From Candidatus Gastranaerophilales bacterium (GTDB lineage: Bacteria; Cyanobacteriota; Vampirovibrionia; Gastranaerophilales; Gastranaerophilaceae): a stretch of DNA of 64,000 nt. Made by a program: the position numbers and the translations under genes. The notes beneath the pieces were generated by a model. It ran no database searches. It was not told where the DNA came from and saw only the letters and a program-made list of their open reading frames with translations. The stretch covers positions 11,903 to 75,902 of the forward strand of contig CALUQX010000009.1 of assembly GCA_944323045.1 (NCBI GenBank), read 5' to 3'. Below are positions 1 to 64,000 of this stretch, piece after piece. Positions within the stretch are counted from its first letter, which is position 1. Each line of letters starts with the position of its first letter.

Positions 1-374
1 TGTCCAAGTTTTAATGTTTTATCATATATTATTTGAGCATTTATATTCTCTGCTTCAAAATCGCGTATCACAGCTTTTTTAAATATAAAAGGTAAAATTG
101 CGGCTTTAAGATAAGGTTTTTCAAGTTCTAATGCCTTGCTGCCATTATCATTAAGCAGGGCAAAATAATCAGCCTGAACAATAACAGCAGGACGAAGTCC
201 CATTTTTAATTTTGGATTTTTTAACTCGACTTTATACCCCTGCGCCGCTGCAAGAGTTTTAATCTGTTCTACCCTTGAAGGCAGATTCACAACAGCGGGA
301 ATTCCCCAGTAATAAACCCCGTATAAAAATGTAAGGCATCCTGCCAGTATTAAACTTTTGAAACTACCTCTCAT
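1..374 (-). CDS. hypothetical membrane-anchored protein, N-terminal part only (runs off window edge)
   Basis: Open minus-strand frame from ATG at 372-374 (MRGSFKSLILAGCLTFLYGVYYWGIPAVVNLP...). Hydrophobic N-terminus. No stop before position 1, so it is absent from the ORF track. Confidence 0.35.
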   Translation of the reverse strand, partial: MRGSFKSLILAGCLTFLYGVYYWGIPAVVNLPSRVEQIKTLAAAQGYKVELKNPKLKMGLRPAVIVQADYFALLNDNGSKALELEKPYLKAAILPFIFKKAVIRDFEAENINAQIIYDKTLKLG

Positions 375-463
375 ACATTGTAAATTATACGACTAAAACT
401 GTAAAAATTGAACTAATAACAGGAATATTTTTTCATTTTGTAACGGGATTTATAATAAGAAAT

Positions 464-1042
464 TTAATAATTTTCACACAGAACTTCAAAATATGCCTGT
501 GGATGGTGGCAGTTCGGGCATTCTTTCGGGGCTGATTTTCCGTAGTGTACATATCCGCATTCGCGACACATCCAGTTTGTTTCTTCATCTTTTTTAAATA
601 CAGTTTTGTTTTTCACATTTTCAAGCAGTTTTAGATATCTCTGATGATGATGTTTTTCAGCGTGGATTACATGGTGAAAAATTTCAGCGATTTTATCAAA
701 TCCTTCTTCTTTTGCGATTCTTTCGCCTTCTGCATAGAGAATTTTCCACTCTTCTTCTTCACCCTCTGCTGCACTTTCAAGATTTTCTTCTGTAGTACCC
801 AATTCAAATGGATATTCCGCATTTACAGTCCCTCGAATTTCACCGAGCGGTTCATAAAAGAGTTTAGCGTGTTCCTTTTCGTTTTCTGCTGTTTCCAAAA
901 ATATAGCGGCAATTTGTTCATAGCCTTCGTTTTTCGCAATTTTTGCAAAAAATGAATAACGATTTCTTGCCTGTGATTCGCCGGCAAAGGCATTGATTAA
1001 ATTCTGTTCTGTTTGTGTACCTTTTAATGATTCATTTGACAT
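464..1042 (-). CDS. rbr: rubrerythrin
   Basis: Ferritin-like diiron N-domain (ESQARNRY, EKEH, EE..W). C-terminal rubredoxin-like CxxC...CxxC (CRECGY...CPNCHHP). Confidence 0.9.
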   Translation of the reverse strand: MSNESLKGTQTEQNLINAFAGESQARNRYSFFAKIAKNEGYEQIAAIFLETAENEKEHAKLFYEPLGEIRGTVNAEYPFELGTTEENLESAAEGEEEEWKILYAEGERIAKEEGFDKIAEIFHHVIHAEKHHHQRYLKLLENVKNKTVFKKDEETNWMCRECGYVHYGKSAPKECPNCHHPQAYFEVLCENY

Positions 1043-1213
1043 ATTCTACCCCTTTCTATCACTGTAATGGTATGGAAAATCATGAGTTTATTCAATTAGA
1101 TTACAAGATTAGCCGGGATAACTATATTTTGACGGGCAATTCACTACTTTACGGGGATTATTATTGTTAAAAAAAATACGATAATAGAAATGTAGAAAAA
1201 GATGGAGGTGATT

Positions 1214-1378
1214 ATGAATTTACTTTCATACACTAAAAAAATCGCCGAAAAAATTAATTTTTACGATGAGATAGCGAAAAATTCACTATCTGAATTTAAT
1301 ATGTTTAATCCGTTTGCATCTCAGCCGCTGAATATCACAATAATCTGGATAGACGGAGATGATGACGATATTATCTGA
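1214..1378 (+). CDS. small hypothetical protein (54 aa, acidic C-terminus)
   Basis: ATG preceded by GGAGGTG RBS (1204-1210). Below the ORF-track size cut-off; no recognisable motif. Confidence 0.3.
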   Translation: MNLLSYTKKIAEKINFYDEIAKNSLSEFNMFNPFASQPLNITIIWIDGDDDDII

Positions 1379-1937
1379 CAGCCTCCAGCATTGTAGCCAG
1401 TGCATCCGGACACAACCCTATAATATTCTTTAAACTGCCCGAATATTCTTTTATATATCCGGCAGGCATTTCCTGAATTCCATAAGCTCCAGCTTTATCA
1501 AACGGCTTGAATTTCGTTACATATTCCTTAATTTTTTCATCACTTAAAGGGTAAAATTCAACCTCACTAGTTACTGATTGTTTTTTAACATTATTAGTTT
1601 TGGTGTTAATAACTACAATTGCAGTTACGACTCTATGCCTGCGTCCTGAAAGTCTTTTAAGCATATTACAGGCATTTTCAAAGTTTTCAGGCTTGCCTAA
1701 AATTTCATCATCCACCACAACCATTGTATCAGCCCCGATTATTATTGCATCTCCCTCTACTAAAGGAACAACGGCTTTTGCCTTGTTATACGCAAGCTCT
1801 TCTATATAATCATAAGAAAAAACCGTCCTCGTATGGTCTTCTTCATACGGTGACGGTACAATTTCATAACAATATCCACTTTCTTTCAGAATATTCGCTC
1901 TTCTGGGAGAAGAAGATGCCAGAATAATTTTTCCCAT
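1371..1937 (-). CDS. maf: Maf-like nucleotide pyrophosphatase / septum formation protein
   Basis: N-terminal ILASSSPRR motif, GADT, and the KAGAYGIQ motif typical of the Maf family. Confidence 0.85.
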   Translation of the reverse strand: MGKIILASSSPRRANILKESGYCYEIVPSPYEEDHTRTVFSYDYIEELAYNKAKAVVPLVEGDAIIIGADTMVVVDDEILGKPENFENACNMLKRLSGRRHRVVTAIVVINTKTNNVKKQSVTSEVEFYPLSDEKIKEYVTKFKPFDKAGAYGIQEMPAGYIKEYSGSLKNIIGLCPDALATMLEAVR

Positions 1938-2013
1938 TTTCCAATTCCTCTTTCTTTGACTATCATATCAAAAAAAGCTGAATTTCAAACTTTTTTCGGG
2001 AAATTGTTATGTA

Positions 2014-2250
2014 TTAATATCTTGATGTTTTGTTATATCTTGCTGTTCTGGCATTAATAGCATAACATGCAATGTTCAGACGTTGTTTTAAAACCATCAT
2101 ATTTCTGTACATACTTGCGTAATCATTCATGGCGCCCATCATCTTATTCGGGTCAACCATTGATTCCATATTGTCATGATTGTCAACTTTTTCATCTGCA
2201 TATTTTTTTACTAGCAGTTGATCAATGTAATCTTCAGCACCTATTGCCAT
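2014..2250 (-). CDS. hypothetical protein (78 aa)
   Basis: ORF only; no motif recognised. Confidence 0.3.
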   Translation of the reverse strand: MAIGAEDYIDQLLVKKYADEKVDNHDNMESMVDPNKMMGAMNDYASMYRNMMVLKQRLNIACYAINARTARYNKTSRY

Positions 2251-2439
2251 AAGTGTCCTCCCTGGTATTCGTGTTCCTATTGATTGTTTGAGAAAATATT
2301 ATCCTAAATATTCCTTATGTATATACTAAGTATTTTTTTCCCGCAAAATTGCTTTTTTTCACTCAATGCCTTAACATAATTTAACATTTCTCTGAATATC
2401 ATTTCTCTATGCTGAAATATAGTGGCGCTATTTTGAAAA

Positions 2440-4116
2440 ATGTGTTATAATTCAGAAATGAAAGAGATTAAAATTATTGCACCGGTCAAAAAACCTGATG
2501 ATATTCAGCTTTTCGCATCTAAAACGAATTGCCGCGACTATTACGTTTATTACAAGAAATTCCTTAATAATAATTTCGACTATGTGACGGAATTTGTATC
2601 CGCGGCAAAAAATAACAACTGTCGTATCTACATTAATTTTAAACACGATATCACAGAAGAAAATCTTGCAGAAATAAAAAAAATGCTTAAATTTCTGAAA
2701 ACAGCAGGTATTGACGGCATTTTTATAAACAGTTTTGCAATACTAGAGGCGATAAAAGTGTTTAATCTGCCTTTCAAAATAATTGTTGACAGCTATTTTG
2801 ATATACACAATATCGCAGGAATTGATTTTCTGAATAACTTTCATAAAATTGATGAAGTTATCATTACTGAAGAAATTTACATGAAGAATATTGCAAAAAT
2901 CAAAAAATACACAAAGTTGCCGCTGGCAATAGATTCCGACAATCTTCCGTGGTGTGCGGAGGATATACAAAAACTCAAAGCAATAGACAGTGTTGTAATA
3001 AAAGGAAAATTCGCGACATCCGAAGAAATTCTTGAAGGTATTGAACTTGTAGAAAAAATACTCGCTAACCCTAAAATGTTCAAAAATCAAAAACTGCCTT
3101 TTAAACACGTAAGAAAGAGCATTTATCAGACCAACCATTTTTCCGGCGAAGTTGTCAGCGCAGAAGGTAATGACTTTGAATTTAGTTGTAATATCAAGAA
3201 CTTTGACTGGGATATCAAGCCGCCGCGTATAAAGTCAGATTATGAAGGCGCCAGAAAAAATAAATACCGGATAAACTTACGCCTATCAGAACTCGCGCAT
3301 CTAAAAGAGTTAGAAAAATACATTAAAAAAGTTGGCAAATGTCCGATTTATTCTATTGAATATGGTGAAATACTTGCAACAAGTGATTTAGCGACCAGCA
3401 GTTTCAATGAAATAATAATGAAAGTCAAGAAATTTTGCGTAAAATACGGTATTGAATTTCAGTTATCAACTCCCAGAATCCTTATAGAACGTGACTTTGA
3501 CAGAGTTTATGAGTATGTAAAACAGATTATCCTCTCAGATCCTGAACCTTCATCCTTAATCATCAATAATATCGGGTATTTCTGGATGATTCTGAATGAT
3601 ACGGATATGGACGATTTGCCTTTAGAAATTGGGCAGGGAATAAATTTGTTGAACAGCCTTTCTATAAAGTGTTTAAACAGTCTTACGCCTTTAAATACAG
3701 TTGATTTCACGTCATTTAAAGATAAGGAAAGCGCTATTAAAACTATTAAGAAGATAAAAAATCTTATACCGAACCGCAAATATACAATTGCCGGAAATAT
3801 CAGAGTTCCGAGCTTAGGCTTGTGCCCGCTCAATAATGATAGCGCAATAATTTCGCGCCTGTCTTGTGCAGCACCGTGCCATAGAGGCGGATATGCATTG
3901 CATGACCCGTCACTGGATAAAGTCTATCCGTTTACCTGCGACGGTTTTTGCAGAATGCATATGTTTGAAGACCGGATACTGGCGGATTTTGATGATGTAG
4001 AAGAACTCGCCAAAGCCGGAGTTAACGAATTTGTATTTGATTTCAGCGCCCTGAACGCTAAATTTATACCCGTATTGCTTGAAAAATTTTTTAATAGAGC
4101 TGACTTAAAGGCTTGA
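2440..4116 (+). CDS. U32-peptidase-family-like protein (function uncertain)
   Basis: Long ORF with a TIM-barrel-like N-terminus (IKIIAPV...DGIFINS) and a Cys-rich C-terminal part (CAAPCHRGG...CDGFC). The true start may be M at 2458. Confidence 0.4.
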   Translation: MCYNSEMKEIKIIAPVKKPDDIQLFASKTNCRDYYVYYKKFLNNNFDYVTEFVSAAKNNNCRIYINFKHDITEENLAEIKKMLKFLKTAGIDGIFINSFAILEAIKVFNLPFKIIVDSYFDIHNIAGIDFLNNFHKIDEVIITEEIYMKNIAKIKKYTKLPLAIDSDNLPWCAEDIQKLKAIDSVVIKGKFATSEEILEGIELVEKILANPKMFKNQKLPFKHVRKSIYQTNHFSGEVVSAEGNDFEFSCNIKNFDWDIKPPRIKSDYEGARKNKYRINLRLSELAHLKELEKYIKKVGKCPIYSIEYGEILATSDLATSSFNEIIMKVKKFCVKYGIEFQLSTPRILIERDFDRVYEYVKQIILSDPEPSSLIINNIGYFWMILNDTDMDDLPLEIGQGINLLNSLSIKCLNSLTPLNTVDFTSFKDKESAIKTIKKIKNLIPNRKYTIAGNIRVPSLGLCPLNNDSAIISRLSCAAPCHRGGYALHDPSLDKVYPFTCDGFCRMHMFEDRILADFDDVEELAKAGVNEFVFDFSALNAKFIPVLLEKFFNRADLKA

Positions 4117-4405
4117 AAAAATTTGAGACATATGTAATAATGAGTATAAGAATGGCAAAAACTGAGGAATTTGGATGACAGAGTTGTTGGCAGACCGAAA
4201 AGAACAAAATGTAGTTTTGGGTTTCCACCCCGACAATTTCCGTAGGGTGGGCAAAGCAGAGCGTGCCCACCGCAATGTTGGTAACTCCCAGCAAACGGAA
4301 CTTACTCCACTCACAATCCTCACCCCCTTCACTTTTGGTGCGTGCAAACATGAGCCTTTTGCATCTTGCAAAGTGGCTGAAACCCGCATGAATACTGAGT
4401 TTTGC

Positions 4406-4416
4406 GGGGGGGGGGG
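4406..4416 (+). repeat. homopolymeric G11 tract
   Basis: Counted directly: GC-GGGGGGGGGGG-TGCC. The homologous site upstream of paralog B has G10. Confidence 0.95.
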
Positions 4417-4480
4417 TGCCAAACTCTAAGCCCCACAAGGCTTTCCGGCACATTGCAAAATCGTGTCATAGTCAAAACCC

Positions 4481-4536
4481 GTCATCCCGCAACAGGATTG
4501 CGGCAATACACAGAGATTGTGACCTTGCGGGATCTC
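4481..4536 (+). repeat. polar stem-loop element (GTCAT-stem-loop-stem-ATCTC), copy 1 of a perfect direct repeat
   Basis: GTCATCCCGCAACAGGATTGCGGCAATACACAGAGATTGTGACCTTGCGGGATCTC. CCCGCAA can pair with either of two TTGCGG(G) segments. Confidence 0.85.
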
Positions 4537-5036
4537 AAACAAAAATTTACAGTAGACCGTATTTCCCAATCCGCCAGCACCACCACAAGCCAAAAACTTG
4601 TGAATAAATCAATAGTCCTATTAAAACCTACTTAATAAATAGAATTTATGCTAAATTAGCATTATGACAAAGAAAAAACATAAGGATAAAGAATTATGCC
4701 AAAAGATGAAGAATTAAACCAACAATTGAAGAACCACAAAATTCCTCTCCAAGGGGGAGGAAAAGAATTTGTTAGCGAATGTAATGAGCTTACAAATTCA
4801 GGAGGGGGTCAGACCAGTCCGCATTTATACACTGAGTGGTTGCTAAAGAAGTCCAATCACCCAAATTCGACCCAAAACAACTTGTTTCAGGGTCTAGCCA
4901 ACGTGACAGAGGTCGATGAGTTGAATACCCAAACAGTCGTCGCATTAGTGACCCCTCACCAAGAAAGGCTAGCCTCATTACATTCGTCAAGCCTTTCTAT
5001 CCTCTCCCGCAAGGGGCGAGGAGAACGTCATCCCGC

Positions 5037-5092
5037 AACAGGATTGCGGCAATACACAGAGATTGTGACCTTGCGGGATCTCAAAAGAAAAG
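5037..5092 (+). repeat. polar stem-loop element, copy 2 (identical to 4481-4536)
   Basis: About 60 nt identical to the copy 556 bp upstream, extending one base 5' and three bases 3' of the element. Confidence 0.85.
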
Positions 5093-5118
5093 TAGTAACA
5101 AAAAAGGAGAATAAAACA

Positions 5119-6246
5119 ATGAAACTAAACAACAACAAAGCAGTGGCTCAGACCAATTCCAGAAACGGACTTAACGTCCTAACGTCTTATCGTCTTAACG
5201 TCTTTGGAAGACGCTCCGCGTTTACCCTCGCCGAAGTCCTCATCACCCTTGCGATAATCGGCGTAGTGGCGGCGATAACGATACCAAGCCTTGTTAAGAA
5301 CTACAATGAGCATGCATGGTTAACCGCACAGGATGTGTTCACCAAAAGACTTGAAGTCGCAACCCGCCAAATGAACACCGAGGAAAAACTTGCGGGTTAC
5401 AGTTCGACAATGGATTTTGTAAACGAATTAAAGAAGAAAATCAAAATAACCAACGTATGCGATAGCAACAATTTGAGTAAATGCTTTGAAAGCACAATCT
5501 TAACAGCAGACGGTCAGGAAATAGATGCTACTAATTTAAAGACATCCGCCAAACTTGCCAAAGAGGATTGGGGAACGGAAACAGTTGGCGTGCAGTTTGC
5601 AAATGGAATAAATGCATTAATAGCATATAATCCGCAGACAGACCAACAACCGTTCAATAATCAGTTTAGTGCGACTGAGGCAAGCATGGCAATATTGTAT
5701 GACGTATCCGGACACAAAAATCCGAATACCTTAGGTAAAGACGTGAATCAGAACGCGAATGTTAAAAAATTAGGCTGTTATATTAAGCCGGATTTAGTAG
5801 GCGGTATGTGCATAAGCCAGATACTCGTCCCAGGAACAGGCTATAGCCCTATGACGAAAGCAGAATGCGACCAAGCAGTATCCGACGGAGAATTAGGGGT
5901 AAAGGCTTGCCAATATAATGATGATTATTGGGCAGGAGCAGTGAAAGCATGTGGAGGAATAAACAACATGCCAACAGAATCGCAATTAATAGACCTAGCT
6001 AAGTACGTATATAATACAGACAGTATAAACGGCGGAACAAGTACAACACATGCAACCTTAGACACAGAAAAAGCCTCTCAATTCCTCTCAGCATCCCCAT
6101 ATTCTAATTCGTTCTATGTTTGGTCTGGGCAGGAGAGCAGCAGCCTCGGCGCGTACTACCGCGACTTTCGCTATACCTACACGCTCTGGTACGACAGCAG
6201 CGCCCGCGACAGCAGCATCATACTCGCGGTTTGTCTTGACCAGTAA
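5119..6246 (+). CDS. prepilin-type N-terminal methylation-domain protein with lectin-like hypervariable C-terminus (paralog A)
   Basis: AAAAAGGAGA RBS before ATG 5119. AFTLAEVLITLAIIGVVAAITIPSL class-III signal/hydrophobic helix with E at +5. C-terminal YWAGAVKACGG..MPT..QL..LAKYVY...FYVWSG...AVCLDQ resembles the DUF1566/C-type-lectin-like layout. The ORF is open in frame back to 4696 (see findings). Confidence 0.85.
   Translation: MKLNNNKAVAQTNSRNGLNVLTSYRLNVFGRRSAFTLAEVLITLAIIGVVAAITIPSLVKNYNEHAWLTAQDVFTKRLEVATRQMNTEEKLAGYSSTMDFVNELKKKIKITNVCDSNNLSKCFESTILTADGQEIDATNLKTSAKLAKEDWGTETVGVQFANGINALIAYNPQTDQQPFNNQFSATEASMAILYDVSGHKNPNTLGKDVNQNANVKKLGCYIKPDLVGGMCISQILVPGTGYSPMTKAECDQAVSDGELGVKACQYNDDYWAGAVKACGGINNMPTESQLIDLAKYVYNTDSINGGTSTTHATLDTEKASQFLSASPYSNSFYVWSGQESSSLGAYYRDFRYTYTLWYDSSARDSSIILAVCLDQ
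6121..6243 (+). other. candidate DGR variable region (VR-A)
   Basis: GC-rich island in an AT-rich gene. By hand count, 24 of 30 codons in 6136-6225 end in C. Identical flanks in paralog B, with internal differences mostly at codon positions 1-2. Confidence 0.55.
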
Positions 6247-6261
6247 GAGGCGGAGCCTCTT
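6245..6261 (+). other. stop-codon-overlapping hairpin AAGAGGC-GGA-GCCTCTT (IMH/cruciform-like boundary)
   Basis: Perfect 7-bp stem. Identical copies sit at the 3' ends of paralogs B (24975-24991) and C (48389-48405, minus strand). Confidence 0.8.
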
Positions 6262-6780
6262 AATGGCGTGACTAGGTGATTAAGTGATTAGGTGATTAAG
6301 AGGATTTCAAAATGAGGCAATGCAAGAATCAAGCGTTGCCTTATTTTTATTAACTACTTAGTGCCTCAGTGCCTCAGTGCCTTAGTAACTTAGTAACTTT
6401 CAAGAGAGATCCCGCAAGGCGTCGAATCTAGCGTGACGCGTAAATGCCGCTGCGGGATGACATGGGGCGTTGGCTGCTCAATGTAACAACTGTTCACAGA
6501 TTACTGTTCACTGAGAACCGGTTCGTCGAAATGACAGCACCCTACGACTACGTTCATATTATTTGACCCCTCACCAAGTATTGACATTGCCTGTACTTCT
6601 TTAGCGGGCACCCAAAGTGTAAAAGCGGACTTGTCCGCCCCGCAAGGGGCGAGGAAAATTCAGCGTTGCCTGATTCATGTAACCCGCTTAATCACTTAAT
6701 CACCCAGTCACTTAATCACTTTTGTAACAACCGTTCACCGGTCTTGGTTAAAGCTTAACAAAATCAGGTACTCTGTTTTT
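6262..6780. repeat. mosaic interspersed-repeat region downstream of paralog A
   Basis: Concatenated modules: GTGATTAA 8-mers, a terminator-like hairpin, TAGTGCCT 8-mers, a polar stem-loop (6406-6463), GTTCAC 7-mers, the AGAACCGGTTCGTCGAAATGACAGCACCCTACGAC module (6514-6548) and a 93-nt module (6646-6738). Confidence 0.85.
6646..6738 (+). repeat. 93-nt conserved module (GGGGCGAGGAAAATTCAGCGTTGCCTGATTCATGTAACCCGCTTAATCAC...TTTTGTAACAACCGTTCAC)
   Basis: Identical by eye to 25315-25407. Partial reverse-complement copies at 41084-41159 and 33868-33919. Confidence 0.85.
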
Positions 6781-6887
6781 TGCCACCTGCATGGTTAGAT
6801 ATTGTTCTTTTAATATTTACGCTCACATCACTCTAGCCAAAATCCGTAACTCGCAAATAGCAATTTCTCGCTCTATCTTCTTGCTAA

Positions 6888-6919
6888 TAAAAAAGAGCCA
6901 CTTATGTGACTCTTTTTTA
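6888..6919 (-). terminator. bidirectional Rho-independent terminator downstream of tRNA-Gly
   Basis: AAAAAAGAGCCAC-TTAT-GTGACTCTTTTTT: a hairpin flanked by an A-run and a T-run. Confidence 0.7.
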
Positions 6920-6921
6920 TT

Positions 6922-6993
6922 AGCGGGAGACGAGGCTCGAACTCGCGACATCCTCCTTGGCAAGGAGGCATTCTACCACTGAATTACCCCCGC
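6922..6993 (-). tRNA. tRNA-Gly (anticodon GCC)
   Basis: Reverse complement GCGGGGGTAATTCAGTGGTAGAATGCCTCCTTGCCAAGGAGGATGTCGCGAGTTCGAGCCTCGTCTCCCGCT folds as a cloverleaf. Anticodon loop is TTGCCAA; T-loop is GTTCGAGCC. CCA is not encoded. Confidence 0.9.
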
Positions 6994-7142
6994 GTATTTC
7001 AGGTTACTTTCTTATATTACATGCTAAAAAATAAAATGCAATACCTTTTTGTTAATTTATATATGTTCACAACTTACTACCATCTCAAAATCACAAAATA
7101 ATCCTAAATATCAACAAAATTGCCTCATTCATTCAAGATAAA

Positions 7143-7997
7143 TTATTTAACTGCGCCCTCGTTTTCTCCCGAAATAAAATATCTCTGCATCGCAAGGAAA
7201 AATATTATTATAGGAATTGTTGAAAGTATTGAACCTGCAGCAATAAAACGCCAGTTGGAACTGAACATACCCTGCAAATTATTCACTCCAACAGGCAGCG
7301 TGTACATTGCCTCTTTAGTTAAAACAATACTTGGCCATAAAAACTCACCCCATGAGCCTATAAAGGTAAATATTGCAAGTACAGCCAGAGATGGCTTAAC
7401 CATTGGTAAAAGAACCTTTAAAAATATTTGAAATACATTGCAGCCGTCAATTATTGCCGCTTCTTCCATTTCTTTAGGTATACCCAAAAACGCCTGACGC
7501 ATAAGAAATATCCCGAAAGCACTCACAGCAAAAGGCATTATAAGCCCGATGAATCCTGCAATATTATTTACACTATCAACAAGATGAAGTTTAATCGTAA
7601 TCAAATATACAGGCAGCATAATCGCCTGAAAAGGTATCATAATCGTTGCAAGTATCGCAAAAAACGTCACCTTCTTGCCTCTAAATTCCATTCTCGCAAG
7701 CGGATACCCCGCCATTGCAGAAAGTATCAGATTTAATAAAACTGTCCCGCCTGCAACTATCATACTGTTTACAAAATACCCGATAAAATCTACCTTCTGC
7801 CATACACCGGAATAATTACTCCATGTAAAATCCGACGGAATAATCTGCGGCGGATACGCAAAAATATTTTCTGCATTGCCTTTTAATGAGGTTGAAATCA
7901 ACCAGATAAACGGGAAAATTGACAATAATGAAACAAAAATCAATACTGCATGTGTCCAAAATCCTGATATGTGTTTTTTCATCACGTCTAACTTCAT
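7143..7997 (-). CDS. ABC transporter permease (carbohydrate uptake type, MalG-like)
   Basis: Six predicted TM segments. The EAA loop motif (EEAAIIDGCNVFQIFLKVLLPMVKP) is typical of binding-protein-dependent permeases. Confidence 0.85.
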   Translation of the reverse strand: MKLDVMKKHISGFWTHAVLIFVSLLSIFPFIWLISTSLKGNAENIFAYPPQIIPSDFTWSNYSGVWQKVDFIGYFVNSMIVAGGTVLLNLILSAMAGYPLARMEFRGKKVTFFAILATIMIPFQAIMLPVYLITIKLHLVDSVNNIAGFIGLIMPFAVSAFGIFLMRQAFLGIPKEMEEAAIIDGCNVFQIFLKVLLPMVKPSLAVLAIFTFIGSWGEFLWPSIVLTKEAMYTLPVGVNNLQGMFSSNWRFIAAGSILSTIPIIIFFLAMQRYFISGENEGAVK

Positions 7998-8866
7998 AAC
8001 TGATACCTGTTCTTTTCAAAACAAAAAATATTTATACAAGAAAATATCATTACAATTACCAGAAGAACAACCGCCATAGCAGATGCCATTCCCAAATCCA
8101 GATTCTCAAACGCTTTCTCGTATATATAATAAACAATAGTTTTGCTGGAATTTAGCGGACCGCCTTTGGTCATAACATAAATTTCTGCAAAAACTTTCAT
8201 TGCGGAAATTGCACTGATTGTTGTGACAAGTGCAATTGTCGGCATTATATGCGGAATTGTCACGGTTAGATGTTTGGTTAAAAAATTAGCCCCGTCAATG
8301 TCGCACGCTTCGTATAATTCTTTTGGAACACTCATTAAAGCCGCAAGATAAATTATCATATAATAACCGATACCCTTCCATATTGTAACAATCACAACAG
8401 AAAGAAGAGCCCATTTTGTATCCGTAAGCCAACCGATTTTTTCAAATCCTAAAGATGTAACAAGATAATTCAAAATCCCCTGATCTGCATAAAGCCATTT
8501 GAAAGCAATTGCAGCAACTACAATAGAAACAATTACCGGCAGATAAATCAAAATTTTATATAAAGTTATGCCGCGGATTTTCTGGTTGATTAAAATAGCC
8601 AGAAACAGCGGTATAACAGCCAGCACCGGCACTGCTAGTATAAGGTATAAAAATGTGTTTATCAAAACTTTATAAAAAATCGGATTGTGAAAAAGATTTA
8701 TATAATTTTGGAGCCCGTAAAATTCCGGAGAATAAATATTTGATGAATAATCTAAAAAACTGAGGATAAATGTCTGGAAAAACGGTATAAAGAAAAATAC
8801 CAGTAAAACAATTCCTGCTGGCAGTAAAAAAAGATATGGTGCGTATTTCCCGTAATATTTAAACAT
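7994..8866 (-). CDS. ABC transporter permease (carbohydrate uptake type, MalF-like)
   Basis: EAA-like loop (YEACDIDGANFLTKHLTVTIPHIMP). 4-nt overlap with the downstream permease gene. Confidence 0.85.
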   Translation of the reverse strand: MFKYYGKYAPYLFLLPAGIVLLVFFFIPFFQTFILSFLDYSSNIYSPEFYGLQNYINLFHNPIFYKVLINTFLYLILAVPVLAVIPLFLAILINQKIRGITLYKILIYLPVIVSIVVAAIAFKWLYADQGILNYLVTSLGFEKIGWLTDTKWALLSVVIVTIWKGIGYYMIIYLAALMSVPKELYEACDIDGANFLTKHLTVTIPHIMPTIALVTTISAISAMKVFAEIYVMTKGGPLNSSKTIVYYIYEKAFENLDLGMASAMAVVLLVIVMIFSCINIFCFEKNRYQL

Positions 8867-8869
8867 CTT

Positions 8870-10024
8870 CTACTCCACCGGCGGTAAAAATACCCTGCCG
8901 CGATCCTGCGCCTCTACATAATCTTCATCAATATCTTCAAGGAAAATCTTTTTAGAACCGCATGTTTTAAGGTTTTTCATCATAGTTTTATCGAGTTCAT
9001 CCGCAGAAACTAAGCGTCCGTCTACATAAGTTAGATTTCTATTTAAGAGTTGTTCTTTACTTAAGGCTTCAACAAAGTACTGCTGACCTTTTTCAGCTAT
9101 GTATTCTCTTGTTACATCGTTCATAACATCAAATATATATCTTTGGCGGTTAGTTGCGCCTTCGCTGTCCGTAATAAGTGAGGTTGCTTTTTCCATTTCA
9201 TCAAGCGATTCTTTATAATATTTCAAATGTCTTAAGAGCACTGCCAGATTGTAATGCGCTTCATAACTCATTGGAGAAAGCTGAATCGCTTTACAATAAG
9301 TTAATCCGGCATTGTGATAATCCCCCAGCAGGTGATAAGTCAAGGCTAAATTGTAACGCGCATCATAATCTTTTTTCAGAATTTTTACTGCCTTTTTGTA
9401 AGCGTCAAGCGCATCAGTCAAATACTTATGTCTCAATCCCCAGTCATCATCATTCAAATAAAGTGATTTTTGTTTATAAGCAATACCCATGTTGTAGTAT
9501 GCGCGTCCTTTATTAATTTTTGTACTGCGCCTGTTGTTATAAATAAAAGGAATTGATAAAAGATGACGTTTAGTATTCAATATAGCATTGTACTGCTGAA
9601 TAGCTCCGTCAAAATCCCCCAGTTTTTCAGCAGAAACTATCCCGTAATTCATCCTTGCTTTGACAAATTTCGGGTTGTGTTCAATAGCCTGTTCGTAAGC
9701 ATCAACCGCTGAATAGTAATCTTCAAATACCACATACAAATTACCGAGGTTGCACCATGCACTATAGTGTTCCGGATACAACTGCAGTCCTCTGTTATAA
9801 TAATCAATTGCCTTTTGCAATTTCATTTTGCGGTATGCTTTATCACCTTTGTGAACATAATACATCCCCTGAATCTTATGTAACTGGTGTTCAAAAAAAT
9901 TCGGGAAAAGATATACAAGTCCCGCCATAATTGCACAGGTAATTATAAATGCTAAAAAAGAAAGAAACTTTTTCAATTTAAACCTCTCTTCTAATATATT
10001 ATAAAATATGTGCAGAATGGGCAA
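8870..10024 (-). CDS. TPR-repeat protein with N-terminal membrane anchor
   Basis: Repeated 34-aa A..Y..A......P....A..NLG-type motifs (YNLALTYHLLGDY, HYNLAVLL). Hydrophobic N-terminal helix. Confidence 0.7.
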   Translation of the reverse strand: MPILHIFYNILEERFKLKKFLSFLAFIITCAIMAGLVYLFPNFFEHQLHKIQGMYYVHKGDKAYRKMKLQKAIDYYNRGLQLYPEHYSAWCNLGNLYVVFEDYYSAVDAYEQAIEHNPKFVKARMNYGIVSAEKLGDFDGAIQQYNAILNTKRHLLSIPFIYNNRRSTKINKGRAYYNMGIAYKQKSLYLNDDDWGLRHKYLTDALDAYKKAVKILKKDYDARYNLALTYHLLGDYHNAGLTYCKAIQLSPMSYEAHYNLAVLLRHLKYYKESLDEMEKATSLITDSEGATNRQRYIFDVMNDVTREYIAEKGQQYFVEALSKEQLLNRNLTYVDGRLVSADELDKTMMKNLKTCGSKKIFLEDIDEDYVEAQDRGRVFLPPVE

Positions 10025-10171
10025 ATATGTAAAGCATAACTCTGTTTAAAAAAGTAGAGTTACAGAAGTTTTGTTACAATTTCTTAATATATTTATTACA
10101 ATCCGCAATTTAAGAGTCACAAAATTGTTTATATAAGTAAGGTAGGTTAGACTCAAATTGGAGGTTAGGTT

Positions 10172-10999
10172 ATGGCAGGCGAAAATGTAGCCGCAACAAA
10201 TAGTGTAGGTTATACCGGCATGTCACCGTGGATGATGAGTAATTATGCAAATCAGGTAATGATGAATGATTTGTTTGACACTATGGGATATGGCGGTTTC
10301 GGAATGACAGATCCTATGATGAGTATGAACGGAAGTTTGTTCCCATACTGGGGCGGAACTAATACTGATGCCTGGATGGAAAACATGGACAAGTGGCAGG
10401 ATTATTCAATTGACCGACGAATCCGCTATCAGGAACAAACGAGAAATGCTGATTTAAGACTTAATTCACCAATGGAAGGTATCCATGAAGCTGGAGCAGC
10501 ATTAAAAGAAAAAATTCATAAAGATGAACAAGAACAAATTCTTCAAGCACTGGAACATTACAAAGAGGCTGTAAAAGCAGCTTTTCCAGCCGGAACAGAT
10601 GCTGATATTGCTAATCGTGCAAGAAGTATGTATAAACAAATGTTCGGAGTAGATATGGTTGATGACATTCGTGAAAACGGCAAAGACTCATTTACTCAAG
10701 GTTTTATACAAGCGTTGACATTTGGCTTAGCAGATAATAAGACAGCAGAAGAAAACATTGCCGATATAACACATCAACCTGTGGGACGCGGCGATCAGAC
10801 TAAAAAGATTCTCGGACGCGCATCAGGTGGCGCAGTAATCGGCGGTACAGGTGCATATCTGTTAAGTTTAAGCAAACATTTCAAATTCTTAGGCAAGAGC
10901 AAACCGCTTATTATAGCAGGTATAGGTGCTGTACTCGCAGGGTTAAGTGCACTTGCCGGAGGAGTTAAATCTGATACAGTAGTTGAACAACAATCATAA
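10172..10999 (+). CDS. hypothetical Met/Gly-rich protein with C-terminal TM segments
   Basis: GGAGG RBS. Low-complexity M/G/N N-terminus; hydrophobic Gly-rich C-terminus. Confidence 0.45.
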   Translation: MAGENVAATNSVGYTGMSPWMMSNYANQVMMNDLFDTMGYGGFGMTDPMMSMNGSLFPYWGGTNTDAWMENMDKWQDYSIDRRIRYQEQTRNADLRLNSPMEGIHEAGAALKEKIHKDEQEQILQALEHYKEAVKAAFPAGTDADIANRARSMYKQMFGVDMVDDIRENGKDSFTQGFIQALTFGLADNKTAEENIADITHQPVGRGDQTKKILGRASGGAVIGGTGAYLLSLSKHFKFLGKSKPLIIAGIGAVLAGLSALAGGVKSDTVVEQQS

Positions 11000-11032
11000 A
11001 TCCAAGTAGTGTGAATAAATTTAGTGTGTGTT

Positions 11033-11061
11033 AGAGGTTGGAAAAACAGCCTCTTTTTTTT
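11033..11061 (+). terminator. Rho-independent terminator
   Basis: AGAGGTTGGAAAAACAGCCTCT hairpin followed by a T8 run. Confidence 0.7.
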
Positions 11062-11146
11062 GCGTATACTACTGTTTTTTTACCCGTACGGGGAATGGAT
11101 ATTCTGAAAGATTGAGATACCTTTTTAATGATATGAGGATTTAAAT

Positions 11147-11722
11147 ATGATTAGATTTATTTTTGCACTTGTTATGTTGATGAATATCCAACTTGTAATA
11201 GCAGCACCGCGGTATGTGACTACATATAGCCAGAATCCAAATCAGTATTGTAGTTTTGCCGGTCAAAACAGAAATATTTCAAGATTGGAGAATAGAGTTT
11301 TTAACCGGACATATAATTATGACACACCGGAAGAGCGTATTTCAAGGTTAGAACGTCAGATGTTCGGAGCTACGCAATCAGGTGATTTAAAAACGCGGCT
11401 TGCGAAAGTAAAAAGGGCAAGTTCGCATATGAATAAACCTGTATATGATTACTCTGGTTATGATAATTATTACACCTCGCCGATAGCCGCAGGCAGCGGG
11501 TGGAAAAGTATAATGCATTCATTCGGGAATTATATGATGGGCGGAGTACCGACAGGAATAACACCGCAGATGGATCCTGCATATATGGATTATTTTGAGG
11601 CGCAAAGAGAAGCTATGAAATTCAATGACGGTGGCAATTACCGCGATGTACGAACAAATCACGGCTGGCGAAGACACAATGTGCGCCGCGGCAGCTCCAC
11701 AGGCGTGACAATTATAGATTAA
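11147..11722 (+). CDS. hypothetical secreted protein
   Basis: N-terminal signal-peptide-like segment (MIRFIFALVMLMNIQLVIAAP). No catalytic motif recognised. Confidence 0.45.
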   Translation: MIRFIFALVMLMNIQLVIAAPRYVTTYSQNPNQYCSFAGQNRNISRLENRVFNRTYNYDTPEERISRLERQMFGATQSGDLKTRLAKVKRASSHMNKPVYDYSGYDNYYTSPIAAGSGWKSIMHSFGNYMMGGVPTGITPQMDPAYMDYFEAQREAMKFNDGGNYRDVRTNHGWRRHNVRRGSSTGVTIID

Positions 11723-11846
11723 TTCTAGCAAAGTCGTAGATGATACTTGAGCATTGTTTTAATTGGAATAAGTGAAATGTTTTTTTCGCTTTTGTAGTTT
11801 TAATTTCTAACAGTTTGAGGTTCCAATAGCAGTTCAACTATGGCAT

Positions 11847-12089
11847 TTATCCCTGCATTAAATCATCATAATTTATATTATGTGCGCGGGCGTAATCTAT
11901 AAATTCTTTTTCTTTTTTGGAAACTCGTATCCGAAATTCCAAAACATTACCGGTCTTTGGTTTACGTCCGGCGTTCTCACGCTTTCCGCCCCATTTTAAT
12001 ATTGCTTTGTCTATATTTTCACGAATTTTTTGTTGACGCTCCAGTGGTAATTGATTGATTAAATCATCTGTTGTAATTTTGTTTCTCAT
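11847..12089 (-). CDS. putative antitoxin / small DNA-binding protein
   Basis: 4-nt overlap with the upstream RelE/Gp49-like gene. Basic GGKRENAGRKPK segment. Confidence 0.4.
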   Translation of the reverse strand: MRNKITTDDLINQLPLERQQKIRENIDKAILKWGGKRENAGRKPKTGNVLEFRIRVSKKEKEFIDYARAHNINYDDLMQG

Positions 12090-12430
12090 AATAGTAATTC
12101 CTTATTAGCTTCTAAATATCTGTCTATATTTCGGTGCGCTTGTTCTATATATCTTTTAGGTGCTTTTTGCGTTTTTTTCAATACAATAAATCCTATAATT
12201 ATTATTTTTTTCTTTGCATATTTAAAGTAAGCTCTTACGCCACTTGGTTTTATTTCATATAGCCCATCACCTGGCGAATTTATATTTTTGTATTTTGTGC
12301 CTATTTCTTCAAATACCTTTATTGCCTCCAATATTTTGTCCTGACTTTTTTCATCAAGTGCACTATATTGTTCAAGGGCTTCGTCTGTGTATTCTGCAAT
12401 AAATTGTGCCATAATTTCACCTGAATCCAT
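12086..12430 (-). CDS. RelE/ParE-superfamily toxin (phage Gp49-like)
   Basis: Size and motifs (LYEIKPSGVRAYFKY...IIIIGFIVLKKTQKAP) resemble Gp49/HigB-like killer proteins. Paired with a small downstream gene. Confidence 0.55.
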   Translation of the reverse strand: MDSGEIMAQFIAEYTDEALEQYSALDEKSQDKILEAIKVFEEIGTKYKNINSPGDGLYEIKPSGVRAYFKYAKKKIIIIGFIVLKKTQKAPKRYIEQAHRNIDRYLEANKELLL

Positions 12431-12534
12431 TTATATTATACTTGATTTCGTCCCAAAAATCAAGTATCTGAAAGAATTAATTTACAATGATTAATCTTAC
12501 GAAAAATAGAGAGGTTATATTGTGGAAAAGTAAC

Positions 12535-12710
12535 GTGAGTATTGCGTGTGCCGTTGTTGCGAAGTAATCAGGCAACGCTTAAATCTTGCATTGCCTGATT
12601 TTATTAACGAACTTATTGTATTAGCGCCCTAATGTCTTTTTCAAAACAACAGTACACTGTTCACCGGTCACTGAACAATTGGCGCAGTAGTGACAGCATC
12701 CTAAAAATTT
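12535..12710. repeat. mosaic repeat fragment downstream of prepilin gene P4
   Basis: GTGAGT unit, AATCAGGCAACGC...GCATTGCCTGATTTT terminator-like hairpin and GTTCAC units, shared with the other mosaic regions. Confidence 0.6.
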
Positions 12711-12827
12711 GAAAAATATATTAAATCCTTAAGGAAAAATTAATTATTTACGGAACAATGAATAGTAATGGAGAATTAGTAACCACCGCCATGCGATAAA
12801 ATAGTATAATTCGATAAATTTATAACC

Positions 12828-13820
12828 TTATTGCAAGTTTGTTGCACATAATATATTGTGCTTTTCTTCAGGAGTGTATCCATACCCACCATGCCAGCTA
12901 AAACATTTACACATGCGTTTACTGGAATTTTCAAAATAACTTGTTTCATTACCCCAATAGCAACTATCTGTAGGAAAAGGAATGCCATTATCCTCTATGT
13001 CATCGTGTAAATCTGACATATAGCTAAATGATAATGTTTGCATATTGGCGGCTTGACATATTTTTTCATAATCATACCAACTACTTTTTCCCATGTAAAC
13101 AAAACATTTATTATCAAATTCCAGGTCACATCCACTGGAAAAACGTGCTCCATTAAAACTTCTAATATCATTAATATTTTCACTATTAGTTTCTCGGTTA
13201 GGTGATTTTGCGCCGTTTACATCCGTAATATATGCTATCATATTTGTGCTATCAGATGTATATGCATACTCTTTGCTTTTGTTTTTACTGATTTTTATTG
13301 ATTTTTTAGTCCATTGTGGTGCTGATGTTGCATATACAGGTGATGACTGTGTATTATAGTTTAAAATTATGGATGTTCCATCTGCAAGTATTAACCCAAC
13401 ATTGTCAGTGGAATATCCATCGCCAAGACTTAAATTTTTACCTGTTTTTGCACGGCTAACATCAAACTCATTACCGTCATTATCAATAATTTTTGATGTA
13501 GACCAGCATGCCGCAATGTTATTTTTATTACATCTTTTTATTATTTTCAAATGTTTTTGTAAATTATCCACAAATTCATCTGTACTGTTATATGTAGTTT
13601 CTAACTCACCGAGAGCACGCATTTTATCAACAGCTTGCGTAATTTTATATGCAACATTAGCTTCTTTATTTGCCCATACAGTTGCAGTTATATTTTTCAT
13701 AATATTAGGTATTGTTATTGCTGCTACTACCCCGATTATCGCCATTGTAATAAGTACCTCTGCAAGTGTAAATGCTATTTCATGATTCTGTTTGTTAATC
13801 TGATTTTTTACAATTTTCAT
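12828..13820 (-). CDS. prepilin-type N-terminal methylation-domain protein (P4)
   Basis: MKIVKNQINKQNHEI-AFTLAEVLITMAIIGVVAAITIPNI. DVNGAKSPN motif shared with the other paralogs. Cys-rich C-terminal domain. Confidence 0.8.
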   Translation of the reverse strand: MKIVKNQINKQNHEIAFTLAEVLITMAIIGVVAAITIPNIMKNITATVWANKEANVAYKITQAVDKMRALGELETTYNSTDEFVDNLQKHLKIIKRCNKNNIAACWSTSKIIDNDGNEFDVSRAKTGKNLSLGDGYSTDNVGLILADGTSIILNYNTQSSPVYATSAPQWTKKSIKISKNKSKEYAYTSDSTNMIAYITDVNGAKSPNRETNSENINDIRSFNGARFSSGCDLEFDNKCFVYMGKSSWYDYEKICQAANMQTLSFSYMSDLHDDIEDNGIPFPTDSCYWGNETSYFENSSKRMCKCFSWHGGYGYTPEEKHNILCATNLQ

Positions 13821-13927
13821 CCTTTAACCTCCAAAATGATGTATAAATTTATTGGCATGACTTATAAATCAATATACATGAATTATAAATCATTTTTCAT
13901 ATTTGTCAAGGAAGGTAAAATGTTCAA

Positions 13928-14161
13928 ATGGAAAGAGAAAAAATAGTAAAGCTTTTTGCAGACAATCTGCGTGCCGAACGAGCCCGCAAGTATTATACGC
14001 AGGAATATTTAGCAGAATGTGCCGGCATTTCAACAGAATATCTCGCAAGAATAGAAGGCGGTAAATTCTCACCGTCGCTGGTTGTCATTGTTAATCTTGC
14101 CCTTGCATTAGGTGTCGCCATTGACAAACTCATTCCGCTTGACGAATTAAATAAAAAATGA
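13928..14161 (+). CDS. XRE-family helix-turn-helix transcriptional regulator
   Basis: YTQEYLAECAGISTEYLARIEGGKFSPSL matches the Cro/C1-type HTH pattern. Divergent from P4 across 107 bp. Confidence 0.8.
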   Translation: MEREKIVKLFADNLRAERARKYYTQEYLAECAGISTEYLARIEGGKFSPSLVVIVNLALALGVAIDKLIPLDELNKK

Positions 14162-14170
14162 ACTTGTCTG

Positions 14171-14935
14171 CTAAACTTCCTGCAAAATATCAGTTGAATG
14201 GAATTTCTTAGAGGAATGAAGCTGGATATATTTTTTCAAAAGCTCAAAACAAACAACACAAACCTTTTCGTTTGCAAGTTTTTCGTATTCTGATTGATAG
14301 TCAAAGTCGAATTGTAAAAGGGCATTCAAAAATTCACGTATTTTGTGATGCATGACTGTTTTATACCCGAAGTTTTCGTTACAGCGTGCACAAATAATTC
14401 CGCCCATTTTATCCGAGAAAAACATTTTTTCGTCTTTTATATGTTCTCCACAGCAGAGACAACATTCCAACTCTACGCCAAAACCTGAAATTTGCATCAT
14501 TTTTAGTTGAAATTTCAAAACCGAAAGCAGAATTTCGACTTTATTTTCTGCATTAGAAATTTTTTCAAGCGCTTTGTATAAAAGTTCGTAAACTTCTTTT
14601 GAACACGGGTCTTCTTCAACCCCGAAATTATTCACGACCTCGGAAATATACATTGAATAGAATATTTTATCCATGTTCTGGCGGATTTTATGGAAGGTGT
14701 TCAATGCCTCAGCCTGACAGATAGTATCCATGTTTTTGCCTTTGTAGAGCATCAATTTATTCGCGACGAGCAAATCCATCCGCGCGCCGAGCTTGCTTTT
14801 AGGCTTTTTAACCCCTTTGGCAACACCACGTATCAGCCCCTTGTCTTTTGAATACATGACAATAATTTTGTCAGCTTCACTAAGGTTATAAGATTTTAAA
14901 TTTATTGCATCAGTAACAAAGTTATTCATACACAA
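14171..14935 (-). CDS. recO: DNA repair protein RecO
   Basis: N-terminal OB-fold pattern (AINLKSYNLSEADKIIVMYSKDKGLIRGVAKG) and a central CxxC...CxxC zinc motif (CCLCCG...CARC). Confidence 0.8.
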   Translation of the reverse strand: MCMNNFVTDAINLKSYNLSEADKIIVMYSKDKGLIRGVAKGVKKPKSKLGARMDLLVANKLMLYKGKNMDTICQAEALNTFHKIRQNMDKIFYSMYISEVVNNFGVEEDPCSKEVYELLYKALEKISNAENKVEILLSVLKFQLKMMQISGFGVELECCLCCGEHIKDEKMFFSDKMGGIICARCNENFGYKTVMHHKIREFLNALLQFDFDYQSEYEKLANEKVCVVCFELLKKYIQLHSSKKFHSTDILQEV

Positions 14936-16036
14936 CTATCCTTGTGCAGCAAAAGTTCCGTGGTAAACGCCGCGCAGCGCCTGCTGTAATTCATTTTTAT
15001 TATCTGAAAATTCTAAAGCAGTTTCCGGTGTTATGTATCCGGCTTTGCAAAGCTGGTACAAAGAAGTGTTCATTGTAATCATTTTGTTGAATGAACCTTT
15101 TTTAACCAGATCATAAATCTCTTCTAATTCATCTTTTACAATAAAATCTTTTACAGTAGAAGTGCACACAAGAATTTCACATGCCGGACGTCTGCCAGTA
15201 CCGTCTTGAGTAGGTACGAGTTTTTGAGAGACAGTACCGCGTAATATTTGTGCTAGCTGTTCTCTTACAAATTGTCTGTCTCCCGGGTCGAACATATTTA
15301 CAATACGGTTAACTGTTTGTACAGCATCATTAGTGTGGATTGTTGCGTATACGAGGTGACCGGTTTCAGCAGCTTTGAGGGCGCTGATAATTGTTTCTTT
15401 ATCTCTTATTTCGCCGATAAATATAACATCAGGATCCTGACGCAATGCGTATTTTACCCCGTCAGGGAAAGACGGAGTATCAAGTAGAATCTGTCTTTGA
15501 GAGACAATACTCATATTGTTGGTAAAGATAAATTCAACCGGATCTTCTATTGTAATAATATGTTTTGCATAGTGATTGTTAATATAGTCAATCAAAGATG
15601 CGATAGTTGTAGATTTTCCGCTGCCTGTCGGACCTGTAATAAGTACAAGACCGTTATTTAGCATCGAAAACTGACTCATAGCAGCAGGAAGATTTAATTC
15701 TTTAATATCTTTGATTTTATAAGGAATAACACGAATAGCAAGCGCTCTGTGGTTCAACTGTCTGCTTGTGTTTACCCTGAAACGTGAACAGCCCGGTATT
15801 TCAAAAGAAAAGTCGAGGTCAAGATATTGTTCATAATTAGATTTTAAATGTTTTGGAACAAGCGTTTCCAAACTTCTATTAAGGTCATCATCGGTCAGTG
15901 TCGGCATTTCAGTAAATTTAAAAATTTCACCGTCTTTTCTCATGCACGGGTATTCTTCTACATACAGGTGTGCGTCCGATGCACCTATCGCAACAATGTT
16001 CCTTAAAAATTCTATTATATCAAAATCTTTCATCAT
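14936..16036 (-). CDS. pilT: type IV pilus twitching-motility ATPase PilT
   Basis: Walker A GPTGSGKST, Asp box, Walker B (DPDVIFIGEIRD), His box and the PilT signature AxxTGHLVxxTxHT. Start set at MMKDF (GGGAGA RBS) rather than the ORF-track start 16069. Confidence 0.9.
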   Translation of the reverse strand: MMKDFDIIEFLRNIVAIGASDAHLYVEEYPCMRKDGEIFKFTEMPTLTDDDLNRSLETLVPKHLKSNYEQYLDLDFSFEIPGCSRFRVNTSRQLNHRALAIRVIPYKIKDIKELNLPAAMSQFSMLNNGLVLITGPTGSGKSTTIASLIDYINNHYAKHIITIEDPVEFIFTNNMSIVSQRQILLDTPSFPDGVKYALRQDPDVIFIGEIRDKETIISALKAAETGHLVYATIHTNDAVQTVNRIVNMFDPGDRQFVREQLAQILRGTVSQKLVPTQDGTGRRPACEILVCTSTVKDFIVKDELEEIYDLVKKGSFNKMITMNTSLYQLCKAGYITPETALEFSDNKNELQQALRGVYHGTFAAQG

Positions 16037-16336
16037 ACTTCTCCCATAATACAGAATTATAACATCCAAATTATGCTTGGCAAAAATGCAAAGTTATGTA
16101 AAGCGGTAGGGTAATAACAAATTTATTTGTAACAAAAGTTTAACAAAAGACATAACACTGGCAATTTTTATCCGCCGAAATACTTTATTAAAATGTAAGG
16201 GAAATTTAAGATTAATAAAAAGGATTTTAATTGGATATTTAGAATAATCAAATAATTCTTCACGATGTAAGAAAAAAGATTATAAGAAAAGTTTATTTTT
16301 ATACTCTCTCTCTTAATATCCTCGTGTTTATTTAAT

Positions 16337-16370
16337 GTTGCCACTATTCATAATGGCAACTTTTTCTTTT
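16337..16370 (+). terminator. orphan terminator-like hairpin in a 400-bp intergenic region
   Basis: GTTGCCACTATTCATAATGGCAAC followed by TTTTTCTTTT. No annotated plus-strand gene lies upstream. Confidence 0.4.
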
Positions 16371-16426
16371 GTTATACGAGACACTAAAATAAACTGTATA
16401 TTCGTATTAATAGCTATATATCAGGC

Positions 16427-16455
16427 TTGACAAAGTGTCGTAAATTTGATACACT
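16427..16455 (+). promoter_or_regulatory. sigma-70-like promoter of the killer/antidote pair
   Basis: TTGACA, 17 nt, TACACT, ending 17 nt upstream of ATG 16473. Confidence 0.4.
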
Positions 16456-16472
16456 ATTATTAGGATAACGAA

Positions 16473-16811
16473 ATGCCAAAAGAAATAGAATACTATACAA
16501 CAAAAGATAATAAATGTCCTTACATTGAATGGTTCAACACTTTATCCAGAGATTACCAGTCTAAAGTAATCAAAAGAGTAAACAGACTTGAAGACGGGTT
16601 ATATGGCGATTGCAAACGTCTAACTAACAGCAAGTTAAGTGAATTACGTCTAGCCTTCGGTAAAGGGTATAGAATATATTTCAGAGAACTGGACAATGTA
16701 ATTATACTTATTCTCGCAGGCGGAGATAAATCAGACCAGAAGCGTACAATAAAACAGGCAGATATATACCTTGAAGACTACCTGAACAGGAGAAATAACA
16801 ATGACAATTAA
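16473..16811 (+). CDS. addiction-module killer protein (RelE/HigB-like)
   Basis: CPYIEWFNTL...VIKRVNRLEDGLYGDCKRL...LSELRLAFGKGYRIYF...VIILILAGGDKSDQ matches the putative addiction-module killer family pattern. Confidence 0.7.
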   Translation: MPKEIEYYTTKDNKCPYIEWFNTLSRDYQSKVIKRVNRLEDGLYGDCKRLTNSKLSELRLAFGKGYRIYFRELDNVIILILAGGDKSDQKRTIKQADIYLEDYLNRRNNNDN

Positions 16812-17106
16812 GCATAATGACTTTGTAAATGAATGGTTACAAGATAAAAATAATCAAAATATATACTTACGTGATAGTCTGCTTGAATTTTCTGAAGACG
16901 GGGACTATACAGAGTTCTTTCGTTCACTGGAACAGGTTATAAAGGCACGTACAACTGTTAAGCAGTTTGCAGAGGCAATAGGTATGCAAAGAACAAGTCT
17001 TGTTGATCTTTTGCATGGCAGAACAAAAGCTCCGACTATTGCAACTATAAATAAAATCCTTGACGGTCTTGGATACGAAATAAAAATACAAGAGAAATCT
17101 GCTTAG
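16801..17106 (+). CDS. addiction-module antidote protein (HigA-like HTH)
   Basis: Overlaps the killer gene by 11 nt. FAEAIGMQRTSLVDLLHGRTKAPTIATINKILDGLGYEIKI is HTH-like. Confidence 0.7.
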   Translation: MTIKHNDFVNEWLQDKNNQNIYLRDSLLEFSEDGDYTEFFRSLEQVIKARTTVKQFAEAIGMQRTSLVDLLHGRTKAPTIATINKILDGLGYEIKIQEKSA

Positions 17107-17176
17107 TCTGTCCAGTTTTTTAAATAACTTCATATGCATAAATAATTGAATTGAAAACATTTAAGGAGATTGGCAA

Positions 17177-17293
17177 ATGACTCAAAATGATATTTTTACA
17201 ATAGTTGCCGGTATTGTTCTTGTAATAATGAGTTTATATTACAACTACAAATTTAACCAGATAGGAAAAGAAGAACACAAAAAAAATCAGTAG
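17177..17293 (+). CDS. small hydrophobic peptide (38 aa)
   Basis: AAGGAG RBS and a single TM-like segment, followed by a GGGCGGTTGTGTACACAACCGCCC hairpin. Confidence 0.3.
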   Translation: MTQNDIFTIVAGIVLVIMSLYYNYKFNQIGKEEHKKNQ

Positions 17294-17501
17294 ATTAGAA
17301 ATTTTGTATAGCGGGCGGTTGTGTACACAACCGCCCCCCTATATGTAAATAAAGGAAACCCGCCCCAAGGAGAAGGACGGGTGTTAAATCAGTAAAAGAG
17401 ACATCAATAACAATATAAATCATATGTTTTTTTCGTCAAATTTTTTAAAATAAATTTTTAGTTGTCTGGAAAAATTTTTACGTTTATTTTATACTTTTTT
17501 T

Positions 17502-18128
17502 ATGAAGAGATTATTTTTAGTTCTAATAACATTGATATTCACAGCCGCAAACTGCCTTGCACTGGATGTGACTAACCTTATAAAGCCTAAAAAAGAGGTT
17601 CCTAAAAAGGCAAATTCTGCTATCGGACAACAAGCAAATATTTTATATGCGGAAAACGAAATTGATAAAGCTTTTGAACTTCTTGTGAGCATTCCTGCAG
17701 AAGAGAGAATTTCTCAGAACTGGCTTTTGATGGGAAATATTTTGCAGGATCAGGGCAAAGAAGCTGATGCTGTTTTTATGTATAATCAGGCTATTGCTGC
17801 TGATGAAAATGATTTTAAGGCTTATTACAATCTGGGAAACATCTATCTTTCTCAGGAAAAGCCTTATCTCGCAATTAAACAATACAAAAAAGTTCTTGAT
17901 ATTAATCCAGAATACCCTTATGCGTATTACAATATGGGCTGCGCTTATATTAAAGCCGGTGAACTTAGAAAGGCTAAAAATGCCTTTATCAGTGCAATTG
18001 AACTTAAAAATACAGAACCGGATTTTCATTACAATCTTGCCTATGTGTATAAAAAACTGAATGACGAAAAGAAGGCAAAATTATATCTTGAATACTACAA
18101 TAAAATTATAGAAAACAGATTGCAATAA
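17502..18128 (+). CDS. TPR-repeat protein with signal peptide
   Basis: Signal-like N-terminus. Repeated YYNLGNIY / YYNMGCAY / HYNLAYVY TPR motifs. Confidence 0.7.
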   Translation: MKRLFLVLITLIFTAANCLALDVTNLIKPKKEVPKKANSAIGQQANILYAENEIDKAFELLVSIPAEERISQNWLLMGNILQDQGKEADAVFMYNQAIAADENDFKAYYNLGNIYLSQEKPYLAIKQYKKVLDINPEYPYAYYNMGCAYIKAGELRKAKNAFISAIELKNTEPDFHYNLAYVYKKLNDEKKAKLYLEYYNKIIENRLQ

Positions 18129-18138
18129 AAGGGACATT

Positions 18139-18828
18139 ATGAAATATAGCGGCATAATATTTGATTTTAACGGTACATTGTTTTTCGATTCAGAAAAACA
18201 TCTTGAGGCGTGGCGGGAATTTTCAAGACGCCTGCGCGGCACAGCATTCACTGATGATGAAATGCGCAAATACATGTTTGGAAGAACAAATGAAGATATT
18301 ATTGCTTATGCAATACAAAAACAACCGACAAAAGAACAGGTTGAACAGCTTGCTAAGGAAAAAGAGTCCCTTTATCGTGATATGTGCAGAAAAGATCCTG
18401 AAAATTTCAAACTTGCACCTGGTGCTGTTGAATTTCTTGACTGGCTGAAAGAAAATAATATCCCCCGCACTATTGCAACCATGTCAGAAAAAGATAATGT
18501 GGATTTTTACATTGAAGGCTTTAATCTTGCCCGCTGGTTTGATGTTGATAAAATTGTCTATTCTGACGGTACTATGCGCGGAAAACCTGCACCTGATATT
18601 TATGAAATTGCAGCTGCAAAACTTGATTTAAAACCGGAGGAGTGTATTGTTGTTGAAGATGCACTTTCAGGGATTGAGGCTGCAAAAAATGCCGGTATAG
18701 GGAAAATTATTGCAATTGCATCAATGGATGGCAAAGATGTTTATGAAAATATTACCTGCGTAAGTCAAATTATTACTACATTTGATGAAATTGACAGAGA
18801 AATTTTTGAACAAAAAGTTACCTGCTAA
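18139..18828 (+). CDS. HAD-superfamily hydrolase (beta-phosphoglucomutase-like subfamily IA)
   Basis: Motif I (IFDFNGTL), motif II T, motif III K (RGKPAPDIY) and motif IV (VVEDALSGIEAAKNAG). Confidence 0.8.
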   Translation: MKYSGIIFDFNGTLFFDSEKHLEAWREFSRRLRGTAFTDDEMRKYMFGRTNEDIIAYAIQKQPTKEQVEQLAKEKESLYRDMCRKDPENFKLAPGAVEFLDWLKENNIPRTIATMSEKDNVDFYIEGFNLARWFDVDKIVYSDGTMRGKPAPDIYEIAAAKLDLKPEECIVVEDALSGIEAAKNAGIGKIIAIASMDGKDVYENITCVSQIITTFDEIDREIFEQKVTC

Positions 18829-19589
18829 TTGCCGCATTTGTGCTTGCCATTCCAACTTAAATCATTACAGTGCCAGTAATCCATGTTCCCGTTTTCAATA
18901 ACCCAGCCGGCGCATCCCCAGCCAGCAGCAGAATCTGACAGGCAACCGGTTTCAAAAACATAGCCCGCTGCTGTATAATTCCTCGCCCCTACAGGTACTA
19001 AAGTTCCACGCTTAGTGAGATTAAATATAAATAAATCCTTGCCATAAGTATTTGGCTTGGAAGACCCGTTCACATCTACAATATATTCCCCGCAGATATT
19101 AGTTAAATCTCCAGTACCCAAATTTATGCTGCATGCGCCATCAGCAGTCATATTGGCATAAATACCTACTATCATTCCGTCTGCAAGCTGCATGCCTGCT
19201 CTGCCGGTTCCGTCGCCGCCATTAAATACATGAGTATCCAGTTTCTCGCCTCTACGCATATATAATGTATCTGCTGTATGGCATTTGCTATTGCCGTCAT
19301 TACAGAATTTTGCATGCTTAATATACGGGAAAATCGTCGTAAGCAAAACATCAGGGACATCACTTGTTATCCCCCACATATCAGGTGTTCCGTGTTCAAT
19401 AACAGCCATTTGTACTGCTTGATTAATAGTCGAATAGAACTTTTTCAATGCTGTTACTCTTGCTTTTTCCTGATATTTTTGCACGAGAGAAGGTATTGTT
19501 ATAGCAGCAACAATACCGATTATTGCCATTGTGATAAGTACTTCTGCAAGTGTAAATGCAAAATTTTTAGTATGCAGCGATTTTGTCAT
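18825..19589 (-). CDS. prepilin-type N-terminal methylation-domain protein (P5)
   Basis: MTKSLHTKNF-AFTLAEVLITMAIIGIVAAITIPSL. VDVNGSSKPNTYGKDLFIF. Cys/Trp-rich C-terminus (WVIENGNMDYWHCNDLSWNGKHKC), paralogous to P7. Confidence 0.8.
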   Translation of the reverse strand: MTKSLHTKNFAFTLAEVLITMAIIGIVAAITIPSLVQKYQEKARVTALKKFYSTINQAVQMAVIEHGTPDMWGITSDVPDVLLTTIFPYIKHAKFCNDGNSKCHTADTLYMRRGEKLDTHVFNGGDGTGRAGMQLADGMIVGIYANMTADGACSINLGTGDLTNICGEYIVDVNGSSKPNTYGKDLFIFNLTKRGTLVPVGARNYTAAGYVFETGCLSDSAAGWGCAGWVIENGNMDYWHCNDLSWNGKHKCGN

Positions 19590-19700
19590 CTTTAATCCTC
19601 ACATATTAAGATTACTACTTATATTCAAGTAATATTACTTAAATACATGTAGTATAATAAACGATTTACCTATAAATGTCAAGTATTTTATAATGAAAAT

Positions 19701-19922
19701 ATGCAAGCAAGAAACATGATAAAATCACTGGCAGCATTAAGATGCGTCACTTTAACCAAACTGGCAGAAATGATGGCTCAGGCTACAGGCAAACCTTATA
19801 CATTCAAAAGCCTTGTAGGTAAAATGCAAAGAGGAACAGTTTCTCTGGATGAGGCATATTTGATAGCTGATCTTCTGGGATATAAACTTGAGTTTGTAGA
19901 CAAAAATACAAATAATAATTAG
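19701..19922 (+). CDS. small HTH-like regulator (antidote-like, no partner toxin)
   Basis: VTLTKLAEMM...MQRGTVSLDEAYLIADLLGYKLEF resembles the C-terminal half of the 16801 antidote protein. Divergent from P5 across 111 bp. Confidence 0.5.
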   Translation: MQARNMIKSLAALRCVTLTKLAEMMAQATGKPYTFKSLVGKMQRGTVSLDEAYLIADLLGYKLEFVDKNTNNN

Positions 19923-19962
19923 TTAGTGATGTGGTATAAAATATAAGTGGGTGAATTAATAA

Positions 19963-19991
19963 GGGGCGATTTTCTTTCAGAAAATCGCCCC
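19963..19991. terminator. bidirectional terminator hairpin
   Basis: GGGGCGATTTTC-TTTCA-GAAAATCGCCCC between convergent genes. Confidence 0.7.
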
Positions 19992-20018
19992 ACTTCATAA
20001 AATTAATTCTTAAAAAGA

Positions 20019-21176
20019 TTAGCAGGCTTTTACAATTTCGTATGCAACATCTGCAGTAATCGCACCTTTTTCGCCGAATGCAACATTGCGTTCTCTAAAG
20101 CGGTCTCTTATTTTTTCAGCCGCTTCTTCTGCGTCAATGCCGTAATCTGAAAGTCTTGTTTTCATGCCGATAGAGTTGTAAAATTCTTCAATCTTATCAA
20201 TCGCTATATCTGCGGCTTTCAAATCAACTGGTTCAGTTATACCAAACACTTCTCTTGCAATTTTAGCCAGTTTTTGAGATTTAGCAACTTTCTGATTTCT
20301 CAAAAGACGCGGTTCGACAATCGCTAAACTTTGACCGTGGTCAATGCCGTAGAATGCGGTTAATTCATGTCCTATCATATGTGTTGACCAGTCTTGCGGC
20401 ACACCGCAGGATATCCAGTAATTCAGACCGCAGGTTGCACACCAGAAAAGATTTGCACGTGCATCATAGTCTTCTGGATTTGCCAGAACTTTTGGCGCTT
20501 CAGAAATTAATGTTCTCAAAATTCCCATTGCCCAGATGTCCTGCAATGGTGAATTCACATCATAAGTACAATTGAATTCCATAGTATGGACAAACGTGTC
20601 AACAATGCCGTTAATTGTTTGTTTTACAGGCAGCGTAAATGTCACTGACGGATCGATTATTGAGAATTTCGGGAACACATCAGGATGGTGGAACGCCAGT
20701 TTTTCACTTGTTGAAATTCTGGAGATAACCCCGCCATTATTCATTTCAGAGCCGGTTGCCGGCAGAGTAATTACATCAGCCAGTTCTATAGCAGAATCCG
20801 GCATTTCACCCCTTACCATTATTGCGTCATATGCATCATCACCGTCGTATTTTGAAGCCAGTGCAATAAATTTAGTACCGTCTAAAACTGACCCGCCGCC
20901 GACGGCAAGCAGGAAATTTACGCCTTCGCGTTTTACAATTTCAATAGCTTTACTAAGTGTTTCATATTTTGGATTAGGCTCAATTCCGCCGAATTCCAAC
21001 AGGTCATATCCTTCAAGCGCCTTTTTAACCTGCTCATACACGCCGTTTTTCTTGATAGAGCCGCCGCCGTATGTCATAAGGATTTTTCTGTCACGCGGAA
21101 TCAGTCTTGATAACTCTTTTATTGTGTCTTTTCCAAACACTACACGTGTCGGACCGTAAAATTCAAAATTTTGCAT
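20019..21176 (-). CDS. iron-containing (group III) alcohol dehydrogenase, YqhD/BdhA-like
   Basis: GGGS(V/I)LD nucleotide-binding motif (AVGGGSVLDGTKF) and His-rich metal site (H...HxxxH: WSTHMIGHELTAFYGIDHG). Confidence 0.85.
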   Translation of the reverse strand: MQNFEFYGPTRVVFGKDTIKELSRLIPRDRKILMTYGGGSIKKNGVYEQVKKALEGYDLLEFGGIEPNPKYETLSKAIEIVKREGVNFLLAVGGGSVLDGTKFIALASKYDGDDAYDAIMVRGEMPDSAIELADVITLPATGSEMNNGGVISRISTSEKLAFHHPDVFPKFSIIDPSVTFTLPVKQTINGIVDTFVHTMEFNCTYDVNSPLQDIWAMGILRTLISEAPKVLANPEDYDARANLFWCATCGLNYWISCGVPQDWSTHMIGHELTAFYGIDHGQSLAIVEPRLLRNQKVAKSQKLAKIAREVFGITEPVDLKAADIAIDKIEEFYNSIGMKTRLSDYGIDAEEAAEKIRDRFRERNVAFGEKGAITADVAYEIVKAC

Positions 21177-21242
21177 AATTTTACTCCTCTTCTTCTGTAC
21201 AAACGTATAATACTCTATTTTGGCTAAGTCGTCAATAGAAGA

Positions 21243-21542
21243 TTATTTTTGATAAAACAAAATTCCGTCTCTATCTATGCTATTTTTCATTCCTTCGTGA
21301 GTCAAATTCTTATAATCTATGACATCAAACTTGTAAGGAGTAGGCAAATCATCCAATTCGCCGGCAATTCTGAAAAATGTTTTATGTTCATCTGTCCATA
21401 TTGCAAAATCAATGTCTGAACCGTTATGATAATTCCCCTTTGCACGCGAACCAAAAATCATTACCTTATCAATTTCAGGCTTTTGTGAAAAATAATTCAA
21501 AAGTTCATCCAAAGTCCTTTGCGGCAGTCCAAAATTACTCAT
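21243..21542 (-). CDS. MNT-type nucleotidyltransferase (antitoxin of a HEPN/MNT pair)
   Basis: GS-x10-DxD signature (IFGSRAKGNYHNGSDIDFAI). Confidence 0.8.
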   Translation of the reverse strand: MSNFGLPQRTLDELLNYFSQKPEIDKVMIFGSRAKGNYHNGSDIDFAIWTDEHKTFFRIAGELDDLPTPYKFDVIDYKNLTHEGMKNSIDRDGILFYQK

Positions 21543-21948
21543 GAAAATCCTTTATTTGTTCTTTAAACCTGTTTAATTCGTCAAAATAAATTCCAGCGAC
21601 ATCAGGTAAAACAGAATTAACCTTGTCTATATTATATTCATGCGACGTTGAATTTCGTACATTTAACATATCTATCCAAATTTGTCCGTCAGAAATAGTT
21701 TCATAAGAAAAAGCTTCCTTAATGACTTCCCGCGGTAAAGATACACTAACCCCGTTAACAGCAAGATAATCCTTTAACACTTTCCAGGCAAGTTCAAAAC
21801 AAACTTCAAACGACTGCACTAGCGCCATATGAGTGAGTACCACAGAACTATCTTTTTTGTATGCATTAACAGCGTCCGAAAAAATAAAGAAAAATCTATT
21901 AAAATTTTCAATGCTTTTCTGCAATCTAGACATATTTTTTTCTTTCAT
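21535..21948 (-). CDS. HEPN-domain nucleotidyltransferase substrate-binding protein (HI0074 family)
   Basis: FEVCFELAWKVLKDYL and the RN.TSHEY (Rx4-6H) motif. 8-nt overlap with the MNT gene. Confidence 0.75.
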   Translation of the reverse strand: MKEKNMSRLQKSIENFNRFFFIFSDAVNAYKKDSSVVLTHMALVQSFEVCFELAWKVLKDYLAVNGVSVSLPREVIKEAFSYETISDGQIWIDMLNVRNSTSHEYNIDKVNSVLPDVAGIYFDELNRFKEQIKDFHE

Positions 21949-21966
21949 TTACTTATGATAATTGTT

Positions 21967-22956
21967 TTACTCAACCGGTTCGCCAATAAGAACTGTTTCC
22001 AGAAGAACAGCACCGTCAACCGGTTTAACTATCTTGAATTTATAATTCAGTCCCCAGCTTTCAAGTAATGGTTTTACATCAAAAAACTGTTCAAAATTGT
22101 GATAAATACTTATCAGCAATTTTGGTTTTTGGGTTGTAATTGTTTCTTTTGCGCCAAGCAAAAACGGTATTTCATAGCCTTCAATATCGACTTTAATAAG
22201 TCCGGCATTTACATTATTGGCTTTTACATATTCATCAAGTGTAATCTGTTGGATTTTTTCTGCACCGTCTTCATTTACAGCACTCATTGAGCCTTTTGTT
22301 GCCAGCGCAACTTCTTTGCGGCAGTCACCGAGAACATATTTTTCAGTAACAATATTTGATAAATTATTCAACTCGATTGTTTTTTGCATCAGGGCGTAAT
22401 TTCTCTCATCCGGCTCAAAAACATATATTGGCGCCTCACTGTATTTTCTAAGCACAAGTGCACTATCGCCTATGTAACCGCCAACATCAATAATCGAACG
22501 GTCTTTCAATGAAGACAAATCATTGAATTCATTAATCAAACAATCATGAACAAATACATTACATTCAAAATGCGGAACAGGAAGGAGATATTTTTTGTAA
22601 GCCCAGACGTCTTCGGCAATTTGTATAATATGTCCGGTAAAATCATCCAAATTTTTAAATAATTGAGTTTTTTCTTCTAGGGTGAAAAAGTCAATATTTG
22701 TTTTATTCAAAGCAAGTATTGTTTTGGCGCGCCGAATAATTCTTTGAACAGTGATTATACTATCTTCATCAAGATTATTCACCAGTTTAAGATATTTATC
22801 TTTCAAATTAATATCAGTAAGCTGTGAAAAGTGCTTAAAAATGAAATTCACTTCAAAATTATGCTTGTAAAACATTTTATCATCCATCATTAGTTTAAGC
22901 ATATTTTCACAATTTTGGAGTTTTTGTTCTAACTCACGTAATTTTTCTTCTTCCAT
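21967..22956 (-). CDS. FkbM-family SAM-dependent methyltransferase
   Basis: IIDVGGYIGDSAL (SAM motif I), VYVFEPD, LIKVDIEGYE: the typical FkbM pattern. Confidence 0.7.
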   Translation of the reverse strand: MEEEKLRELEQKLQNCENMLKLMMDDKMFYKHNFEVNFIFKHFSQLTDINLKDKYLKLVNNLDEDSIITVQRIIRRAKTILALNKTNIDFFTLEEKTQLFKNLDDFTGHIIQIAEDVWAYKKYLLPVPHFECNVFVHDCLINEFNDLSSLKDRSIIDVGGYIGDSALVLRKYSEAPIYVFEPDERNYALMQKTIELNNLSNIVTEKYVLGDCRKEVALATKGSMSAVNEDGAEKIQQITLDEYVKANNVNAGLIKVDIEGYEIPFLLGAKETITTQKPKLLISIYHNFEQFFDVKPLLESWGLNYKFKIVKPVDGAVLLETVLIGEPVE

Positions 22957-23270
22957 AATCCACCACCTTTGTATATTATATTACCATAATCTGAATACAC
23001 AGGAGCAGGATTAATGAAAATTAACATAGAGGACTTGCAAAATTTAGCAACATATGTCATAATGAAAATGTGAACAAAAACCGAGGAGTTCAATGACAGG
23101 AAGTATGATGGAACGATTAGAAGAAAATAAATTCTTAATCACTCAATCACCTAATCACTTAATCACTTTAAAAAATGTATGTTTGGGGTTCCACCCAAGC
23201 AATATCCTCACCCCACTTACTTTTGCGCCATGCGATAGGGCTGAAACCCTTGCTATGACTGCATTTGCGC

Positions 23271-23280
23271 GGGGGGGGGG
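23271..23280 (+). repeat. homopolymeric G10 tract
   Basis: Counted directly. Same flanks as the G11 tract at 4406-4416. Confidence 0.95.
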
Positions 23281-23376
23281 TGCCAAACTCTAAGCCCCAC
23301 AAGGCTTTCCGGGCACACGAAGTGTGCTCTTACATATGGAAACCTGCTAAAGAAGTGCAGCCCCTGCCACATTCAT

Positions 23377-23403
23377 GTCATTCTGAACTTGTTTCAGAAT
23401 CTC
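23377..23403 (+). repeat. polar stem-loop element (short variant)
   Basis: GTCAT-TCTGAA-CTTGT-TTCAGA-ATCTC. Same flanks as the CCCGCAA elements but a different stem. Confidence 0.6.
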
Positions 23404-23836
23404 CTCATCGGTCAGTCAGTAGACCGTATTTCCCAATCCGCCAGAACCAACACAAGCCGAAAGCTTGTGCATAAGTCAATAGTCCTATTAAAGCCTACTT
23501 AATAAATAGAATTTGTGATAAATTAGTATTATAACAAAGAAAACATAAGGATAAAGAATTATGCTAAATGATGAAGAATCAAATCAACAATTGAAGAACC
23601 ACAAAATTCCTCTCCGTGGGGGAGGAAGAAATTTGTTGCCGAACGGAGAGAGGCTAGAAATTTCAGGAGGGGGTCGGACCAGACCACATATAGTCCCCCC
23701 ACCCGAACCACTAAACTCACGAAAGTTCGTTAAGTGGTTCCGCCCTCCCCTCAGGAGAGGGCACCAAGCCAACCACGAGGAAACAATCAGTAATACACAA
23801 TCAGAAGATAGAAACAACAGAAAGGAGCAACTCCAA

Positions 23837-24976
23837 ATGAAAACCAAAAACAAAATCAACGAATCAACCGCTCAGACCAATTCCAGAAACAACGGTACTC
23901 ACCATACTCACTTCACTCACTTAGTCACGTCCCCAAAAGCCGCGTTTACCCTCGCCGAAGTCCTAATCACCCTCGCAATCATCGGCGTAGTAGCGGCGAT
24001 AACGATACCGAGCTTAGTCAAGAATTACAATGAAAAGGCATGGGAAAGTGGACAAAAAGTTTTTGAAAACAGATTACTTGTAGCTACACGTCAGATGAAC
24101 ACAGAGGAAAAATTGGCAGGTTATTCTTCAACCATGGACTTTGTGAATGAGTTGAAAAAATATATTAAAATAACCCGTGTCTGCGATAATGACAACATTA
24201 CCAAATGCTTTAATAAAGAAGTAATCTGGAGTGCTGATGAAGAGCCGGTAGACATGTCAAAAGTAACAGATGCATCAGCTTTTGGTCTGGATTGGGAGAC
24301 TGATACGGTAGCAGTTCAGTTTGCGAACGGTGTAAATGCAGTAATTGCTTACAATCCGAATGCAACACAAGACCCATATAATAACCAGTTTGCGGCGACC
24401 TCAAAATCCATGGCAATATTGTATGATTTGTCAGGAAACAAGAATCCGAATACAAATGGTAAGGATATAAAAAATATAAATGTAGACCAGTTAGCCGGTG
24501 TAGAAGGCTGTTTGATACCTGAGTTAAAAGATACAATGTGCATAACGAAAATTATATCTCCGGAAGAATACGGATATTTATCATATTCAGAATGTACCGA
24601 GGCTAAGAATAACGGCGAAATAGACGTAGATGCATGTTATAATGGCTCAAGTCCAGATTATTTTGCGGGCGCAGTAAAAGCATGTGGAGGTAAGAAAGCA
24701 AACTTACCAAGCCAAGACCAGCTAACGCAGCTAGCAAAATATGTATATGGAACAGACAGTATAAACTCCAGCGGTTATACATATGACCTAGCTTTAGACA
24801 CAACCAAAGCCTCCCAATTCCGCTCAGCAAGAGGTACTGATTACTTCTATGTTTGGTCTGGGCAGGAGTATAGCCGCGACCGCGCGTACTTCCGCTTCTT
24901 CTACTCTACCGGCACGAACGGGAACGACTGCAACCGCCACTACAGCTACGCTCTTGCGGTTTGTCTAGACCAGTAA
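23837..24976 (+). CDS. prepilin-type N-terminal methylation-domain protein with lectin-like hypervariable C-terminus (paralog B)
   Basis: AAAGGAG RBS before ATG 23837. AFTLAEVLITLAIIGVVAAITIPSL. Central 79 aa identical to paralog C. C-terminal FYVWSGQE...AVCLDQ. The ORF is open in frame back to 23561. Confidence 0.85.
   Translation: MKTKNKINESTAQTNSRNNGTHHTHFTHLVTSPKAAFTLAEVLITLAIIGVVAAITIPSLVKNYNEKAWESGQKVFENRLLVATRQMNTEEKLAGYSSTMDFVNELKKYIKITRVCDNDNITKCFNKEVIWSADEEPVDMSKVTDASAFGLDWETDTVAVQFANGVNAVIAYNPNATQDPYNNQFAATSKSMAILYDLSGNKNPNTNGKDIKNINVDQLAGVEGCLIPELKDTMCITKIISPEEYGYLSYSECTEAKNNGEIDVDACYNGSSPDYFAGAVKACGGKKANLPSQDQLTQLAKYVYGTDSINSSGYTYDLALDTTKASQFRSARGTDYFYVWSGQEYSRDRAYFRFFYSTGTNGNDCNRHYSYALAVCLDQ
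24853..24973 (+). other. candidate DGR variable region (VR-B)
   Basis: By hand count, 22 of 29 codons in 24869-24955 end in C. Flanks identical to VR-A. Confidence 0.55.
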
Positions 24977-24991
24977 GAGGCGGAGCCTCTT
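24975..24991 (+). other. stop-codon-overlapping hairpin AAGAGGC-GGA-GCCTCTT
   Basis: Identical to 6245-6261. Confidence 0.8.
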
Positions 24992-25540
24992 AATGGAGGC
25001 ACTAAGTTACTAAGGCACTAAGGCACTAAGGATTAAATTGAAATAAGGTAATGTGAAACGCGCACATTGCCTTATTTTTTGTAAAGAACTTGTTCCCTTA
25101 ACAACAAGCAATGTGGAAAATTCCACGTTGTCTGTTGTTGTAACTACTTAGTGCCCTAGCCCCCTAGTGCCTTAGTAACTTCTGTTTCTGAGATCGCGCA
25201 ACTGCTTGGTTGCTCGCAATAAACGGGTCTACGGGCTGCTCCGCCGGCTCCACGCCGCCGTGTGCGCCCTGCGCCCTCTGCTCGCAATCCGCAAGTGCGC
25301 GATGACATGGTATAGGGGCGAGGAAAATTCAGCGTTGCCTGATTCATGTAACCCGCTTAATCACTTAATCACCCAGTCACTTAATCACTTTTGTAACAAC
25401 CGTTCACTGTTCACCGTTCACAATTCACAGAGAACCGGTGCGTCGAAACGACAGCACCCTACGAATAACTTCTTTAGCCGCCACCCAGAGTATAAGAGTA
25501 GGCTACGCCTACCTGCGCCTACCCACTTGTAAATGTTTTG
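24992..25540. repeat. mosaic interspersed-repeat region downstream of paralog B
   Basis: Same module set as 6262-6780 in a different order. It also holds a polar stem-loop (25190-25310) whose loop is a very GC-rich ~100-nt insert. Confidence 0.85.
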
Positions 25541-25594
25541 TGTTTAGTTTATTATTATTTTGCAGAATTTTACTTTAAAAAAAGGAGAGTTATT

Positions 25595-26389
25595 ATGTCA
25601 AGAAAACCAATTATCGCAGGAAACTGGAAAATGAACCTGCTTAGAGCTGATGCCGAAGCTTTATTTGAAGGCATTAAATCATTTGTTAAAGATTACAGTG
25701 CACAGGATTTGCCTACTGTAATCATCGCACCTACTTTCACTTCATTATCTGCTGTTCATGCAGAAAAATGTGACTGCGGATGCGGCGGCAACAGAATTAA
25801 TATCGCTGCTCAAAACTGCCACTGGGAATCTTCTGGTGCTTACACAGGTGAAGTTTCTGTTGAAATGGTTAAAGATGCAGGTTGTTCTTATGTTATCATC
25901 GGTCACTCTGAAAGAAGACAGTATTTCTCTGAAACTGATGAAATGATTAACAAAAAAGCAAAAGCTATTTTGGCTGGCGGTTTAATCCCTATCATCTGCT
26001 GCGGTGAAACTCTGGAACAACGTGAATCAGGTGTAACTGATCAACACATTGCTTCTCAAATCCGCGCTGCATTGTCTGGAATTTCCGCTGAAGATGTTGC
26101 AAAATCTGTAATCGCTTATGAACCAATCTGGGCTATCGGCACAGGCAAAACTTGTGACAGCGATGAGGCTAACCGCGTTATTGCAATGATTAGAAGTGTT
26201 GTTAAAGATGTTGCAGGGGCTGACGCTGCTGATTCTATCAGAATCCTTTACGGCGGCTCTGTTAAACCTTCTACAATCGCTGAACAAATGTCTAAATCTG
26301 ACATTGACGGCGCTTTAGTAGGCGGTGCTTCTCTTAAAGCTGACAGCTTTAACGAAATTATTGCAAACACTATGAAAGTAGCAGTATAA
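25595..26389 (+). CDS. tpiA: triose-phosphate isomerase
   Basis: IAGNWKMN, IIGHSERR, AYEPIWAIGTG, YGGSV motifs. AAAGGAGAG RBS before ATG 25595; the ORF-track start 25538 is rejected. Confidence 0.92.
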   Translation: MSRKPIIAGNWKMNLLRADAEALFEGIKSFVKDYSAQDLPTVIIAPTFTSLSAVHAEKCDCGCGGNRINIAAQNCHWESSGAYTGEVSVEMVKDAGCSYVIIGHSERRQYFSETDEMINKKAKAILAGGLIPIICCGETLEQRESGVTDQHIASQIRAALSGISAEDVAKSVIAYEPIWAIGTGKTCDSDEANRVIAMIRSVVKDVAGADAADSIRILYGGSVKPSTIAEQMSKSDIDGALVGGASLKADSFNEIIANTMKVAV

Positions 26390-26401
26390 ATAAATTCGGT
26401 G

Positions 26402-26433
26402 AACAGTGAACAGTTTACTGTTCACTGTTTTTT
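26402..26433 (+). terminator. Rho-independent terminator built from GTGAACA/TGTTCAC repeat units
   Basis: AACAGTGAACAG-TTTA-CTGTTCACTGTT: a 12-bp stem followed by TTTT. Confidence 0.75.
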
Positions 26434-26547
26434 AAATATCAAGTAATGAAAAATTACTACATATATTTAACCTCTGATCACAGATAACAGTTCACTGATT
26501 ACTTGAATAGCGTTTATCCAGTAAATTAAAATAAAGGAAAAATTTTT

Positions 26548-26796
26548 ATGTCACAGCAATTTAATGCACAAAATATCAAAAAAAGAATTTCAACATTAGT
26601 ATTCTTAAAAGGCTCAACAGCGCCGTTAGTTTTATACGTTGAAAATCCGCAGGAGATTTATGCGGAATTGACTCAACTTATGAAAAGTACATCTGCTGTT
26701 CTTGTGGAAAAAGAAACTCAAGGACCGCTCAAAAAAGTATGTTTTATCTCTAATCAGATAGCTGCTGTTGCGCTGCAAGAAGAACAGTATGTTTAA
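26548..26796 (+). CDS. hypothetical protein (82 aa)
   Basis: AAAGGAAA RBS-like sequence; no motif recognised. Confidence 0.4.
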   Translation: MSQQFNAQNIKKRISTLVFLKGSTAPLVLYVENPQEIYAELTQLMKSTSAVLVEKETQGPLKKVCFISNQIAAVALQEEQYV

Positions 26797-26802
26797 AAGA
26801 CA

Positions 26803-26908
26803 TTAAGACGTTAGGAAGTTAAATAAAACAGTCTTAGTTAAATTTTGTAAAATATATATTTATTGAAATGCACTTAACGTCTTAGCGTCTTAACGTCCCA
26901 ACGTCTTT
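26803..26908. repeat. inverted CTTAACGT-type 8-mer units flanking an AT-rich spacer (MITE-like)
   Basis: Left arm TTAAGACGTTAGG is the reverse complement of units in the right arm CTTAACGTCTTAGCGTCTTAACGTCCCAACGTCTTT. Confidence 0.6.
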
Positions 26909-26926
26909 AGCTCATGAGGTTAGTTA

Positions 26927-27421
26927 ATGTCTAAATTTATAAGCGTAGACACAATTGAAAATGCAGATAACAAAACACTGACCGTTGATTTTGAAGAAAT
27001 AATCGACGGTTTAGAGTGTGTTGAACCGGTTAAAGCTCATTTGACAGTTCAGTCGCTCGGTGAATTTATAGAAATTAAAGGAAATGTTAAGACAATTGTT
27101 AAGCTGCAATGTGACAGATGTTTGGAAAATTTTGATTATAAAATGGATTTTGATATAGATGAAATGTTCGCAAAAAACGCGCTGTTAGAAGATTACGGAC
27201 AGGAATATGAACTCAAAGACGGACAGTTTGTAACAGATTTGAACGGACAGGATAGCATAGATATTTATGACTTATTGTATCAATCTGTAATAATAAATTT
27301 ACCAAATCAAAAAGTTTGTGGTATAAATTGTAAGGGGAAGGATTTTCCAACAGAGGAAAACATGTCTGACCCGCGTCTGGATGTTTTTAAAAATATTCAG
27401 ATAGAACCGAAAAATAAATAG
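26927..27421 (+). CDS. yceD: YceD/DUF177-family protein (23S rRNA accumulation protein)
   Basis: Conserved position upstream of rpmF. CDRC...C..C Cys pattern and acidic composition typical of DUF177. Confidence 0.7.
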   Translation: MSKFISVDTIENADNKTLTVDFEEIIDGLECVEPVKAHLTVQSLGEFIEIKGNVKTIVKLQCDRCLENFDYKMDFDIDEMFAKNALLEDYGQEYELKDGQFVTDLNGQDSIDIYDLLYQSVIINLPNQKVCGINCKGKDFPTEENMSDPRLDVFKNIQIEPKNK

Positions 27422-27449
27422 TAGTATAAAATAAAAAGGAAAGAAGAAA

Positions 27450-27806
27450 ATGGCAGTACCTAAGAAAAGAACAGGACATTCCGCACAAGGACACAGAAGA
27501 TCAAATTGGAAAGCAACAAAACCGGAAACTACCGTATGCTCAAATTGCGGTGCAACAGTTTTAACACATACAGTTTGTACAGCTTGCGGCTACTACAAAG
27601 GTAAACCGGTAAGTCTTAAAGACAGAGTTGAAGAAACAGTAGAAGAAAAGAAACCGGCTAAAAAATCTTCTAAAAAAGCTGAAACAGCAGAAGAAAAACC
27701 GGTTGAAACTGTAGAAACAACTGAAGTTGAAGAAGTTAAGGCTGAAGAAACTGAAACAGCAGAAGAAAAAGCTGATGATACTGTTTCTGAAAAAGAAGCT
27801 GAATAA
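27450..27806 (+). CDS. rpmF: 50S ribosomal protein L32 with ~60-aa acidic/lysine-rich C-terminal extension
   Basis: MAVPKKRTGHSAQGHRRSNWK...CSNCG...H.VC..CGYYKGK is canonical L32. It is followed by an E/K/T/V low-complexity tail. Confidence 0.85.
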   Translation: MAVPKKRTGHSAQGHRRSNWKATKPETTVCSNCGATVLTHTVCTACGYYKGKPVSLKDRVEETVEEKKPAKKSSKKAETAEEKPVETVETTEVEEVKAEETETAEEKADDTVSEKEAE

Positions 27807-27914
27807 TAGACTTTTCTGTCATGCTGAAACTGTTTTGGCAACAACTTCAAAAGATGCACAAAATAAGCCTGCATGACAGATTTTATAAATAAGAGGATAT
27901 TTTGAGAGGGAAAT

Positions 27915-28970
27915 ATGACAAGAATAGCAATTGATGCAATGGGCGGAGATCATGCCCCACATGAAATAGTAGCAGGTGCTGTTTGGGCTGCACAGGAATA
28001 CGGGGTTGCTATAGAATTAGTCGGCAAACAGGATCGTATTGAACAAGAATTAGATAGAATTTCTAATGAAGGGTTCTATTCAGATTGCGGCAAGGCTGGT
28101 AAACAATATAAATTGAAAATTGATACCAGCAAATTGGATATAAAAATTACACATGCATCAGAAATTATAGAAATGGGTGAAGCTCCGGGTCAGGCTATTC
28201 GTAAGAAGAAAAAATCTTCTATTGTGTTAGCTGTAGATGCAGTAGCAACAGGCAGTTCAGATGCCGTGGTTGCTGCAGGGTCTACCGGCGCAGCTATGGC
28301 TGCCAGCCTTTTTGGTCTGGGCAGAATCCCGGGTATTGACAGACCTGCAATTGCAGTTACTTTACCAACTATCAAAAAACCTATTGTTGTAATTGACGGC
28401 GGCGCCAATAGTAATTGTACGCCTGAAATGCTTTATCAGTTTGCAATTATGGGTGCAACTTTCTCTAAAAATGTCCTCGGTATTGAACACCCGCGCATCG
28501 GCGTTTTGAATATCGGTGAAGAAGCAGGTAAAGGTAATGAACTGGCTCAATCTACTTATAAACTTCTGGAAGAACATAGCGGCAAACTGAATTTTGTCGG
28601 CAATATTGAAGGTAAAGAAATTTTCTTAAGCCTGTGTGACGTTGTTGTTTGTGACGGATTTGTCGGCAATGTGGCATTGAAAGTTACAGAAGGCACTTCT
28701 TCAATGCTTTTCAGAATGTTGAAACAGGAATTTAAAGCAGATTTAATGGGTAAAGTTATCGGCTTGCTTGCAAAACCGTTTATGAAAAGAATTTATACAA
28801 AGATTAATTATGAAGAATTTGGCGGAGCATTACTGCTTGGAGTTAAAGGTATTACCGTAATTTCACATGGCAGAAGCAAGGCTTATGCGATAAAAAATGC
28901 AGTAAGAGTTGCTAAAAATGCCGTAGAAACCGGCGTTAACGAAAAAATCGCTAAATTTTATGAGGAATAA
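27915..28970 (+). CDS. plsX: phosphate acyltransferase PlsX
   Basis: IAIDAMGGDHAP N-terminus, AGSTGA, VCDGFVGNV motifs. Confidence 0.92.
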   Translation: MTRIAIDAMGGDHAPHEIVAGAVWAAQEYGVAIELVGKQDRIEQELDRISNEGFYSDCGKAGKQYKLKIDTSKLDIKITHASEIIEMGEAPGQAIRKKKKSSIVLAVDAVATGSSDAVVAAGSTGAAMAASLFGLGRIPGIDRPAIAVTLPTIKKPIVVIDGGANSNCTPEMLYQFAIMGATFSKNVLGIEHPRIGVLNIGEEAGKGNELAQSTYKLLEEHSGKLNFVGNIEGKEIFLSLCDVVVCDGFVGNVALKVTEGTSSMLFRMLKQEFKADLMGKVIGLLAKPFMKRIYTKINYEEFGGALLLGVKGITVISHGRSKAYAIKNAVRVAKNAVETGVNEKIAKFYEE

Positions 28971-28976
28971 TAAAAT

Positions 28977-29987
28977 ATGACAAACAATATTATACCGTTA
29001 AGAATAGCGGGCGTAGGATACAGTTTACCCGAAACAGTTATAACAAACGACGATTTAACAAAATTGTATGATACATCAGATGAATGGATTTATACCCGTA
29101 CAGGTATAAAAGAAAGACGTGTAGTATCCGGTGAACAAAATGCGATAGATTTAGGCTTTGAAGCAGCACAGAAAGCGCTTGAAAAAGCTAAAATGCAGCC
29201 GGATGATATTGATTTAATTGTTGCAGCATCATCTGCCCCGCCGGATTTGTATCCTGCTATTGCTTGCCATATTCATCAAAGACTCGGAATTAAAGAACAA
29301 ATCCCTGCGTTTGATATCACAGCGGCTTGCTCCGGATTGATTTATGGCTTGAGCATTGCAAAGGCTTATATCGGCACAGGCATGTATAAAAATATTTTGA
29401 TAGTTGCAACTGATAACAACTCAAGACTTGTAGACTGGACAGATAGAGGTACATCAATCCTTTTCGGCGACGGTGCAGGCGCAATGGTTGTTACTCAGGC
29501 TGAAGACGGTATTGATGATGTTATAGCAATTGATATCAAGGCTGACGGAAATTACGGGCATTTGATTGAACTTGCTTTTGACGGAAAGAATTGTCCGCTT
29601 GTTGAACAATATCAGGAAAAACCAAAAGGTATAAGAATGAATGGTCGCGGCGTTTATACATTTGTCGCAAAGATTCTGCCGCATTATGTGGAAAATCTTA
29701 TTACAAATGCCGGTCTTAAGCCGGAAGATATAGATTATTTAATTCCGCATCAGGCAAATATCAGAATTATTCAAGCTGTTCAGGAAAGACTCGGATATCC
29801 TGATGAAAAAGTAGTAACAAATATTAAATATTATGGCAATACATCTGCTGCATCAATTCCAATTGCACTGGCAGAAAGCGTTGAAAAGGGGAATGTAAAA
29901 CTCGGAACAACAGCCGTGCTTTGCGGGTTTGGTGCCGGCATGACCTGGGGCGGGGCTATTGTCAGATTGCGCGAAGGTATTTGCTAA
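28977..29987 (+). CDS. fabH: 3-oxoacyl-ACP synthase III
   Basis: Active-site AACSG, HQAN and GNTSAAS motifs (Cys-His-Asn triad). Confidence 0.92.
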   Translation: MTNNIIPLRIAGVGYSLPETVITNDDLTKLYDTSDEWIYTRTGIKERRVVSGEQNAIDLGFEAAQKALEKAKMQPDDIDLIVAASSAPPDLYPAIACHIHQRLGIKEQIPAFDITAACSGLIYGLSIAKAYIGTGMYKNILIVATDNNSRLVDWTDRGTSILFGDGAGAMVVTQAEDGIDDVIAIDIKADGNYGHLIELAFDGKNCPLVEQYQEKPKGIRMNGRGVYTFVAKILPHYVENLITNAGLKPEDIDYLIPHQANIRIIQAVQERLGYPDEKVVTNIKYYGNTSAASIPIALAESVEKGNVKLGTTAVLCGFGAGMTWGGAIVRLREGIC

Positions 29988-30000
29988 AAACTTTTATACT

Positions 30001-30414
30001 ATGATTGAGACAATAAATTTATCTGTATTTGAAAAGACAGTTAAAAATTTAGATGAAATTATCGTTCGCTATAGGAGTAATACGGATGATGATATGATAC
30101 GTGATTCTGTCATTCATCGTTTTAAAATTACCTACTATTTAGTTTTTAAAACTTTGGGTAAATATTTTCGTCAATGTGCATTCATAGTTGGTGACATCTA
30201 TCAAATGTCTTTTAACGAAATGATACGAACAGCTAACCAATATGATTTGCTAAAATCCAATCTTGAAACATGGACAGAATTCAGAGAAATGCGAAACTTG
30301 ACATCTCATACTTATGATGAAAATATTGCTAATAAAGTAGTTAGTATTGTTCCTGATTTTTATGAAGAAGTTAGTTTTCTTTTGCAAAAATTAAAGGATA
30401 CACAAAATGGCTAA
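30001..30414 (+). CDS. HEPN-domain nucleotidyltransferase substrate-binding protein (HI0074 family)
   Basis: RDSVIHRFKITYYLVFKTL and RNLTSHTYDE (Rx4-6H). Start set at ATG 30001. Confidence 0.75.
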   Translation: MIETINLSVFEKTVKNLDEIIVRYRSNTDDDMIRDSVIHRFKITYYLVFKTLGKYFRQCAFIVGDIYQMSFNEMIRTANQYDLLKSNLETWTEFREMRNLTSHTYDENIANKVVSIVPDFYEEVSFLLQKLKDTQNG

Positions 30415-30700
30415 TCTTGATCTGGCAGATAGATATGTAGATTTTATTAGAAATACTATTACAAGTATTTTGCCTGATGTTGAAATTTTTATATATGGTT
30501 CACGTGTGCAGGGGAAAGCACGTGAATATTCTGATGTAGATATAGCCTTGAAAGGTGATATTGCTTTTAATAATTTGTTGAAATTAAGAGCCCTATTTGA
30601 AGACTCAACTTTCCCTTATAAAGTTGATGTGGTTGATTTGGATAGTTTAACACCTGAATTTTTAAACATAATTGAAAAAGATTTATATAAAATAAAGTAG
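30407..30700 (+). CDS. MNT-type nucleotidyltransferase (antitoxin of a HEPN/MNT pair)
   Basis: YGSRVQGKAREYSDVDIAL (GS...DxD). 8-nt overlap with the HEPN gene. Confidence 0.8.
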   Translation: MANLDLADRYVDFIRNTITSILPDVEIFIYGSRVQGKAREYSDVDIALKGDIAFNNLLKLRALFEDSTFPYKVDVVDLDSLTPEFLNIIEKDLYKIK

Positions 30701-30770
30701 TAAAGATTTTAAATGTAACGAAATGTAAACATAAATTTAAAATAGTCTGAAATCCAGTTATACTGCCTCA

Positions 30771-30802
30771 TAGGATAGGATAGGATAGGATGCGGTGCGG
30801 GG
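30771..30802 (+). repeat. pentamer tandem repeats (TAGGA)x4 then (TGCGG)x2
   Basis: TAGGATAGGATAGGATAGGATGCGGTGCGGGG read directly. Confidence 0.9.
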
Positions 30803-30892
30803 CTGGCAACTCTTTTCAACAAAAATACTTTATATCCATGTAAGCAATGTGTGCTTAAGAGAAAAAGTATAAACACGAAAGGAGAATTTTTT

Positions 30893-31369
30893 ATGTTTGG
30901 CGGTTATTTCGGAATAGATGGATTTTTGTTTAACAATAATAATGTAGGTGGTGTAAACTCATCAGTTGCGGGAAATACTATAGGTACGGGCTTATACAGT
31001 GAAGAGCCAGCTATAGGTGCACTTTTAGGTGCCAGTAATCCACAAACACCCGAATCGGAGCAGGAGCGGATGACCCCTTTAGGGTTTCGTCAAAGTCTTG
31101 GACTTAAGGGGAATCCAATTTTAACGGGCTCTACCATAGGAAAAGATGGAAGTAATACAGATATATATCAATTCGATGATGGAACCGGTGAAGTAAGAGT
31201 AAAAACGTCTAAGGATAAAAATACAAAAACTTATTCCTATTATAAATATGAGTTTTCGAAGAAAGATCCTATCGGTGTTTTTACAGAAAGAAAAATAACC
31301 GATGAATCTGGTGCCGTCGGCTACTACAATAGCTTTATTGATTATTTGAATGGTATCGCAACAAATTAA
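30893..31369 (+). CDS. hypothetical protein
   Basis: AAAGGAG RBS before ATG 30893. Gly-rich N-terminus; no motif recognised. Confidence 0.45.
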   Translation: MFGGYFGIDGFLFNNNNVGGVNSSVAGNTIGTGLYSEEPAIGALLGASNPQTPESEQERMTPLGFRQSLGLKGNPILTGSTIGKDGSNTDIYQFDDGTGEVRVKTSKDKNTKTYSYYKYEFSKKDPIGVFTERKITDESGAVGYYNSFIDYLNGIATN

Positions 31370-31477
31370 ATGTGATTCTTTGCAGAAATACTTCATCAAG
31401 AATGCTGTCTTTTTAAACATTTACTTTTGCCCTGTTTGTTATATAATTAATACAGGTATAGTTAAAGAATAGAGGGT

Positions 31478-32431
31478 ATGTTTATGACAAAAAAGATAGC
31501 ATTTTTATTTCCGGGACAGGGCTCACAGGCTGTCGGAATGGGAAAAGATTTGTATGAAAGTTTTGCGGCTGCAAAAAATGTTTTTGATACCGCTGATAAG
31601 ACTTTAGGTAAAAGTATTACAAAATTGTGTTTTGAAGGTCCTGATGAGGATTTGAAACAGACTGTAAATACTCAGCCATCAATTGTTACAATGTCAATTG
31701 CGGCACTGGAAAGCCTGATGTCTCAATTAGATATTAAACCGGATTACGTTGCAGGTCATTCACTCGGCGAATATTGTGCCATGTATGCTGCAGGTGTTAT
31801 GTCTTTAGAAAATGCTTTAAAAGCAATACAAAAACGTGCTGACTTAATGGGACAAACTAAAGGCGGTGCCATGGCGGCTGTTTTGAACGCATCAGAAGAT
31901 GCCTTAAAAGAAAGTTTGAAAGAAGCCTCAGAAGTCGGCTATGTCGATGTCGCAAATTACAATTCCCCTGCACAGGTTGTAATTACCGGTGATGAAAAAG
32001 CAGTTGCAAAAGCTGGTGAATTGCTGCTTGCAAAAGGCGCAAGAAGAGTTGTGCCGCTGGCGGTTTCAGGCGCTTTCCATTCAAAATTTATGGAAAATGC
32101 AGGGCATGAATTTGAAAGCTTTGTTTCAGAATTGGAACTTAACGACGCTAAAATTCCTGTAGTTACAAATGTTGACGCTCAGGCAACAACTTTAGCAGCA
32201 GATTTTAGAGTAAAGATGCCAAAACAAATATATTCATCAGTGCATTGGACACAAACTATTGAAAAAATGGCTGCTGACGGCGTTGAAATTTTTGTAGAAA
32301 TTGGACCGGGTAAAGTTCTTGCCGGTTTGAATAAAAAGATTGTGCCGGAGGCTAAAGTTTATAACGTGTTCGATAAAACATCACTGGATGCAACTGTAGA
32401 GGCACTAAAATCTGAATTAGTGATTGCTTAA
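31478..32431 (+). CDS. fabD: malonyl-CoA:ACP transacylase
   Basis: FPGQGSQ, GHSLGEY active-site serine motif, GAFHS. Confidence 0.92.
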   Translation: MFMTKKIAFLFPGQGSQAVGMGKDLYESFAAAKNVFDTADKTLGKSITKLCFEGPDEDLKQTVNTQPSIVTMSIAALESLMSQLDIKPDYVAGHSLGEYCAMYAAGVMSLENALKAIQKRADLMGQTKGGAMAAVLNASEDALKESLKEASEVGYVDVANYNSPAQVVITGDEKAVAKAGELLLAKGARRVVPLAVSGAFHSKFMENAGHEFESFVSELELNDAKIPVVTNVDAQATTLAADFRVKMPKQIYSSVHWTQTIEKMAADGVEIFVEIGPGKVLAGLNKKIVPEAKVYNVFDKTSLDATVEALKSELVIA

Positions 32432-32461
32432 GTAATTATAAACAAAAAATAAATTTGAAAA

Positions 32462-32485
32462 GCCGGTTATCTGACCGGCATTTTT
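32462..32485 (+). terminator. Rho-independent terminator after fabD
   Basis: GCCGGTTATCTGACCGGC hairpin followed by a T-run. Confidence 0.7.
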
Positions 32486-32493
32486 ATATTATT

Positions 32494-33288
32494 TTAGATT
32501 TTATACGGATAATTGTCTTTATACTCCCAATTGTCCATCCGTAGTAAATCTGAACAGTATTTGCCGTTTTGGGCGCATAAATCGTATATATGCTCATGGT
32601 AATTTTCGTAGCGAGATGGTTGGTACCCATAAGTCCCAAAGTATTGTTTGTTTGTTTCAAAATAGGTTTTTCTGGAGCTTACCAGTGGCGAAAAAAGGAA
32701 GCGGTATCTGTCATAACCCTCTTTATCCGGTCCTTCGTCTCCGTTAACATCATAAAAGAAATCTATACAATCCCCGTTGTTTACAAAAAATGTGGAGCCG
32801 TCATTTAGATAGACTTTAGTTAATTTGACAATTGTTCCATTATTTATTTCGATTGGTTGATTCTCTTCTATTTTTAGATATTTCATGTATGGCAGTATGT
32901 ATGTATTTACAAATTCAAATCCGTCTTTTGCATTGGTTAATCTGGCTTGTTCAATTTCATCCTCATCTTCCAGTTCATTTATGTTTATATACTCTTTTTT
33001 ATTCCAGTATTCTACGGCGCCGTTATGCACAGTTGACATTTCAATCGCCTGTTGCATTGTAGAGTAGAATTTTTGCAATTTTGTTGAATATTCTTTCTTT
33101 TTGTAACCTTGTATTAATGACGGAACAGTAATCGCTGCCACCACGCCGATTATTGCGAGGGTGATGAGAACTTCAGCGAGCGTAAACGCGTTGGCTCGTT
33201 TGAGGAAGTGAGTGCTGTGAGTAAAGTGAGTACCGTGGTTTCTTTGATTAGGCTTTGTACTTGTTTCTTCTTTTGTGTTGGTTTTCAT
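32494..33288 (-). CDS. prepilin-type N-terminal methylation-domain protein (P6)
   Basis: ...GTHFTHSTHFLKRAN-AFTLAEVLITLAIIGVVAAITVPSL. YDVNGDEGPDKEGYDRYRFLF motif. The leader is encoded by GTGAGT-type 9-mers (33205-33235). Confidence 0.8.
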   Translation of the reverse strand: MKTNTKEETSTKPNQRNHGTHFTHSTHFLKRANAFTLAEVLITLAIIGVVAAITVPSLIQGYKKKEYSTKLQKFYSTMQQAIEMSTVHNGAVEYWNKKEYININELEDEDEIEQARLTNAKDGFEFVNTYILPYMKYLKIEENQPIEINNGTIVKLTKVYLNDGSTFFVNNGDCIDFFYDVNGDEGPDKEGYDRYRFLFSPLVSSRKTYFETNKQYFGTYGYQPSRYENYHEHIYDLCAQNGKYCSDLLRMDNWEYKDNYPYKI

Positions 33289-33389
33289 TTCTTTTATCTC
33301 CTTTCTTGCTGTATAACGGCAAAAATATATGATATTTTTGTATCTTTGCTACTATTATATGCGCTTAACTCCAAATTGTCAATTGTTTT

Positions 33390-33761
33390 TTGGGGCTAAA
33401 GTTAGTTAACATGTTTGCAAATATGGATAAAAATATTAATATGTCTAATCTAAAGAAATTACTAGGGAAAAGAATTAAAGAATTACGGATATCAAAACAC
33501 TACACACAGGAATATCTTGCGGAATTAACTGATTTAGGGGCAACGAGTATAAGTAAGATAGAAACAGGACTTTATCATCCATCGGATGAAAATCTCGAAA
33601 AAATTGCGAAAGCACTTGATGTTGAACCTTATAAACTATATATGTTTAATCATTTGAAATCTGCCGGAGAAATAAAAGAAGAGCTTTTGAAACTTATAAG
33701 TAAAGCGAGCGACAACGATATTAAATTAATTTATCGTATTGTGAATGGAATAGTTGATTGA
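33390..33761 (+). CDS. XRE-family helix-turn-helix transcriptional regulator
   Basis: YTQEYLAELTDLGATSISKIETG is a Cro/C1 HTH. The likely true start is M at 33423 or 33441. Divergent from P6. Confidence 0.75.
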   Translation: MGLKLVNMFANMDKNINMSNLKKLLGKRIKELRISKHYTQEYLAELTDLGATSISKIETGLYHPSDENLEKIAKALDVEPYKLYMFNHLKSAGEIKEELLKLISKASDNDIKLIYRIVNGIVD

Positions 33762-33770
33762 AATCTTTTA

Positions 33771-33950
33771 GAGTGAGTAAGGTGAGTGAAGTGAGTATTG
33801 TGAGTAAAGAACTGTAGTCGTAGGGTGCCGTCGTTTCGACGCACCGGTACTCAGTGACCAGTGAATGGTGAACGGTTGTTACAAAAGTGATTAGGCGACT
33901 GGGTGATTAAGTGATTAAGAGGGTTTGAAGTGGACCCCTAAAAGTGGACC
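33771..33950. repeat. mosaic repeat fragment abutting the IS3 remnant
   Basis: GTGAGTNNN 9-mers (33771-33809), the GTCGTAGGGTGCCGTCGTTTCGACGCACCGGT module (33817-33848), GTGAAC units and the GTGATTAAG module. Confidence 0.8.
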
Positions 33951-33951
33951 T

Positions 33952-34650
33952 CTAAGCAGCGAGTAATTTCAGTGCGAACTGCTTAGGCGACAATTTGTTT
34001 TTATTCCACTGCGGTCTGTTATTGTAATCATACATGTATTTGTCCACAACGGCAACAACATCTTCAAAAGTTTTACAATTGTTAAATTCAACATAATCCT
34101 TCATATGCCCGAAAAAACTTTCTACAACAGCATTGTCCAATGGCGTTCCAGGACGTGACATAGAATGTATCTTCTGGTATTTAATCATTAAGTCATTAAA
34201 TGCTTTGCTTGTATATTGACAGCCTCTATCTGTATGCAACATCTTTATTCCTCGTTCCTTCCCTAATAATCGCTCTGTTGAATTTAGGATAAATTCCTTA
34301 CTTTGTTTTGAGGATAAAGCATATTCAAGAACTTCTCCTGTTTTGACATCTATATACACATTTAAATAACATTTATTGTTTTGGTAATAAATATACGTAA
34401 CATCTCCACAGACCACAGTCCTTACTCGCTGTGATTTAAAGTCGCGGTTTAATATATTTTCTTTAATGTATTGCTCTTCTCATAAACATTGATTAATTTT
34501 TTGTTTTTTACGTATTTGACATATTAAATTTTCTTTTTTCATTATTCGTTGCACCTTTTTTCTATTAATAGTAAGCCCATAAAGTTTTAAAGCAATGAGT
34601 TTAATTTGTCGTGACCCTTTTTTATTACAAAACAAAATAAAGGCAAGGTT
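33952..34650 (-). pseudogene. IS3-family transposase (OrfB/rve integrase) remnant, 5'-truncated with an in-frame TGA
   Basis: DDE/rve motifs (CGDVTYI, HTDRGCQYTS, SRPGTPLDNAVVESFF). The upstream frame continues (KKGSRQIKLIALKLYGLTINRKKVQRIMKKENL) but is interrupted by an in-frame TGA at 34480-34482. No OrfA and no terminal inverted repeats were seen. Confidence 0.75.
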
Positions 34651-34719
34651 TGTTTGAACGTGTAGAGTTATTGATTTTTTATTTTGTTTGTTGTGTAATA
34701 CTCTTACAGCAAATAAATT

Positions 34720-35622
34720 TTGCGAGTTCTACAGAAAGAAGACAATATTAAATTGCCTAAAAATATTACATTAGCGAAACTTGCGGGATTTTGTTACGGT
34801 GTAAAAAGAGCCGTTGAAACCGCTAAAAAATTAAAAGCCGAAAACCCTGATAAAAATGTTTTTGTACTTGGTGAATTAATACATAATTCACAGGTTATAA
34901 GCGAATTGGAAGCACTGGGGATTAAAACGCTTACAGAAATTCCTCAATCAGGTGAAGGTATTTGTGTAATCAGAAGTCATGGCGAGAGTCCGGAAGTTAT
35001 TGAGAAAATTAAAAATGCAGGGTTCACTCCTGTTGATTTGACCTGCCCTGACGTTAAAAAAGTGCAACAAAAAGCAATTGAACTTGCAAAAGAAGATTAT
35101 TTTGTTGTGATTGTAGGCAAATCCGAGCATCCGGAAGTAATCGCAATAAAGGCAAATGCAGAACTGTGGAGTAAAAATGTTGTTGTCGCAGCATCGGTTG
35201 AACAGCTTAAACCTTTTGAAAATGAACTTAAGTCGCATAAAAAAGTTGGAGTTGTTGTTCAAACTACACAGCGTATAACAACATTGAATGAAATTGTTGA
35301 ATATTTGACAGGCATTTCAAAAGAACTCCACATCGCAAACACAATCTGTGCAAGTACTGCAATGCGACAAAAAGAAGCAAAAGAACTTGCGCAAAACAGC
35401 GACTTAATGATTGTTGTCGGTTCAAAAAAGAGTGCAAACACAACCCATCTGGCAGAAATTCTGACCGGTATAACTAAGACTATCCACATTGAAAATGACG
35501 ATGAATTGGATAATTACAAAGATTTGATAAGTAAAGCTCAAAACATTTCAATAACAGCAGGGGCATCTACCCCGCAAAATATTATTGAAAAAGTTTTGGA
35601 TAAATTAAAAAAAGGAGAATAA
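34720..35622 (+). CDS. ispH: 4-hydroxy-3-methylbut-2-enyl diphosphate reductase
   Basis: AGFCYGVKRAV, three conserved Cys (C..C..C positions), HPEV, SANT motifs. Start codon uncertain (TTG in the ORF track). Confidence 0.85.
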   Translation: MRVLQKEDNIKLPKNITLAKLAGFCYGVKRAVETAKKLKAENPDKNVFVLGELIHNSQVISELEALGIKTLTEIPQSGEGICVIRSHGESPEVIEKIKNAGFTPVDLTCPDVKKVQQKAIELAKEDYFVVIVGKSEHPEVIAIKANAELWSKNVVVAASVEQLKPFENELKSHKKVGVVVQTTQRITTLNEIVEYLTGISKELHIANTICASTAMRQKEAKELAQNSDLMIVVGSKKSANTTHLAEILTGITKTIHIENDDELDNYKDLISKAQNISITAGASTPQNIIEKVLDKLKKGE

Positions 35623-35626
35623 AATA

Positions 35627-36730
35627 ATGACAGTAACATTAGAAAAAACATCAGCAGATGAATTTGAAAAATTGTTAGAAGAATCTTTCTCAAAGGCTTA
35701 CTCAGTAGCTGACATTGTAGAAGGAACAGTTATCAAAAAAGAACAGGACGGTTATTTAGTAAGTGTTAAAGGCGCTAAAACAGAAGCTTTTCTTCCTGAA
35801 AAAGAAATTTCTGGTACTGAAGGCTATGAATCAGTAGAAATAGGCGATGTTAAAGAATTTTATGTATTAAAAGAAGAAAACGATGAAGAAAGCATGCTTT
35901 TATCACTTAAAAGACTTGCTTTTGCTCAAGCATGGGCACAACTTAATGACGCAAAAATTCAAGGCGATACAATTCTTGCAAAAGTTATCTCTATTGTTAA
36001 AGGCGGAGTTCTGGTTGACGTTGCAGATTTAAAAGGGTTTATTCCTTCATCACAACTCAGAACTGGCACACCATTTGACGGTTTGATTGATACAAAAATT
36101 GAAGTAAAAGTTCTTGAAGCTGATCCTAAGAAAAATAAATTAATTCTTTCTCAAAGATTAGCAGTAGCAGAACAACGCGATCAGGTTGTTGACAACATTC
36201 TTTCTGAATTAGAAGAAGATCAGATTGTTAAGGGTGAAGTTGTAAGAATTGCTGATTTCGGTGCTTTTGTTGATATCAACGGCATTGACGGCTTGCTCCC
36301 TATTTCTGAAATTTCCTGGCAGAGAATTAAACATCCTTCTGATGTAATCAAACTCGGTGAAACAATCGAAGTTAAAATTATCAAAATTGATAATGAATTA
36401 AAGAGAATATCTTTATCATTAAAAAGAATGGGCGAAGATCCGTGGCAGCAGATTGAAGGACAATTCACTGAAGGTCAAATCATTACAGGAACTGTAAATA
36501 AAGTAACAGGATTCGGCGCATTTATAAATATCTTCCCGGGTGTTGAAGCATTACTGCCTGTTTCTGAAATGGCTGAAGAAAACGTAAATCCGTTTAACAA
36601 ATTCAAAGTAGGCGATAGTGTTGAAGTTCTGATTAAGAAATTCACCCCGCAAGAACACAGAATTGCTTTGAGCATAAAAGATATTAACAAAGAAACTAAA
36701 GAAGAAACAGTTTCTGAAGTTCAAGCTTAA
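35627..36730 (+). CDS. rpsA: 30S ribosomal protein S1-like (four S1 RNA-binding domains)
   Basis: Repeated G..V.G.V..i..fGaFV S1 motifs. Conserved ispH-rpsA adjacency. Confidence 0.8.
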   Translation: MTVTLEKTSADEFEKLLEESFSKAYSVADIVEGTVIKKEQDGYLVSVKGAKTEAFLPEKEISGTEGYESVEIGDVKEFYVLKEENDEESMLLSLKRLAFAQAWAQLNDAKIQGDTILAKVISIVKGGVLVDVADLKGFIPSSQLRTGTPFDGLIDTKIEVKVLEADPKKNKLILSQRLAVAEQRDQVVDNILSELEEDQIVKGEVVRIADFGAFVDINGIDGLLPISEISWQRIKHPSDVIKLGETIEVKIIKIDNELKRISLSLKRMGEDPWQQIEGQFTEGQIITGTVNKVTGFGAFINIFPGVEALLPVSEMAEENVNPFNKFKVGDSVEVLIKKFTPQEHRIALSIKDINKETKEETVSEVQA

Positions 36731-36746
36731 TTAATTCGGTATTTTT

Positions 36747-36780
36747 AAAGTGCGGACGCTTAAGTAAGCGTCCGCACTTT
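36747..36780 (+). terminator. terminator hairpin after rpsA
   Basis: AAAGTGCGGACGCTTAAGTAAGCGTCCGCACTTT: a long perfect stem. Confidence 0.7.
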
Positions 36781-36840
36781 ATACTTATATAAATATGTTT
36801 TTCACTTGCGCAATTTAACAAAACGCGCTAGAATAATACT

Positions 36841-37311
36841 ATGAAAATTTTAGGCATAGATCCGGGTATGGCAATAGTAGGGTATAGTCTTGTTGATTTT
36901 GACGGAGAAACGTCGCAACTCCTGCATTCAGGTTCTATAAGAACTTCTAAAGATGATTCTGAAGCCGCCAGATTACTGGAAATATTTGAGGACATGACAA
37001 CTATTGTTGAAAAATACAAACCTGACGCGGCATCAATTGAAAAACTGTTTTTCTTTAGAAATCAGACAACTGTAATGCCGGTTGCTCACGCCCGCGGGGT
37101 TATACTCACTGTACTGGAAAAATTTAAAATACCAATATTTGAATACACGCCGATGGAGGTCAAACAGATTCTTACAGGCTACGGACGCGCTGATAAAAAA
37201 GAAGTCGAACAGATGGTTAAACTCGCACTCGGTTGCGACAATCTGCCGAAATTGGATGACACCGTCGATTCCATTGCTATTGCTATCTGTCATACCCGTC
37301 ACTGTTTGTGA
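36841..37311 (+). CDS. ruvC: crossover junction endodeoxyribonuclease RuvC
   Basis: ILGIDPG, acidic catalytic residues and the C-terminal DAIAIAICH motif. Confidence 0.9.
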   Translation: MKILGIDPGMAIVGYSLVDFDGETSQLLHSGSIRTSKDDSEAARLLEIFEDMTTIVEKYKPDAASIEKLFFFRNQTTVMPVAHARGVILTVLEKFKIPIFEYTPMEVKQILTGYGRADKKEVEQMVKLALGCDNLPKLDDTVDSIAIAICHTRHCL

Positions 37312-37808
37312 TAAAATGTTTTTGGAGAAAGCTTATGAATAAAATTTTATTAAAGCAAATCAGTATTTTAAGTGTTATCGCAGGTATTATACTCGCATTT
37401 TTAACATTAATACCTTTTGTCGGTCAACTCGCTTTCATAGTACTTATGGCGTTTGTTGCAGCATTAGTTATTGTATTTATGGTAAAAATAGATTTGCTGG
37501 AAATTCTTTCTATACGCGAAAGTGTTGTGCTTGGGGCGTTAATCGGTTTTATTTCATTTATGGCTTTTGCAGTAGTTTATCTGCCTATAGTTGCGCTTCT
37601 CGGCAGATTTTTTAATCTTTATTATTTATATGGAATTTCTCTGATACTGAATGTTGGCAGTTTTGGTGTGATTTTTATGCTTACTGTTTTTGTGGCAACT
37701 CTGAGTGCCACGATTAATGCTTTTACTGCCTTTATTACGTTTTACGTGTTGGAATTTCTTAAATCTATAGATAAAAATGACAATAATAATGACAAATTTA
37801 AAATGTAG
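37308..37808 (+). CDS. hypothetical integral membrane protein
   Basis: Four or five hydrophobic helices. Probable start at 37335. Confidence 0.5.
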   Translation: MIKCFWRKLMNKILLKQISILSVIAGIILAFLTLIPFVGQLAFIVLMAFVAALVIVFMVKIDLLEILSIRESVVLGALIGFISFMAFAVVYLPIVALLGRFFNLYYLYGISLILNVGSFGVIFMLTVFVATLSATINAFTAFITFYVLEFLKSIDKNDNNNDKFKM

Positions 37809-37885
37809 CTTTAACTTTGAATAAGCAATTTGATATGTAGGAAATAGGAAAGGCGGACTTGCAAAATTGCAGCCGAAAATAAAAT

Positions 37886-38938
37886 ATGAGCGAATTTAAA
37901 TCAAAAATTAAAACAATTGAATGGATTGATAATTATTCAAAAATGGTGGATCAAACGGTTTTGCCATACGAATTTAAATATGTAAAAATCACAAACGGTC
38001 AACAGATGTATGATGCAATAAAAACAATGATTGTCCGCGGCGCTCCGGCAATAGGTGTTGCAGGTGCTCACGGGGTTGTATTGTATGCACAGGAACTTGC
38101 AGACAAGAATCTTTCACGTGATGAATTTATAAAAGAACTTAACGAAAAAGCTGATTATATGGCAAGCTCCCGCCCGACTGCCGTAAATTTGATGTGGGCA
38201 GTTAAAAAGCAGAAAGAAATTCTCAATAACTCAAAATCCGATATAAAAGGCATAGTCGAAGAACTTAAACAAAACGGAATAAAACTAGAAAACGAAGATA
38301 TTGAGATTAATAAAAAGATTGGTGATTATGGTGCAGAAGTTGTTCCTAAAGGCGCAACTATTTTAACTCATTGTAATGCAGGAGCACTCGCAACTGTAGG
38401 GTATGGAACAGCACTGGGCGTTGTACGTTCTGCTTTTGCAAATGATCCGACAATTCAGGTATTTGCTGACGAAACCCGTCCGCGTCAGCAAGGGGCAAGA
38501 ATTACTACACTTGAACTCACAATGGACGGTATTCCAACCACACTTATCACAGACGGTATGTGTTCTTACTTTATGAAAAAAGGCATGATAGATATGGTTG
38601 TGGTAGGCGCTGACAGAATTGCAGCAAACGGTGATGCTGCAAATAAAATAGGCACATATACAGTTGCAATTGCTGCAAAATATCATAATATTCCGTTTTA
38701 TGTAGCGGCTCCGCTTTCTACAATTGATACAAGTATCAAAACAGGTGATGAAATCGTCATAGAAGAGCGCTCAAGAGAAGAAGTTACACATATAAACGGA
38801 AAAATTATCTGTGCTCCGGAAGTCAACATTATTAATCCGGGATTTGATGTGACTCCGCACGAATTAATAACAGGAATCATCACTGAAAAAGGTATTTTAC
38901 GCGCGCCTTACGAAAAATCAATTGCACAGGCATTTTAA
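37886..38938 (+). CDS. mtnA: S-methyl-5-thioribose-1-phosphate isomerase (eIF-2B alpha/beta/delta family)
   Basis: VRGAPAIGVAGA, SSRPTAVNL, THCNAGALAT, VVGADRIAANGDAANKIGTY motifs. Confidence 0.85.
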   Translation: MSEFKSKIKTIEWIDNYSKMVDQTVLPYEFKYVKITNGQQMYDAIKTMIVRGAPAIGVAGAHGVVLYAQELADKNLSRDEFIKELNEKADYMASSRPTAVNLMWAVKKQKEILNNSKSDIKGIVEELKQNGIKLENEDIEINKKIGDYGAEVVPKGATILTHCNAGALATVGYGTALGVVRSAFANDPTIQVFADETRPRQQGARITTLELTMDGIPTTLITDGMCSYFMKKGMIDMVVVGADRIAANGDAANKIGTYTVAIAAKYHNIPFYVAAPLSTIDTSIKTGDEIVIEERSREEVTHINGKIICAPEVNIINPGFDVTPHELITGIITEKGILRAPYEKSIAQAF

Positions 38939-38950
38939 AAAGGAACTTTT

Positions 38951-40981
38951 ATGAAAAAGAAAGTAATAGCATATCTGCACACCCACTGGGACAGAGAATG
39001 GTATAGAGAATATGAAGTTTTTAGACTGCGGCTTTTGAGAGTATTTGACAATGTTCTTGATATGCTGACTCAGAAAAAAATTCCCTGTTTTTATTTTGAC
39101 GGTCAGGTGGGCGCATTGCTTGATTATCTGGAATTGCGACCGGAAAAAGAGCTGCTTGTCCGCAATCTGTGTGCAGAAAAAAAACTTTTTATTGGTCCTT
39201 GCTATTGCCTGCTTGATGAATACCTGACAGATAGAAAGGCATTTGAAAAAACTCTGGAAATAGGCTTGAAAATTTCACATGACTTTGGTTGTACTGATTT
39301 TATAGGCTATCTTGCAGATACTTTTGGACACAGCAAAAATATACCGCAGATTTTTAAAAAGTTTGGTATAGACAAATGCATGGTCTGGCGCGGATGCGGT
39401 GATATTCCTGCAGAATTCACCTTTAATGGGATTGATACGGTGAATCTCATCCGCGGGTATTATATGGATATTTTTTCTTCACCAATTTCAATAGATGAAA
39501 AAGCAGTCTGGTTGAAAGGTAATCTTGACAAAATTGCTGAAAAATCTTCCAATACCCTTCTTTTGCCAATCGGTGCCGATCATCTCGGTGTTGAAAAGAA
39601 TATTGCAGAACAGATTAGTGAAATTAATAAACGGCTTGATGATTATGAAATTGTTCTGGGTTCGCCTTTTGATTATTTTGACGCTGTGAAAGATAATTTT
39701 AAACAATTTATCTGGAACGATGAATTACGCGACAATTCTAAAACATTCATACTTTCTGGCTGTTATTCCGCAAGAACTAAGTTAAAGCAGATGAATGTAG
39801 AATCTTCATACAAACTTGCACTTGCTGACAAATACCAGCAGCACCGCGGCGCAAAGTATAATAATGCGATTGAATATGCTTACAAAATGCTTTTGAAAAA
39901 CTTGGCACATGACGGAATATGCGGCTGTTCAACAGATGCAGTGCATAGAGAAAATATGATTCGTTATGAAAAAATTCAACAGGTTGCAGATACAATTATA
40001 AAAGAATTAAAATTTGAACATCCGCAAACGGTTAACTTTAGTGATTATAATGGCGTTGTGGAATTTGAATCGCCTGAAATACTGCCGGATACTCAAGTTA
40101 TTGAGACGCGCTATGGATTTGAAGATTCTCTATTGTTTGATACACAGCGTATTCCGGTTACTGAAGATTACAAACCGATTTATAAGCAACTAAAAGAATT
40201 GTCGGTGTCGGATGATACTTTAGAAGCAGGTAATAATTTTATTAAAAACCGTCATATTACGTTAATAGTAGAGAATAATTTAATAAAAATTTCTTCAGAA
40301 AAAGAGAATTGCACGGTTGAATTTGAACGCTGGCATGATGAAGGCGATACTTATAATTTTGGTGCAGTTGAGGACGATATTCCAGAAGTTGCGGAAATTA
40401 CCGGTACAGAATTGGTTACGGAAGGCAAACTGCGTGTCGGACTGCTTATTAAAACAACATTTTTTAACGTTGTTGCATATTTAAATAAGAATTCAGAACT
40501 GATTAATTTTAAAATAGAATGGAATAATGAATTGCGTAATAGATTGTGGCAGGTGAAGTTTAATCTTGCAGCCCCTGTTTGTGAAACTTATTCTGAGGAT
40601 ATGAACAGTGTTATTTGCAGAGAATTCAATCCTGAATACAATATGCGGGAACATTTGCCAAAAGTACGCGGCATAGAGGTAAAAACAAATTTCGCGCCTA
40701 TGCAAAGATATGTCGGAACAGAAAATTTTGGTGTAATAACTAAAGGGCTTACGGAATATGAAGTCTGGAAAAATTCACTGAAAGTTACCTTGCTGCGTAG
40801 TACAGGAGTTATTTCAAATCCTAAAAACCCTTCGCGTTCTACACCTGCAGGACCACCGTTGCCGGTTGAAGAGGCACAACAGTTAGGATGTAATAACGCA
40901 GAATTCGCCGTAGGATTTTTTGCTCCAGAGGATTATCAGAAATATATAGATGAAGTATTTCCAATGAACATCGTTGTGTGA
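38951..40981 (+). CDS. glycoside hydrolase family 38 protein (alpha-mannosidase / mannosylglycerate hydrolase-like)
   Basis: N-terminal HTHWDREW metal-binding motif and the LADTFGH motif characteristic of GH38. Confidence 0.8.
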   Translation: MKKKVIAYLHTHWDREWYREYEVFRLRLLRVFDNVLDMLTQKKIPCFYFDGQVGALLDYLELRPEKELLVRNLCAEKKLFIGPCYCLLDEYLTDRKAFEKTLEIGLKISHDFGCTDFIGYLADTFGHSKNIPQIFKKFGIDKCMVWRGCGDIPAEFTFNGIDTVNLIRGYYMDIFSSPISIDEKAVWLKGNLDKIAEKSSNTLLLPIGADHLGVEKNIAEQISEINKRLDDYEIVLGSPFDYFDAVKDNFKQFIWNDELRDNSKTFILSGCYSARTKLKQMNVESSYKLALADKYQQHRGAKYNNAIEYAYKMLLKNLAHDGICGCSTDAVHRENMIRYEKIQQVADTIIKELKFEHPQTVNFSDYNGVVEFESPEILPDTQVIETRYGFEDSLLFDTQRIPVTEDYKPIYKQLKELSVSDDTLEAGNNFIKNRHITLIVENNLIKISSEKENCTVEFERWHDEGDTYNFGAVEDDIPEVAEITGTELVTEGKLRVGLLIKTTFFNVVAYLNKNSELINFKIEWNNELRNRLWQVKFNLAAPVCETYSEDMNSVICREFNPEYNMREHLPKVRGIEVKTNFAPMQRYVGTENFGVITKGLTEYEVWKNSLKVTLLRSTGVISNPKNPSRSTPAGPPLPVEEAQQLGCNNAEFAVGFFAPEDYQKYIDEVFPMNIVV

Positions 40982-41970
40982 CGTAGTTTGGGGACAATTG
41001 AAAAATAATAGCGGGCACCGATTCGGAGACCCGTGAGCAGTCGTAGGGAGCCGTCGTTTCGACGAACAGGTTCGCTGTGAATTGTGAACGGTTGTTACAA
41101 AAGTGATTAAGTGACTGGGTGATTAAGTGATTAAGCGGGTTACTTGAATCAGGCAACGCCACCATGTCATCGCGCAGCGGCATAGTCGCAATTCTAGCAA
41201 GTCGTAGATAATGCGCGATCTCTACCAATAACGTCATCCCGCAAGCGGCATTTACGCGTCACGCAAGAATCGTCGCCTTGCGGGATCTCTTATGGAGGTC
41301 GTTAAGTTACTAAGGCACTGAGGCACTAAGTAGTTAATAAAATCAGGTAATGTGGAATGCAGCATTGCTTGTGTTTTTCATGTCCTCCCCTGGAGGGAGG
41401 ACCGGAATTTTTAATTCCGAGGAGGGGGACGCGAACGTAGTGAGCGTTTAATAACTAGAACACTGTCAAGTGCAACATGGGCTAGATGCTGAAACAGTCT
41501 TGGTTGCTCGCGTGTGTCTTACTCGTTCGCGTTTAGCAGGTCTTCGGTTGACGCCAGCAATGGCAGAGCCATTTTGCCGTCAAGCCTCCGCCTTCCGCTC
41601 TCTCGCGCAACGGCGTTCCGGACTTTCTTTTCAGCGGCTTTGCCGCCTCCAAAGAAAGCTCCTACAGCCTCTGCTCGCAATCCGCAGTTCAGCATGACAA
41701 AAAATAAATAAGGCAACGCTTGAATCTTGCTTTGCCTTATTTTGAAATCCTCTTAATCACCTAATCACTCAGTCACCTAATCACTTTAAAACAGAGATCG
41801 CGCAACCCGTGCGCGATGACATGAAAACATCCGACAACATGGGATATCCACATTGCCTGATTAATTGTAAATACTTTACTCACATTACTCACCCCACTCA
41901 CTTTAGTCACTCTTTTTGAGATCACGCAAGTCATCAAGTCTTGTGCGCTCCGTCCTTCGATTCAATATAC
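40982..41970. repeat. orphan ~1-kb non-coding mosaic repeat region
   Basis: Module set of the paralog A/B downstream regions in inverted orientation. Includes two tandem polar stem-loops (41166-41222, 41233-41289), a third at 41794-41823 and a GC-rich island at 41470-41700. Only repeat-derived ORFs are present. Confidence 0.8.
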
Positions 41971-43131
41971 TCACGCATTATAGGCAGCAAAGAATGCTTT
42001 CAACAATTCGTGACCTTTGAGCATTGACTTATAATCCAGTGTTTCGTCTTTTGAATGCATATTGTATACTGTTGCAAAGCCTGCTAAATACGGAGCGAAC
42101 ACCTCACCATTTGCATTTTTCTTGCCTGCATAAATATGAGTTTCAGCGCCGGCGTGGAATGATGAAATCTTATAATCAACACCTGCTTTTCTAGCTGCTG
42201 TTTCAAACAATATCGGAATATATTCATCTTCAACTTTTTCAAATGGCGGCAAATGTTCTTCAAATGTTATTTCAGCTTTTGCAACACCTTCATACTCTTT
42301 ATTGCAATGTTCAATTTCGTTTTTCATCATTGTTTTTAATTCTTCTTCAACTGAACGGCTTGCACTTCTTATTGAATAAGTTGCTTCTGCATAAGTGTTA
42401 ATTACATTTGTTACATCGACATTTCCTGCTTTAATTCCACCGATATTGCAGGAAGTTATTACCTGACCGTTTTCGCTGTAGAAAACACCTTGCGGAAGAT
42501 TTGATACAATATCAGCAATTAATTTTGCGGCATTTTCTCTTGTTTTGTCGGCAATATCAATTCCTGAATGTCCGCCTTTGAATGTGTTAACCGTAATTTT
42601 AACAAGAGTATAACTGGCACCGGAAACTTCTAATTGTCCAAGACTGTCACTGTCACATACTAAAATATATTTAGACTGCAATTTAGAAAAATCAACATGT
42701 TTTATCCCTGACATACCTGATTCTTCATCTCTTGTAAACATCAATTCCAATCCACCGTGTTTCATTTCCGAATTTGCGACTTCTTTAGCCAGAAAAAGCG
42801 CATTGGCAACACCAGCCTTGTCGTCGCCGCCTAATGTTCTGCCCTTTGCTCTTATTAAATCACCGTCCAGATAAGTTTCAACCGGACTATCATCTCCGAT
42901 TACATCCATATGAGAGGACAACAACAAAGATGGTTTAGATGAATCTGTAGGCAAAACATGTGCATAAACATTGCCATAGCTGTCGTGTTCGCACGGAATA
43001 TTATTTTTTTTGCAGTAATCCAGAATCCAATTAGACACATTTTCTTCTTGCAAAGAAGGTGACGGTACTTCTGCAAGATTACAGAATAAATCAACTAACT
43101 CATTTTCTTTTCTTAAAACACTTAATTCCAT
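41971..43131 (-). CDS. M20-family metallopeptidase (PepT/PepD-like)
   Basis: SSHMDV, GGDDKAGVA, TRDEE(S)G metal-ligand motifs. Start set at MELSV (AGGAG RBS). Confidence 0.75.
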   Translation of the reverse strand: MELSVLRKENELVDLFCNLAEVPSPSLQEENVSNWILDYCKKNNIPCEHDSYGNVYAHVLPTDSSKPSLLLSSHMDVIGDDSPVETYLDGDLIRAKGRTLGGDDKAGVANALFLAKEVANSEMKHGGLELMFTRDEESGMSGIKHVDFSKLQSKYILVCDSDSLGQLEVSGASYTLVKITVNTFKGGHSGIDIADKTRENAAKLIADIVSNLPQGVFYSENGQVITSCNIGGIKAGNVDVTNVINTYAEATYSIRSASRSVEEELKTMMKNEIEHCNKEYEGVAKAEITFEEHLPPFEKVEDEYIPILFETAARKAGVDYKISSFHAGAETHIYAGKKNANGEVFAPYLAGFATVYNMHSKDETLDYKSMLKGHELLKAFFAAYNA

Positions 43132-43209
43132 TTTAATTACTCCTATTTTTGTAAGTGTACCTGCTATCATAAAGATGAGAGTAATTATTTAAACTAGTAT
43201 TTTAAAAAT

Positions 43210-45576
43210 TTATTTGATATCAATAACACTAACTCCGTCTCCGCCTTCTGAATTATTTCCGGGTCTGAAACCTGCTACGTAAGGAGATGTTGCTAAAAAA
43301 TCTCTGACGGCAGATTTTAATGCGCCGGTTCCGTGTCCATGAATTACTGTTACGGTAGAAATATTTGCAAGGCTTACCTCGTCCAGCCAGCTTTCCAGAT
43401 CATCCAGTGCATCTTCAACGCGATACCCCCGCAAATCCAATGTATTTGATACACTGTATTTTTTCAAGGTAAAGCTTTCCATACTTTTTGGCGAATAACT
43501 GTTGTTTTTCTTTTCAAACTTTTTGTCGTATGAAGCAAGTTTGCTTTTTTTAATTTTAGTTTTCAAATTACCCATTAAAACAGGTACATTATCATTTTTG
43601 TCCGGTAGAGCCAGAACTATAACGACCTGATTTAATTCTTTCAATAATAATTTATCACCAATTTTTATATTTGTCCAGTCTATTTCTTTATATTCTGTTT
43701 TTTCTTCATATTCGTCAAGTTTGCCGCGGAATTTCTGTTCTAAATTGGCAAGTCTTGCATATGAACGGCGTGCAATTTTTTCGGATTTTTCGCGCCTCAA
43801 TTCATCCAGTATGTCTTTTATTTCGGCTTTTACTGAAAGTAACTCGTAATCAAATTTATCTTTTATACGCTTTATAGTTTTTTTCTTATCCTTTTTAATT
43901 TCTGATAAATTCTCTTCATATTCTTTTTGTGTGGAAAGAGACTGCTCCTTAATTATTTCGGTTTCTTGAAGGTTTTGTGTTAATTTTTGCTGTGTTTCCT
44001 GAAGTTTTTCTACAACCAGAATAGAAGGGTCTTTCTGCGAAACAAGTTTATTTTTAGCCTCTTCAACTATTGATTGGTCTAATCCAAGATTTGATGATAT
44101 CAGTATAGCGTTGCTTAAACCGGGAATACCCATTAAAAGTCTATATGTCGGCTTCAAACTGGATGTATCAAATTCTACAGATGCGTTTTTGAAATAAGGA
44201 TTTGAATATTCAAGCGCTTTCAATTCGCCGTAATGGGTTGTAATTGTTGAATAAACACCTTTTTGTGCAAGATGTTCGAGTATTGTTCCTGCAAGCACAG
44301 CACCTTCCTGCGGATCTGTACCGGCACAAATTTCATCAAGCAGCACAAATGTATCATCATCACTTTTATTCAGAATGTCGATGATATTTGTCATGTGCGA
44401 TGAAAATGTTGATAAGTTCTGCAAAATACTCTGGTCATCGCCAATATCAGCAAAAATTTGTCTGAACGGATACACTTTTGCCATAGTGCATGGTAAAAAC
44501 ATGCCGGTTTTTGCCATCAGAATAAATAATCCTATTGTTTTTAGAGTAACAGTCTTGCCGCCTGTATTAGACCCGGTGATAATTACAGACTTGTAATCCT
44601 TTCCTATATCAAAATCATTTGCCACAACATTTTCAACATTGCCTATCAAAAGCGGATGTTTCATTTTTTCAAAAGATATAATCTTGTTTTTGCATATTTC
44701 CGGCTCAATGGCATGAATTTTTACCGCATATCTTGCTTTTGCAAAATGATAATCAATTTGGGCTAAAATCTTTTCTGTAGTCGCAAGTTCAGAAATTCTG
44801 TCACGTATAAGATTTGTTAATGCAACAAGAATTTTTACAAGTTCAGCATGAATCTGTGATTTTATTTCACGAATTTTGTTATTTATCGGAACAATAGATT
44901 CAGGTTCAATATAGAAAGTTTTATTTGAAGCAGAAACATCATGCACAATTCCTGCTACCTTGTTTTTGGAAGGCGCCATAACTTGAAAAACAATTCTGTC
45001 ATCACGCGTAGTATAAATATTTTCCTGCAAATATTTTTGAAAATCCGCATTATTAAGAAGTGCATTAACCTGCTTTTTCAAATTCTTTTCGGTTTCTCTT
45101 AATGAGGCATAAAGCCCTTTTAATTCAGGAGTTGCGTCAGGTTTGATGTTCAAAGAATCGTCAAATGTATCAAAAATCTGTTCTTCAATTTCGCGTTCAG
45201 ATATTAACCCTCTGGAAAGCGAGTGCAATAACGCATTTTCCTCCAGATTGTCATTCAAAAATTTTTTAACCAGTCTGGAAGAACGCAAAGTCTGTGCCGC
45301 ATCAATCAATTCTTCTTCATTAAGATATCCTGTAACAAGCGAGGATTGTAGTTGCTTTACGTCAGCAACAAACCCGACAGGAATTTCTGCAGGCAAATCC
45401 AGAATATACTTTGCTTCGCGTGTAAATTGCAGTTCTCGCTCAATATCACTTATGTTTTTAAGAGGTTTTGCCGCCAAACAAAGAGATTTGCTCTGTGAAA
45501 TTTTAGCAAATCCTGAAATTTTTTCGAGTATTTTATCAAATTCTAATGTTAATAATGTCTTTTCTTCAATGCTCAT
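43210..45576 (-). CDS. mutS2: endonuclease MutS2 (MutS domain V ATPase + C-terminal Smr domain)
   Basis: Walker A GSNTGGKT, DEICAGTDP, TTHY. C-terminal Smr (LDLRGYRVEDAL...VIHGHGTGALK). Confidence 0.9.
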   Translation of the reverse strand: MSIEEKTLLTLEFDKILEKISGFAKISQSKSLCLAAKPLKNISDIERELQFTREAKYILDLPAEIPVGFVADVKQLQSSLVTGYLNEEELIDAAQTLRSSRLVKKFLNDNLEENALLHSLSRGLISEREIEEQIFDTFDDSLNIKPDATPELKGLYASLRETEKNLKKQVNALLNNADFQKYLQENIYTTRDDRIVFQVMAPSKNKVAGIVHDVSASNKTFYIEPESIVPINNKIREIKSQIHAELVKILVALTNLIRDRISELATTEKILAQIDYHFAKARYAVKIHAIEPEICKNKIISFEKMKHPLLIGNVENVVANDFDIGKDYKSVIITGSNTGGKTVTLKTIGLFILMAKTGMFLPCTMAKVYPFRQIFADIGDDQSILQNLSTFSSHMTNIIDILNKSDDDTFVLLDEICAGTDPQEGAVLAGTILEHLAQKGVYSTITTHYGELKALEYSNPYFKNASVEFDTSSLKPTYRLLMGIPGLSNAILISSNLGLDQSIVEEAKNKLVSQKDPSILVVEKLQETQQKLTQNLQETEIIKEQSLSTQKEYEENLSEIKKDKKKTIKRIKDKFDYELLSVKAEIKDILDELRREKSEKIARRSYARLANLEQKFRGKLDEYEEKTEYKEIDWTNIKIGDKLLLKELNQVVIVLALPDKNDNVPVLMGNLKTKIKKSKLASYDKKFEKKNNSYSPKSMESFTLKKYSVSNTLDLRGYRVEDALDDLESWLDEVSLANISTVTVIHGHGTGALKSAVRDFLATSPYVAGFRPGNNSEGGDGVSVIDIK

Positions 45577-45617
45577 ATCCGTATTGTAAGCATAAAATCT
45601 GCCGCAATGCAAGGGAT

Positions 45618-46541
45618 TTAGTCTAAATAGACATCTTCCAGTAATTTAATTTCAAAGTTTGTACCTGCAGGGATAGAAATTCTTCCACCTTTAGAGAATA
45701 TAGCAAAAACAGGTGAGCCGACAATATTAACCCCGTAAACAACAACACCGGCGACAGCCGTGAATGGAGTTAATATCAATGTCCATGGATTCTGAGCAAG
45801 TTTTCCTGTTGCACGCATTGATTTTCTATAAAATTTTGCCCCTGGTCTGGTAGAATTAGCAACACCTTTCCAGTACTGACGTTTTCCTTTAATGTTATTT
45901 ACAAAAATCTTTTTCCCGTTTGCTTTTGTTATTTTGGCAGAAATATTACGTGTTGTACCGCGAAATACCATTTTATCGACATTTATGACAATGAGTCCGC
46001 CATTTCCGGTAAACTGCGGGGGATGAGAATCCTCTATTGTTGCTTTAAAAATTGTACCTGCAGGAATTGTTACATATCTTTGGGTTACACTTTCTGTTGT
46101 TTTAAAAGACATAGCAGCATTTTCAGGTGTGTAGTCAGAAATTGCTGTCAAGGATTTTACTTTGAATTTAGTACCTTTTTTAATTTTCATAGCCGCAATA
46201 CCTTCACGACTCAACTGGCTTTTTTCTTGCCCCGGAAGTGTTTGAATACGTCGCGGAGTTTTTTTGCCTGAATCAGTAACTACAGGCAGAGTCTTTGGCG
46301 GCGGAGCGGCAGGAGATGTTGTAGCAGGAGCTCCTGTCACAGATTTTTGCGGAGCTGATGTTGAAGCCGCATCAGTTTTAGGCAAAGGCGGCAACAAATC
46401 CTTTTCAATTTGAGAAGGATTGTAATGCTTTCTTATTTCTTCATCAACTGATACATCGAGTTCTAAAGCCAATGCTGACATTGAAAAAATTGACAATGCC
46501 AGCATTAGACTCAATATTTTTTTGAAAAGCGAACTTTTCAC
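45618..46541 (-). CDS. hypothetical secreted protein with Pro/Thr-rich linker
   Basis: Signal peptide (LALSIFSMSALA) and a PAAPPPKTLP linker. No enzymatic motif. Confidence 0.5.
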   Translation of the reverse strand: MKSSLFKKILSLMLALSIFSMSALALELDVSVDEEIRKHYNPSQIEKDLLPPLPKTDAASTSAPQKSVTGAPATTSPAAPPPKTLPVVTDSGKKTPRRIQTLPGQEKSQLSREGIAAMKIKKGTKFKVKSLTAISDYTPENAAMSFKTTESVTQRYVTIPAGTIFKATIEDSHPPQFTGNGGLIVINVDKMVFRGTTRNISAKITKANGKKIFVNNIKGKRQYWKGVANSTRPGAKFYRKSMRATGKLAQNPWTLILTPFTAVAGVVVYGVNIVGSPVFAIFSKGGRISIPAGTNFEIKLLEDVYLD

Positions 46542-46557
46542 CGCAAAATTCCTCTTG

Positions 46558-47928
46558 CTATTTTAGTAATTCATTAATTGCTTTAGCAGCTTTTTTACCG
46601 GCGCCCATTGCATTAATCGCGTTTGACTCACCAACAGGTGCGACATCACCGCCAGCATAAACAGTCGGAATATTGGTGCATCTTGTTTCGCCATCTACTG
46701 TGATATAGCCGCGTTTATCGGTGATTATTTCAAGTCCTTCTGCTTCTGCAGAACGCTGAATAATAGGGTTAGGACCTGTGCCTAATGCAACGATTACAGT
46801 ATCCAGTTCCATTCTTTCAACTTTTCCTGTAGAAACAGGTCTGCGGCGTCCGCTCTCATCAGGTTCACCGAGTTCCATAACTTCAAGGTCAACCGCTTTT
46901 ACATAACCGTCTTCGCCAATAATTTCTTTTGGCGCATAAAGGAATTTAAACACAACCCCTTCTTCTTTTGCGTGGCGAATTTCTTCAAGACGTGCCGGTA
47001 GTTCTTTTTCAGTACGTCTATAAATAATATAGACTTCTTCAAATCCAACACGAACAGCGGTTCTGGCAGCATCCATAGCAACATTACCGCCGCCGAATAC
47101 AGCAACTTTTTTACCAACTCTTAATGGAGTCGGGCTGTTTGGCTGACCAGCATGCATAAGATTTACGCGGGTAAGGAATTCGTTTGCAGAGAAAACCCCG
47201 TTCAGATTTTCACCTGGAACATGCAGCATTTTTGGAAGTCCGGCGCCTGAACAGATGAATATAGCATCAAATCCGTCTTCTTTTAACTGTTTTAAAGTGA
47301 TAGATTTTCCGACAATAACATTGGTAAAGAATTTTACCCCCATAGCTTTAAGGTTGTCAATTTCTCTATCAAGAACAGTTCGAGGAAGTCTGAATGGCGG
47401 AATACCATAACGCAGAACACCGCCCAATTCATGCAGTGCTTCAAATACAACGACTTCATGTCCTGCTTTTCTTAAATCCGCAGCGGCAGTAATACCAGCG
47501 CATCCGGAGCCTACAACCGCAACTTTTTTACCGGACGGTTTAATTTCCGGCATATCAGCTTTAGTGTTGTCGCCGACATATCTTTCTAATGCGCCGATTG
47601 CCACAGGCAGACCTTTGATACCTAAAACGCAATTGCCTTCACATTGACGTTCCTGCGGACAGACACGTCCACAAACAGAAGGCAGCATACTTGTTTCTCT
47701 AATAATTTCACCGGCTTTATCCAGATTATCTTCTTTAATAGCCTGAATAAACTGCGGAATTTGAATATTAACCGGACATCCCTGAACGCATCTTGGATTT
47801 TTGCAGTTCAGACAGCGGGACGCCTCAAGTTTAACCTGTTCCGGAGTCAAATTACTTTCAACCGGATCAAAGTTATGTCTTCTTTCCAGTTTATCTTGTT
47901 CTTGCACATGTTGTCTTTCTATTGCCAT
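46558..47928 (-). CDS. gltD: NAD(P)H-dependent glutamate synthase small-subunit-like oxidoreductase
   Basis: N-terminal Fe-S Cys clusters (CLNC..PRCVQGCPV; CGRVCP...CEGNC) and two dinucleotide folds (VVGSGCAG; VFGGGNVAMD). Confidence 0.85.
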   Translation of the reverse strand: MAIERQHVQEQDKLERRHNFDPVESNLTPEQVKLEASRCLNCKNPRCVQGCPVNIQIPQFIQAIKEDNLDKAGEIIRETSMLPSVCGRVCPQERQCEGNCVLGIKGLPVAIGALERYVGDNTKADMPEIKPSGKKVAVVGSGCAGITAAADLRKAGHEVVVFEALHELGGVLRYGIPPFRLPRTVLDREIDNLKAMGVKFFTNVIVGKSITLKQLKEDGFDAIFICSGAGLPKMLHVPGENLNGVFSANEFLTRVNLMHAGQPNSPTPLRVGKKVAVFGGGNVAMDAARTAVRVGFEEVYIIYRRTEKELPARLEEIRHAKEEGVVFKFLYAPKEIIGEDGYVKAVDLEVMELGEPDESGRRRPVSTGKVERMELDTVIVALGTGPNPIIQRSAEAEGLEIITDKRGYITVDGETRCTNIPTVYAGGDVAPVGESNAINAMGAGKKAAKAINELLK

Positions 47929-48009
47929 CTTATATCCCCTTTGTTAAATGTATAATTTAATAATTTTATTATAGAGCAAATAAATCAGATATGCAAGAAG
48001 TTCTTTTTG

Positions 48010-48388
48010 GAAAAGTGAAGAGAGTGAGTGATGTGAGTAAGGTGAGTGTAGTGAGTAAAGTGTTTACAAGTCGTAGGGTGCCGTCGTTTCGACGAACCGA
48101 TTTTCTGTGAACAGTGACCTGTGACCAGTGAACGGTTGTTTTGGAAAAGACGTTAGGACGATAAGACGTGTCTTGGATTTGCCCCACGCTCGGAAAGTTT
48201 CGCTTTTGAACCTGCGGTTCAACTCCGCTCAATTTCCTCGCTATCCGGATTTGTGCCTTCGGCACTCCATCCGTGCGCAAATCCGCTAAGTCCGTTAAGA
48301 AGAAACAGGCAATGTGGAAAAGCCTACGTTGTCTGTTGTTGTAACTACTTAGCCCCTTAGTGCCTTAGTAACTTAGTGCCTTTCCATT
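48010..48388. repeat. mosaic interspersed-repeat region downstream of paralog C
   Basis: GTGAGTNNN 9-mers (48015-48060), the GTCGTAGGGTGCCGTCGTTTCGACGAACCG module (48070-48099), GTGAAC/GTGACC units, ACGTTAGG units and TTAGTGCC units. Confidence 0.8.
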
Positions 48389-48405
48389 AAGAGGCTCCGC
48401 CTCTT
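48389..48405 (-). other. stop-codon-overlapping hairpin (same as at paralogs A and B)
   Basis: AAGAGGCTCCGCCTCTT on the plus strand, which is the reverse complement of AAGAGGCGGAGCCTCTT. Confidence 0.8.
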
Positions 48406-49516
48406 AATGGTCAAGACAAACCGCGAAGAATTTTTTGTTACGGTTGTCGTAGCGCGGACCTGTGCTGGTATAGCCGAAGTGTCTAGCGTCCTCTGCGGTA
48501 GATGACCAAACATAGAACCGTTCAGAATATGATGTTAAAGCTGAGAGGAATTGGTCTGCTTTTTCTGTATCTAATGTTATGCCTGATACACTCTTATGGG
48601 CGTCTATTGTGAATTTCAAATTATATAAATATGTCGCTAGTTCGCCTAGATGTGTCATTGTTGGCATGTTGTTTATTCCTCCGCATGCCGCCACTGCCCC
48701 TGCCCAATAATCATAGTCAGACGTACATTTGTTTATACCTAAGTCTTCCTTTTGTTCTTCACATAGAGCTTTACTTAATGGGCTATACAGTGAGAGTATT
48801 TGAGTTATGCAAAATCCTACTTCGTCTTCTGGCAGCAAGCAGCCTGTTACGCCTGCTAGTTGGGTTACATTTGCGTTATGGGCAATGTCTTTGCCGTTGG
48901 TATTCGGATTTTTGTTGCCGGAGACATCGTAAAGTATCGCCATGCTGTTACTTGTGGCGTTGAACTGGTTATTATACGGGTCTTGGGTCGCATTCGGATT
49001 GTAGGCAATTACTGCATTTACGCCATTCGCAAATTGCACTGCCACCGTATCAGTCTCCCAATCCAGACCAAAAGCTGATGCATCTGTTACTTTTGACATG
49101 TCTACTGGTTCCTCATCAGCACTCCAAATAACTTCTTTATTAAAGCATTTTGTAATATTGTCATTATCGCAGACTCTTGTGATTTTAATATATTTTTTCA
49201 ACTCATTCACAAAGTCCATGGTTGAATTGTAACCGGCTAGTTTTTCCTCTGTGTTCATTTGTCTTGTGGCTACCTCAAGGCGTTTTTCAAAGACATCTTT
49301 TGCGGTTAACCATGCATGCTCATTGTAATTTTTCACTAGGCTTGGTATCGTTATCGCTGCCACCACGCCGATGATTGCGAGGGTGATTAAGACCTCTGCC
49401 AAAGTAAACGCGGCTTTTGGGGAAGTGATTAAGTGAGTGAAGTGAGTACGGTGAGTACCGTTGTTTCTGGAATGGGTCTGAGCCATGGCTTCGTTGATTT
49501 TGTTGTTAGTTTTCAT
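48404..49516 (-). CDS. prepilin-type N-terminal methylation-domain protein with lectin-like C-terminus (paralog C)
   Basis: Start chosen by homology to paralog B (…CAACTCCAAATGAAAAC); the ORF track extends to 49564. AFTLAEVLITLAIIGVVAAITIPSL. C-terminal FYVWSS...AVCLDH. Confidence 0.85.
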   Translation of the reverse strand: MKTNNKINEAMAQTHSRNNGTHRTHFTHLITSPKAAFTLAEVLITLAIIGVVAAITIPSLVKNYNEHAWLTAKDVFEKRLEVATRQMNTEEKLAGYNSTMDFVNELKKYIKITRVCDNDNITKCFNKEVIWSADEEPVDMSKVTDASAFGLDWETDTVAVQFANGVNAVIAYNPNATQDPYNNQFNATSNSMAILYDVSGNKNPNTNGKDIAHNANVTQLAGVTGCLLPEDEVGFCITQILSLYSPLSKALCEEQKEDLGINKCTSDYDYWAGAVAACGGINNMPTMTHLGELATYLYNLKFTIDAHKSVSGITLDTEKADQFLSALTSYSERFYVWSSTAEDARHFGYTSTGPRYDNRNKKFFAVCLDH

Positions 49517-49709
49517 TTGGAGTTGTTCCTTTCCTGTTTTTCTAGCTTCTGTTTTGGTATTCATAAATATTCCTTATATTCTTAACTTATATTTACATTT
49601 TACCACATGTTTAAGATAAATACAACATGTTTGTTACAAATAATTTACCGGCGTGTTTATTAGCCCTGTATCAAGATGTAGGCTAAAATTTACCTATAGG
49701 GATAAAATA

Positions 49710-49985
49710 ATGACACAACGAACAAGAATAAAAATATCTGAACAAATTGATACAGAAATGAAAGACCGGATAAGACGCACTATTAAAACAGCGATTATTC
49801 AGAAATATAATACCTATATAGCTTTTTGCTCGGATTTTAACAAGCATCTTGAAAGCCGCGGCAAACGTAATAATTTTACAGACAGGGTACTTTCTAATAA
49901 ATTAAACCGTGGAGATATTCGTTTTTATGAAGTACTGGAGATTTTAGATTTCCTTGGTTATGATTTTAAAATCACAGCTAAATAA
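49710..49985 (+). CDS. small HTH-like regulator (antidote-like, no partner toxin)
   Basis: ...LSNKLNRGDIRFYEVLEILDFLGYDFKI shares its C-terminal pattern with 19701 and 56906. Divergent from paralog C. Confidence 0.5.
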   Translation: MTQRTRIKISEQIDTEMKDRIRRTIKTAIIQKYNTYIAFCSDFNKHLESRGKRNNFTDRVLSNKLNRGDIRFYEVLEILDFLGYDFKITAK

Positions 49986-50120
49986 ATAAACACGGCTATC
50001 ACTGACTCACAACCAAATTCTCCATCTAAAGTATGAAATTTTGTTAAAATTATTAAAGTTTTTTTCATGACATGCCGTATATATATACAAAGGCATGTAG
50101 TAGAAAAGGAATGAAATTTC

Positions 50121-51386
50121 ATGGACAATAAAGATTTGCAAAATGGTGTTTCGCTCTTCGGACAGTCCGAATACCTTGTCGGGCAGGATCCGCTTGAAGA
50201 GATTTTTGCGTTGAATCTCGGGGATTTTATCTCTGAACATCTTATTTCTGAAGATTTGGCAAAAAAAATCGGCTCAAGCGTTAAAGATAAAAAATCTGGA
50301 TTGAAAAACCAACTCGCTGAATTAATATCTATATATTCTTTGCAAAACACTCTGTGCGTTCTGAGTTTTAACAGCAAAGAAGATTATGCTATTTATACAT
50401 CTATTGCCCAATCTATCGCGCAAATGCTAGAGGTACCTGTTTGTCAAATATATCTGGCTAAAGATATTGCTAAAGGGCTTGATAACTCTGATAATAAACT
50501 TTCGCTTGCAGGATATTCCGGTGATGATAAGGCAGAACTGCACGATATTGTACAAAAAGCTTTCAATGAAAAAGAAACTGTCTCTGAAAACAATATGACA
50601 GCAATTCCGATGTACAGTCATTTAAAAACACTCGGCGTTATTTCTTTTTACAGTGAAAAAGAAATTCAAAAAGAGTATCTTGAACTGGTTGAAAGTATTG
50701 CGTCACTGTTCGCAACTTCAATGACTCTGCAAACCGAAATTGATCATACAAATAAACTTCTGGCTGATGAAAATTCAACAGTATCAGAATTACAGCACAT
50801 CAGAGCGGAATTAACCGCTTTAATCGGCGATTTGTGTGATTATCAGCAGATTTTTGTAGAACGGCTTGCAAATGCGGTTGATGCCAAAGGGCAGTACAAA
50901 GTTTCTCATTCTAAAAATACCGCAAATCTAGCGCGTAAAATCTGTCATGAACTCGGTTTAAACGAAAAAACAACAGATTTGATTTATTATGCAGGATTAC
51001 TGCTAAATATAGGTAAAATCGCACTTCCTGAAAAGATGTTTGCAACAAATGGCAAACTCTCACCGGAAGATTTGAAACGTATCAAAAACCATTCAAATAT
51101 CGGGGTACACTTCCTGATGAACATCAACTTCCTGTCAGAAGTTGTGCCATATATTACCTATCAGACAGAACGCGTTGACGGCTCAGGTTCGCCGGAAGGT
51201 CTGAAAGGGCAGTCTATTCCTTTAGGTTCAAGGATTATTGCCGCAGCAGATGCATTTTCTGCAATGACCTCTGACAGACCTTACAGAAAAGCGATGTCTA
51301 AAGAACAGGCAATAGAAATTATGCAAAAAGAGGCTGGGACTAAGTGGGACAATGATGTTGTACAAGCCCTGACCCATATCATATAA
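50121..51386 (+). CDS. GAF-like + degenerate HD-GYP domain protein
   Basis: HD-GYP-family layout (ERVDGSGSPEGLKG...RIIAAADAFSAMTSDRPYRKA). However, HD is replaced by LN (LLLNIGKI), HHE by QTE, and GYP by GSP. Confidence 0.7.
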   Translation: MDNKDLQNGVSLFGQSEYLVGQDPLEEIFALNLGDFISEHLISEDLAKKIGSSVKDKKSGLKNQLAELISIYSLQNTLCVLSFNSKEDYAIYTSIAQSIAQMLEVPVCQIYLAKDIAKGLDNSDNKLSLAGYSGDDKAELHDIVQKAFNEKETVSENNMTAIPMYSHLKTLGVISFYSEKEIQKEYLELVESIASLFATSMTLQTEIDHTNKLLADENSTVSELQHIRAELTALIGDLCDYQQIFVERLANAVDAKGQYKVSHSKNTANLARKICHELGLNEKTTDLIYYAGLLLNIGKIALPEKMFATNGKLSPEDLKRIKNHSNIGVHFLMNINFLSEVVPYITYQTERVDGSGSPEGLKGQSIPLGSRIIAAADAFSAMTSDRPYRKAMSKEQAIEIMQKEAGTKWDNDVVQALTHII

Positions 51387-51390
51387 AATA

Positions 51391-51419
51391 AAAGGTGAGT
51401 TTTAAAACTCACCTTTTTT
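51391..51419. terminator. bidirectional terminator
   Basis: AAAGGTGAGTTTTAAAACTCACCTTTTTT between convergent genes. Confidence 0.75.
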
Positions 51420-51424
51420 ATTGC

Positions 51425-51718
51425 CTACTGAACTATACTGAATGCAACTATATCATCTATATTAATATTAAGCCAGTCATATCTGAAACAAATATAATCA
51501 TTGCATTCACAGCTTTCGTCATCACATGCACAGTAATCCTCCAGGCGGCATATCAATGCGTTTTCCAGTGTTAAATATTCATCGTTGCATTCATCGCATC
51601 TGCCTTCTGCTTTGAATATTCTGCCGTCAATTTTTAAATGTGATGTAAATACCGTAATTTTGTCAGACCCGCTTGACTCCATAATTTTATCCAGTGTTTT
51701 TAATAATTTTTTAGACAT
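51425..51718 (-). CDS. hypothetical Cys-rich small protein
   Basis: Nine Cys, including CDEC and C.C...C.C patterns. No family recognised. Confidence 0.4.
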   Translation of the reverse strand: MSKKLLKTLDKIMESSGSDKITVFTSHLKIDGRIFKAEGRCDECNDEYLTLENALICRLEDYCACDDESCECNDYICFRYDWLNINIDDIVAFSIVQ

Positions 51719-51836
51719 AAATATTCCTCCTTACCCTGTGTATTATAAACTTATATTTATTAAAAATTATGCGAAAAACCGGCTATATAACCGTGGATAC
51801 ACAAAAGTCGAAAAATAATAAAATAAATTTTTATAA

Positions 51837-52916
<1,080 letters not shown>

Positions 52917-52937
52917 TTGGAATAAGAGATAAGAATA

Positions 52938-53780
52938 ATGTTTAGTACAGAAGCGATATACGAAGTAATACAATTTTCAATAGGCGATACAAAAGCCGGC
53001 ACAAAAATGGGCAAATTACAGTTAAAAAATACAGAAGATGATACGGTTTTAAACTGTATTCTCTGGGAAGAAACACTCAACCGTATGGATGCAAAAATTT
53101 TTCGCACCGGCAATTTAGTGCGTATAATTTCAGCATCATTCAACGAAAAATATAACAACTGCCTTGTCTCTGTTTTGGAACTTGTCAAAGAGGCAAAAAC
53201 AGGGTTAGATGCGGCTGAACGCGAAAAGGCTTTTAAAGAATTAACTGCATACTTTGACAAAATTTCTGATGACGGGAAACGAACATTCTTGAAAGAATTT
53301 TTCTCAAAATACGGGGAAAAAATCAAAATTGCACCTGCTGCAAAAGTTATGCACCACAATTACATCGGCGGGCTGCTTGTTCATATACTGGAATGCCTAA
53401 AATTTGCAGAAAACAATCTTGAATTGTGCGAAGTTAAATTGAATAAAGATGATATTTTTATGGCTTGTATTCTGCATGATATCGGCAAAATTTTTGAGTA
53501 CACAGTTGATTTGGAAAACGGACTGATTGATTATGATGAACATTTCCATAAAGATTGGATAACACATTCACAGTACGGGTTTTCTATCTGTATGACAGAA
53601 GGCTACAAAGAGGTCGCCAGAATGATTGCCGCCCACCACGGACGCGCAGACTGGGGCGCTATAATTGATTTGAATGAAAAAGACCTTGAACCGGCGCTTT
53701 ATTTCATTCACATTGTAGACAATCTGTCTGCCAAGTTCGGAAAAATAAATGTTGCTTTATTAGAAAAAAATGAGGGTTAA
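52938..53780 (+). CDS. OB-fold + HD-domain phosphohydrolase (YhaM-like 3'-5' exoribonuclease family)
   Basis: N-terminal OB-like segment. HD motif (ACILHDIGKI), upstream H (HHNYIGGLLVH) and downstream AAHHG. Confidence 0.6.
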   Translation: MFSTEAIYEVIQFSIGDTKAGTKMGKLQLKNTEDDTVLNCILWEETLNRMDAKIFRTGNLVRIISASFNEKYNNCLVSVLELVKEAKTGLDAAEREKAFKELTAYFDKISDDGKRTFLKEFFSKYGEKIKIAPAAKVMHHNYIGGLLVHILECLKFAENNLELCEVKLNKDDIFMACILHDIGKIFEYTVDLENGLIDYDEHFHKDWITHSQYGFSICMTEGYKEVARMIAAHHGRADWGAIIDLNEKDLEPALYFIHIVDNLSAKFGKINVALLEKNEG

Positions 53781-53783
53781 TAT

Positions 53784-54458
53784 TTGTCTAAACTTACTGA
53801 AAAACATAATTTAAAAGGAACTTTAGTCTGTGTTGAAGGGATTGACGGGTCAGGCAAATCCACACAGCTTACACTGCTTAGAGACTGGTTAAAATCAATC
53901 GGTCAGGATGTTATTTTTACGGAGTGGAATTCTTCTGAATTAATCTGTCAGACGACCAAACTTGCCAAGAAAAAAAATCTTTTGTCGCCGAGGACATTTT
54001 CTCTTTTGCATGCAGTGGATTTTGCAGATAGGTTTAAACAGGTTATTGCCCCTGCGCTTAAAGCCGGATTTATTGTCCTTGCAGATAGATATGCCTATAC
54101 AGCTTTTGCAAGAGATGTTGCGCGAGGGGCTGATCCGCAATGGGTAAGACAGGTTTATAATTTTGCGATTAAGCCTGATTTAGCTGTTTATTTTGATATA
54201 GATCCGCAGGCATCTATGGAGAGAATATGTTCCAACCGCGCTCCAAAATTCTATGAAGCAGGTATGGATTTAAAACTCAGCAATGACCCTTATGAAAGCT
54301 ATATTATTTTTCAAGGAAGAGTAATCCGTGAATATCAAAAAATGGTCGATGAATTCGGACTCGTTAAACTGGATGCAAAAGATTCAATCCACACAAAACA
54401 GGTTGAAATAAGACGTCTTTTAAAAGAGATATTAAAAGCAAAAGGAGTGGAAATTTAA
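53784..54458 (+). CDS. thymidylate-kinase-family protein (paralog 1)
   Basis: P-loop VEGIDGSGKSTQ and the DRY motif (LADRYAYTAFA). TTG start with a GAGGG RBS. Confidence 0.65.
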   Translation: MSKLTEKHNLKGTLVCVEGIDGSGKSTQLTLLRDWLKSIGQDVIFTEWNSSELICQTTKLAKKKNLLSPRTFSLLHAVDFADRFKQVIAPALKAGFIVLADRYAYTAFARDVARGADPQWVRQVYNFAIKPDLAVYFDIDPQASMERICSNRAPKFYEAGMDLKLSNDPYESYIIFQGRVIREYQKMVDEFGLVKLDAKDSIHTKQVEIRRLLKEILKAKGVEI

Positions 54459-55129
54459 TGACTGAATTTAAGAAAAAACATAATTATGAAGGCTTGTTAA
54501 TAGTTATTGAAGGAACTGACGGGTCAGGCAAATCCACACAGCTTGAGCTTTTAAAACGCTCTATGCAGGCACAGTCTTACGGGGTTATTGTTTCTGAATG
54601 GAAAACTTCACGGCTTATTGCAAATGTTATTGATGATGCAAAAGAACGGAATCTTTTAAATGCAACAACATACAGTCTTTTATATGCAGCAGACTTTACA
54701 GACAGACTGGAAAACCAGATTATTCCTGCACTTCAATCTGGATTTATAGTGCTTTTAGACCGCTACTATTACACTGCACTTGCACGTGATGTTGTAAGAG
54801 GGCAGGATATAGAATGGGTTAAAAATTTGTACGATTACGCGCCTGAACCTGATTTGATTTTCTATCTCGATATGCCTGTAGATGTTTTATTAAAAAGAAT
54901 TATCGGCACAACAGGTCTTGATTTTTACGAAAGCGGACGCGATGTCGGATTCTCCACGGATTTTTACAACAGTTTTGAAATTTATCAGAACAAATGTCTT
55001 GAACAGTATAACAAAATGAAGAAGGAATATAATTTTATCTCAATAGACGGCACAAAATCTATTGAAGAAATTCACGAAATTATGCTTACAGAAGTTCAAA
55101 AAATTCTTGATTCCGGCGTTTTATACTAA
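54458..55129 (+). CDS. thymidylate-kinase-family protein (paralog 2)
   Basis: P-loop IEGTDGSGKSTQ and DRY (LLDRYYYTALA). The start overlaps the stop of paralog 1. Confidence 0.65.
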   Translation: MTEFKKKHNYEGLLIVIEGTDGSGKSTQLELLKRSMQAQSYGVIVSEWKTSRLIANVIDDAKERNLLNATTYSLLYAADFTDRLENQIIPALQSGFIVLLDRYYYTALARDVVRGQDIEWVKNLYDYAPEPDLIFYLDMPVDVLLKRIIGTTGLDFYESGRDVGFSTDFYNSFEIYQNKCLEQYNKMKKEYNFISIDGTKSIEEIHEIMLTEVQKILDSGVLY

Positions 55130-55239
55130 CAAATGTTAATTTTTAACATAAAAATTTACGTTGCGAAACATTTTGATTTTTTCTATATATTTTATGCTAA
55201 ATTATAATAGTTAAAAGATTTTAGTAAGGAGATTAATGA

Positions 55240-55902
55240 ATGTCTGAATACTTGAGCAAAGAAGAGATAAAACAATGGAGAAGCTCATTGGAAAAGATTA
55301 CATTAGAAGAATTCGCTGCCAGACTGGGGAAAAAAATAGAAGAAGCTAAACATACAAATGACCTTGTAGATATAGTTCTTAAAGGTAAACCTGTTGTCTC
55401 TAATGACGATAGCTGGATGCAAACCCGCACAGAAAGATTAAGCACAATAGCTGAACGTGCTATGGTTAGAGAACGTGAAATTTCTCCAACTCCTTTCTCT
55501 GTAGGCAAACTAAAATTGGATGACGGCGTAAAAGTAGAAAAAGCAGAGAAAACATCTGCTCAAAAAATCAAAATAGAAAAAGAGAAAAAAGTAAAAACAA
55601 CTAAAAAAACAGCTAAACCTGCTGCTAAACGCGAAAAGAAAACAACTGTAAAAGCAGTAGCTGCAACTTCATTGAGAGATGAAGTAAGAATAGTTTTCAA
55701 AAAAGCATTGACAGACAGAGAACAAAAAGTATTTGATTACTTCTGTGAAAACTCTAATAAAATTGTTTATGCTAAAGATTTAGCAGCACTTCTTGAACTG
55801 CCTAGAGATTATGTTTACAAGTACATAAAAAATCTCAGAGCAAAAATTGATGGCGACAACCTTCAAAATGCTGATAAGGGCGGATTTATACTGAATGTTT
55901 AA
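55240..55902 (+). CDS. hypothetical protein with Lys-rich linker and C-terminal winged-helix-like segment
   Basis: AAGGAG RBS. KKVKTTKKTAKPAAKREKK linker. C-terminal LTDREQKVFDYF...DLAALLELPRDYVYKYIKNLR is HTH-like. Confidence 0.45.
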   Translation: MSEYLSKEEIKQWRSSLEKITLEEFAARLGKKIEEAKHTNDLVDIVLKGKPVVSNDDSWMQTRTERLSTIAERAMVREREISPTPFSVGKLKLDDGVKVEKAEKTSAQKIKIEKEKKVKTTKKTAKPAAKREKKTTVKAVAATSLRDEVRIVFKKALTDREQKVFDYFCENSNKIVYAKDLAALLELPRDYVYKYIKNLRAKIDGDNLQNADKGGFILNV

Positions 55903-55910
55903 ATAAATTT

Positions 55911-55937
55911 AACGCCGGTCAATTGACCGGCGTTTTT
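55911..55937. terminator. bidirectional terminator
   Basis: AACGCCGGTCAATTGACCGGCGTT followed by TTT, between convergent genes. Confidence 0.75.
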
Positions 55938-55954
55938 ACAATATTTTTTGATAT

Positions 55955-56782
55955 TTAATCACATTTTGTTTTACTGCCCCAATCTAAGTCATTGCATCTT
56001 AGGTAGTCCATATTCCCGTTAATTATAACCCAGGCTGTACACGCATAACCTGCATATATATCATCGTGTGTCATATTGCAATTTTCGTCAAATATATATT
56101 GTTCACTTAATGTTGAATCGTGCGTTCCTGTTGGATATATACCGTATTTAGTAAACAAAAATCTGAATGAATCTACCCCTGTTCTGTTAGGTCCTTTTTC
56201 GCCATTCATATCTATAACGAAGTTACCACAGACATTTTCCAAATATCTGCCGGAGCCAAATTTTAGATTACAGTTTCCTTCAAACCAGCTTGAAACTATT
56301 GATGTGCCATCTGCAAGTGTGATATGGCGTGCATATTCGGAACTAAGCAATTGATCCCCTCGTAAATTATATATAGAATATGTTTGACCACAGTTCTGTG
56401 ATGCAAATGAACAAAATTTATCAACCTTTAAATAAGGCAGAATTCGCTGCCAGACTAAGTCATACCGGGCGTGTGCCGCATCAACTTCATCCTGATTAGA
56501 GTTATCTTCGTTGGGCAGCACAGATGTTGGCAAATCCCACGTATCCAATGTACCGTGTTCAAGCATTGCAAGATTTGCGGCATTAGTTATTACAGAATAA
56601 AATTTCTTAACTTTGGTTATCATGACTTTTTCCTGATATTTTTGAACAAGTGTTGGAATTGTCATTGCGGCAACTACTCCTATTATTGCGAGTGTTATTA
56701 ATACCTCGGCAAGAGTAAATGCTGTATTCCAGTTCGCTGCGTAATCTTTTCCAGACAATTTAATTTGCGTAATGTTTTTCAT
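55955..56782 (-). CDS. prepilin-type N-terminal methylation-domain protein (P7)
   Basis: ...AANWNT-AFTLAEVLITLAIIGVVAAMTIPTL. IDMNGEKGPNRTGVDSFRFLF. The C-terminus (WVIINGNMDYLRCNDLDWGSKTKC) is paralogous to P5. Confidence 0.8.
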   Translation of the reverse strand: MKNITQIKLSGKDYAANWNTAFTLAEVLITLAIIGVVAAMTIPTLVQKYQEKVMITKVKKFYSVITNAANLAMLEHGTLDTWDLPTSVLPNEDNSNQDEVDAAHARYDLVWQRILPYLKVDKFCSFASQNCGQTYSIYNLRGDQLLSSEYARHITLADGTSIVSSWFEGNCNLKFGSGRYLENVCGNFVIDMNGEKGPNRTGVDSFRFLFTKYGIYPTGTHDSTLSEQYIFDENCNMTHDDIYAGYACTAWVIINGNMDYLRCNDLDWGSKTKCD

Positions 56783-56905
56783 TAATACCCTCCTGTTATA
56801 TTTTATTGAATATATATTATACTTGTATACATATAAATTGTATTCAATTTGCTATAACATGTCAAGATGTTTGTTATTTATGCACTAAAAAGCTAAAATT
56901 AAAAA

Positions 56906-57139
56906 ATGGATTATAAATTCGAAAACATAAGTATAATTGACTTTGTTAAAACTCTATGCATATTAAAGGGGTCAAATCTTCGCAAAATTCTACAAAAACT
57001 AGTCGAAGAAAAACATTACAGTAATGCATATGCAAATTTTTATAATAAACTAAAAAATAATACAATAAGATTTAGTGAAATCGCTGATATTGCAGAGTCT
57101 CTCGGGTATGAAATTGTTTTTAGAAACAAAAACAATTAA
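56906..57139 (+). CDS. small HTH-like regulator (antidote-like, no partner toxin)
   Basis: ...LKNNTIRFSEIADIAESLGYEIVF shares its C-terminal pattern with 19701 and 49710. Divergent from P7 across 123 bp. Confidence 0.5.
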   Translation: MDYKFENISIIDFVKTLCILKGSNLRKILQKLVEEKHYSNAYANFYNKLKNNTIRFSEIADIAESLGYEIVFRNKNN

Positions 57140-57146
57140 TATTTTG

Positions 57147-58568
57147 TTATTTTCTCATCAGAACATTCATACCGGCTTTGAAGTAGTTACGAAATTCAGT
57201 GAGTGAACGAATGCTTAGTAACATTCTCCAGATGTATTTTGGACGCAGGTAAAAACGTCTTATTGCCTGTTTATGTAATTCAAAAACTCTTTCTTTAGGC
57301 AGGCAATGAGTATCTACAGCCGGATAGTAATAGGCATTTTCAAAAGATGTTTCATTATCAAACAAGCCGTTCTCTCTTGCATAATTATAAAATCTTGTGC
57401 CCGGAAGAGGGGTTGCGGTGTAAAAACTTACAAAGTCGCTGTCAAGTTCACATGCAAAATCTATTGTATCTTCAATAGTTTCCTCGTCATCCCATGGCAG
57501 ACCAATAACAAAATAGTTATAAATTTTTATATGTGCCTGTTTAAAAATTTTGACAGTTTTTCTTACATCATCAAGTGTAATTTTCTTGCCTATTTTGTCT
57601 AAAATATATTGCGAGCCGCTTTCAACACCGATACTTACGAGACTGCATCCAGCTTCATACATCGCATCAGCCATTTCCTGATCCGCAGTATCTGCACGGG
57701 TATTTGCAGACCATGTTATCTCCAGTCCGCTGTCTATAATTTTACGACACAAATCCATAACCCATTCTTTATCCAGATTGAAAATATCAGACCAGAAAAT
57801 AAAATTACGAATACCATATTTTTCAACGCATTCTTTAATTTCTTCCATAATATTATCAGTACTGCGTTTTCTGACTCTTGCCCCTGAAACAGGCGTTGCC
57901 AGACAAAAGAAACAATGATAAGGACAGCCGCGTGAAACTTTTATAACAGCTTGCACCTCATTATTATCAGGTCTTCTGTATTTTTTATTGTTTATTAAAT
58001 GGCGCGCAGGAAATGGTAAGTCATCCAATTTTTCTATCAAGCGGCGTTTTCCCGTAAACTTAATCAGCAAATCATCACGGTAATAAATACCGGATATCCA
58101 GCGTTTAGATTTTCCTGATACAATTTCTCTCAGAGTTTCTTCAGCTTCACCGATAATCACTATATCAAGAGCTTTATGATTAGCAAGGACTTCATTTGCA
58201 AGTGTTAAAAATGCTGCCCCTTTAGCTATTGTTACAATTTCCGGACAAATAAGCTTTGCTCTTTCAAATACGGACAGGTCGTTTTCAAGGGTTGGCGTTG
58301 CAACATTTGCGACCAGATAATCCGGTTGAAAATTCCTTAAATCTTCATCCAGATCACCTTCCTGACTGTAATCTCTAATCATAGCTTCCAGTCCTGCTTT
58401 TTCAGCCACAGCCGCAAGATACATTAAATCAGTCGGCGGTAATGGAGGTATTACTATTAACTCCTTTGTCGGCTGCTGGCATCTATCCTCTCTGTTTAAA
58501 ACAGGTGAAGGCGGGTATATTAATAAAATTCTTTTCTTAACTTCCGTATCTTTTTCTTTTTCACTCAA
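57147..58568 (-). CDS. B12-binding-domain radical SAM protein
   Basis: N-terminal cobalamin-binding-like domain. CxxxCxxC (SRGCPYHCFFC) radical SAM cluster motif. Confidence 0.85.
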   Translation of the reverse strand: MSEKEKDTEVKKRILLIYPPSPVLNREDRCQQPTKELIVIPPLPPTDLMYLAAVAEKAGLEAMIRDYSQEGDLDEDLRNFQPDYLVANVATPTLENDLSVFERAKLICPEIVTIAKGAAFLTLANEVLANHKALDIVIIGEAEETLREIVSGKSKRWISGIYYRDDLLIKFTGKRRLIEKLDDLPFPARHLINNKKYRRPDNNEVQAVIKVSRGCPYHCFFCLATPVSGARVRKRSTDNIMEEIKECVEKYGIRNFIFWSDIFNLDKEWVMDLCRKIIDSGLEITWSANTRADTADQEMADAMYEAGCSLVSIGVESGSQYILDKIGKKITLDDVRKTVKIFKQAHIKIYNYFVIGLPWDDEETIEDTIDFACELDSDFVSFYTATPLPGTRFYNYARENGLFDNETSFENAYYYPAVDTHCLPKERVFELHKQAIRRFYLRPKYIWRMLLSIRSLTEFRNYFKAGMNVLMRK

Positions 58569-58574
58569 TCTTAT

Positions 58575-59957
58575 TTATTCCTTCTCTTTAATTGTATTAG
58601 TAACAAACATTGCTAAAGCAAGGCATACAGCACCTATTAAAAATGCGTATTCCCAGTGATAATTAACGGCATCTGCTCCTTGAGAAAATGCACATTTAGA
58701 AATAAATCCTGCGACCAGTGTACAAACAAGTACCTGCGGACCTGCGATGAATATATTGAAAATACCCATTACAGAGCCTTCTGTGCCTTTTTTAATATAT
58801 TGAGAAAGCATTGCAAAAGGCAGTGCGCAAATACTTGCCCAGCCAATACCGGCAAGTCCCATTAATGCGGCAACCAGTTTTACATCTTTGGCAAAAGCTA
58901 AGCCGAGATACGCCAGAATCATTGTAAGCAGTGAGATTATGTGAACTTTTTTATTTGTGTATTTTGCTGACAAAACTCCGATTGGAATAGCAACAACAAA
59001 ACAAATAAAGTTGAATATAGCAAAACATACAGATGAAAAATTTGTACCGACAAGGGTTGCATTTTCAAACAAAATTCTTTCTTCTTCACTAACAGTTGAA
59101 AGATCCGGAACTTCAAAAATAGTATGAACAGAATACTGCGTGAAGAATATCAGCAGACACATTACACCAATCCATGTAAAGAACTGCATAAGACAAATTT
59201 TGGAAACTTCAGGAGAGAGGGCAAAAAAGTTTTTGACCGAATCTATAAAAGTATCCTCCTGTTTTTCTGCCACAGCAACATCTTTTAATTCTTCGCGTTT
59301 GGTCTGGTGTTCTTTGATTGTCATACATGTCCAGAGCATAGCAAGCGCGAACGCCAGAGCCGCCATGATGAATTGTGCAGGAATTGACATTTGATAATTA
59401 AACGCCCATTTCAAAAACGGAGCAGTTGCCGCAGCAACAACAGACCCGAGCCCTATAGACAAACTCATATAAGAGTTTGCAATTGAATATTGTTCTTCCG
59501 GAACAACATCAGGTACAAGCGCGCGGTAAGGTCCTTGAGCAATATTAATGCAGGCATCAATAACCCAAATCATTATTGCGGCAATGAATAATGCAGTCAG
59601 TGCGGGCAATTGTATACCTGTTAAATTTTGGAGCCAATCAGCAATATTGGCAGAATTTGGAAAAATCCATAATGCTATCGCAGCGATTAATGCACCACCT
59701 AATAAATAAGGTCTTCTGCGCCCGAAAGGGGAAACTGTTTTGTCTGACAATGCACCTACAAGAGGCTGAACAACCATACCTGTGAATGGTCCGGCAAGCC
59801 AGATTAAACCGTATAAAAATGGTGAAGCTCCGAGGCTTTCAGTAACTGGTCCGGATAGAATAATTCTCATCTGCCAGGCGAATTGCAACCCGAAAAATCC
59901 GAGTGCAAAGTTTAAAAACATAGGTGTAGTAAATTTTTTTAATTGATTATTTTCCAT
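58575..59957 (-). CDS. MFS transporter (glycoside-pentoside-hexuronide / sucrose-H+ symporter-like)
   Basis: Twelve hydrophobic segments. Loop 2-3 motif (GALSDKTVSPFGRRRPY) typical of GPH/SLC45-like sugar transporters. Confidence 0.75.
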   Translation of the reverse strand: MENNQLKKFTTPMFLNFALGFFGLQFAWQMRIILSGPVTESLGASPFLYGLIWLAGPFTGMVVQPLVGALSDKTVSPFGRRRPYLLGGALIAAIALWIFPNSANIADWLQNLTGIQLPALTALFIAAIMIWVIDACINIAQGPYRALVPDVVPEEQYSIANSYMSLSIGLGSVVAAATAPFLKWAFNYQMSIPAQFIMAALAFALAMLWTCMTIKEHQTKREELKDVAVAEKQEDTFIDSVKNFFALSPEVSKICLMQFFTWIGVMCLLIFFTQYSVHTIFEVPDLSTVSEEERILFENATLVGTNFSSVCFAIFNFICFVVAIPIGVLSAKYTNKKVHIISLLTMILAYLGLAFAKDVKLVAALMGLAGIGWASICALPFAMLSQYIKKGTEGSVMGIFNIFIAGPQVLVCTLVAGFISKCAFSQGADAVNYHWEYAFLIGAVCLALAMFVTNTIKEKE

Positions 59958-59977
59958 ATCTTCTCCATAACAACAAA

Positions 59978-61645
<1,668 letters not shown>

Positions 61646-61678
61646 TTAAATAAAAACATGCCGGTCATAATCCGATAA

Positions 61679-61960
61679 TTAATTTATTTTCGGAACTCTG
61701 AAAAATCCGTTTTCTTCTTCAGGCGCATTTGCCATCAATTCTTCTTTTGTGTGTTCATAATAAACTTTGTCTTCGCGCATGACATTAACAAAATCTATTA
61801 CCTGTGTCATCGGTTTAACATTGGATGTATCAACTTCATTCATCTGGTCAACATATTTGAGTACATCACCGAGTTGTTTTGTATAAAGTTCTTTTTCTTC
61901 TTCTGTCAATTCTAATCGTGCAAGTTTTGCAACATGTTCTACATCTTTTATTGTTATCAT
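61679..61960 (-). CDS. gatC: Asp/Glu-tRNA amidotransferase subunit C
   Basis: VEHVAKLARLELTEEE...L..IL.YV..L..VDT pattern; about 93 aa. Confidence 0.85.
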   Translation of the reverse strand: MITIKDVEHVAKLARLELTEEEKELYTKQLGDVLKYVDQMNEVDTSNVKPMTQVIDFVNVMREDKVYYEHTKEELMANAPEEENGFFRVPKIN

Positions 61961-62065
61961 CTTTAGTTAACTCCATCTATTTATATATATAATAATAGCA
62001 CAAATATTTTAAGCATGCAGATTTTATACAAAATAACTTAAAAAACTTTTATTTTTTACAGAATT

Positions 62066-62872
62066 ATGTTATTATATGTAAATAAGAGAGGAGATATTTT
62101 GGAAGAAGCTCAAAAAAAGACAATTGAACTTGATGAACTTTTGATTGCATACAAAAACTGTACTGACAAGAAAAAGAAACAAATGCTTCACATTAATATT
62201 GTTGAAGAATCAATGTCTTTTGTAAAAAAAATTTCCAATAGCATTGCCTCTCAATCCGGAATATCAAACGAAGATTTACTGCAGGTCGGTTCTATAGGAC
62301 TTATTAAAGCAATTGAATTTTATAATCCTGATAAAAATACTAAATTCAAAACTTATGCGTCATATTTTATCAAAGGCGAAATAAAACACTATCTAAGAGA
62401 TAAAGCCTCATTAATCAAAGCCCCGCGTGAACTTCAAGAATTAGTATTCAAAATCAGCAGTACAATAAAAAATCTGAATGAACGCGGAATTAATGAGCCT
62501 TCTGTAGCACAAATCGCCGCTGAATTAGGTCTGCCGGAAAGCAAAATTCAAGAAGTCATGGAGATTGAATACTGCAAAACAACTCTGTCTCTGGATCAAA
62601 CGCTTTCCACAGACGATGAAGAATTGTATTTGATAGATAAAATTCCGGCAGGCGATTATCAAGAACTCATGAATTCTAATGAAAATAAAATAATGCTTGC
62701 TGCCGCAATAAAAAAATTGCCTGAAGATTTGAGAAAAATACTTGAATTAAGTTATTATGAGGATTTGAATCAACGCGAAATATCAGAACGTCTCGGAATA
62801 TCTCAAATGCAGGTTTCAAGAAGAATTAAAAAAGCTTTAAGCAAAATGTACGAAATTATTAAATATAATTGA
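62066..62872 (+). CDS. RNA polymerase sigma factor, group 3 (SigF/SigB/FliA-like)
   Basis: Region 2 (DLLQVGSIGLIKAIEFYNP...FKTYASYFIKGEIKHYLRD) and region 4.2 HTH (NQREISERLGISQMQVSRRIKKAL). An alternative TTG start at 62099 has a GAGAGGAG RBS. Confidence 0.85.
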   Translation: MLLYVNKRGDILEEAQKKTIELDELLIAYKNCTDKKKKQMLHINIVEESMSFVKKISNSIASQSGISNEDLLQVGSIGLIKAIEFYNPDKNTKFKTYASYFIKGEIKHYLRDKASLIKAPRELQELVFKISSTIKNLNERGINEPSVAQIAAELGLPESKIQEVMEIEYCKTTLSLDQTLSTDDEELYLIDKIPAGDYQELMNSNENKIMLAAAIKKLPEDLRKILELSYYEDLNQREISERLGISQMQVSRRIKKALSKMYEIIKYN

Positions 62873-62886
62873 TGAGGTGAAAAACT

Positions 62887-63918
62887 ATGAGTGTTAACAC
62901 TTTTTTTATCCTGATAGGCTTTGTATTTATTATTGGCTTATGTATAGGAAGTTTTTTAAATGTTGTTATTTTACGGGCGCTGTCAAATGAATCTATTATC
63001 TTTCCGCCGTCAAAATGTCCTGTATGCGGAAACAGTCTGAAATGGTGGCATAACATTCCTGTATTGTCTTATATTCTACTGAAGGGCAAATGCGGGTTCT
63101 GTAAATGTAAAATCAGTATTCAATATCCGATTGTAGAACTTTTAACAGGAATTTTATTCACATTTGTATTCATTAAATTTTTTATAGGCTCCGCAATATT
63201 AACCGGAATAACTGCAGGTACATATATTAATACAATTTATGCATGGATAGTTATATCCCTGCTAATTGTTATGGCAGTAACTGATATAAAAGAAAAAGTT
63301 GTGTTTGATGCGCACACATATTCTCTGATTGGCGCCGGACTTGTTTATGCAATGCTTATCACGGGTTCTGCAATATATTTTAGTTTAACAAGCACAGGCA
63401 AACTGCCGCTGAATACATCTTTCCTTATAAACAATCCTCTGACAGATGCATTATTAGGTCTTGCTGCAGGAGTTATTATAATGGAACTTCTTGCGCGTAG
63501 CGGATATCTATTCGCTGGCACAAGGGCTTTTGGTGAAGGTGATACCTTCATTGCTGCAGGTATCGGGGCTGTCTTTGGCTGGAAAAAGCTTATCGCGGCT
63601 CTGGTCTTAAGTATAATAATCCAGCTTATCATCACATTACCATTATTTTTGAAAAAATTATTTGACAACAAGGAGTATTTTACATTTGGAACGCTTTCAG
63701 GTTTCTTCATTTATGCGGCGGCATTTTTGATTCTGCAAAGCAAAGGACTGCTTTCAAATAGTATTGTATATTTAGTTGCGGCTGTTTTACTTGCAATCAT
63801 CGGAATTACTGCCTGCATTAACATTATTAAAGGTATTAAAAGCAATCCGGATAACATGATTTATCTTCCATTTGGACCGGCTATGGCTATTGCGGCTTTA
63901 ATTATGATTTGCATATAA
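62887..63918 (+). CDS. pilD: prepilin peptidase / N-methyltransferase (A24 family)
   Basis: N-terminal CPVCG...CGFC zinc motif. Polytopic membrane protein with two conserved Asp motifs (VTDIKEK; GEGDTFIAAGIGAVFGW). Confidence 0.85.
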   Translation: MSVNTFFILIGFVFIIGLCIGSFLNVVILRALSNESIIFPPSKCPVCGNSLKWWHNIPVLSYILLKGKCGFCKCKISIQYPIVELLTGILFTFVFIKFFIGSAILTGITAGTYINTIYAWIVISLLIVMAVTDIKEKVVFDAHTYSLIGAGLVYAMLITGSAIYFSLTSTGKLPLNTSFLINNPLTDALLGLAAGVIIMELLARSGYLFAGTRAFGEGDTFIAAGIGAVFGWKKLIAALVLSIIIQLIITLPLFLKKLFDNKEYFTFGTLSGFFIYAAAFLILQSKGLLSNSIVYLVAAVLLAIIGITACINIIKGIKSNPDNMIYLPFGPAMAIAALIMICI

Positions 63919-63940
63919 ACTGTATACAGAATAATTTACG

Positions 63941-63974
63941 AAAAAACGCTCCTGCAATTTGCAGGAGCGTTTTT
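63941..63974 (+). terminator. Rho-independent terminator after pilD
   Basis: AAAAAACGCTCCTGCAATTTGCAGGAGCGTTTTT. Confidence 0.8.
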
Positions 63975-64000
63975 CTATCTTACTATCCCAAGTTTTATGT

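What the first reader, a model, noticed from the sequence alone, without database searches (positions are those of the whole stretch)
24853..24991. Paralog B carries a second cassette of the same type, so one DGR may serve several remote targets
22 of 29 codons in 24869-24955 end in C (hand count). Several AAC codons are retained (ACG AAC GGG AAC GAC TGC AAC), as expected if some template adenines are unmutated. The cassette is one codon shorter than in A. Its borders and the stop-overlapping hairpin (24975-24991) are identical to paralog A, 18.7 kb away. Two VRs with identical IMH-like boundaries suggest a single trans-acting template and RT diversifying several loci. Multi-target DGRs are known, but not, to my knowledge, for pilin-anchored proteins.
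Basis: partly seen in the sequence, partly recalled or inferred. Interest (0 to 1): 0.8.

Follow-up and report, generated by a model that had tools for sequence, protein, structure and literature searches.

The report
Retroelement-written tip of a pilin-like protein
The last ~40 codons of this pilin-like gene carry the signature of a diversity-generating retroelement. The retroelement is not in the window, and this copy looks frozen rather than actively mutating, so it is a new example of a known system.

Summary
In 24869-24955, 22 of 29 codons end in C, against 22% in the rest of the gene (p about 2e-9). Both borders and the hairpin match paralog A.

The cassette is a DGR variable region (VR). 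A synthetic "template translation" query recovered real bAvd-TR-RT cassettes in related Gastranaerophilales gut contigs. Each lies next to a paralogous prepilin-type gene. Their 125-nt template repeats (TRs) are colinear with VR-B, and B's NNC codons sit on TR AAC codons.

In those relatives the adjacent VR differs in every sample, at TR adenines only (15-21 of 42-43 adenine sites; 0-1 of 82-83 other sites).

The one-DGR, several-remote-targets reading is not shown:
- The window has no TR, RT or Avd.
- The nearest TR mismatches B at 9 of 81 non-adenine sites, so the cognate TR was not found.
- A and B differ at 3-4 sites that adenine mutagenesis cannot explain, plus one codon indel.
- VR-A and VR-B are (near-)identical across all assemblies that carry them.
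- Their 3' hairpin differs from that of the active targets.

Remote DGR targets and pilin-type targets are already described. Verdict: a new member of a known kind, probably a quiescent VR.

The parts
23837..24976 (+). Paralog B: prepilin-type protein, 379 aa. The real start is ATG 23837, after AAAGGAG. The mechanical ORF from 23561 is an upstream extension.
   Evidence: The protein is identical to P0001 as called in public assemblies. PF07963 N_methyl and TIGR02532 both match.
23942..24010 (+). Prepilin cleavage/methylation motif and hydrophobic helix (A|FTLAEVLITLAIIGVVAAITIPS).
   Evidence: The same motif occurs in 7 genes of the window.
24509..24976 (+). C-terminal globular domain (155 aa) that carries the VR on its last four strands.
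   Evidence: AlphaFold2 domain model has pLDDT 96 and pTM 0.90. Fold and profile hits are weak only, all to CLec2-type families: Lcl_C/DUF1566, Fib_succ_major and A33R.
24845..24971 (+). VR-B: DGR-type variable region, colinear with the 125-nt TRs of related DGRs. The variable core is 24869-24955.
24845..24868 (+). 5' border, identical to paralog A over 24 nt.
24956..24974 (+). 3' border, IMH-like: GCGGTTTGTCTAGACCAGT. It is related to, but different from, GCGGTTTGCCTAGGTGATTAA of the active targets.
24970..24996 (+). Hairpin over the stop codon. The core is AAGAGGC-GGA-GCCTCTT at 24975-24991.
   Evidence: It differs from the GCGCGATTTT-TCCAG-AAAATCGCGC hairpin of the active targets.
5119..6246 (+). 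Paralog A (375 aa). It carries VR-A at 6112-6241 and the same hairpin at 6245-6261.
48404..49564 (-). Paralog C (386 aa). It has the same 5' and 3' borders and hairpin (48389-48405), but its cassette is not of the NNC type.

Best explanation
VR-B is the variable region of a DGR target gene. The gene encodes a type IV pilin-like (prepilin N-methyl) protein of a Gastranaerophilales-type gut bacterium. Its C-terminal domain probably displays the ~38 variable codons at the pilus surface. The cassette was written by mutagenic retrohoming: an AAC-rich template repeat is transcribed, reverse-transcribed with errors at adenines, and the cDNA replaces the VR. This produced NNC codons wherever the template has AAC (inferred from homologous cassettes). 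The bAvd-TR-RT cassette is not in this window, so any writing came from elsewhere in the genome. On present evidence VR-A and VR-B are quiescent or rarely rewritten. They are copies derived from a template close to TR type T1 but not identical to it. They have since picked up a few ordinary mutations and a changed 3' recognition end. Only the DGR-adjacent paralog in related genomes is actively hypermutated.
For: 1. A consensus peptide with N at every variable position retrieved a single protein, P0129. It is an ORF lying over a TR between a bAvd gene (PF22296) and an RVT_1 gene with IGNLTSQ and YVDD motifs.
2. RT homologues gave four cassette types, T1-T4. T1 and T2 sit directly downstream of an N_methyl target gene. 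T3 and T4 were seen only as bAvd-TR-RT, on contigs that are cut upstream.
3. All four TRs are 125 nt, and T1 aligns codon for codon with VR-B (T2-T4 were aligned only by pairwise alignment). Every NNC codon of B lies on a T1 AAC, and B's GCT lies on T1's AAA.
4. B against T1 shows 20 mismatches at 42 adenine sites and 9 at 81 other sites, p = 1.3e-5. A against T1 shows 21 of 42 and 11 of 82.
5. True VR/TR pairs in 17 assemblies show 15-21 mismatches at adenines and 0-1 elsewhere, and every sample differs. L014 and L015 differ at 17 sites in 3.6 kb, all of them in the VR.
6. Evidence for stasis: VR-B is identical in P0001, P0121 and P0122. VR-A is identical on 5 contigs, with one single-residue variant on 2 more. 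A T1-type VR in a non-adjacent paralog (P0087 group) is likewise identical in five near-identical sequences recorded on about 10 contigs.
7. The window's 3' end lacks the canonical hairpin of the active targets.
Against: The cognate TR and RT were never seen, so the A-to-N-only criterion is unverified for this genome. The collections that could be scanned gave nothing, and the rest of the genome could not be fetched. The stasis argument rests on 3-7 assemblies whose independence (individuals, time points) I could not check. Assemblies also report only the majority allele. The DQ*-plus-hairpin 3' end is common in the family, with a different VR in each protein. That end may therefore be a working recognition site for a DGR I did not capture. 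Fold assignment to the C-type-lectin-like class is only suggestive: Foldseek E >= 0.08 and Pfam E >= 0.02.
Confidence: 0.62

Rival explanations
1. One reading: one DGR elsewhere in this genome acts in trans. It currently diversifies A and B (and perhaps C) as remote targets through their shared IMH-like border and hairpin.
For: A and B share a 24-nt 5' border, a 41-nt 3' border with one mismatch, and an identical hairpin. They share five derived non-adenine states relative to T1: TAT, TCT, third-base C in the CAG codon, T in the CCT codon, and TGT. This fits one T1-like template. A-versus-B differences fall mainly on template-adenine columns, 25 against 7. One-codon indels relative to the cognate TR do occur in real VRs, in 3 of 17. 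Relatives have variable targets whose TR is not within 10 kb. Remote targets are known (PMC5758913).
Against: No TR, RT or Avd is in the 64 kb or in the flanks reached on related contigs. Three or four A/B differences are synonymous or non-adenine changes that no seen TR type explains. The VRs are invariant across assemblies while adjacent targets of relatives differ in every sample. Paralog C has the same borders without an NNC cassette, so shared borders reflect paralogy and are not proof of targeting.
Confidence: 0.22
2. The VR-bearing C-terminal modules were written by DGRs in other strains or other loci. They were then moved onto these paralogs by recombination or gene conversion. The cassettes are imported, and no DGR in this genome ever acted on them.
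For: Close homologues have a strictly identical ~250-aa N-terminal part joined to different C-terminal modules and leaders. This is a mosaic pattern. P0121 has a different leader but the same VR-B.
Against: This has not been shown for A or B specifically. It does not exclude local writing, and it is compatible with the main explanation rather than exclusive of it.
Confidence: 0.12
3. No retroelement is involved. The cassette is ordinary paralog divergence, with local codon bias or selection for Tyr/Ser/Asn/Asp-rich loops.
For: No TR is in the window. Similar amino-acid preferences occur in other binding loops.
Against: The variable columns coincide with adenines of real TRs from sister genomes (p about 1e-5). 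The cassette is colinear with those TRs to the codon. NNC codons in a genome of about 37% GC occur at p about 2e-9. The same gene family sits next to bAvd-TR-RT in relatives.
Confidence: 0.03

Closest known systems
DGRs with non-adjacent or remote targets (Treponema denticola TvpA family; Lineage 4 cellular DGRs; cyanobacterial multi-target DGRs)
   Same: One gene family has C-terminal VRs scattered over the chromosome. AAC-rich TRs and a bAvd-TR-RT cassette lie next to one paralog in relatives. Remote targets are described in PMC5758913, PMC4891356 and PMC7517822.
   Different: The TR/RT for these particular VRs was not found here. The VRs fail the strict A-to-N-only test against every TR seen and appear static.
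CLec2 / category 'd' DGR targets (DUF1566, DUF823, Fib_succ_major; Legionella LdtA)
   Same: The VR lies at the extreme C-terminus and ends in a conserved ...LAVC motif. Weak, mixed matches to Lcl_C/DUF1566 and Fib_succ_major are the behaviour PMC5758913 describes for this category.
   Different: No match reaches significance. The N-terminal anchor is a type IV prepilin helix, not a lipoprotein signal.
DGR-diversified pilus proteins (Bacteroides type V pilus adhesins; rare 'G-type pilin' VR proteins)
   Same: A hypervariable ligand-binding tip is mounted on a pilus subunit (bioRxiv 10.1101/2024.11.15.621889; PMC11661182).
   Different: The pilus here is of the type IV / T2SS pseudopilin class (PF07963) in Gastranaerophilales. 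I found no paper on DGRs in this lineage.
Bordetella phage BPP-1 DGR (mtd / avd / TR / brt)
   Same: The cassette order in the relatives is target-avd-TR-RT. Substitutions are adenine-specific. A GC-rich IMH-like 3' end is followed by a hairpin.
   Different: The element is cellular, not phage-borne: there were no IMG/VR hits. The hairpin of the window copies (7-bp stem, 3-nt loop, over the stop codon) differs from that of the active relatives (10-bp stem, TCCAG loop, about 25 nt after the stop).

Membership tests
DGR variable region / target gene | A template repeat that differs from the VR only at template adenines | tested here: inconclusive
   No TR is in the window. Four TR types from relatives are colinear with the VR. 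The nearest (T1) mismatches B at 20 of 42 adenine sites but also at 9 of 81 other sites. Mismatches are enriched at adenines but not confined to them, so the cognate TR remains unseen.
DGR variable region / target gene | A DGR-clade reverse transcriptase (and usually Avd) in the same genome | tested here: inconclusive
   Both are absent from the 64 kb: motif scan and tblastn with two RT and two Avd sequences. The flanks reached on related contigs also showed none. The rest of the genome could not be fetched. Relatives have bAvd plus RT next to a paralog.
DGR variable region / target gene | VR at the 3' end of the ORF, with variable codons of the NNC type corresponding to AAC | tested here: met
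   22 of 29 codons end in C. Each NNC codon aligns to an AAC of T1.
DGR variable region / target gene | IMH at the VR 3' end plus a downstream hairpin/cruciform | tested here: inconclusive
   A GC-rich border and a stable hairpin are present. Both differ from those of the demonstrably active targets, and the canonical hairpin is absent from the window.
DGR variable region / target gene | Population-level variation confined to the VR | tested here: not met
   VR-B is identical in 3 assemblies. VR-A is identical on 5 contigs, with one single-residue variant on 2 more. Adjacent targets of relatives vary in 17 of 17 assemblies. Read-level data were not available.
C-type lectin-like (CLec2 / DUF1566 / Fib_succ_major) target fold | Significant structural or profile match to the fold | tested here: inconclusive
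   The domain model is confident (pLDDT 96). The best Foldseek hits are Lcl C-terminal domain at E = 0.29, and Fib_succ_major phage proteins at E = 0.08 (probability 0.91 over 46 columns). Pfam gives Lcl_C at E = 0.1 and A33R at E = 0.023. A PDB profile search found nothing.
Type IV pilin / T2SS pseudopilin class | N-terminal prepilin cleavage/methylation motif followed by a hydrophobic helix | tested here: met
   PF07963 scores 24.1 bits against a cut-off of 21.2, and TIGR02532 scores 22.6 against 16.3. The profile matches PilA and geopilin N-terminal helices. A prepilin peptidase gene lies at 62887-63918.

The most novel reading that the evidence does not exclude
Gastranaerophilales may run a two-tier system for varying their pilus tips. 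One pilin-like paralog next to the DGR is hypermutated continuously. Several remote paralogs hold archived DGR-written cassettes that are stable, have altered recognition ends, and are reshuffled by recombination among paralogs and strains. This would work like a silent-cassette bank fed by a retroelement.
Probability: 0.2. Interest if true: 0.6.

Novelty: new member of a known kind. Interest (0 to 1): 0.38.

Why it matters
The finding documents that a large gene family (more than 4,500 database relatives) of type IV pilin-like surface proteins is a DGR target family. The hosts are uncultured human-gut Gastranaerophilales. In relatives there is clear population-level hypermutation of the DGR-adjacent copy. 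This points to rapidly evolving pilus-tip binding specificities in a poorly known gut lineage.

It also gives a concrete contrast between hypervariable adjacent VRs and static remote VRs. That contrast bears on how DGR targets are recruited and retired. It does not reveal a new mechanism.

Tried and rejected
- **TR in the window.** blastn with word size 7 and a degenerate VR/TR pattern with 3 mismatches found only A, B and C.
- **RT or Avd in the window.** A motif scan and tblastn were both negative.
- **GTDB genomes.** The degenerate pattern hit only two further VRs, L001 and L002, and no TR.
- **JGI metagenomes.** A strict predicted TR and then a degenerate pattern both gave 0 hits, which exhausted these scans.
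- **IMG/VR.** Four DNA patterns and one protein query all gave 0 hits, which argues against a phage-borne element.
- **My first predicted TR was wrong.** I fixed T at codon 8 and used TAT and AGG. The real TRs show AAC, CCT/TCC and TGG/CGG at those places.
- **Search for the cognate RT.** The best candidate (P0131/P0264, 78-79% identical to the T1 RT) sits on contigs cut just upstream of the RT, so its TR is unseen. P0133 and P0134 gave TR types T4 and T3, which are not cognate.
- **Source contig.** Look-up of the 471-aa ORF product failed.
- **Rfam.** No family matched the GC-rich downstream regions. My early idea that they were group II intron domain V/VI was dropped.
- **Hairpin as part of a dispersed repeat.** Rejected, because it occurs only at the three paralog ends.
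- **Foldseek with the full-length model.** Uninformative, because the N-terminus is disordered.

Full report
**Observation**

The ORF holding the finding is mechanically 23561-24976. The real gene starts at ATG 23837, after AAAGGAG, and encodes 379 aa. That product is identical to a protein called in public assemblies.

In frame, 24869-24955 is 29 codons, of which 22 end in C. The rest of the gene has 22.5% third-position C, so the binomial p is 1.6e-9. The retained AAC codons and the one-codon length difference from paralog A are real.

The 5' border is identical to A over 24 nt. The 3' border plus hairpin is identical over 41 nt apart from one base. The hairpin AAGAGGC-GGA-GCCTCTT folds at -10.2 kcal/mol (z = -3.9). 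It occurs only three times in the window, each time at the end of one of three paralogs.

The third paralog, C (48404-49564, minus strand), has the same borders and hairpin. Its cassette is A-rich and not of the NNC type.

**What the genes are**

A, B and C carry a prepilin cleavage/methylation motif (PF07963, TIGR02532) followed by a long hydrophobic helix. This places them with type IV pilins and T2SS pseudopilins. The window holds seven genes with the same N-terminus, and a prepilin peptidase gene at 62887-63918.

The family is large. 4,594 relatives scored E <= 0.001 among the 8,000 candidates scored. All share the C-terminal pattern FYVWSGQEYSxxxAYxRxFxSTxTxWxxxxRxxSxxLAVC.

The last 155 residues fold into a confident compact domain (pLDDT 96, pTM 0.90), with the VR on its last strands. 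Structural and profile matches are all weak. They nevertheless all point to the CLec2-type DGR target families:
- Lcl C-terminal domain, 8q4e, E = 0.29.
- Phage Fib_succ_major proteins, E = 0.08, probability 0.91 over 46 columns.
- DUF1566.
- Pfam Lcl_C at E = 0.1 and poxvirus A33R at E = 0.023.

Wu et al. describe exactly such weak, mixed matches for their category 'd' targets (PMC5758913). I treat the fold as suggestive, not established.

**Search for the retroelement**

The window holds no second copy of the cassette. It has no RT motif and no tblastn match to the RT or Avd proteins later found in relatives. Contigs that extend beyond the window, by less than 10 kb on either side, show only housekeeping genes.

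A degenerate VR/TR pattern found two more VRs in GTDB genomes. One is in a Candidatus Gastranaerophilales MAG. The same approach found nothing in JGI metagenomes or IMG/VR.

The breakthrough came from a small alignment of synthetic peptides. These were the family consensus with Asn at every variable position, which is what an AAC-rich TR would encode. It retrieved a single 52-aa protein, P0129: MTFYVWSGKEYSQNNAYNRNFNPTNTNWNNNNRNNSNKLAVCLGN....

Its contig carries bAvd (PF22296), then this TR, then a 381-aa RVT_1 protein with IGNLTSQ and YVDD motifs. This is a canonical DGR cassette.

**Related DGRs**

Searching with that RT and looking up its relatives gave four cassette types:
- T1: RT P0130/P0250.
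- T2: RT P0132.
- T3: RT P0134.
- T4: RT P0133.

T1 and T2 lie directly downstream of a prepilin-type target gene. T3 and T4 were seen only as bAvd-TR-RT, because their contigs are cut upstream. All come from human-gut metagenome contigs of the same cohorts that contain the window's species. One RT relative is named Candidatus Gastranaerophilales by its source.

The window's taxonomy is therefore an inference from this association, not a direct identification.

Within T1 and T2 the TR is identical in every sample, while the adjacent VR differs in every sample. Across 17 assemblies there are 15-21 mismatches at the 42-43 TR adenines and 0-1 at the 82-83 other positions. Two T2 samples differ at 17 positions in 3.6 kb, all of them inside the VR.

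This is textbook DGR activity on pilin-like targets in this lineage.

**VR-B against the templates**

All four TRs are 125 nt. T1 aligns codon for codon with VR-B. Every NNC codon of B lies on a T1 AAC codon, and B's GCT lies on T1's AAA.

Against the nearest type (T1), B mismatches at 20 of 42 adenine sites and 9 of 81 other sites (Fisher p = 1.3e-5). A mismatches at 21 of 42 and 11 of 82.

The cassette is therefore DGR-written, but not by any TR I recovered. The cognate template would be roughly 88% identical to T1 at non-adenine positions. The best candidate RT (P0131/P0264) sits on contigs that are cut before the TR.

**One template for A and B?**

A and B share five derived non-adenine states relative to T1. 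They differ mostly at template-adenine columns, 25 against 7. This fits closely related templates.

Of the 7 non-adenine differences, three can be explained by TR variants seen elsewhere (AAC at codon 9; AGC/AAC at codon 11; an A in the second base of codon 21, as in T3's GAT). Three or four cannot: the third base of TAT/AGC, TTT/TTC, CTC/CTT, and TGG/GGG. Two of those, TTT/TTC and CTC/CTT, are synonymous C/T changes that look like ordinary drift.

A also has one extra codon in the (AAC)4 run. The indel alone is not disqualifying, since 3 of 17 genuine VRs carry a one-codon deletion relative to their own TR. Genuine VRs, however, show at most one non-adenine mismatch.

**Activity**

VR-B is identical in three database sequences from different contigs, one of which has a different leader peptide. 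The exact paralog A protein is recorded on 5 contigs. A variant on 2 more contigs differs in the VR by a single residue, D505G. Paralog C is equally stable.

Another non-adjacent paralog with a T1-type VR (P0087 group) is likewise identical in five near-identical sequences recorded on about 10 contigs.

Targets adjacent to the DGR are different in every sample, although their RT is identical across dozens of contigs.

The 3' recognition region also differs:
- Active targets end ...GCGGTTTGCCTAGGTGATTAA and have a 10-bp hairpin, GCGCGATTTT-TCCAG-AAAATCGCGC, about 25 nt further on.
- The window copies read ...GCGGTTTGTCTWGACCAG|TAAGAGGC-GGA-GCCTCTTA.
- An intermediate in L001 shows this hairpin replacing the 3' arm of the canonical one. 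The window version lacks about 40 nt in between.

I conclude, with moderate confidence, that A and B are quiescent or rarely rewritten.

There are caveats. The independence of the assemblies is unknown, and no read-level data were available. The DQ*-plus-hairpin end is common in the family, with different VRs in each protein, so it may serve a DGR I did not capture. Relatives also have a second variable target whose TR is not within 10 kb.

**Comparison with what is known**

Remote and multiple DGR targets are well documented. In one survey, 45 of 372 DGRs had non-adjacent targets, and Treponema has seven (PMC5758913). Metagenome surveys explicitly miss remote targets (PMC8144416).

VRs in G-type pilin proteins have been noted as rare (PMC11661182). 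Bacteroides DGRs diversify type V pilus adhesins (bioRxiv 10.1101/2024.11.15.621889).

I found no paper linking DGRs with Gastranaerophilales or Melainabacteria.

The finding is therefore a new member of a known kind. It is of moderate interest for the lineage and for the contrast between active adjacent VRs and static remote VRs.

Noticed in passing
window 6519-6547(+), 25436-25464(+), 33818-33846(-), 41041-41069(-), 48071-48099(-): A dispersed GC-rich non-coding element has a conserved hairpin block, CGGTKCGTCGAAAYGACRGCACCCTACGA, in five copies where none are expected by chance. Three copies lie downstream of paralogs A, B and C, and two lie elsewhere. There was no Rfam match in the regions tested, and the function is unknown.
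   Followed up: partly
window 25000-25032 / 25148-25180, 6268-6300 / 6350-6400, 25356-25420, 26398-26430, 26870-26910: Intergenic regions are full of imperfect tandem 8-mers (CACTAAGG, TTAATCAC, GTTCACYG, AACGTCTT). These recur as inverted pairs flanking short GC-rich cores, which looks like MITE-type or structured-RNA clamps specific to this lineage.
   Followed up: no
window 12828-13820(-), 18825-19589(-), 32494-33288(-), 55955-56782(-); 62887-63918(+): Four further genes share the identical prepilin N-terminus AFTLAEVLIT(L/M)AIIG but have no NNC cassette. A prepilin peptidase gene (PF06750/PF01478) is also in the window.
   Followed up: partly
window 4696-5118 and 23561-23836: The sequences upstream of A and B are conserved with each other. 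They stay open in frame, which produces spurious long ORFs (516 and 471 aa) that some public annotations adopted. They include a GC-rich palindrome, TTCCTCTCCGTGGGGGAGGAA, at 23607-23627.
   Followed up: no
L015 11704-12966; L019 4037-5299: In T2-type DGR loci a second pilin-like target lies downstream of the RT and has its own VR. That VR differs at 21 sites between two samples. It is not colinear with the local TR, and no matching TR lies within 10 kb. This implies a second template or a second DGR elsewhere in that genome.
   Followed up: partly
L021 ~8625-8746, L028 ~942-1067, L031 ~479-604: Three of 17 assembled DGR-adjacent VRs carry a one-codon deletion relative to their own TR, always inside AAC runs. 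This could be reverse-transcriptase slippage or mixed-population assembly.
   Followed up: no
L029 873-1178; L036 174-461: A small GIY-YIG ORF flanked by ~100-nt direct repeats is inserted beside the DGR cassette in two relatives. In L036 and in the Logan contigs it coincides with the assembly break that hides the TR.
   Followed up: no
L002 (CAYUIW010000005.1) 41-934: A contig labelled as a Muribaculaceae MAG carries a typical member of this Gastranaerophilales pilin/VR family next to ribE and ribBA. This is probably a mis-binned contig.
   Followed up: no
L007-L010 (left of window) ending near window ~4400-4700: Contigs from four independent samples all break just upstream of paralog A. This fits assembly collapse at the near-identical N-terminal halves of the paralogs.
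   Followed up: no

Follow-up and report, generated by a model that had tools for sequence, protein, structure and literature searches.

The spacer between a GH38 alpha-mannosidase-family gene and an M20-family peptidase gene of Candidatus Gastranaerophilales bacterium raises the question of what occupies nearly a kilobase of DNA to which no gene is assigned. It lies at positions 40982-41970 (989 nt) of the window, by which we mean the whole stretch of 64,000 nt that was analysed, and the two genes converge on it. An earlier note on this DNA had called the region very long, which is borne out by its rank of fifth among 318 convergent gaps with a median of 52 nt; if gaps of every type are counted, 20 of 1753 reach its length (both by crude gene calls). 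Its GC content is 47.6% against 36.4% for the genome. We suggest that the spacer is probably a mosaic of repeats that can be compared with enterobacterial BIMEs and neisserial NIMEs, and neither the relic of a gene nor a cluster of RNA genes. Every module that had been listed from reading the sequence was recovered (arrays, stem-loops, a terminator-like hairpin, a GC-rich island and a 93-nt module), as was the CCTCCC/GGGAGG pairing, at 41382-41430. The features of the locus are as follows.

38951-40981, plus strand: GH38 alpha-mannosidase-family gene, left flank, 3' end towards the mosaic; Pfam PF01074 (E = 4e-22) and PF09261
40839-41237 (minus), 41470-41697 (plus), 41514-41711 (plus), 41519-41716 (minus): open frames of the spacer, used for the Pfam search
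40982-41038, no strand assigned: largely unique 57-nt stretch; only two dispersed matches enter its last 6-15 nt
41043-41068, plus strand: GTAG-tagged REP, the CGTCGTTTCGACG module, GTAGGGAGCCGTCGTTTCGACGAACA; one mismatch to the 22-nt genome consensus
41077-41090, plus strand: two GTGAAY heptamers, which follow the REP in most genome copies
41103-41135, plus strand (GH38 sense): four-unit octamer array of the GTGATTAR type, GTGATTAA/GTGACTGG; Tandem Repeats Finder period 8, 4.4 copies
41165-41222, plus strand: TGTC-tagged hairpin repeat, stem ATCGCGCA/TGCGCGAT, 35-nt loop, tail CTC
41232-41289, plus strand: CGTC-tagged hairpin repeat, stem ATCCCGCAAG/CTTGCGGGAT, 31-nt loop, tail CTC
41302-41337, minus strand: octamer array, TTAGTGCC/TCAGTGCC/TTAGTAAC on that strand; inverted match to 6345-6384
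41344-41371, plus strand: hairpin plus T-run, the nearest terminator-like site after GH38
41380-41430, plus strand: Whalefall-1-like double hairpin (CCUCCC/GGGAGG, then CGGAAUU/AAUUCCG) with a AGGAGGGGG tail
41483-41699, minus strand: the "GC-rich island", a giant member of the CGTC/TGTC family, TGTC-AT-GCTGAAC ... GTTTCAGC-AT-CT
41516-41608, plus strand: 93-nt hairpin module nested in the giant element; a homologous copy on contig C8 has the empty site
41706-41742, no strand assigned: palindromic hairpin AAATAAGGCAACGC...GCTTTGCCTTATTT, flanked by an A-run and, on the opposite side, a T-run
41753-41784, minus strand (M20 sense): four-unit octamer array of the GTGATTAR type, GTGATTAG/GTGACTGA, inverted relative to the array at 41103-41135
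41794-41821, minus strand: minimal TGTC-tagged hairpin repeat, stem ATCGCGCA, 5-nt loop, tail CTC, then a T-run
41833-41857, minus strand: hairpin plus T-run, the nearest terminator-like site after M20
41873-41911, minus strand (M20 sense): nonamer array (GTGAGT 9-mers), GTGAGTNNN; Tandem Repeats Finder period 9, 4.3 copies
41971-43170, minus strand: M20-family peptidase gene, right flank, 3' end towards the mosaic; Pfam PF01546 and PF07687

The spacer carries little that could be taken for coding sequence. A Pfam search of its open frames gave no domain match, and blastx against all crude proteins of the genome returned only repeat-derived N-terminal leader snippets. The frame that the earlier note gives as 41470-41716 fuses reading frames of the two strands. 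What the spacer does contain is dispersed sequence. Its blastn comparison with the genome of 44 contigs gave 328 matches, on most contigs, none of the non-self matches beginning before spacer position 43, and from about 41039 to 41929 (spacer positions 58-948) nearly every base belongs to a module found elsewhere. Iterative closure of these matches yielded 281 pieces, which merge into about 207 blocks of roughly 37-43 kb in total, and the block in the spacer is the longest assembled piece. Blocks occupy 42 of 318 convergent gaps and 73 of 1435 other gaps (odds ratio 2.8, p = 1e-6), a bias that REPs are known to share (PMC3733652).

One module can be assigned to a REP family with a cognate REP-associated tyrosine transposase (RAYT). 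The REP is a 26-nt imperfect palindrome with the layout GTAG-GG-AGCCGTCG-TTT-CGACGAAC, the form of the GTAG-tagged REPs, and its genome consensus is GTAGGGTGCCGTCGTTTCGACGMACC. With up to 3 mismatches allowed, the core is found 44 times in the genome, whereas a reversed control gives 0 and the five congeners have 0 copies. Of 45 matches to its pattern all but 3 lie outside crude gene calls, so that the element is multi-copy and mainly extragenic. The single PF01797 match in the genome, which is also its only Y1 transposase, is a RAYT scoring 155.7 bits on NF047646 (cut-off 80) and carrying both the HFH and the YIHYNP motifs. This gene, on contig C6 at 46346-46867, is bracketed by inverted REPs (GTAGGGTGCGTCGTTTCGACGCACC), 57 nt upstream and 6 nt downstream, and the REP of the spacer is the same element. 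The REPs of the genome are mostly singletons, and since the spacer block holds only one of them, the RAYT could account for a small part of the block only.

Further modules of the mosaic belong to a second family. The four CGTC/TGTC-tagged hairpin repeats of the spacer correspond to what had been described as polar stem-loops, and include the GC-rich island. The family has 53 copies in the genome, all with a tag, an AT-first stem of 8-10 bp and a 3-nt tail, and its five stem variants, two of them major, differ in a compensatory manner. The loop is 5 nt long in about 24 of the 53 copies and 7-95 nt in the rest, and the tail is CTC, not the published CCA. By alignment, the island and the long family copies have homologous loops, which measure 83-95 nt in the latter, and copies of the island itself occur at 97-99% identity on contigs C1, C3 and C10. 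The 93-nt module nested within it has at least 10 other copies in the genome, and its consensus fold shows compensatory change in 7 of 23 pairs.

Conserved pairing of this kind could also be expected of RNA, and the earlier note had offered an independent ncRNA cluster as one reading of the spacer. This reading would make 3' UTR elements or small RNAs, for instance protein-binding sites, of the arrays, the hairpins and the Whalefall-1-like module. The orientation of the arrays is in keeping with it. Octamer arrays across the genome follow the sense of the nearest upstream gene in 47 cases and oppose it in 16 (p = 1e-4), and of 14 intergenic nonamer arrays 13 run with the upstream gene and 1 against it; in convergent gaps the bias is 24 to 3. 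Where octamer arrays of opposite orientation lie within 1.2 kb of each other, 8 pairs point inward and 0 outward; 5 further pairs are tandem. The Whalefall-1-like module also lends itself to this reading, as Whalefall-1 was earlier proposed to be a non-coding RNA (PMC2864571). There are 12 copies of it in this genome, and the genomes of several Gastranaerophilales have 12-35 each. Between species with protein identities of about 80-89% the module is conserved to 94-98%, and its second hairpin occurs in two forms with compensatory differences. The copy in the spacer nevertheless scores 21.3 bits against RF01762 over all 56 model positions and does not reach the gathering score of 37; copies in relatives score 19-31 bits, the best among 31 genomes being 30.7 bits, in full-model alignments. 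At the gathering threshold the only Rfam match in the window is a tRNA outside the spacer, while a permissive Rfam scan of the spacer gave sub-threshold matches only, ARAGORN found nothing there and a promoter scan of it returned 0 sites. The two strands of the spacer fold just as well as one another (z = -7.2 and -8.2), as DNA palindromes should, and covariation in multi-copy hairpins is expected to the same degree of substrates of single-stranded DNA transposition. With no Rfam family above threshold and no preference for either strand, we regard a functional RNA cluster as very unlikely.

The hairpins may instead have a role at the ends of the flanking transcripts. The first terminator-like sites of both GH38 and M20 lie within the mosaic, and the palindrome at 41706-41742, one of 24 hairpins of its type that a pattern search found genome-wide, could from its sequence serve as a transcription terminator in both directions. 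In all five congeners the M20 gene is followed by a spacer of 32-93 nt with a hairpin plus T-run and no mosaic. None of the seven relatives examined has GH38 and M20 on the same contig; the genes beside M20 are different in each of the seven, and those beside GH38 in most. The genes that formerly adjoined GH38 lie on contig C2 in this genome and have no reciprocal block. The synteny comparison that had been proposed as a check shows that the junction is missing from the relatives and tells us nothing specific on the site: with a different gene order downstream of M20 in each relative, the missing synteny is uninformative on what the site held earlier.

The arrangement of the modules suggests a connection with pilin-like genes. 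Modules show a preferred order and a polarity relative to the gene whose 3' end precedes them. Read on the minus strand, from M20, the spacer repeats the order of the trailers of paralogs A and B, as had been observed, and it comes closer still to blocks on contigs C1, C3, C7 and C2. Pilin trailers on C1, C2, C3, C7 and C8 share this order, and a 358-nt segment of the spacer is 99.4% identical to the pilin trailer on C1. The closest genomic relative differs between segments of the spacer, with patchy identity of 84-99%. Blocks follow 43 of 94 pilin-like genes (46%) and 90 of 1681 other genes (5%; odds ratio 14.9, p = 2.5e-26). Module order, polarity and an approximately 15-fold enrichment at pilin-like genes exceed what random accumulation would give, and point to the copying of whole trailers or to selection.

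It could be argued from the same observations that the spacer is a trailer without its gene, either since a pilin-like gene beside M20 was lost or since a rearrangement parted the trailer from its pilin, and the absence of the GH38-M20 junction from all seven relatives might be added in favour. That absence is unspecific, however, for the reason given above, and the spacer retains no sign of such a gene. It has no pilin coding remnant by Pfam search of the open frames or by blastx against the crude proteins, and the prepilin boundary motif GCGGTTTGTCTTGACCA, present in the window only at 6226, 24956 and 48408, has no match in the spacer when as many as 3 mismatches are allowed. The statement that no prepilin gene is attached is thus correct, and the combination that would define a prepilin or DGR-target cassette, a pilin-like ORF with an N-terminal methylation motif together with the GCGGTTTGTCTTGACCA boundary plus hairpin, does not occur in the spacer. 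A link to a retroelement was also considered and rejected, as the genome contains no RVT_1 reverse transcriptase and the spacer no prepilin boundary motif. Furthermore, pilin-like genes are not the usual hosts of these modules in absolute terms. About two thirds of the gene-adjacent blocks stand behind non-pilin genes, which head the 9-mer arrays in 7 of 13 cases and the long CGTC-type elements in 4 of 12, and a block on contig C26 has the same order with no pilin on either side. The idea of an orphaned prepilin locus finds support in part, from the order, the polarity, the identity over 358 nt and the enrichment; on the other side, most blocks follow non-pilin genes and no remnant was found. 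We consider the loss or displacement of a pilin-like gene at this site to be quite unlikely.

Contigs of other samples are informative in the same respect. The GH38 protein has an identical copy on contigs from other samples and the M20 protein on 9 such contigs, and contigs from nine other samples carry the same gene-less sequence at 99.8-100% identity, entering from both sides and with no alternative junction. These nine samples speak against the loss of a gene, and an invariant gene-less arrangement was the first half of what the earlier note had said would indicate inert repeats. Only the genome's own contig spans the whole spacer; the others enter it from the left or the right and overlap by 121 nt (41401-41521), a stretch that is partly repeated. 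Every other assembly breaks within the block, and with a 99.4% identical copy of the 358-nt core on C1, and a left-right overlap that in part matches C2 at 96-98%, it could be supposed that the GH38 and M20 sides were joined through a near-identical repeat and are not truly adjacent. Against this, the whole core lies on an independent contig (L053) that extends from M20 into the type of left flank found here and on C2 and not on C1, while C2 lacks the full core. In addition, the left-side contigs are 100% identical to the locus as against 94-96% to C2, and other copies of the core were assembled inside contigs. An assembly artefact is accordingly a highly improbable explanation.

A further possibility is that the block is a recombination hub or landing pad of the NIME type, at which shared modules promote the exchange of neighbouring, mainly pilin-like cassettes, and which is at present unoccupied or was recently used. 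NIMEs have been proposed to promote recombination of the genes that adjoin them, and the arrays around pilS and surface-protein genes in Neisseria provide a precedent (PMC1797815). In the genome studied here the blocks are tied to a large and variable family of surface proteins (97 pilin-like genes), the separate closest partner of each segment suggests gene conversion between blocks, and the block stands at a species-specific junction. On the other hand, no structural variation was seen at the site among conspecific contigs, the RAYT is the only recombinase linked to the modules, and the former GH38 neighbours show no reciprocal block. For this locus we hold a hub to be unlikely. The same degree of doubt attaches to the broader proposal that the mosaics are selected, NIME-like substrates of recombination, possibly also RNA 3'-end elements, that shuffle about 100 pilin-like proteins, with the GH38-M20 block as a site of cassette exchange or loss and Whalefall-1 as one of the repeat modules.

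The repeat mosaic that we favour would have come about as follows. In this species the block may have grown at a derived 3'-3' junction, a position at which insertions are tolerated. Growth could have proceeded by insertion of hairpin elements, the REP being inserted by the RAYT acting on single-stranded DNA, and also by recombination or gene conversion with other blocks. To our knowledge neither the CGTC-type elements nor the tandem arrays have been linked to an enzyme. The hairpins may now act as transcription stops and 3'-end stabilisers for GH38 and M20, taking the place of the classical M20 terminators predicted from the sequences of the congeners. No trace of a lost gene was found, which makes the spacer a rather unremarkable case of a repeat system that has been little described.

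For the locus alone this is mainly a clarification, in that the spacer is explained without a missing gene, a part of a retroelement or an RNA gene. Its wider interest lies in the system to which it belongs: uncultured gut Gastranaerophilales combine a REP/RAYT pair with CGTC-type hairpins, nested modules and polar arrays in a preferred order, and our search of the literature on repeats in Gastranaerophilales found no paper describing such mosaics. Their enrichment behind a pilin-like family parallels the NIME arrays around the pilin genes of Neisseria. The mosaics also interrupt metagenome assemblies at predictable places, and Whalefall-1, an orphan motif, may be open to reinterpretation through its link to a repeat module present in many copies.

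Several known systems resemble parts of the mosaic. The STRR heptamers of heterocystous cyanobacteria form short tandem arrays between genes, and the arrays described here are like them in having short intergenic tandem units (7-9 nt) in a cyanobacterial lineage. The units here have other sequences, however, and lengths of 7, 8 and 9 nt, the arrays comprise about four units, and they are embedded in a larger ordered mosaic with a strand polarity relative to the upstream gene.

The closest counterpart of the tagged hairpins is the CGTC family described by Di Nocera et al. 2013 (PMC3733652), which has a CGTC (or TGTC/CCTC) tag, an AT-first stem of 8-9 bp, a loop of 4-5 nt and an unpaired tail. 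Our family agrees in tag, AT-first stem, minimal loop of 5 nt and 3-nt unpaired tail, and in having subfamilies with compensatory stem changes; as a further likeness, no transposase gene flanked by the elements was noticed in passing. It differs from the published family (PMC3733652) in its CTC tail as against the CCA consensus, in the expanded loops of 22-95 nt of over half the copies, in one type of about 200 nt with a further nested module, and in a host phylum outside the five listed there.

The REP and its RAYT conform to the REPtron of the GTAG-tagged superfamily (PMC2817692, PMC3333891, PMC3733652, PMC8266576) in tag, palindrome, copy number above one, extragenic location and preference for 3' ends. 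They also share the single RAYT bracketed by inverted REPs, the REP being species-specific and RAYTs patchy among relatives. Classic REP genomes typically have more than 100 copies, whereas the approximately 44 copies here are mostly singletons followed by GTGAAY heptamers and not inverted pairs, and the REP makes up less than 3% of the spacer block. The host, a non-photosynthetic member of the Gastranaerophilales, is outside the lineages surveyed in those four studies. The Whalefall-1 RNA (RF01762; PMC2864571) is matched in its two hairpins and in similar unpaired stretches, but the module described here stays below the gathering score and is a multi-copy interspersed repeat.

As a whole the spacer is best compared with two mosaic systems. 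BIMEs of Escherichia coli and its relatives combine REPs in alternating orientation with linker motifs and are thought to act in termination and mRNA stability (PMC3333891, PMC2817692). The likeness lies in an extragenic mosaic of REP hairpins and further conserved short motifs at 3' ends and in convergent gaps, with a putative part in termination and mRNA stability here too; the difference is that a BIME in the strict sense has at least two alternating REPs with linkers, and the block here has a single GTAG REP and consists mostly of other modules, including tandem 7-, 8- and 9-mer arrays. NIMEs are arrays of 20-bp dRS3 repeats (ATTCCC-N8-GGGAAT) that flank RS elements (PMC1797815). No dRS3-type element was found in the spacer by reading of the sequence or in the list of inverted repeats, the sequences are unrelated, and a role in recombination is putative here. 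In spite of this the two are alike as long arrays of several families of short repeats near surface-protein or pilin loci, whose positions and lengths vary between species (PMC1797815).

The spacer between the GH38-family and M20 peptidase genes is 989 nt long (40982-41970), the fifth-longest of the 318 convergent gaps of the genome (1.98 Mb, 44 contigs), whose median is 52 nt according to crude gene calls made as a greedy set of ORFs of at least 90 aa. Its GC content is 47.6%, compared with 36.4% for the genome, and no Pfam domain was found in the three or four short ORFs that overlap it. Scans for inverted repeats, tandem repeats and hairpins recovered every module listed in an earlier note, at or near the positions assigned there, and its description of the region as a mosaic is correct. 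The features are:

38951-40981, plus strand: GH38-family gene, the left flank, converging on the spacer
41043-41068: GTAG-tagged REP (short palindromic repeat), the "CGTCGTTTCGACG module" of the earlier note
41165-41222, 41232-41289 and 41794-41821: CGTC/TGTC-tagged hairpins, the "polar stem-loops"
41380-41430: Whalefall-1-like module with CCTCCC/GGGAGG hairpins, which matches Whalefall-1 of Rfam over the whole model with 21.3 bits
41483-41699, minus strand: the "GC-rich island", a giant member of the CGTC/TGTC family
41516-41608: 93-nt hairpin module nested in the giant element
41706-41742: palindromic terminator-like hairpin, flanked by an A-run and, on the opposite side, a T-run
41971-43170, minus strand: M20 peptidase gene, the right flank, converging on the spacer and followed by mutS2

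The remaining modules are arrays of GTGAAY heptamers, GTGATTAR and TTAGTGCC octamers, and GTGAGTNNN nonamers. Genome-wide, 31 of 49 GTGAGTNNN arrays lie antisense inside crude gene calls, where the coding strand reads ACTCAC (in the window, at 33208-33246 and 49424-49462). Each strand of the spacer folds much more stably than shuffled controls (z = -7.2 and -8.2), and such equally strong folding is more in keeping with DNA palindromes than with an RNA gene on one strand.

The REP is paired with a transposase. The sole Y1 transposase gene of the genome, at 46346-46867 of its contig C6 (locus L027, 1474-1995), encodes 173 aa that include both the HUH and YxxxNP motifs and score 155.7 bits on NCBIfam NF047646 (REP-associated tyrosine transposase, RAYT; cut-off 80), and inverted GTAGGGTGCGTCGTTTCGACGCACC copies bracket it 57 nt upstream and 6 nt downstream. 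A third GTAG REP lies further upstream, and a pilin-like gene converges on the RAYT gene. The 22-nt REP core occurs 44 times in the genome and never in a reversed control; no copy was found across five same-genus genomes (congeners). The GTAG REP is species-specific. RAYT genes are patchily distributed among relatives. In the congener G003 one of them (C1:37703-38110; locus L030, 1701-2204), only 44% identical to that described here, immediately precedes the GH38 ortholog, so that REP/RAYT elements may settle repeatedly in the neighbourhood of GH38. In G006, from a related genus, at C14:788-809 and C20:50742-51260, a REP variant, GTAGGGTGCTGTCCTTTGGACG, adjoins that genome's own RAYT genes, its stem carrying compensatory changes relative to the REP studied here.

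The CGTC/TGTC hairpins form a family of 53 copies in the genome, all with a CGTC or TGTC tag, a stem of 8-10 bp beginning AT and a CTC tail, and with loops of 5 to 95 nt. Five stem variants are set apart by compensatory changes, two of them making up 48 of the 53. The 35-nt loop of the first TGTC hairpin (41165-41222) holds AGTCGTAG, the 8-mer that precedes the GTAG REP stem. Alignment of the GC-rich island with the long-loop copies revealed the same tag, AT-first stem, loop start and loop end. Its 93-nt module is a nested insertion: an otherwise homologous copy on contig C8 is without it and represents the empty site, while the module stands alone at at least 10 other sites and has compensatory changes in 7 of the 23 pairs of its consensus fold.

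The Whalefall-1-like module is 94-98% conserved across species, and the scores of its copies in relatives range from 19 to 31 bits, always under the gathering score of 37. There are 12 copies in this genome and 28-35 in some relatives. Its second hairpin has two forms, separated by two compensatory double changes, and in many copies a third hairpin reads GTAGGC-GTA-GCCTAC. This motif, sub-threshold for RF01762, is a multi-copy interspersed repeat, present in the genomes G001, G003, G006 and G029; genomes of several Gastranaerophilales each have 12-35 copies. To our knowledge Whalefall-1 was until now known from whale-fall metagenomes only.

When compared with the genome by blastn, the spacer gave 328 matches, spread over most contigs and tiling spacer positions 58-948 (counted from 40982), with patchy identity of 84-99% to different partner loci. 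Transitive BLAST closure from the spacer as single seed, which may take in a few conserved pilin 3' ends, yielded 281 pieces that merge into 207 blocks totalling about 37-43 kb, and the GH38-M20 block is the longest single piece. Many blocks are at contig ends and therefore break assemblies. Gene 3' ends are favoured, blocks occupying 42 of 318 convergent gaps compared with 73 of 1435 tandem or divergent ones (odds ratio 2.8, p = 1e-6).

Read from M20, the modules follow the order 9-mers, small hairpin, GTGATTAR array, terminator hairpin, giant element, Whalefall-1-like module, TTAGTGCC array, two hairpins, inverted GTGATTAR array, heptamers and REP. A matching order, more or less complete, occurs after pilin-like genes on contigs C1, C2, C3, C7 and C8, behind a non-pilin gene on C26, and after the prepilin paralogs A and B of the window, bearing out the shared architecture proposed earlier. 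GTGATTAR arrays read in the same direction as the closest upstream gene in 47 cases against 16 (p = 1e-4), and intergenic 9-mer arrays in 13 against 1; oppositely oriented GTGATTAR pairs within 1.2 kb face inward eight times and outward never, five more pairs being tandem. Genome-wide orientation counts for REPs and CGTC-type hairpins showed no such bias. The common order and polarity exceed what random accumulation would give.

Such likeness raises the possibility that the block is the orphan of a lost prepilin paralog. Of the 94 pilin-like genes, as recognised by motif pattern, 43 have a block no more than 150 nt downstream, compared with 90 of the 1681 remaining genes (odds ratio 14.9, p = 2.5e-26), and a pilin trailer on C1 matches spacer positions 452-808 at 99.4% identity. 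In absolute numbers, however, non-pilin genes precede two thirds of gene-adjacent blocks, and they head 7 of 13 9-mer arrays and 4 of 12 long CGTC-type elements. Neither a pilin boundary motif nor a pilin-like coding fragment was found in the spacer by motif search and by search against the crude proteins of the genome. Moreover, 13 contigs from nine other samples carry an identical GH38 or M20 protein, and all enter the spacer at 99.8-100% identity, with no alternative junction among them; the same gene-less sequence is thus invariant within the species. Nothing requires a lost paralog, which we consider improbable.

These contigs reach 41521 from the left and 41401 from the right, and the GH38-M20 adjacency rests on one contig together with this 121-nt overlap, in partly repeated sequence; an assembly chimera joining the two sides is very unlikely. 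The RuvC gene, a single 156-aa ORF in the window (36841-37311), is divided into ORFs of 100 and 52 aa in the conspecific contig L048 (3891-4361). The split may reflect a frameshift in that strain or a fault of the assembly.

GH38 and M20 are on separate contigs in the five congeners and two other genera. The gene after M20 differs in every relative examined, and therefore comparison cannot reveal the ancestral occupant of the site. All five congeners have a spacer of 32-93 nt after M20 with a classical hairpin and T-run, the hairpin and the downstream neighbour differing among all five (L013-L017), and gene order within the genus has been rearranged on a scale of a few kilobases. After GH38 the spacer is 0-116 nt in the four orthologs examined. 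The short spacers at these orthologs indicate that the mosaic is specific to the junction in this species, where the first terminator-like hairpins of both genes fall within it. The non-REP modules also occur in four congeners out of five and in some other genera.

In E. coli it is established that REPs are spread by a RAYT, TnpA-REP, through single-stranded DNA (PMC3333891, PMC8266576), and the RAYT of this genome may spread the GTAG REP likewise. The GH38-M20 block would have grown through insertions together with recombination or gene conversion involving other blocks, and its hairpins could terminate and stabilise the two converging transcripts. The spacer is best filed as a mosaic resembling the BIMEs of enterobacteria and the NIMEs of Neisseria, built from the GTAG REP, CGTC-type hairpin repeats, the Whalefall-1-like module and polar short tandem arrays. 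In tag, AT-first stem and short tail its CGTC/TGTC hairpins resemble the CGTC-tagged repeats that Di Nocera et al. described (PMC3733652), with CTC as the tail where the published consensus is CCA and with longer loops in over half of the copies.
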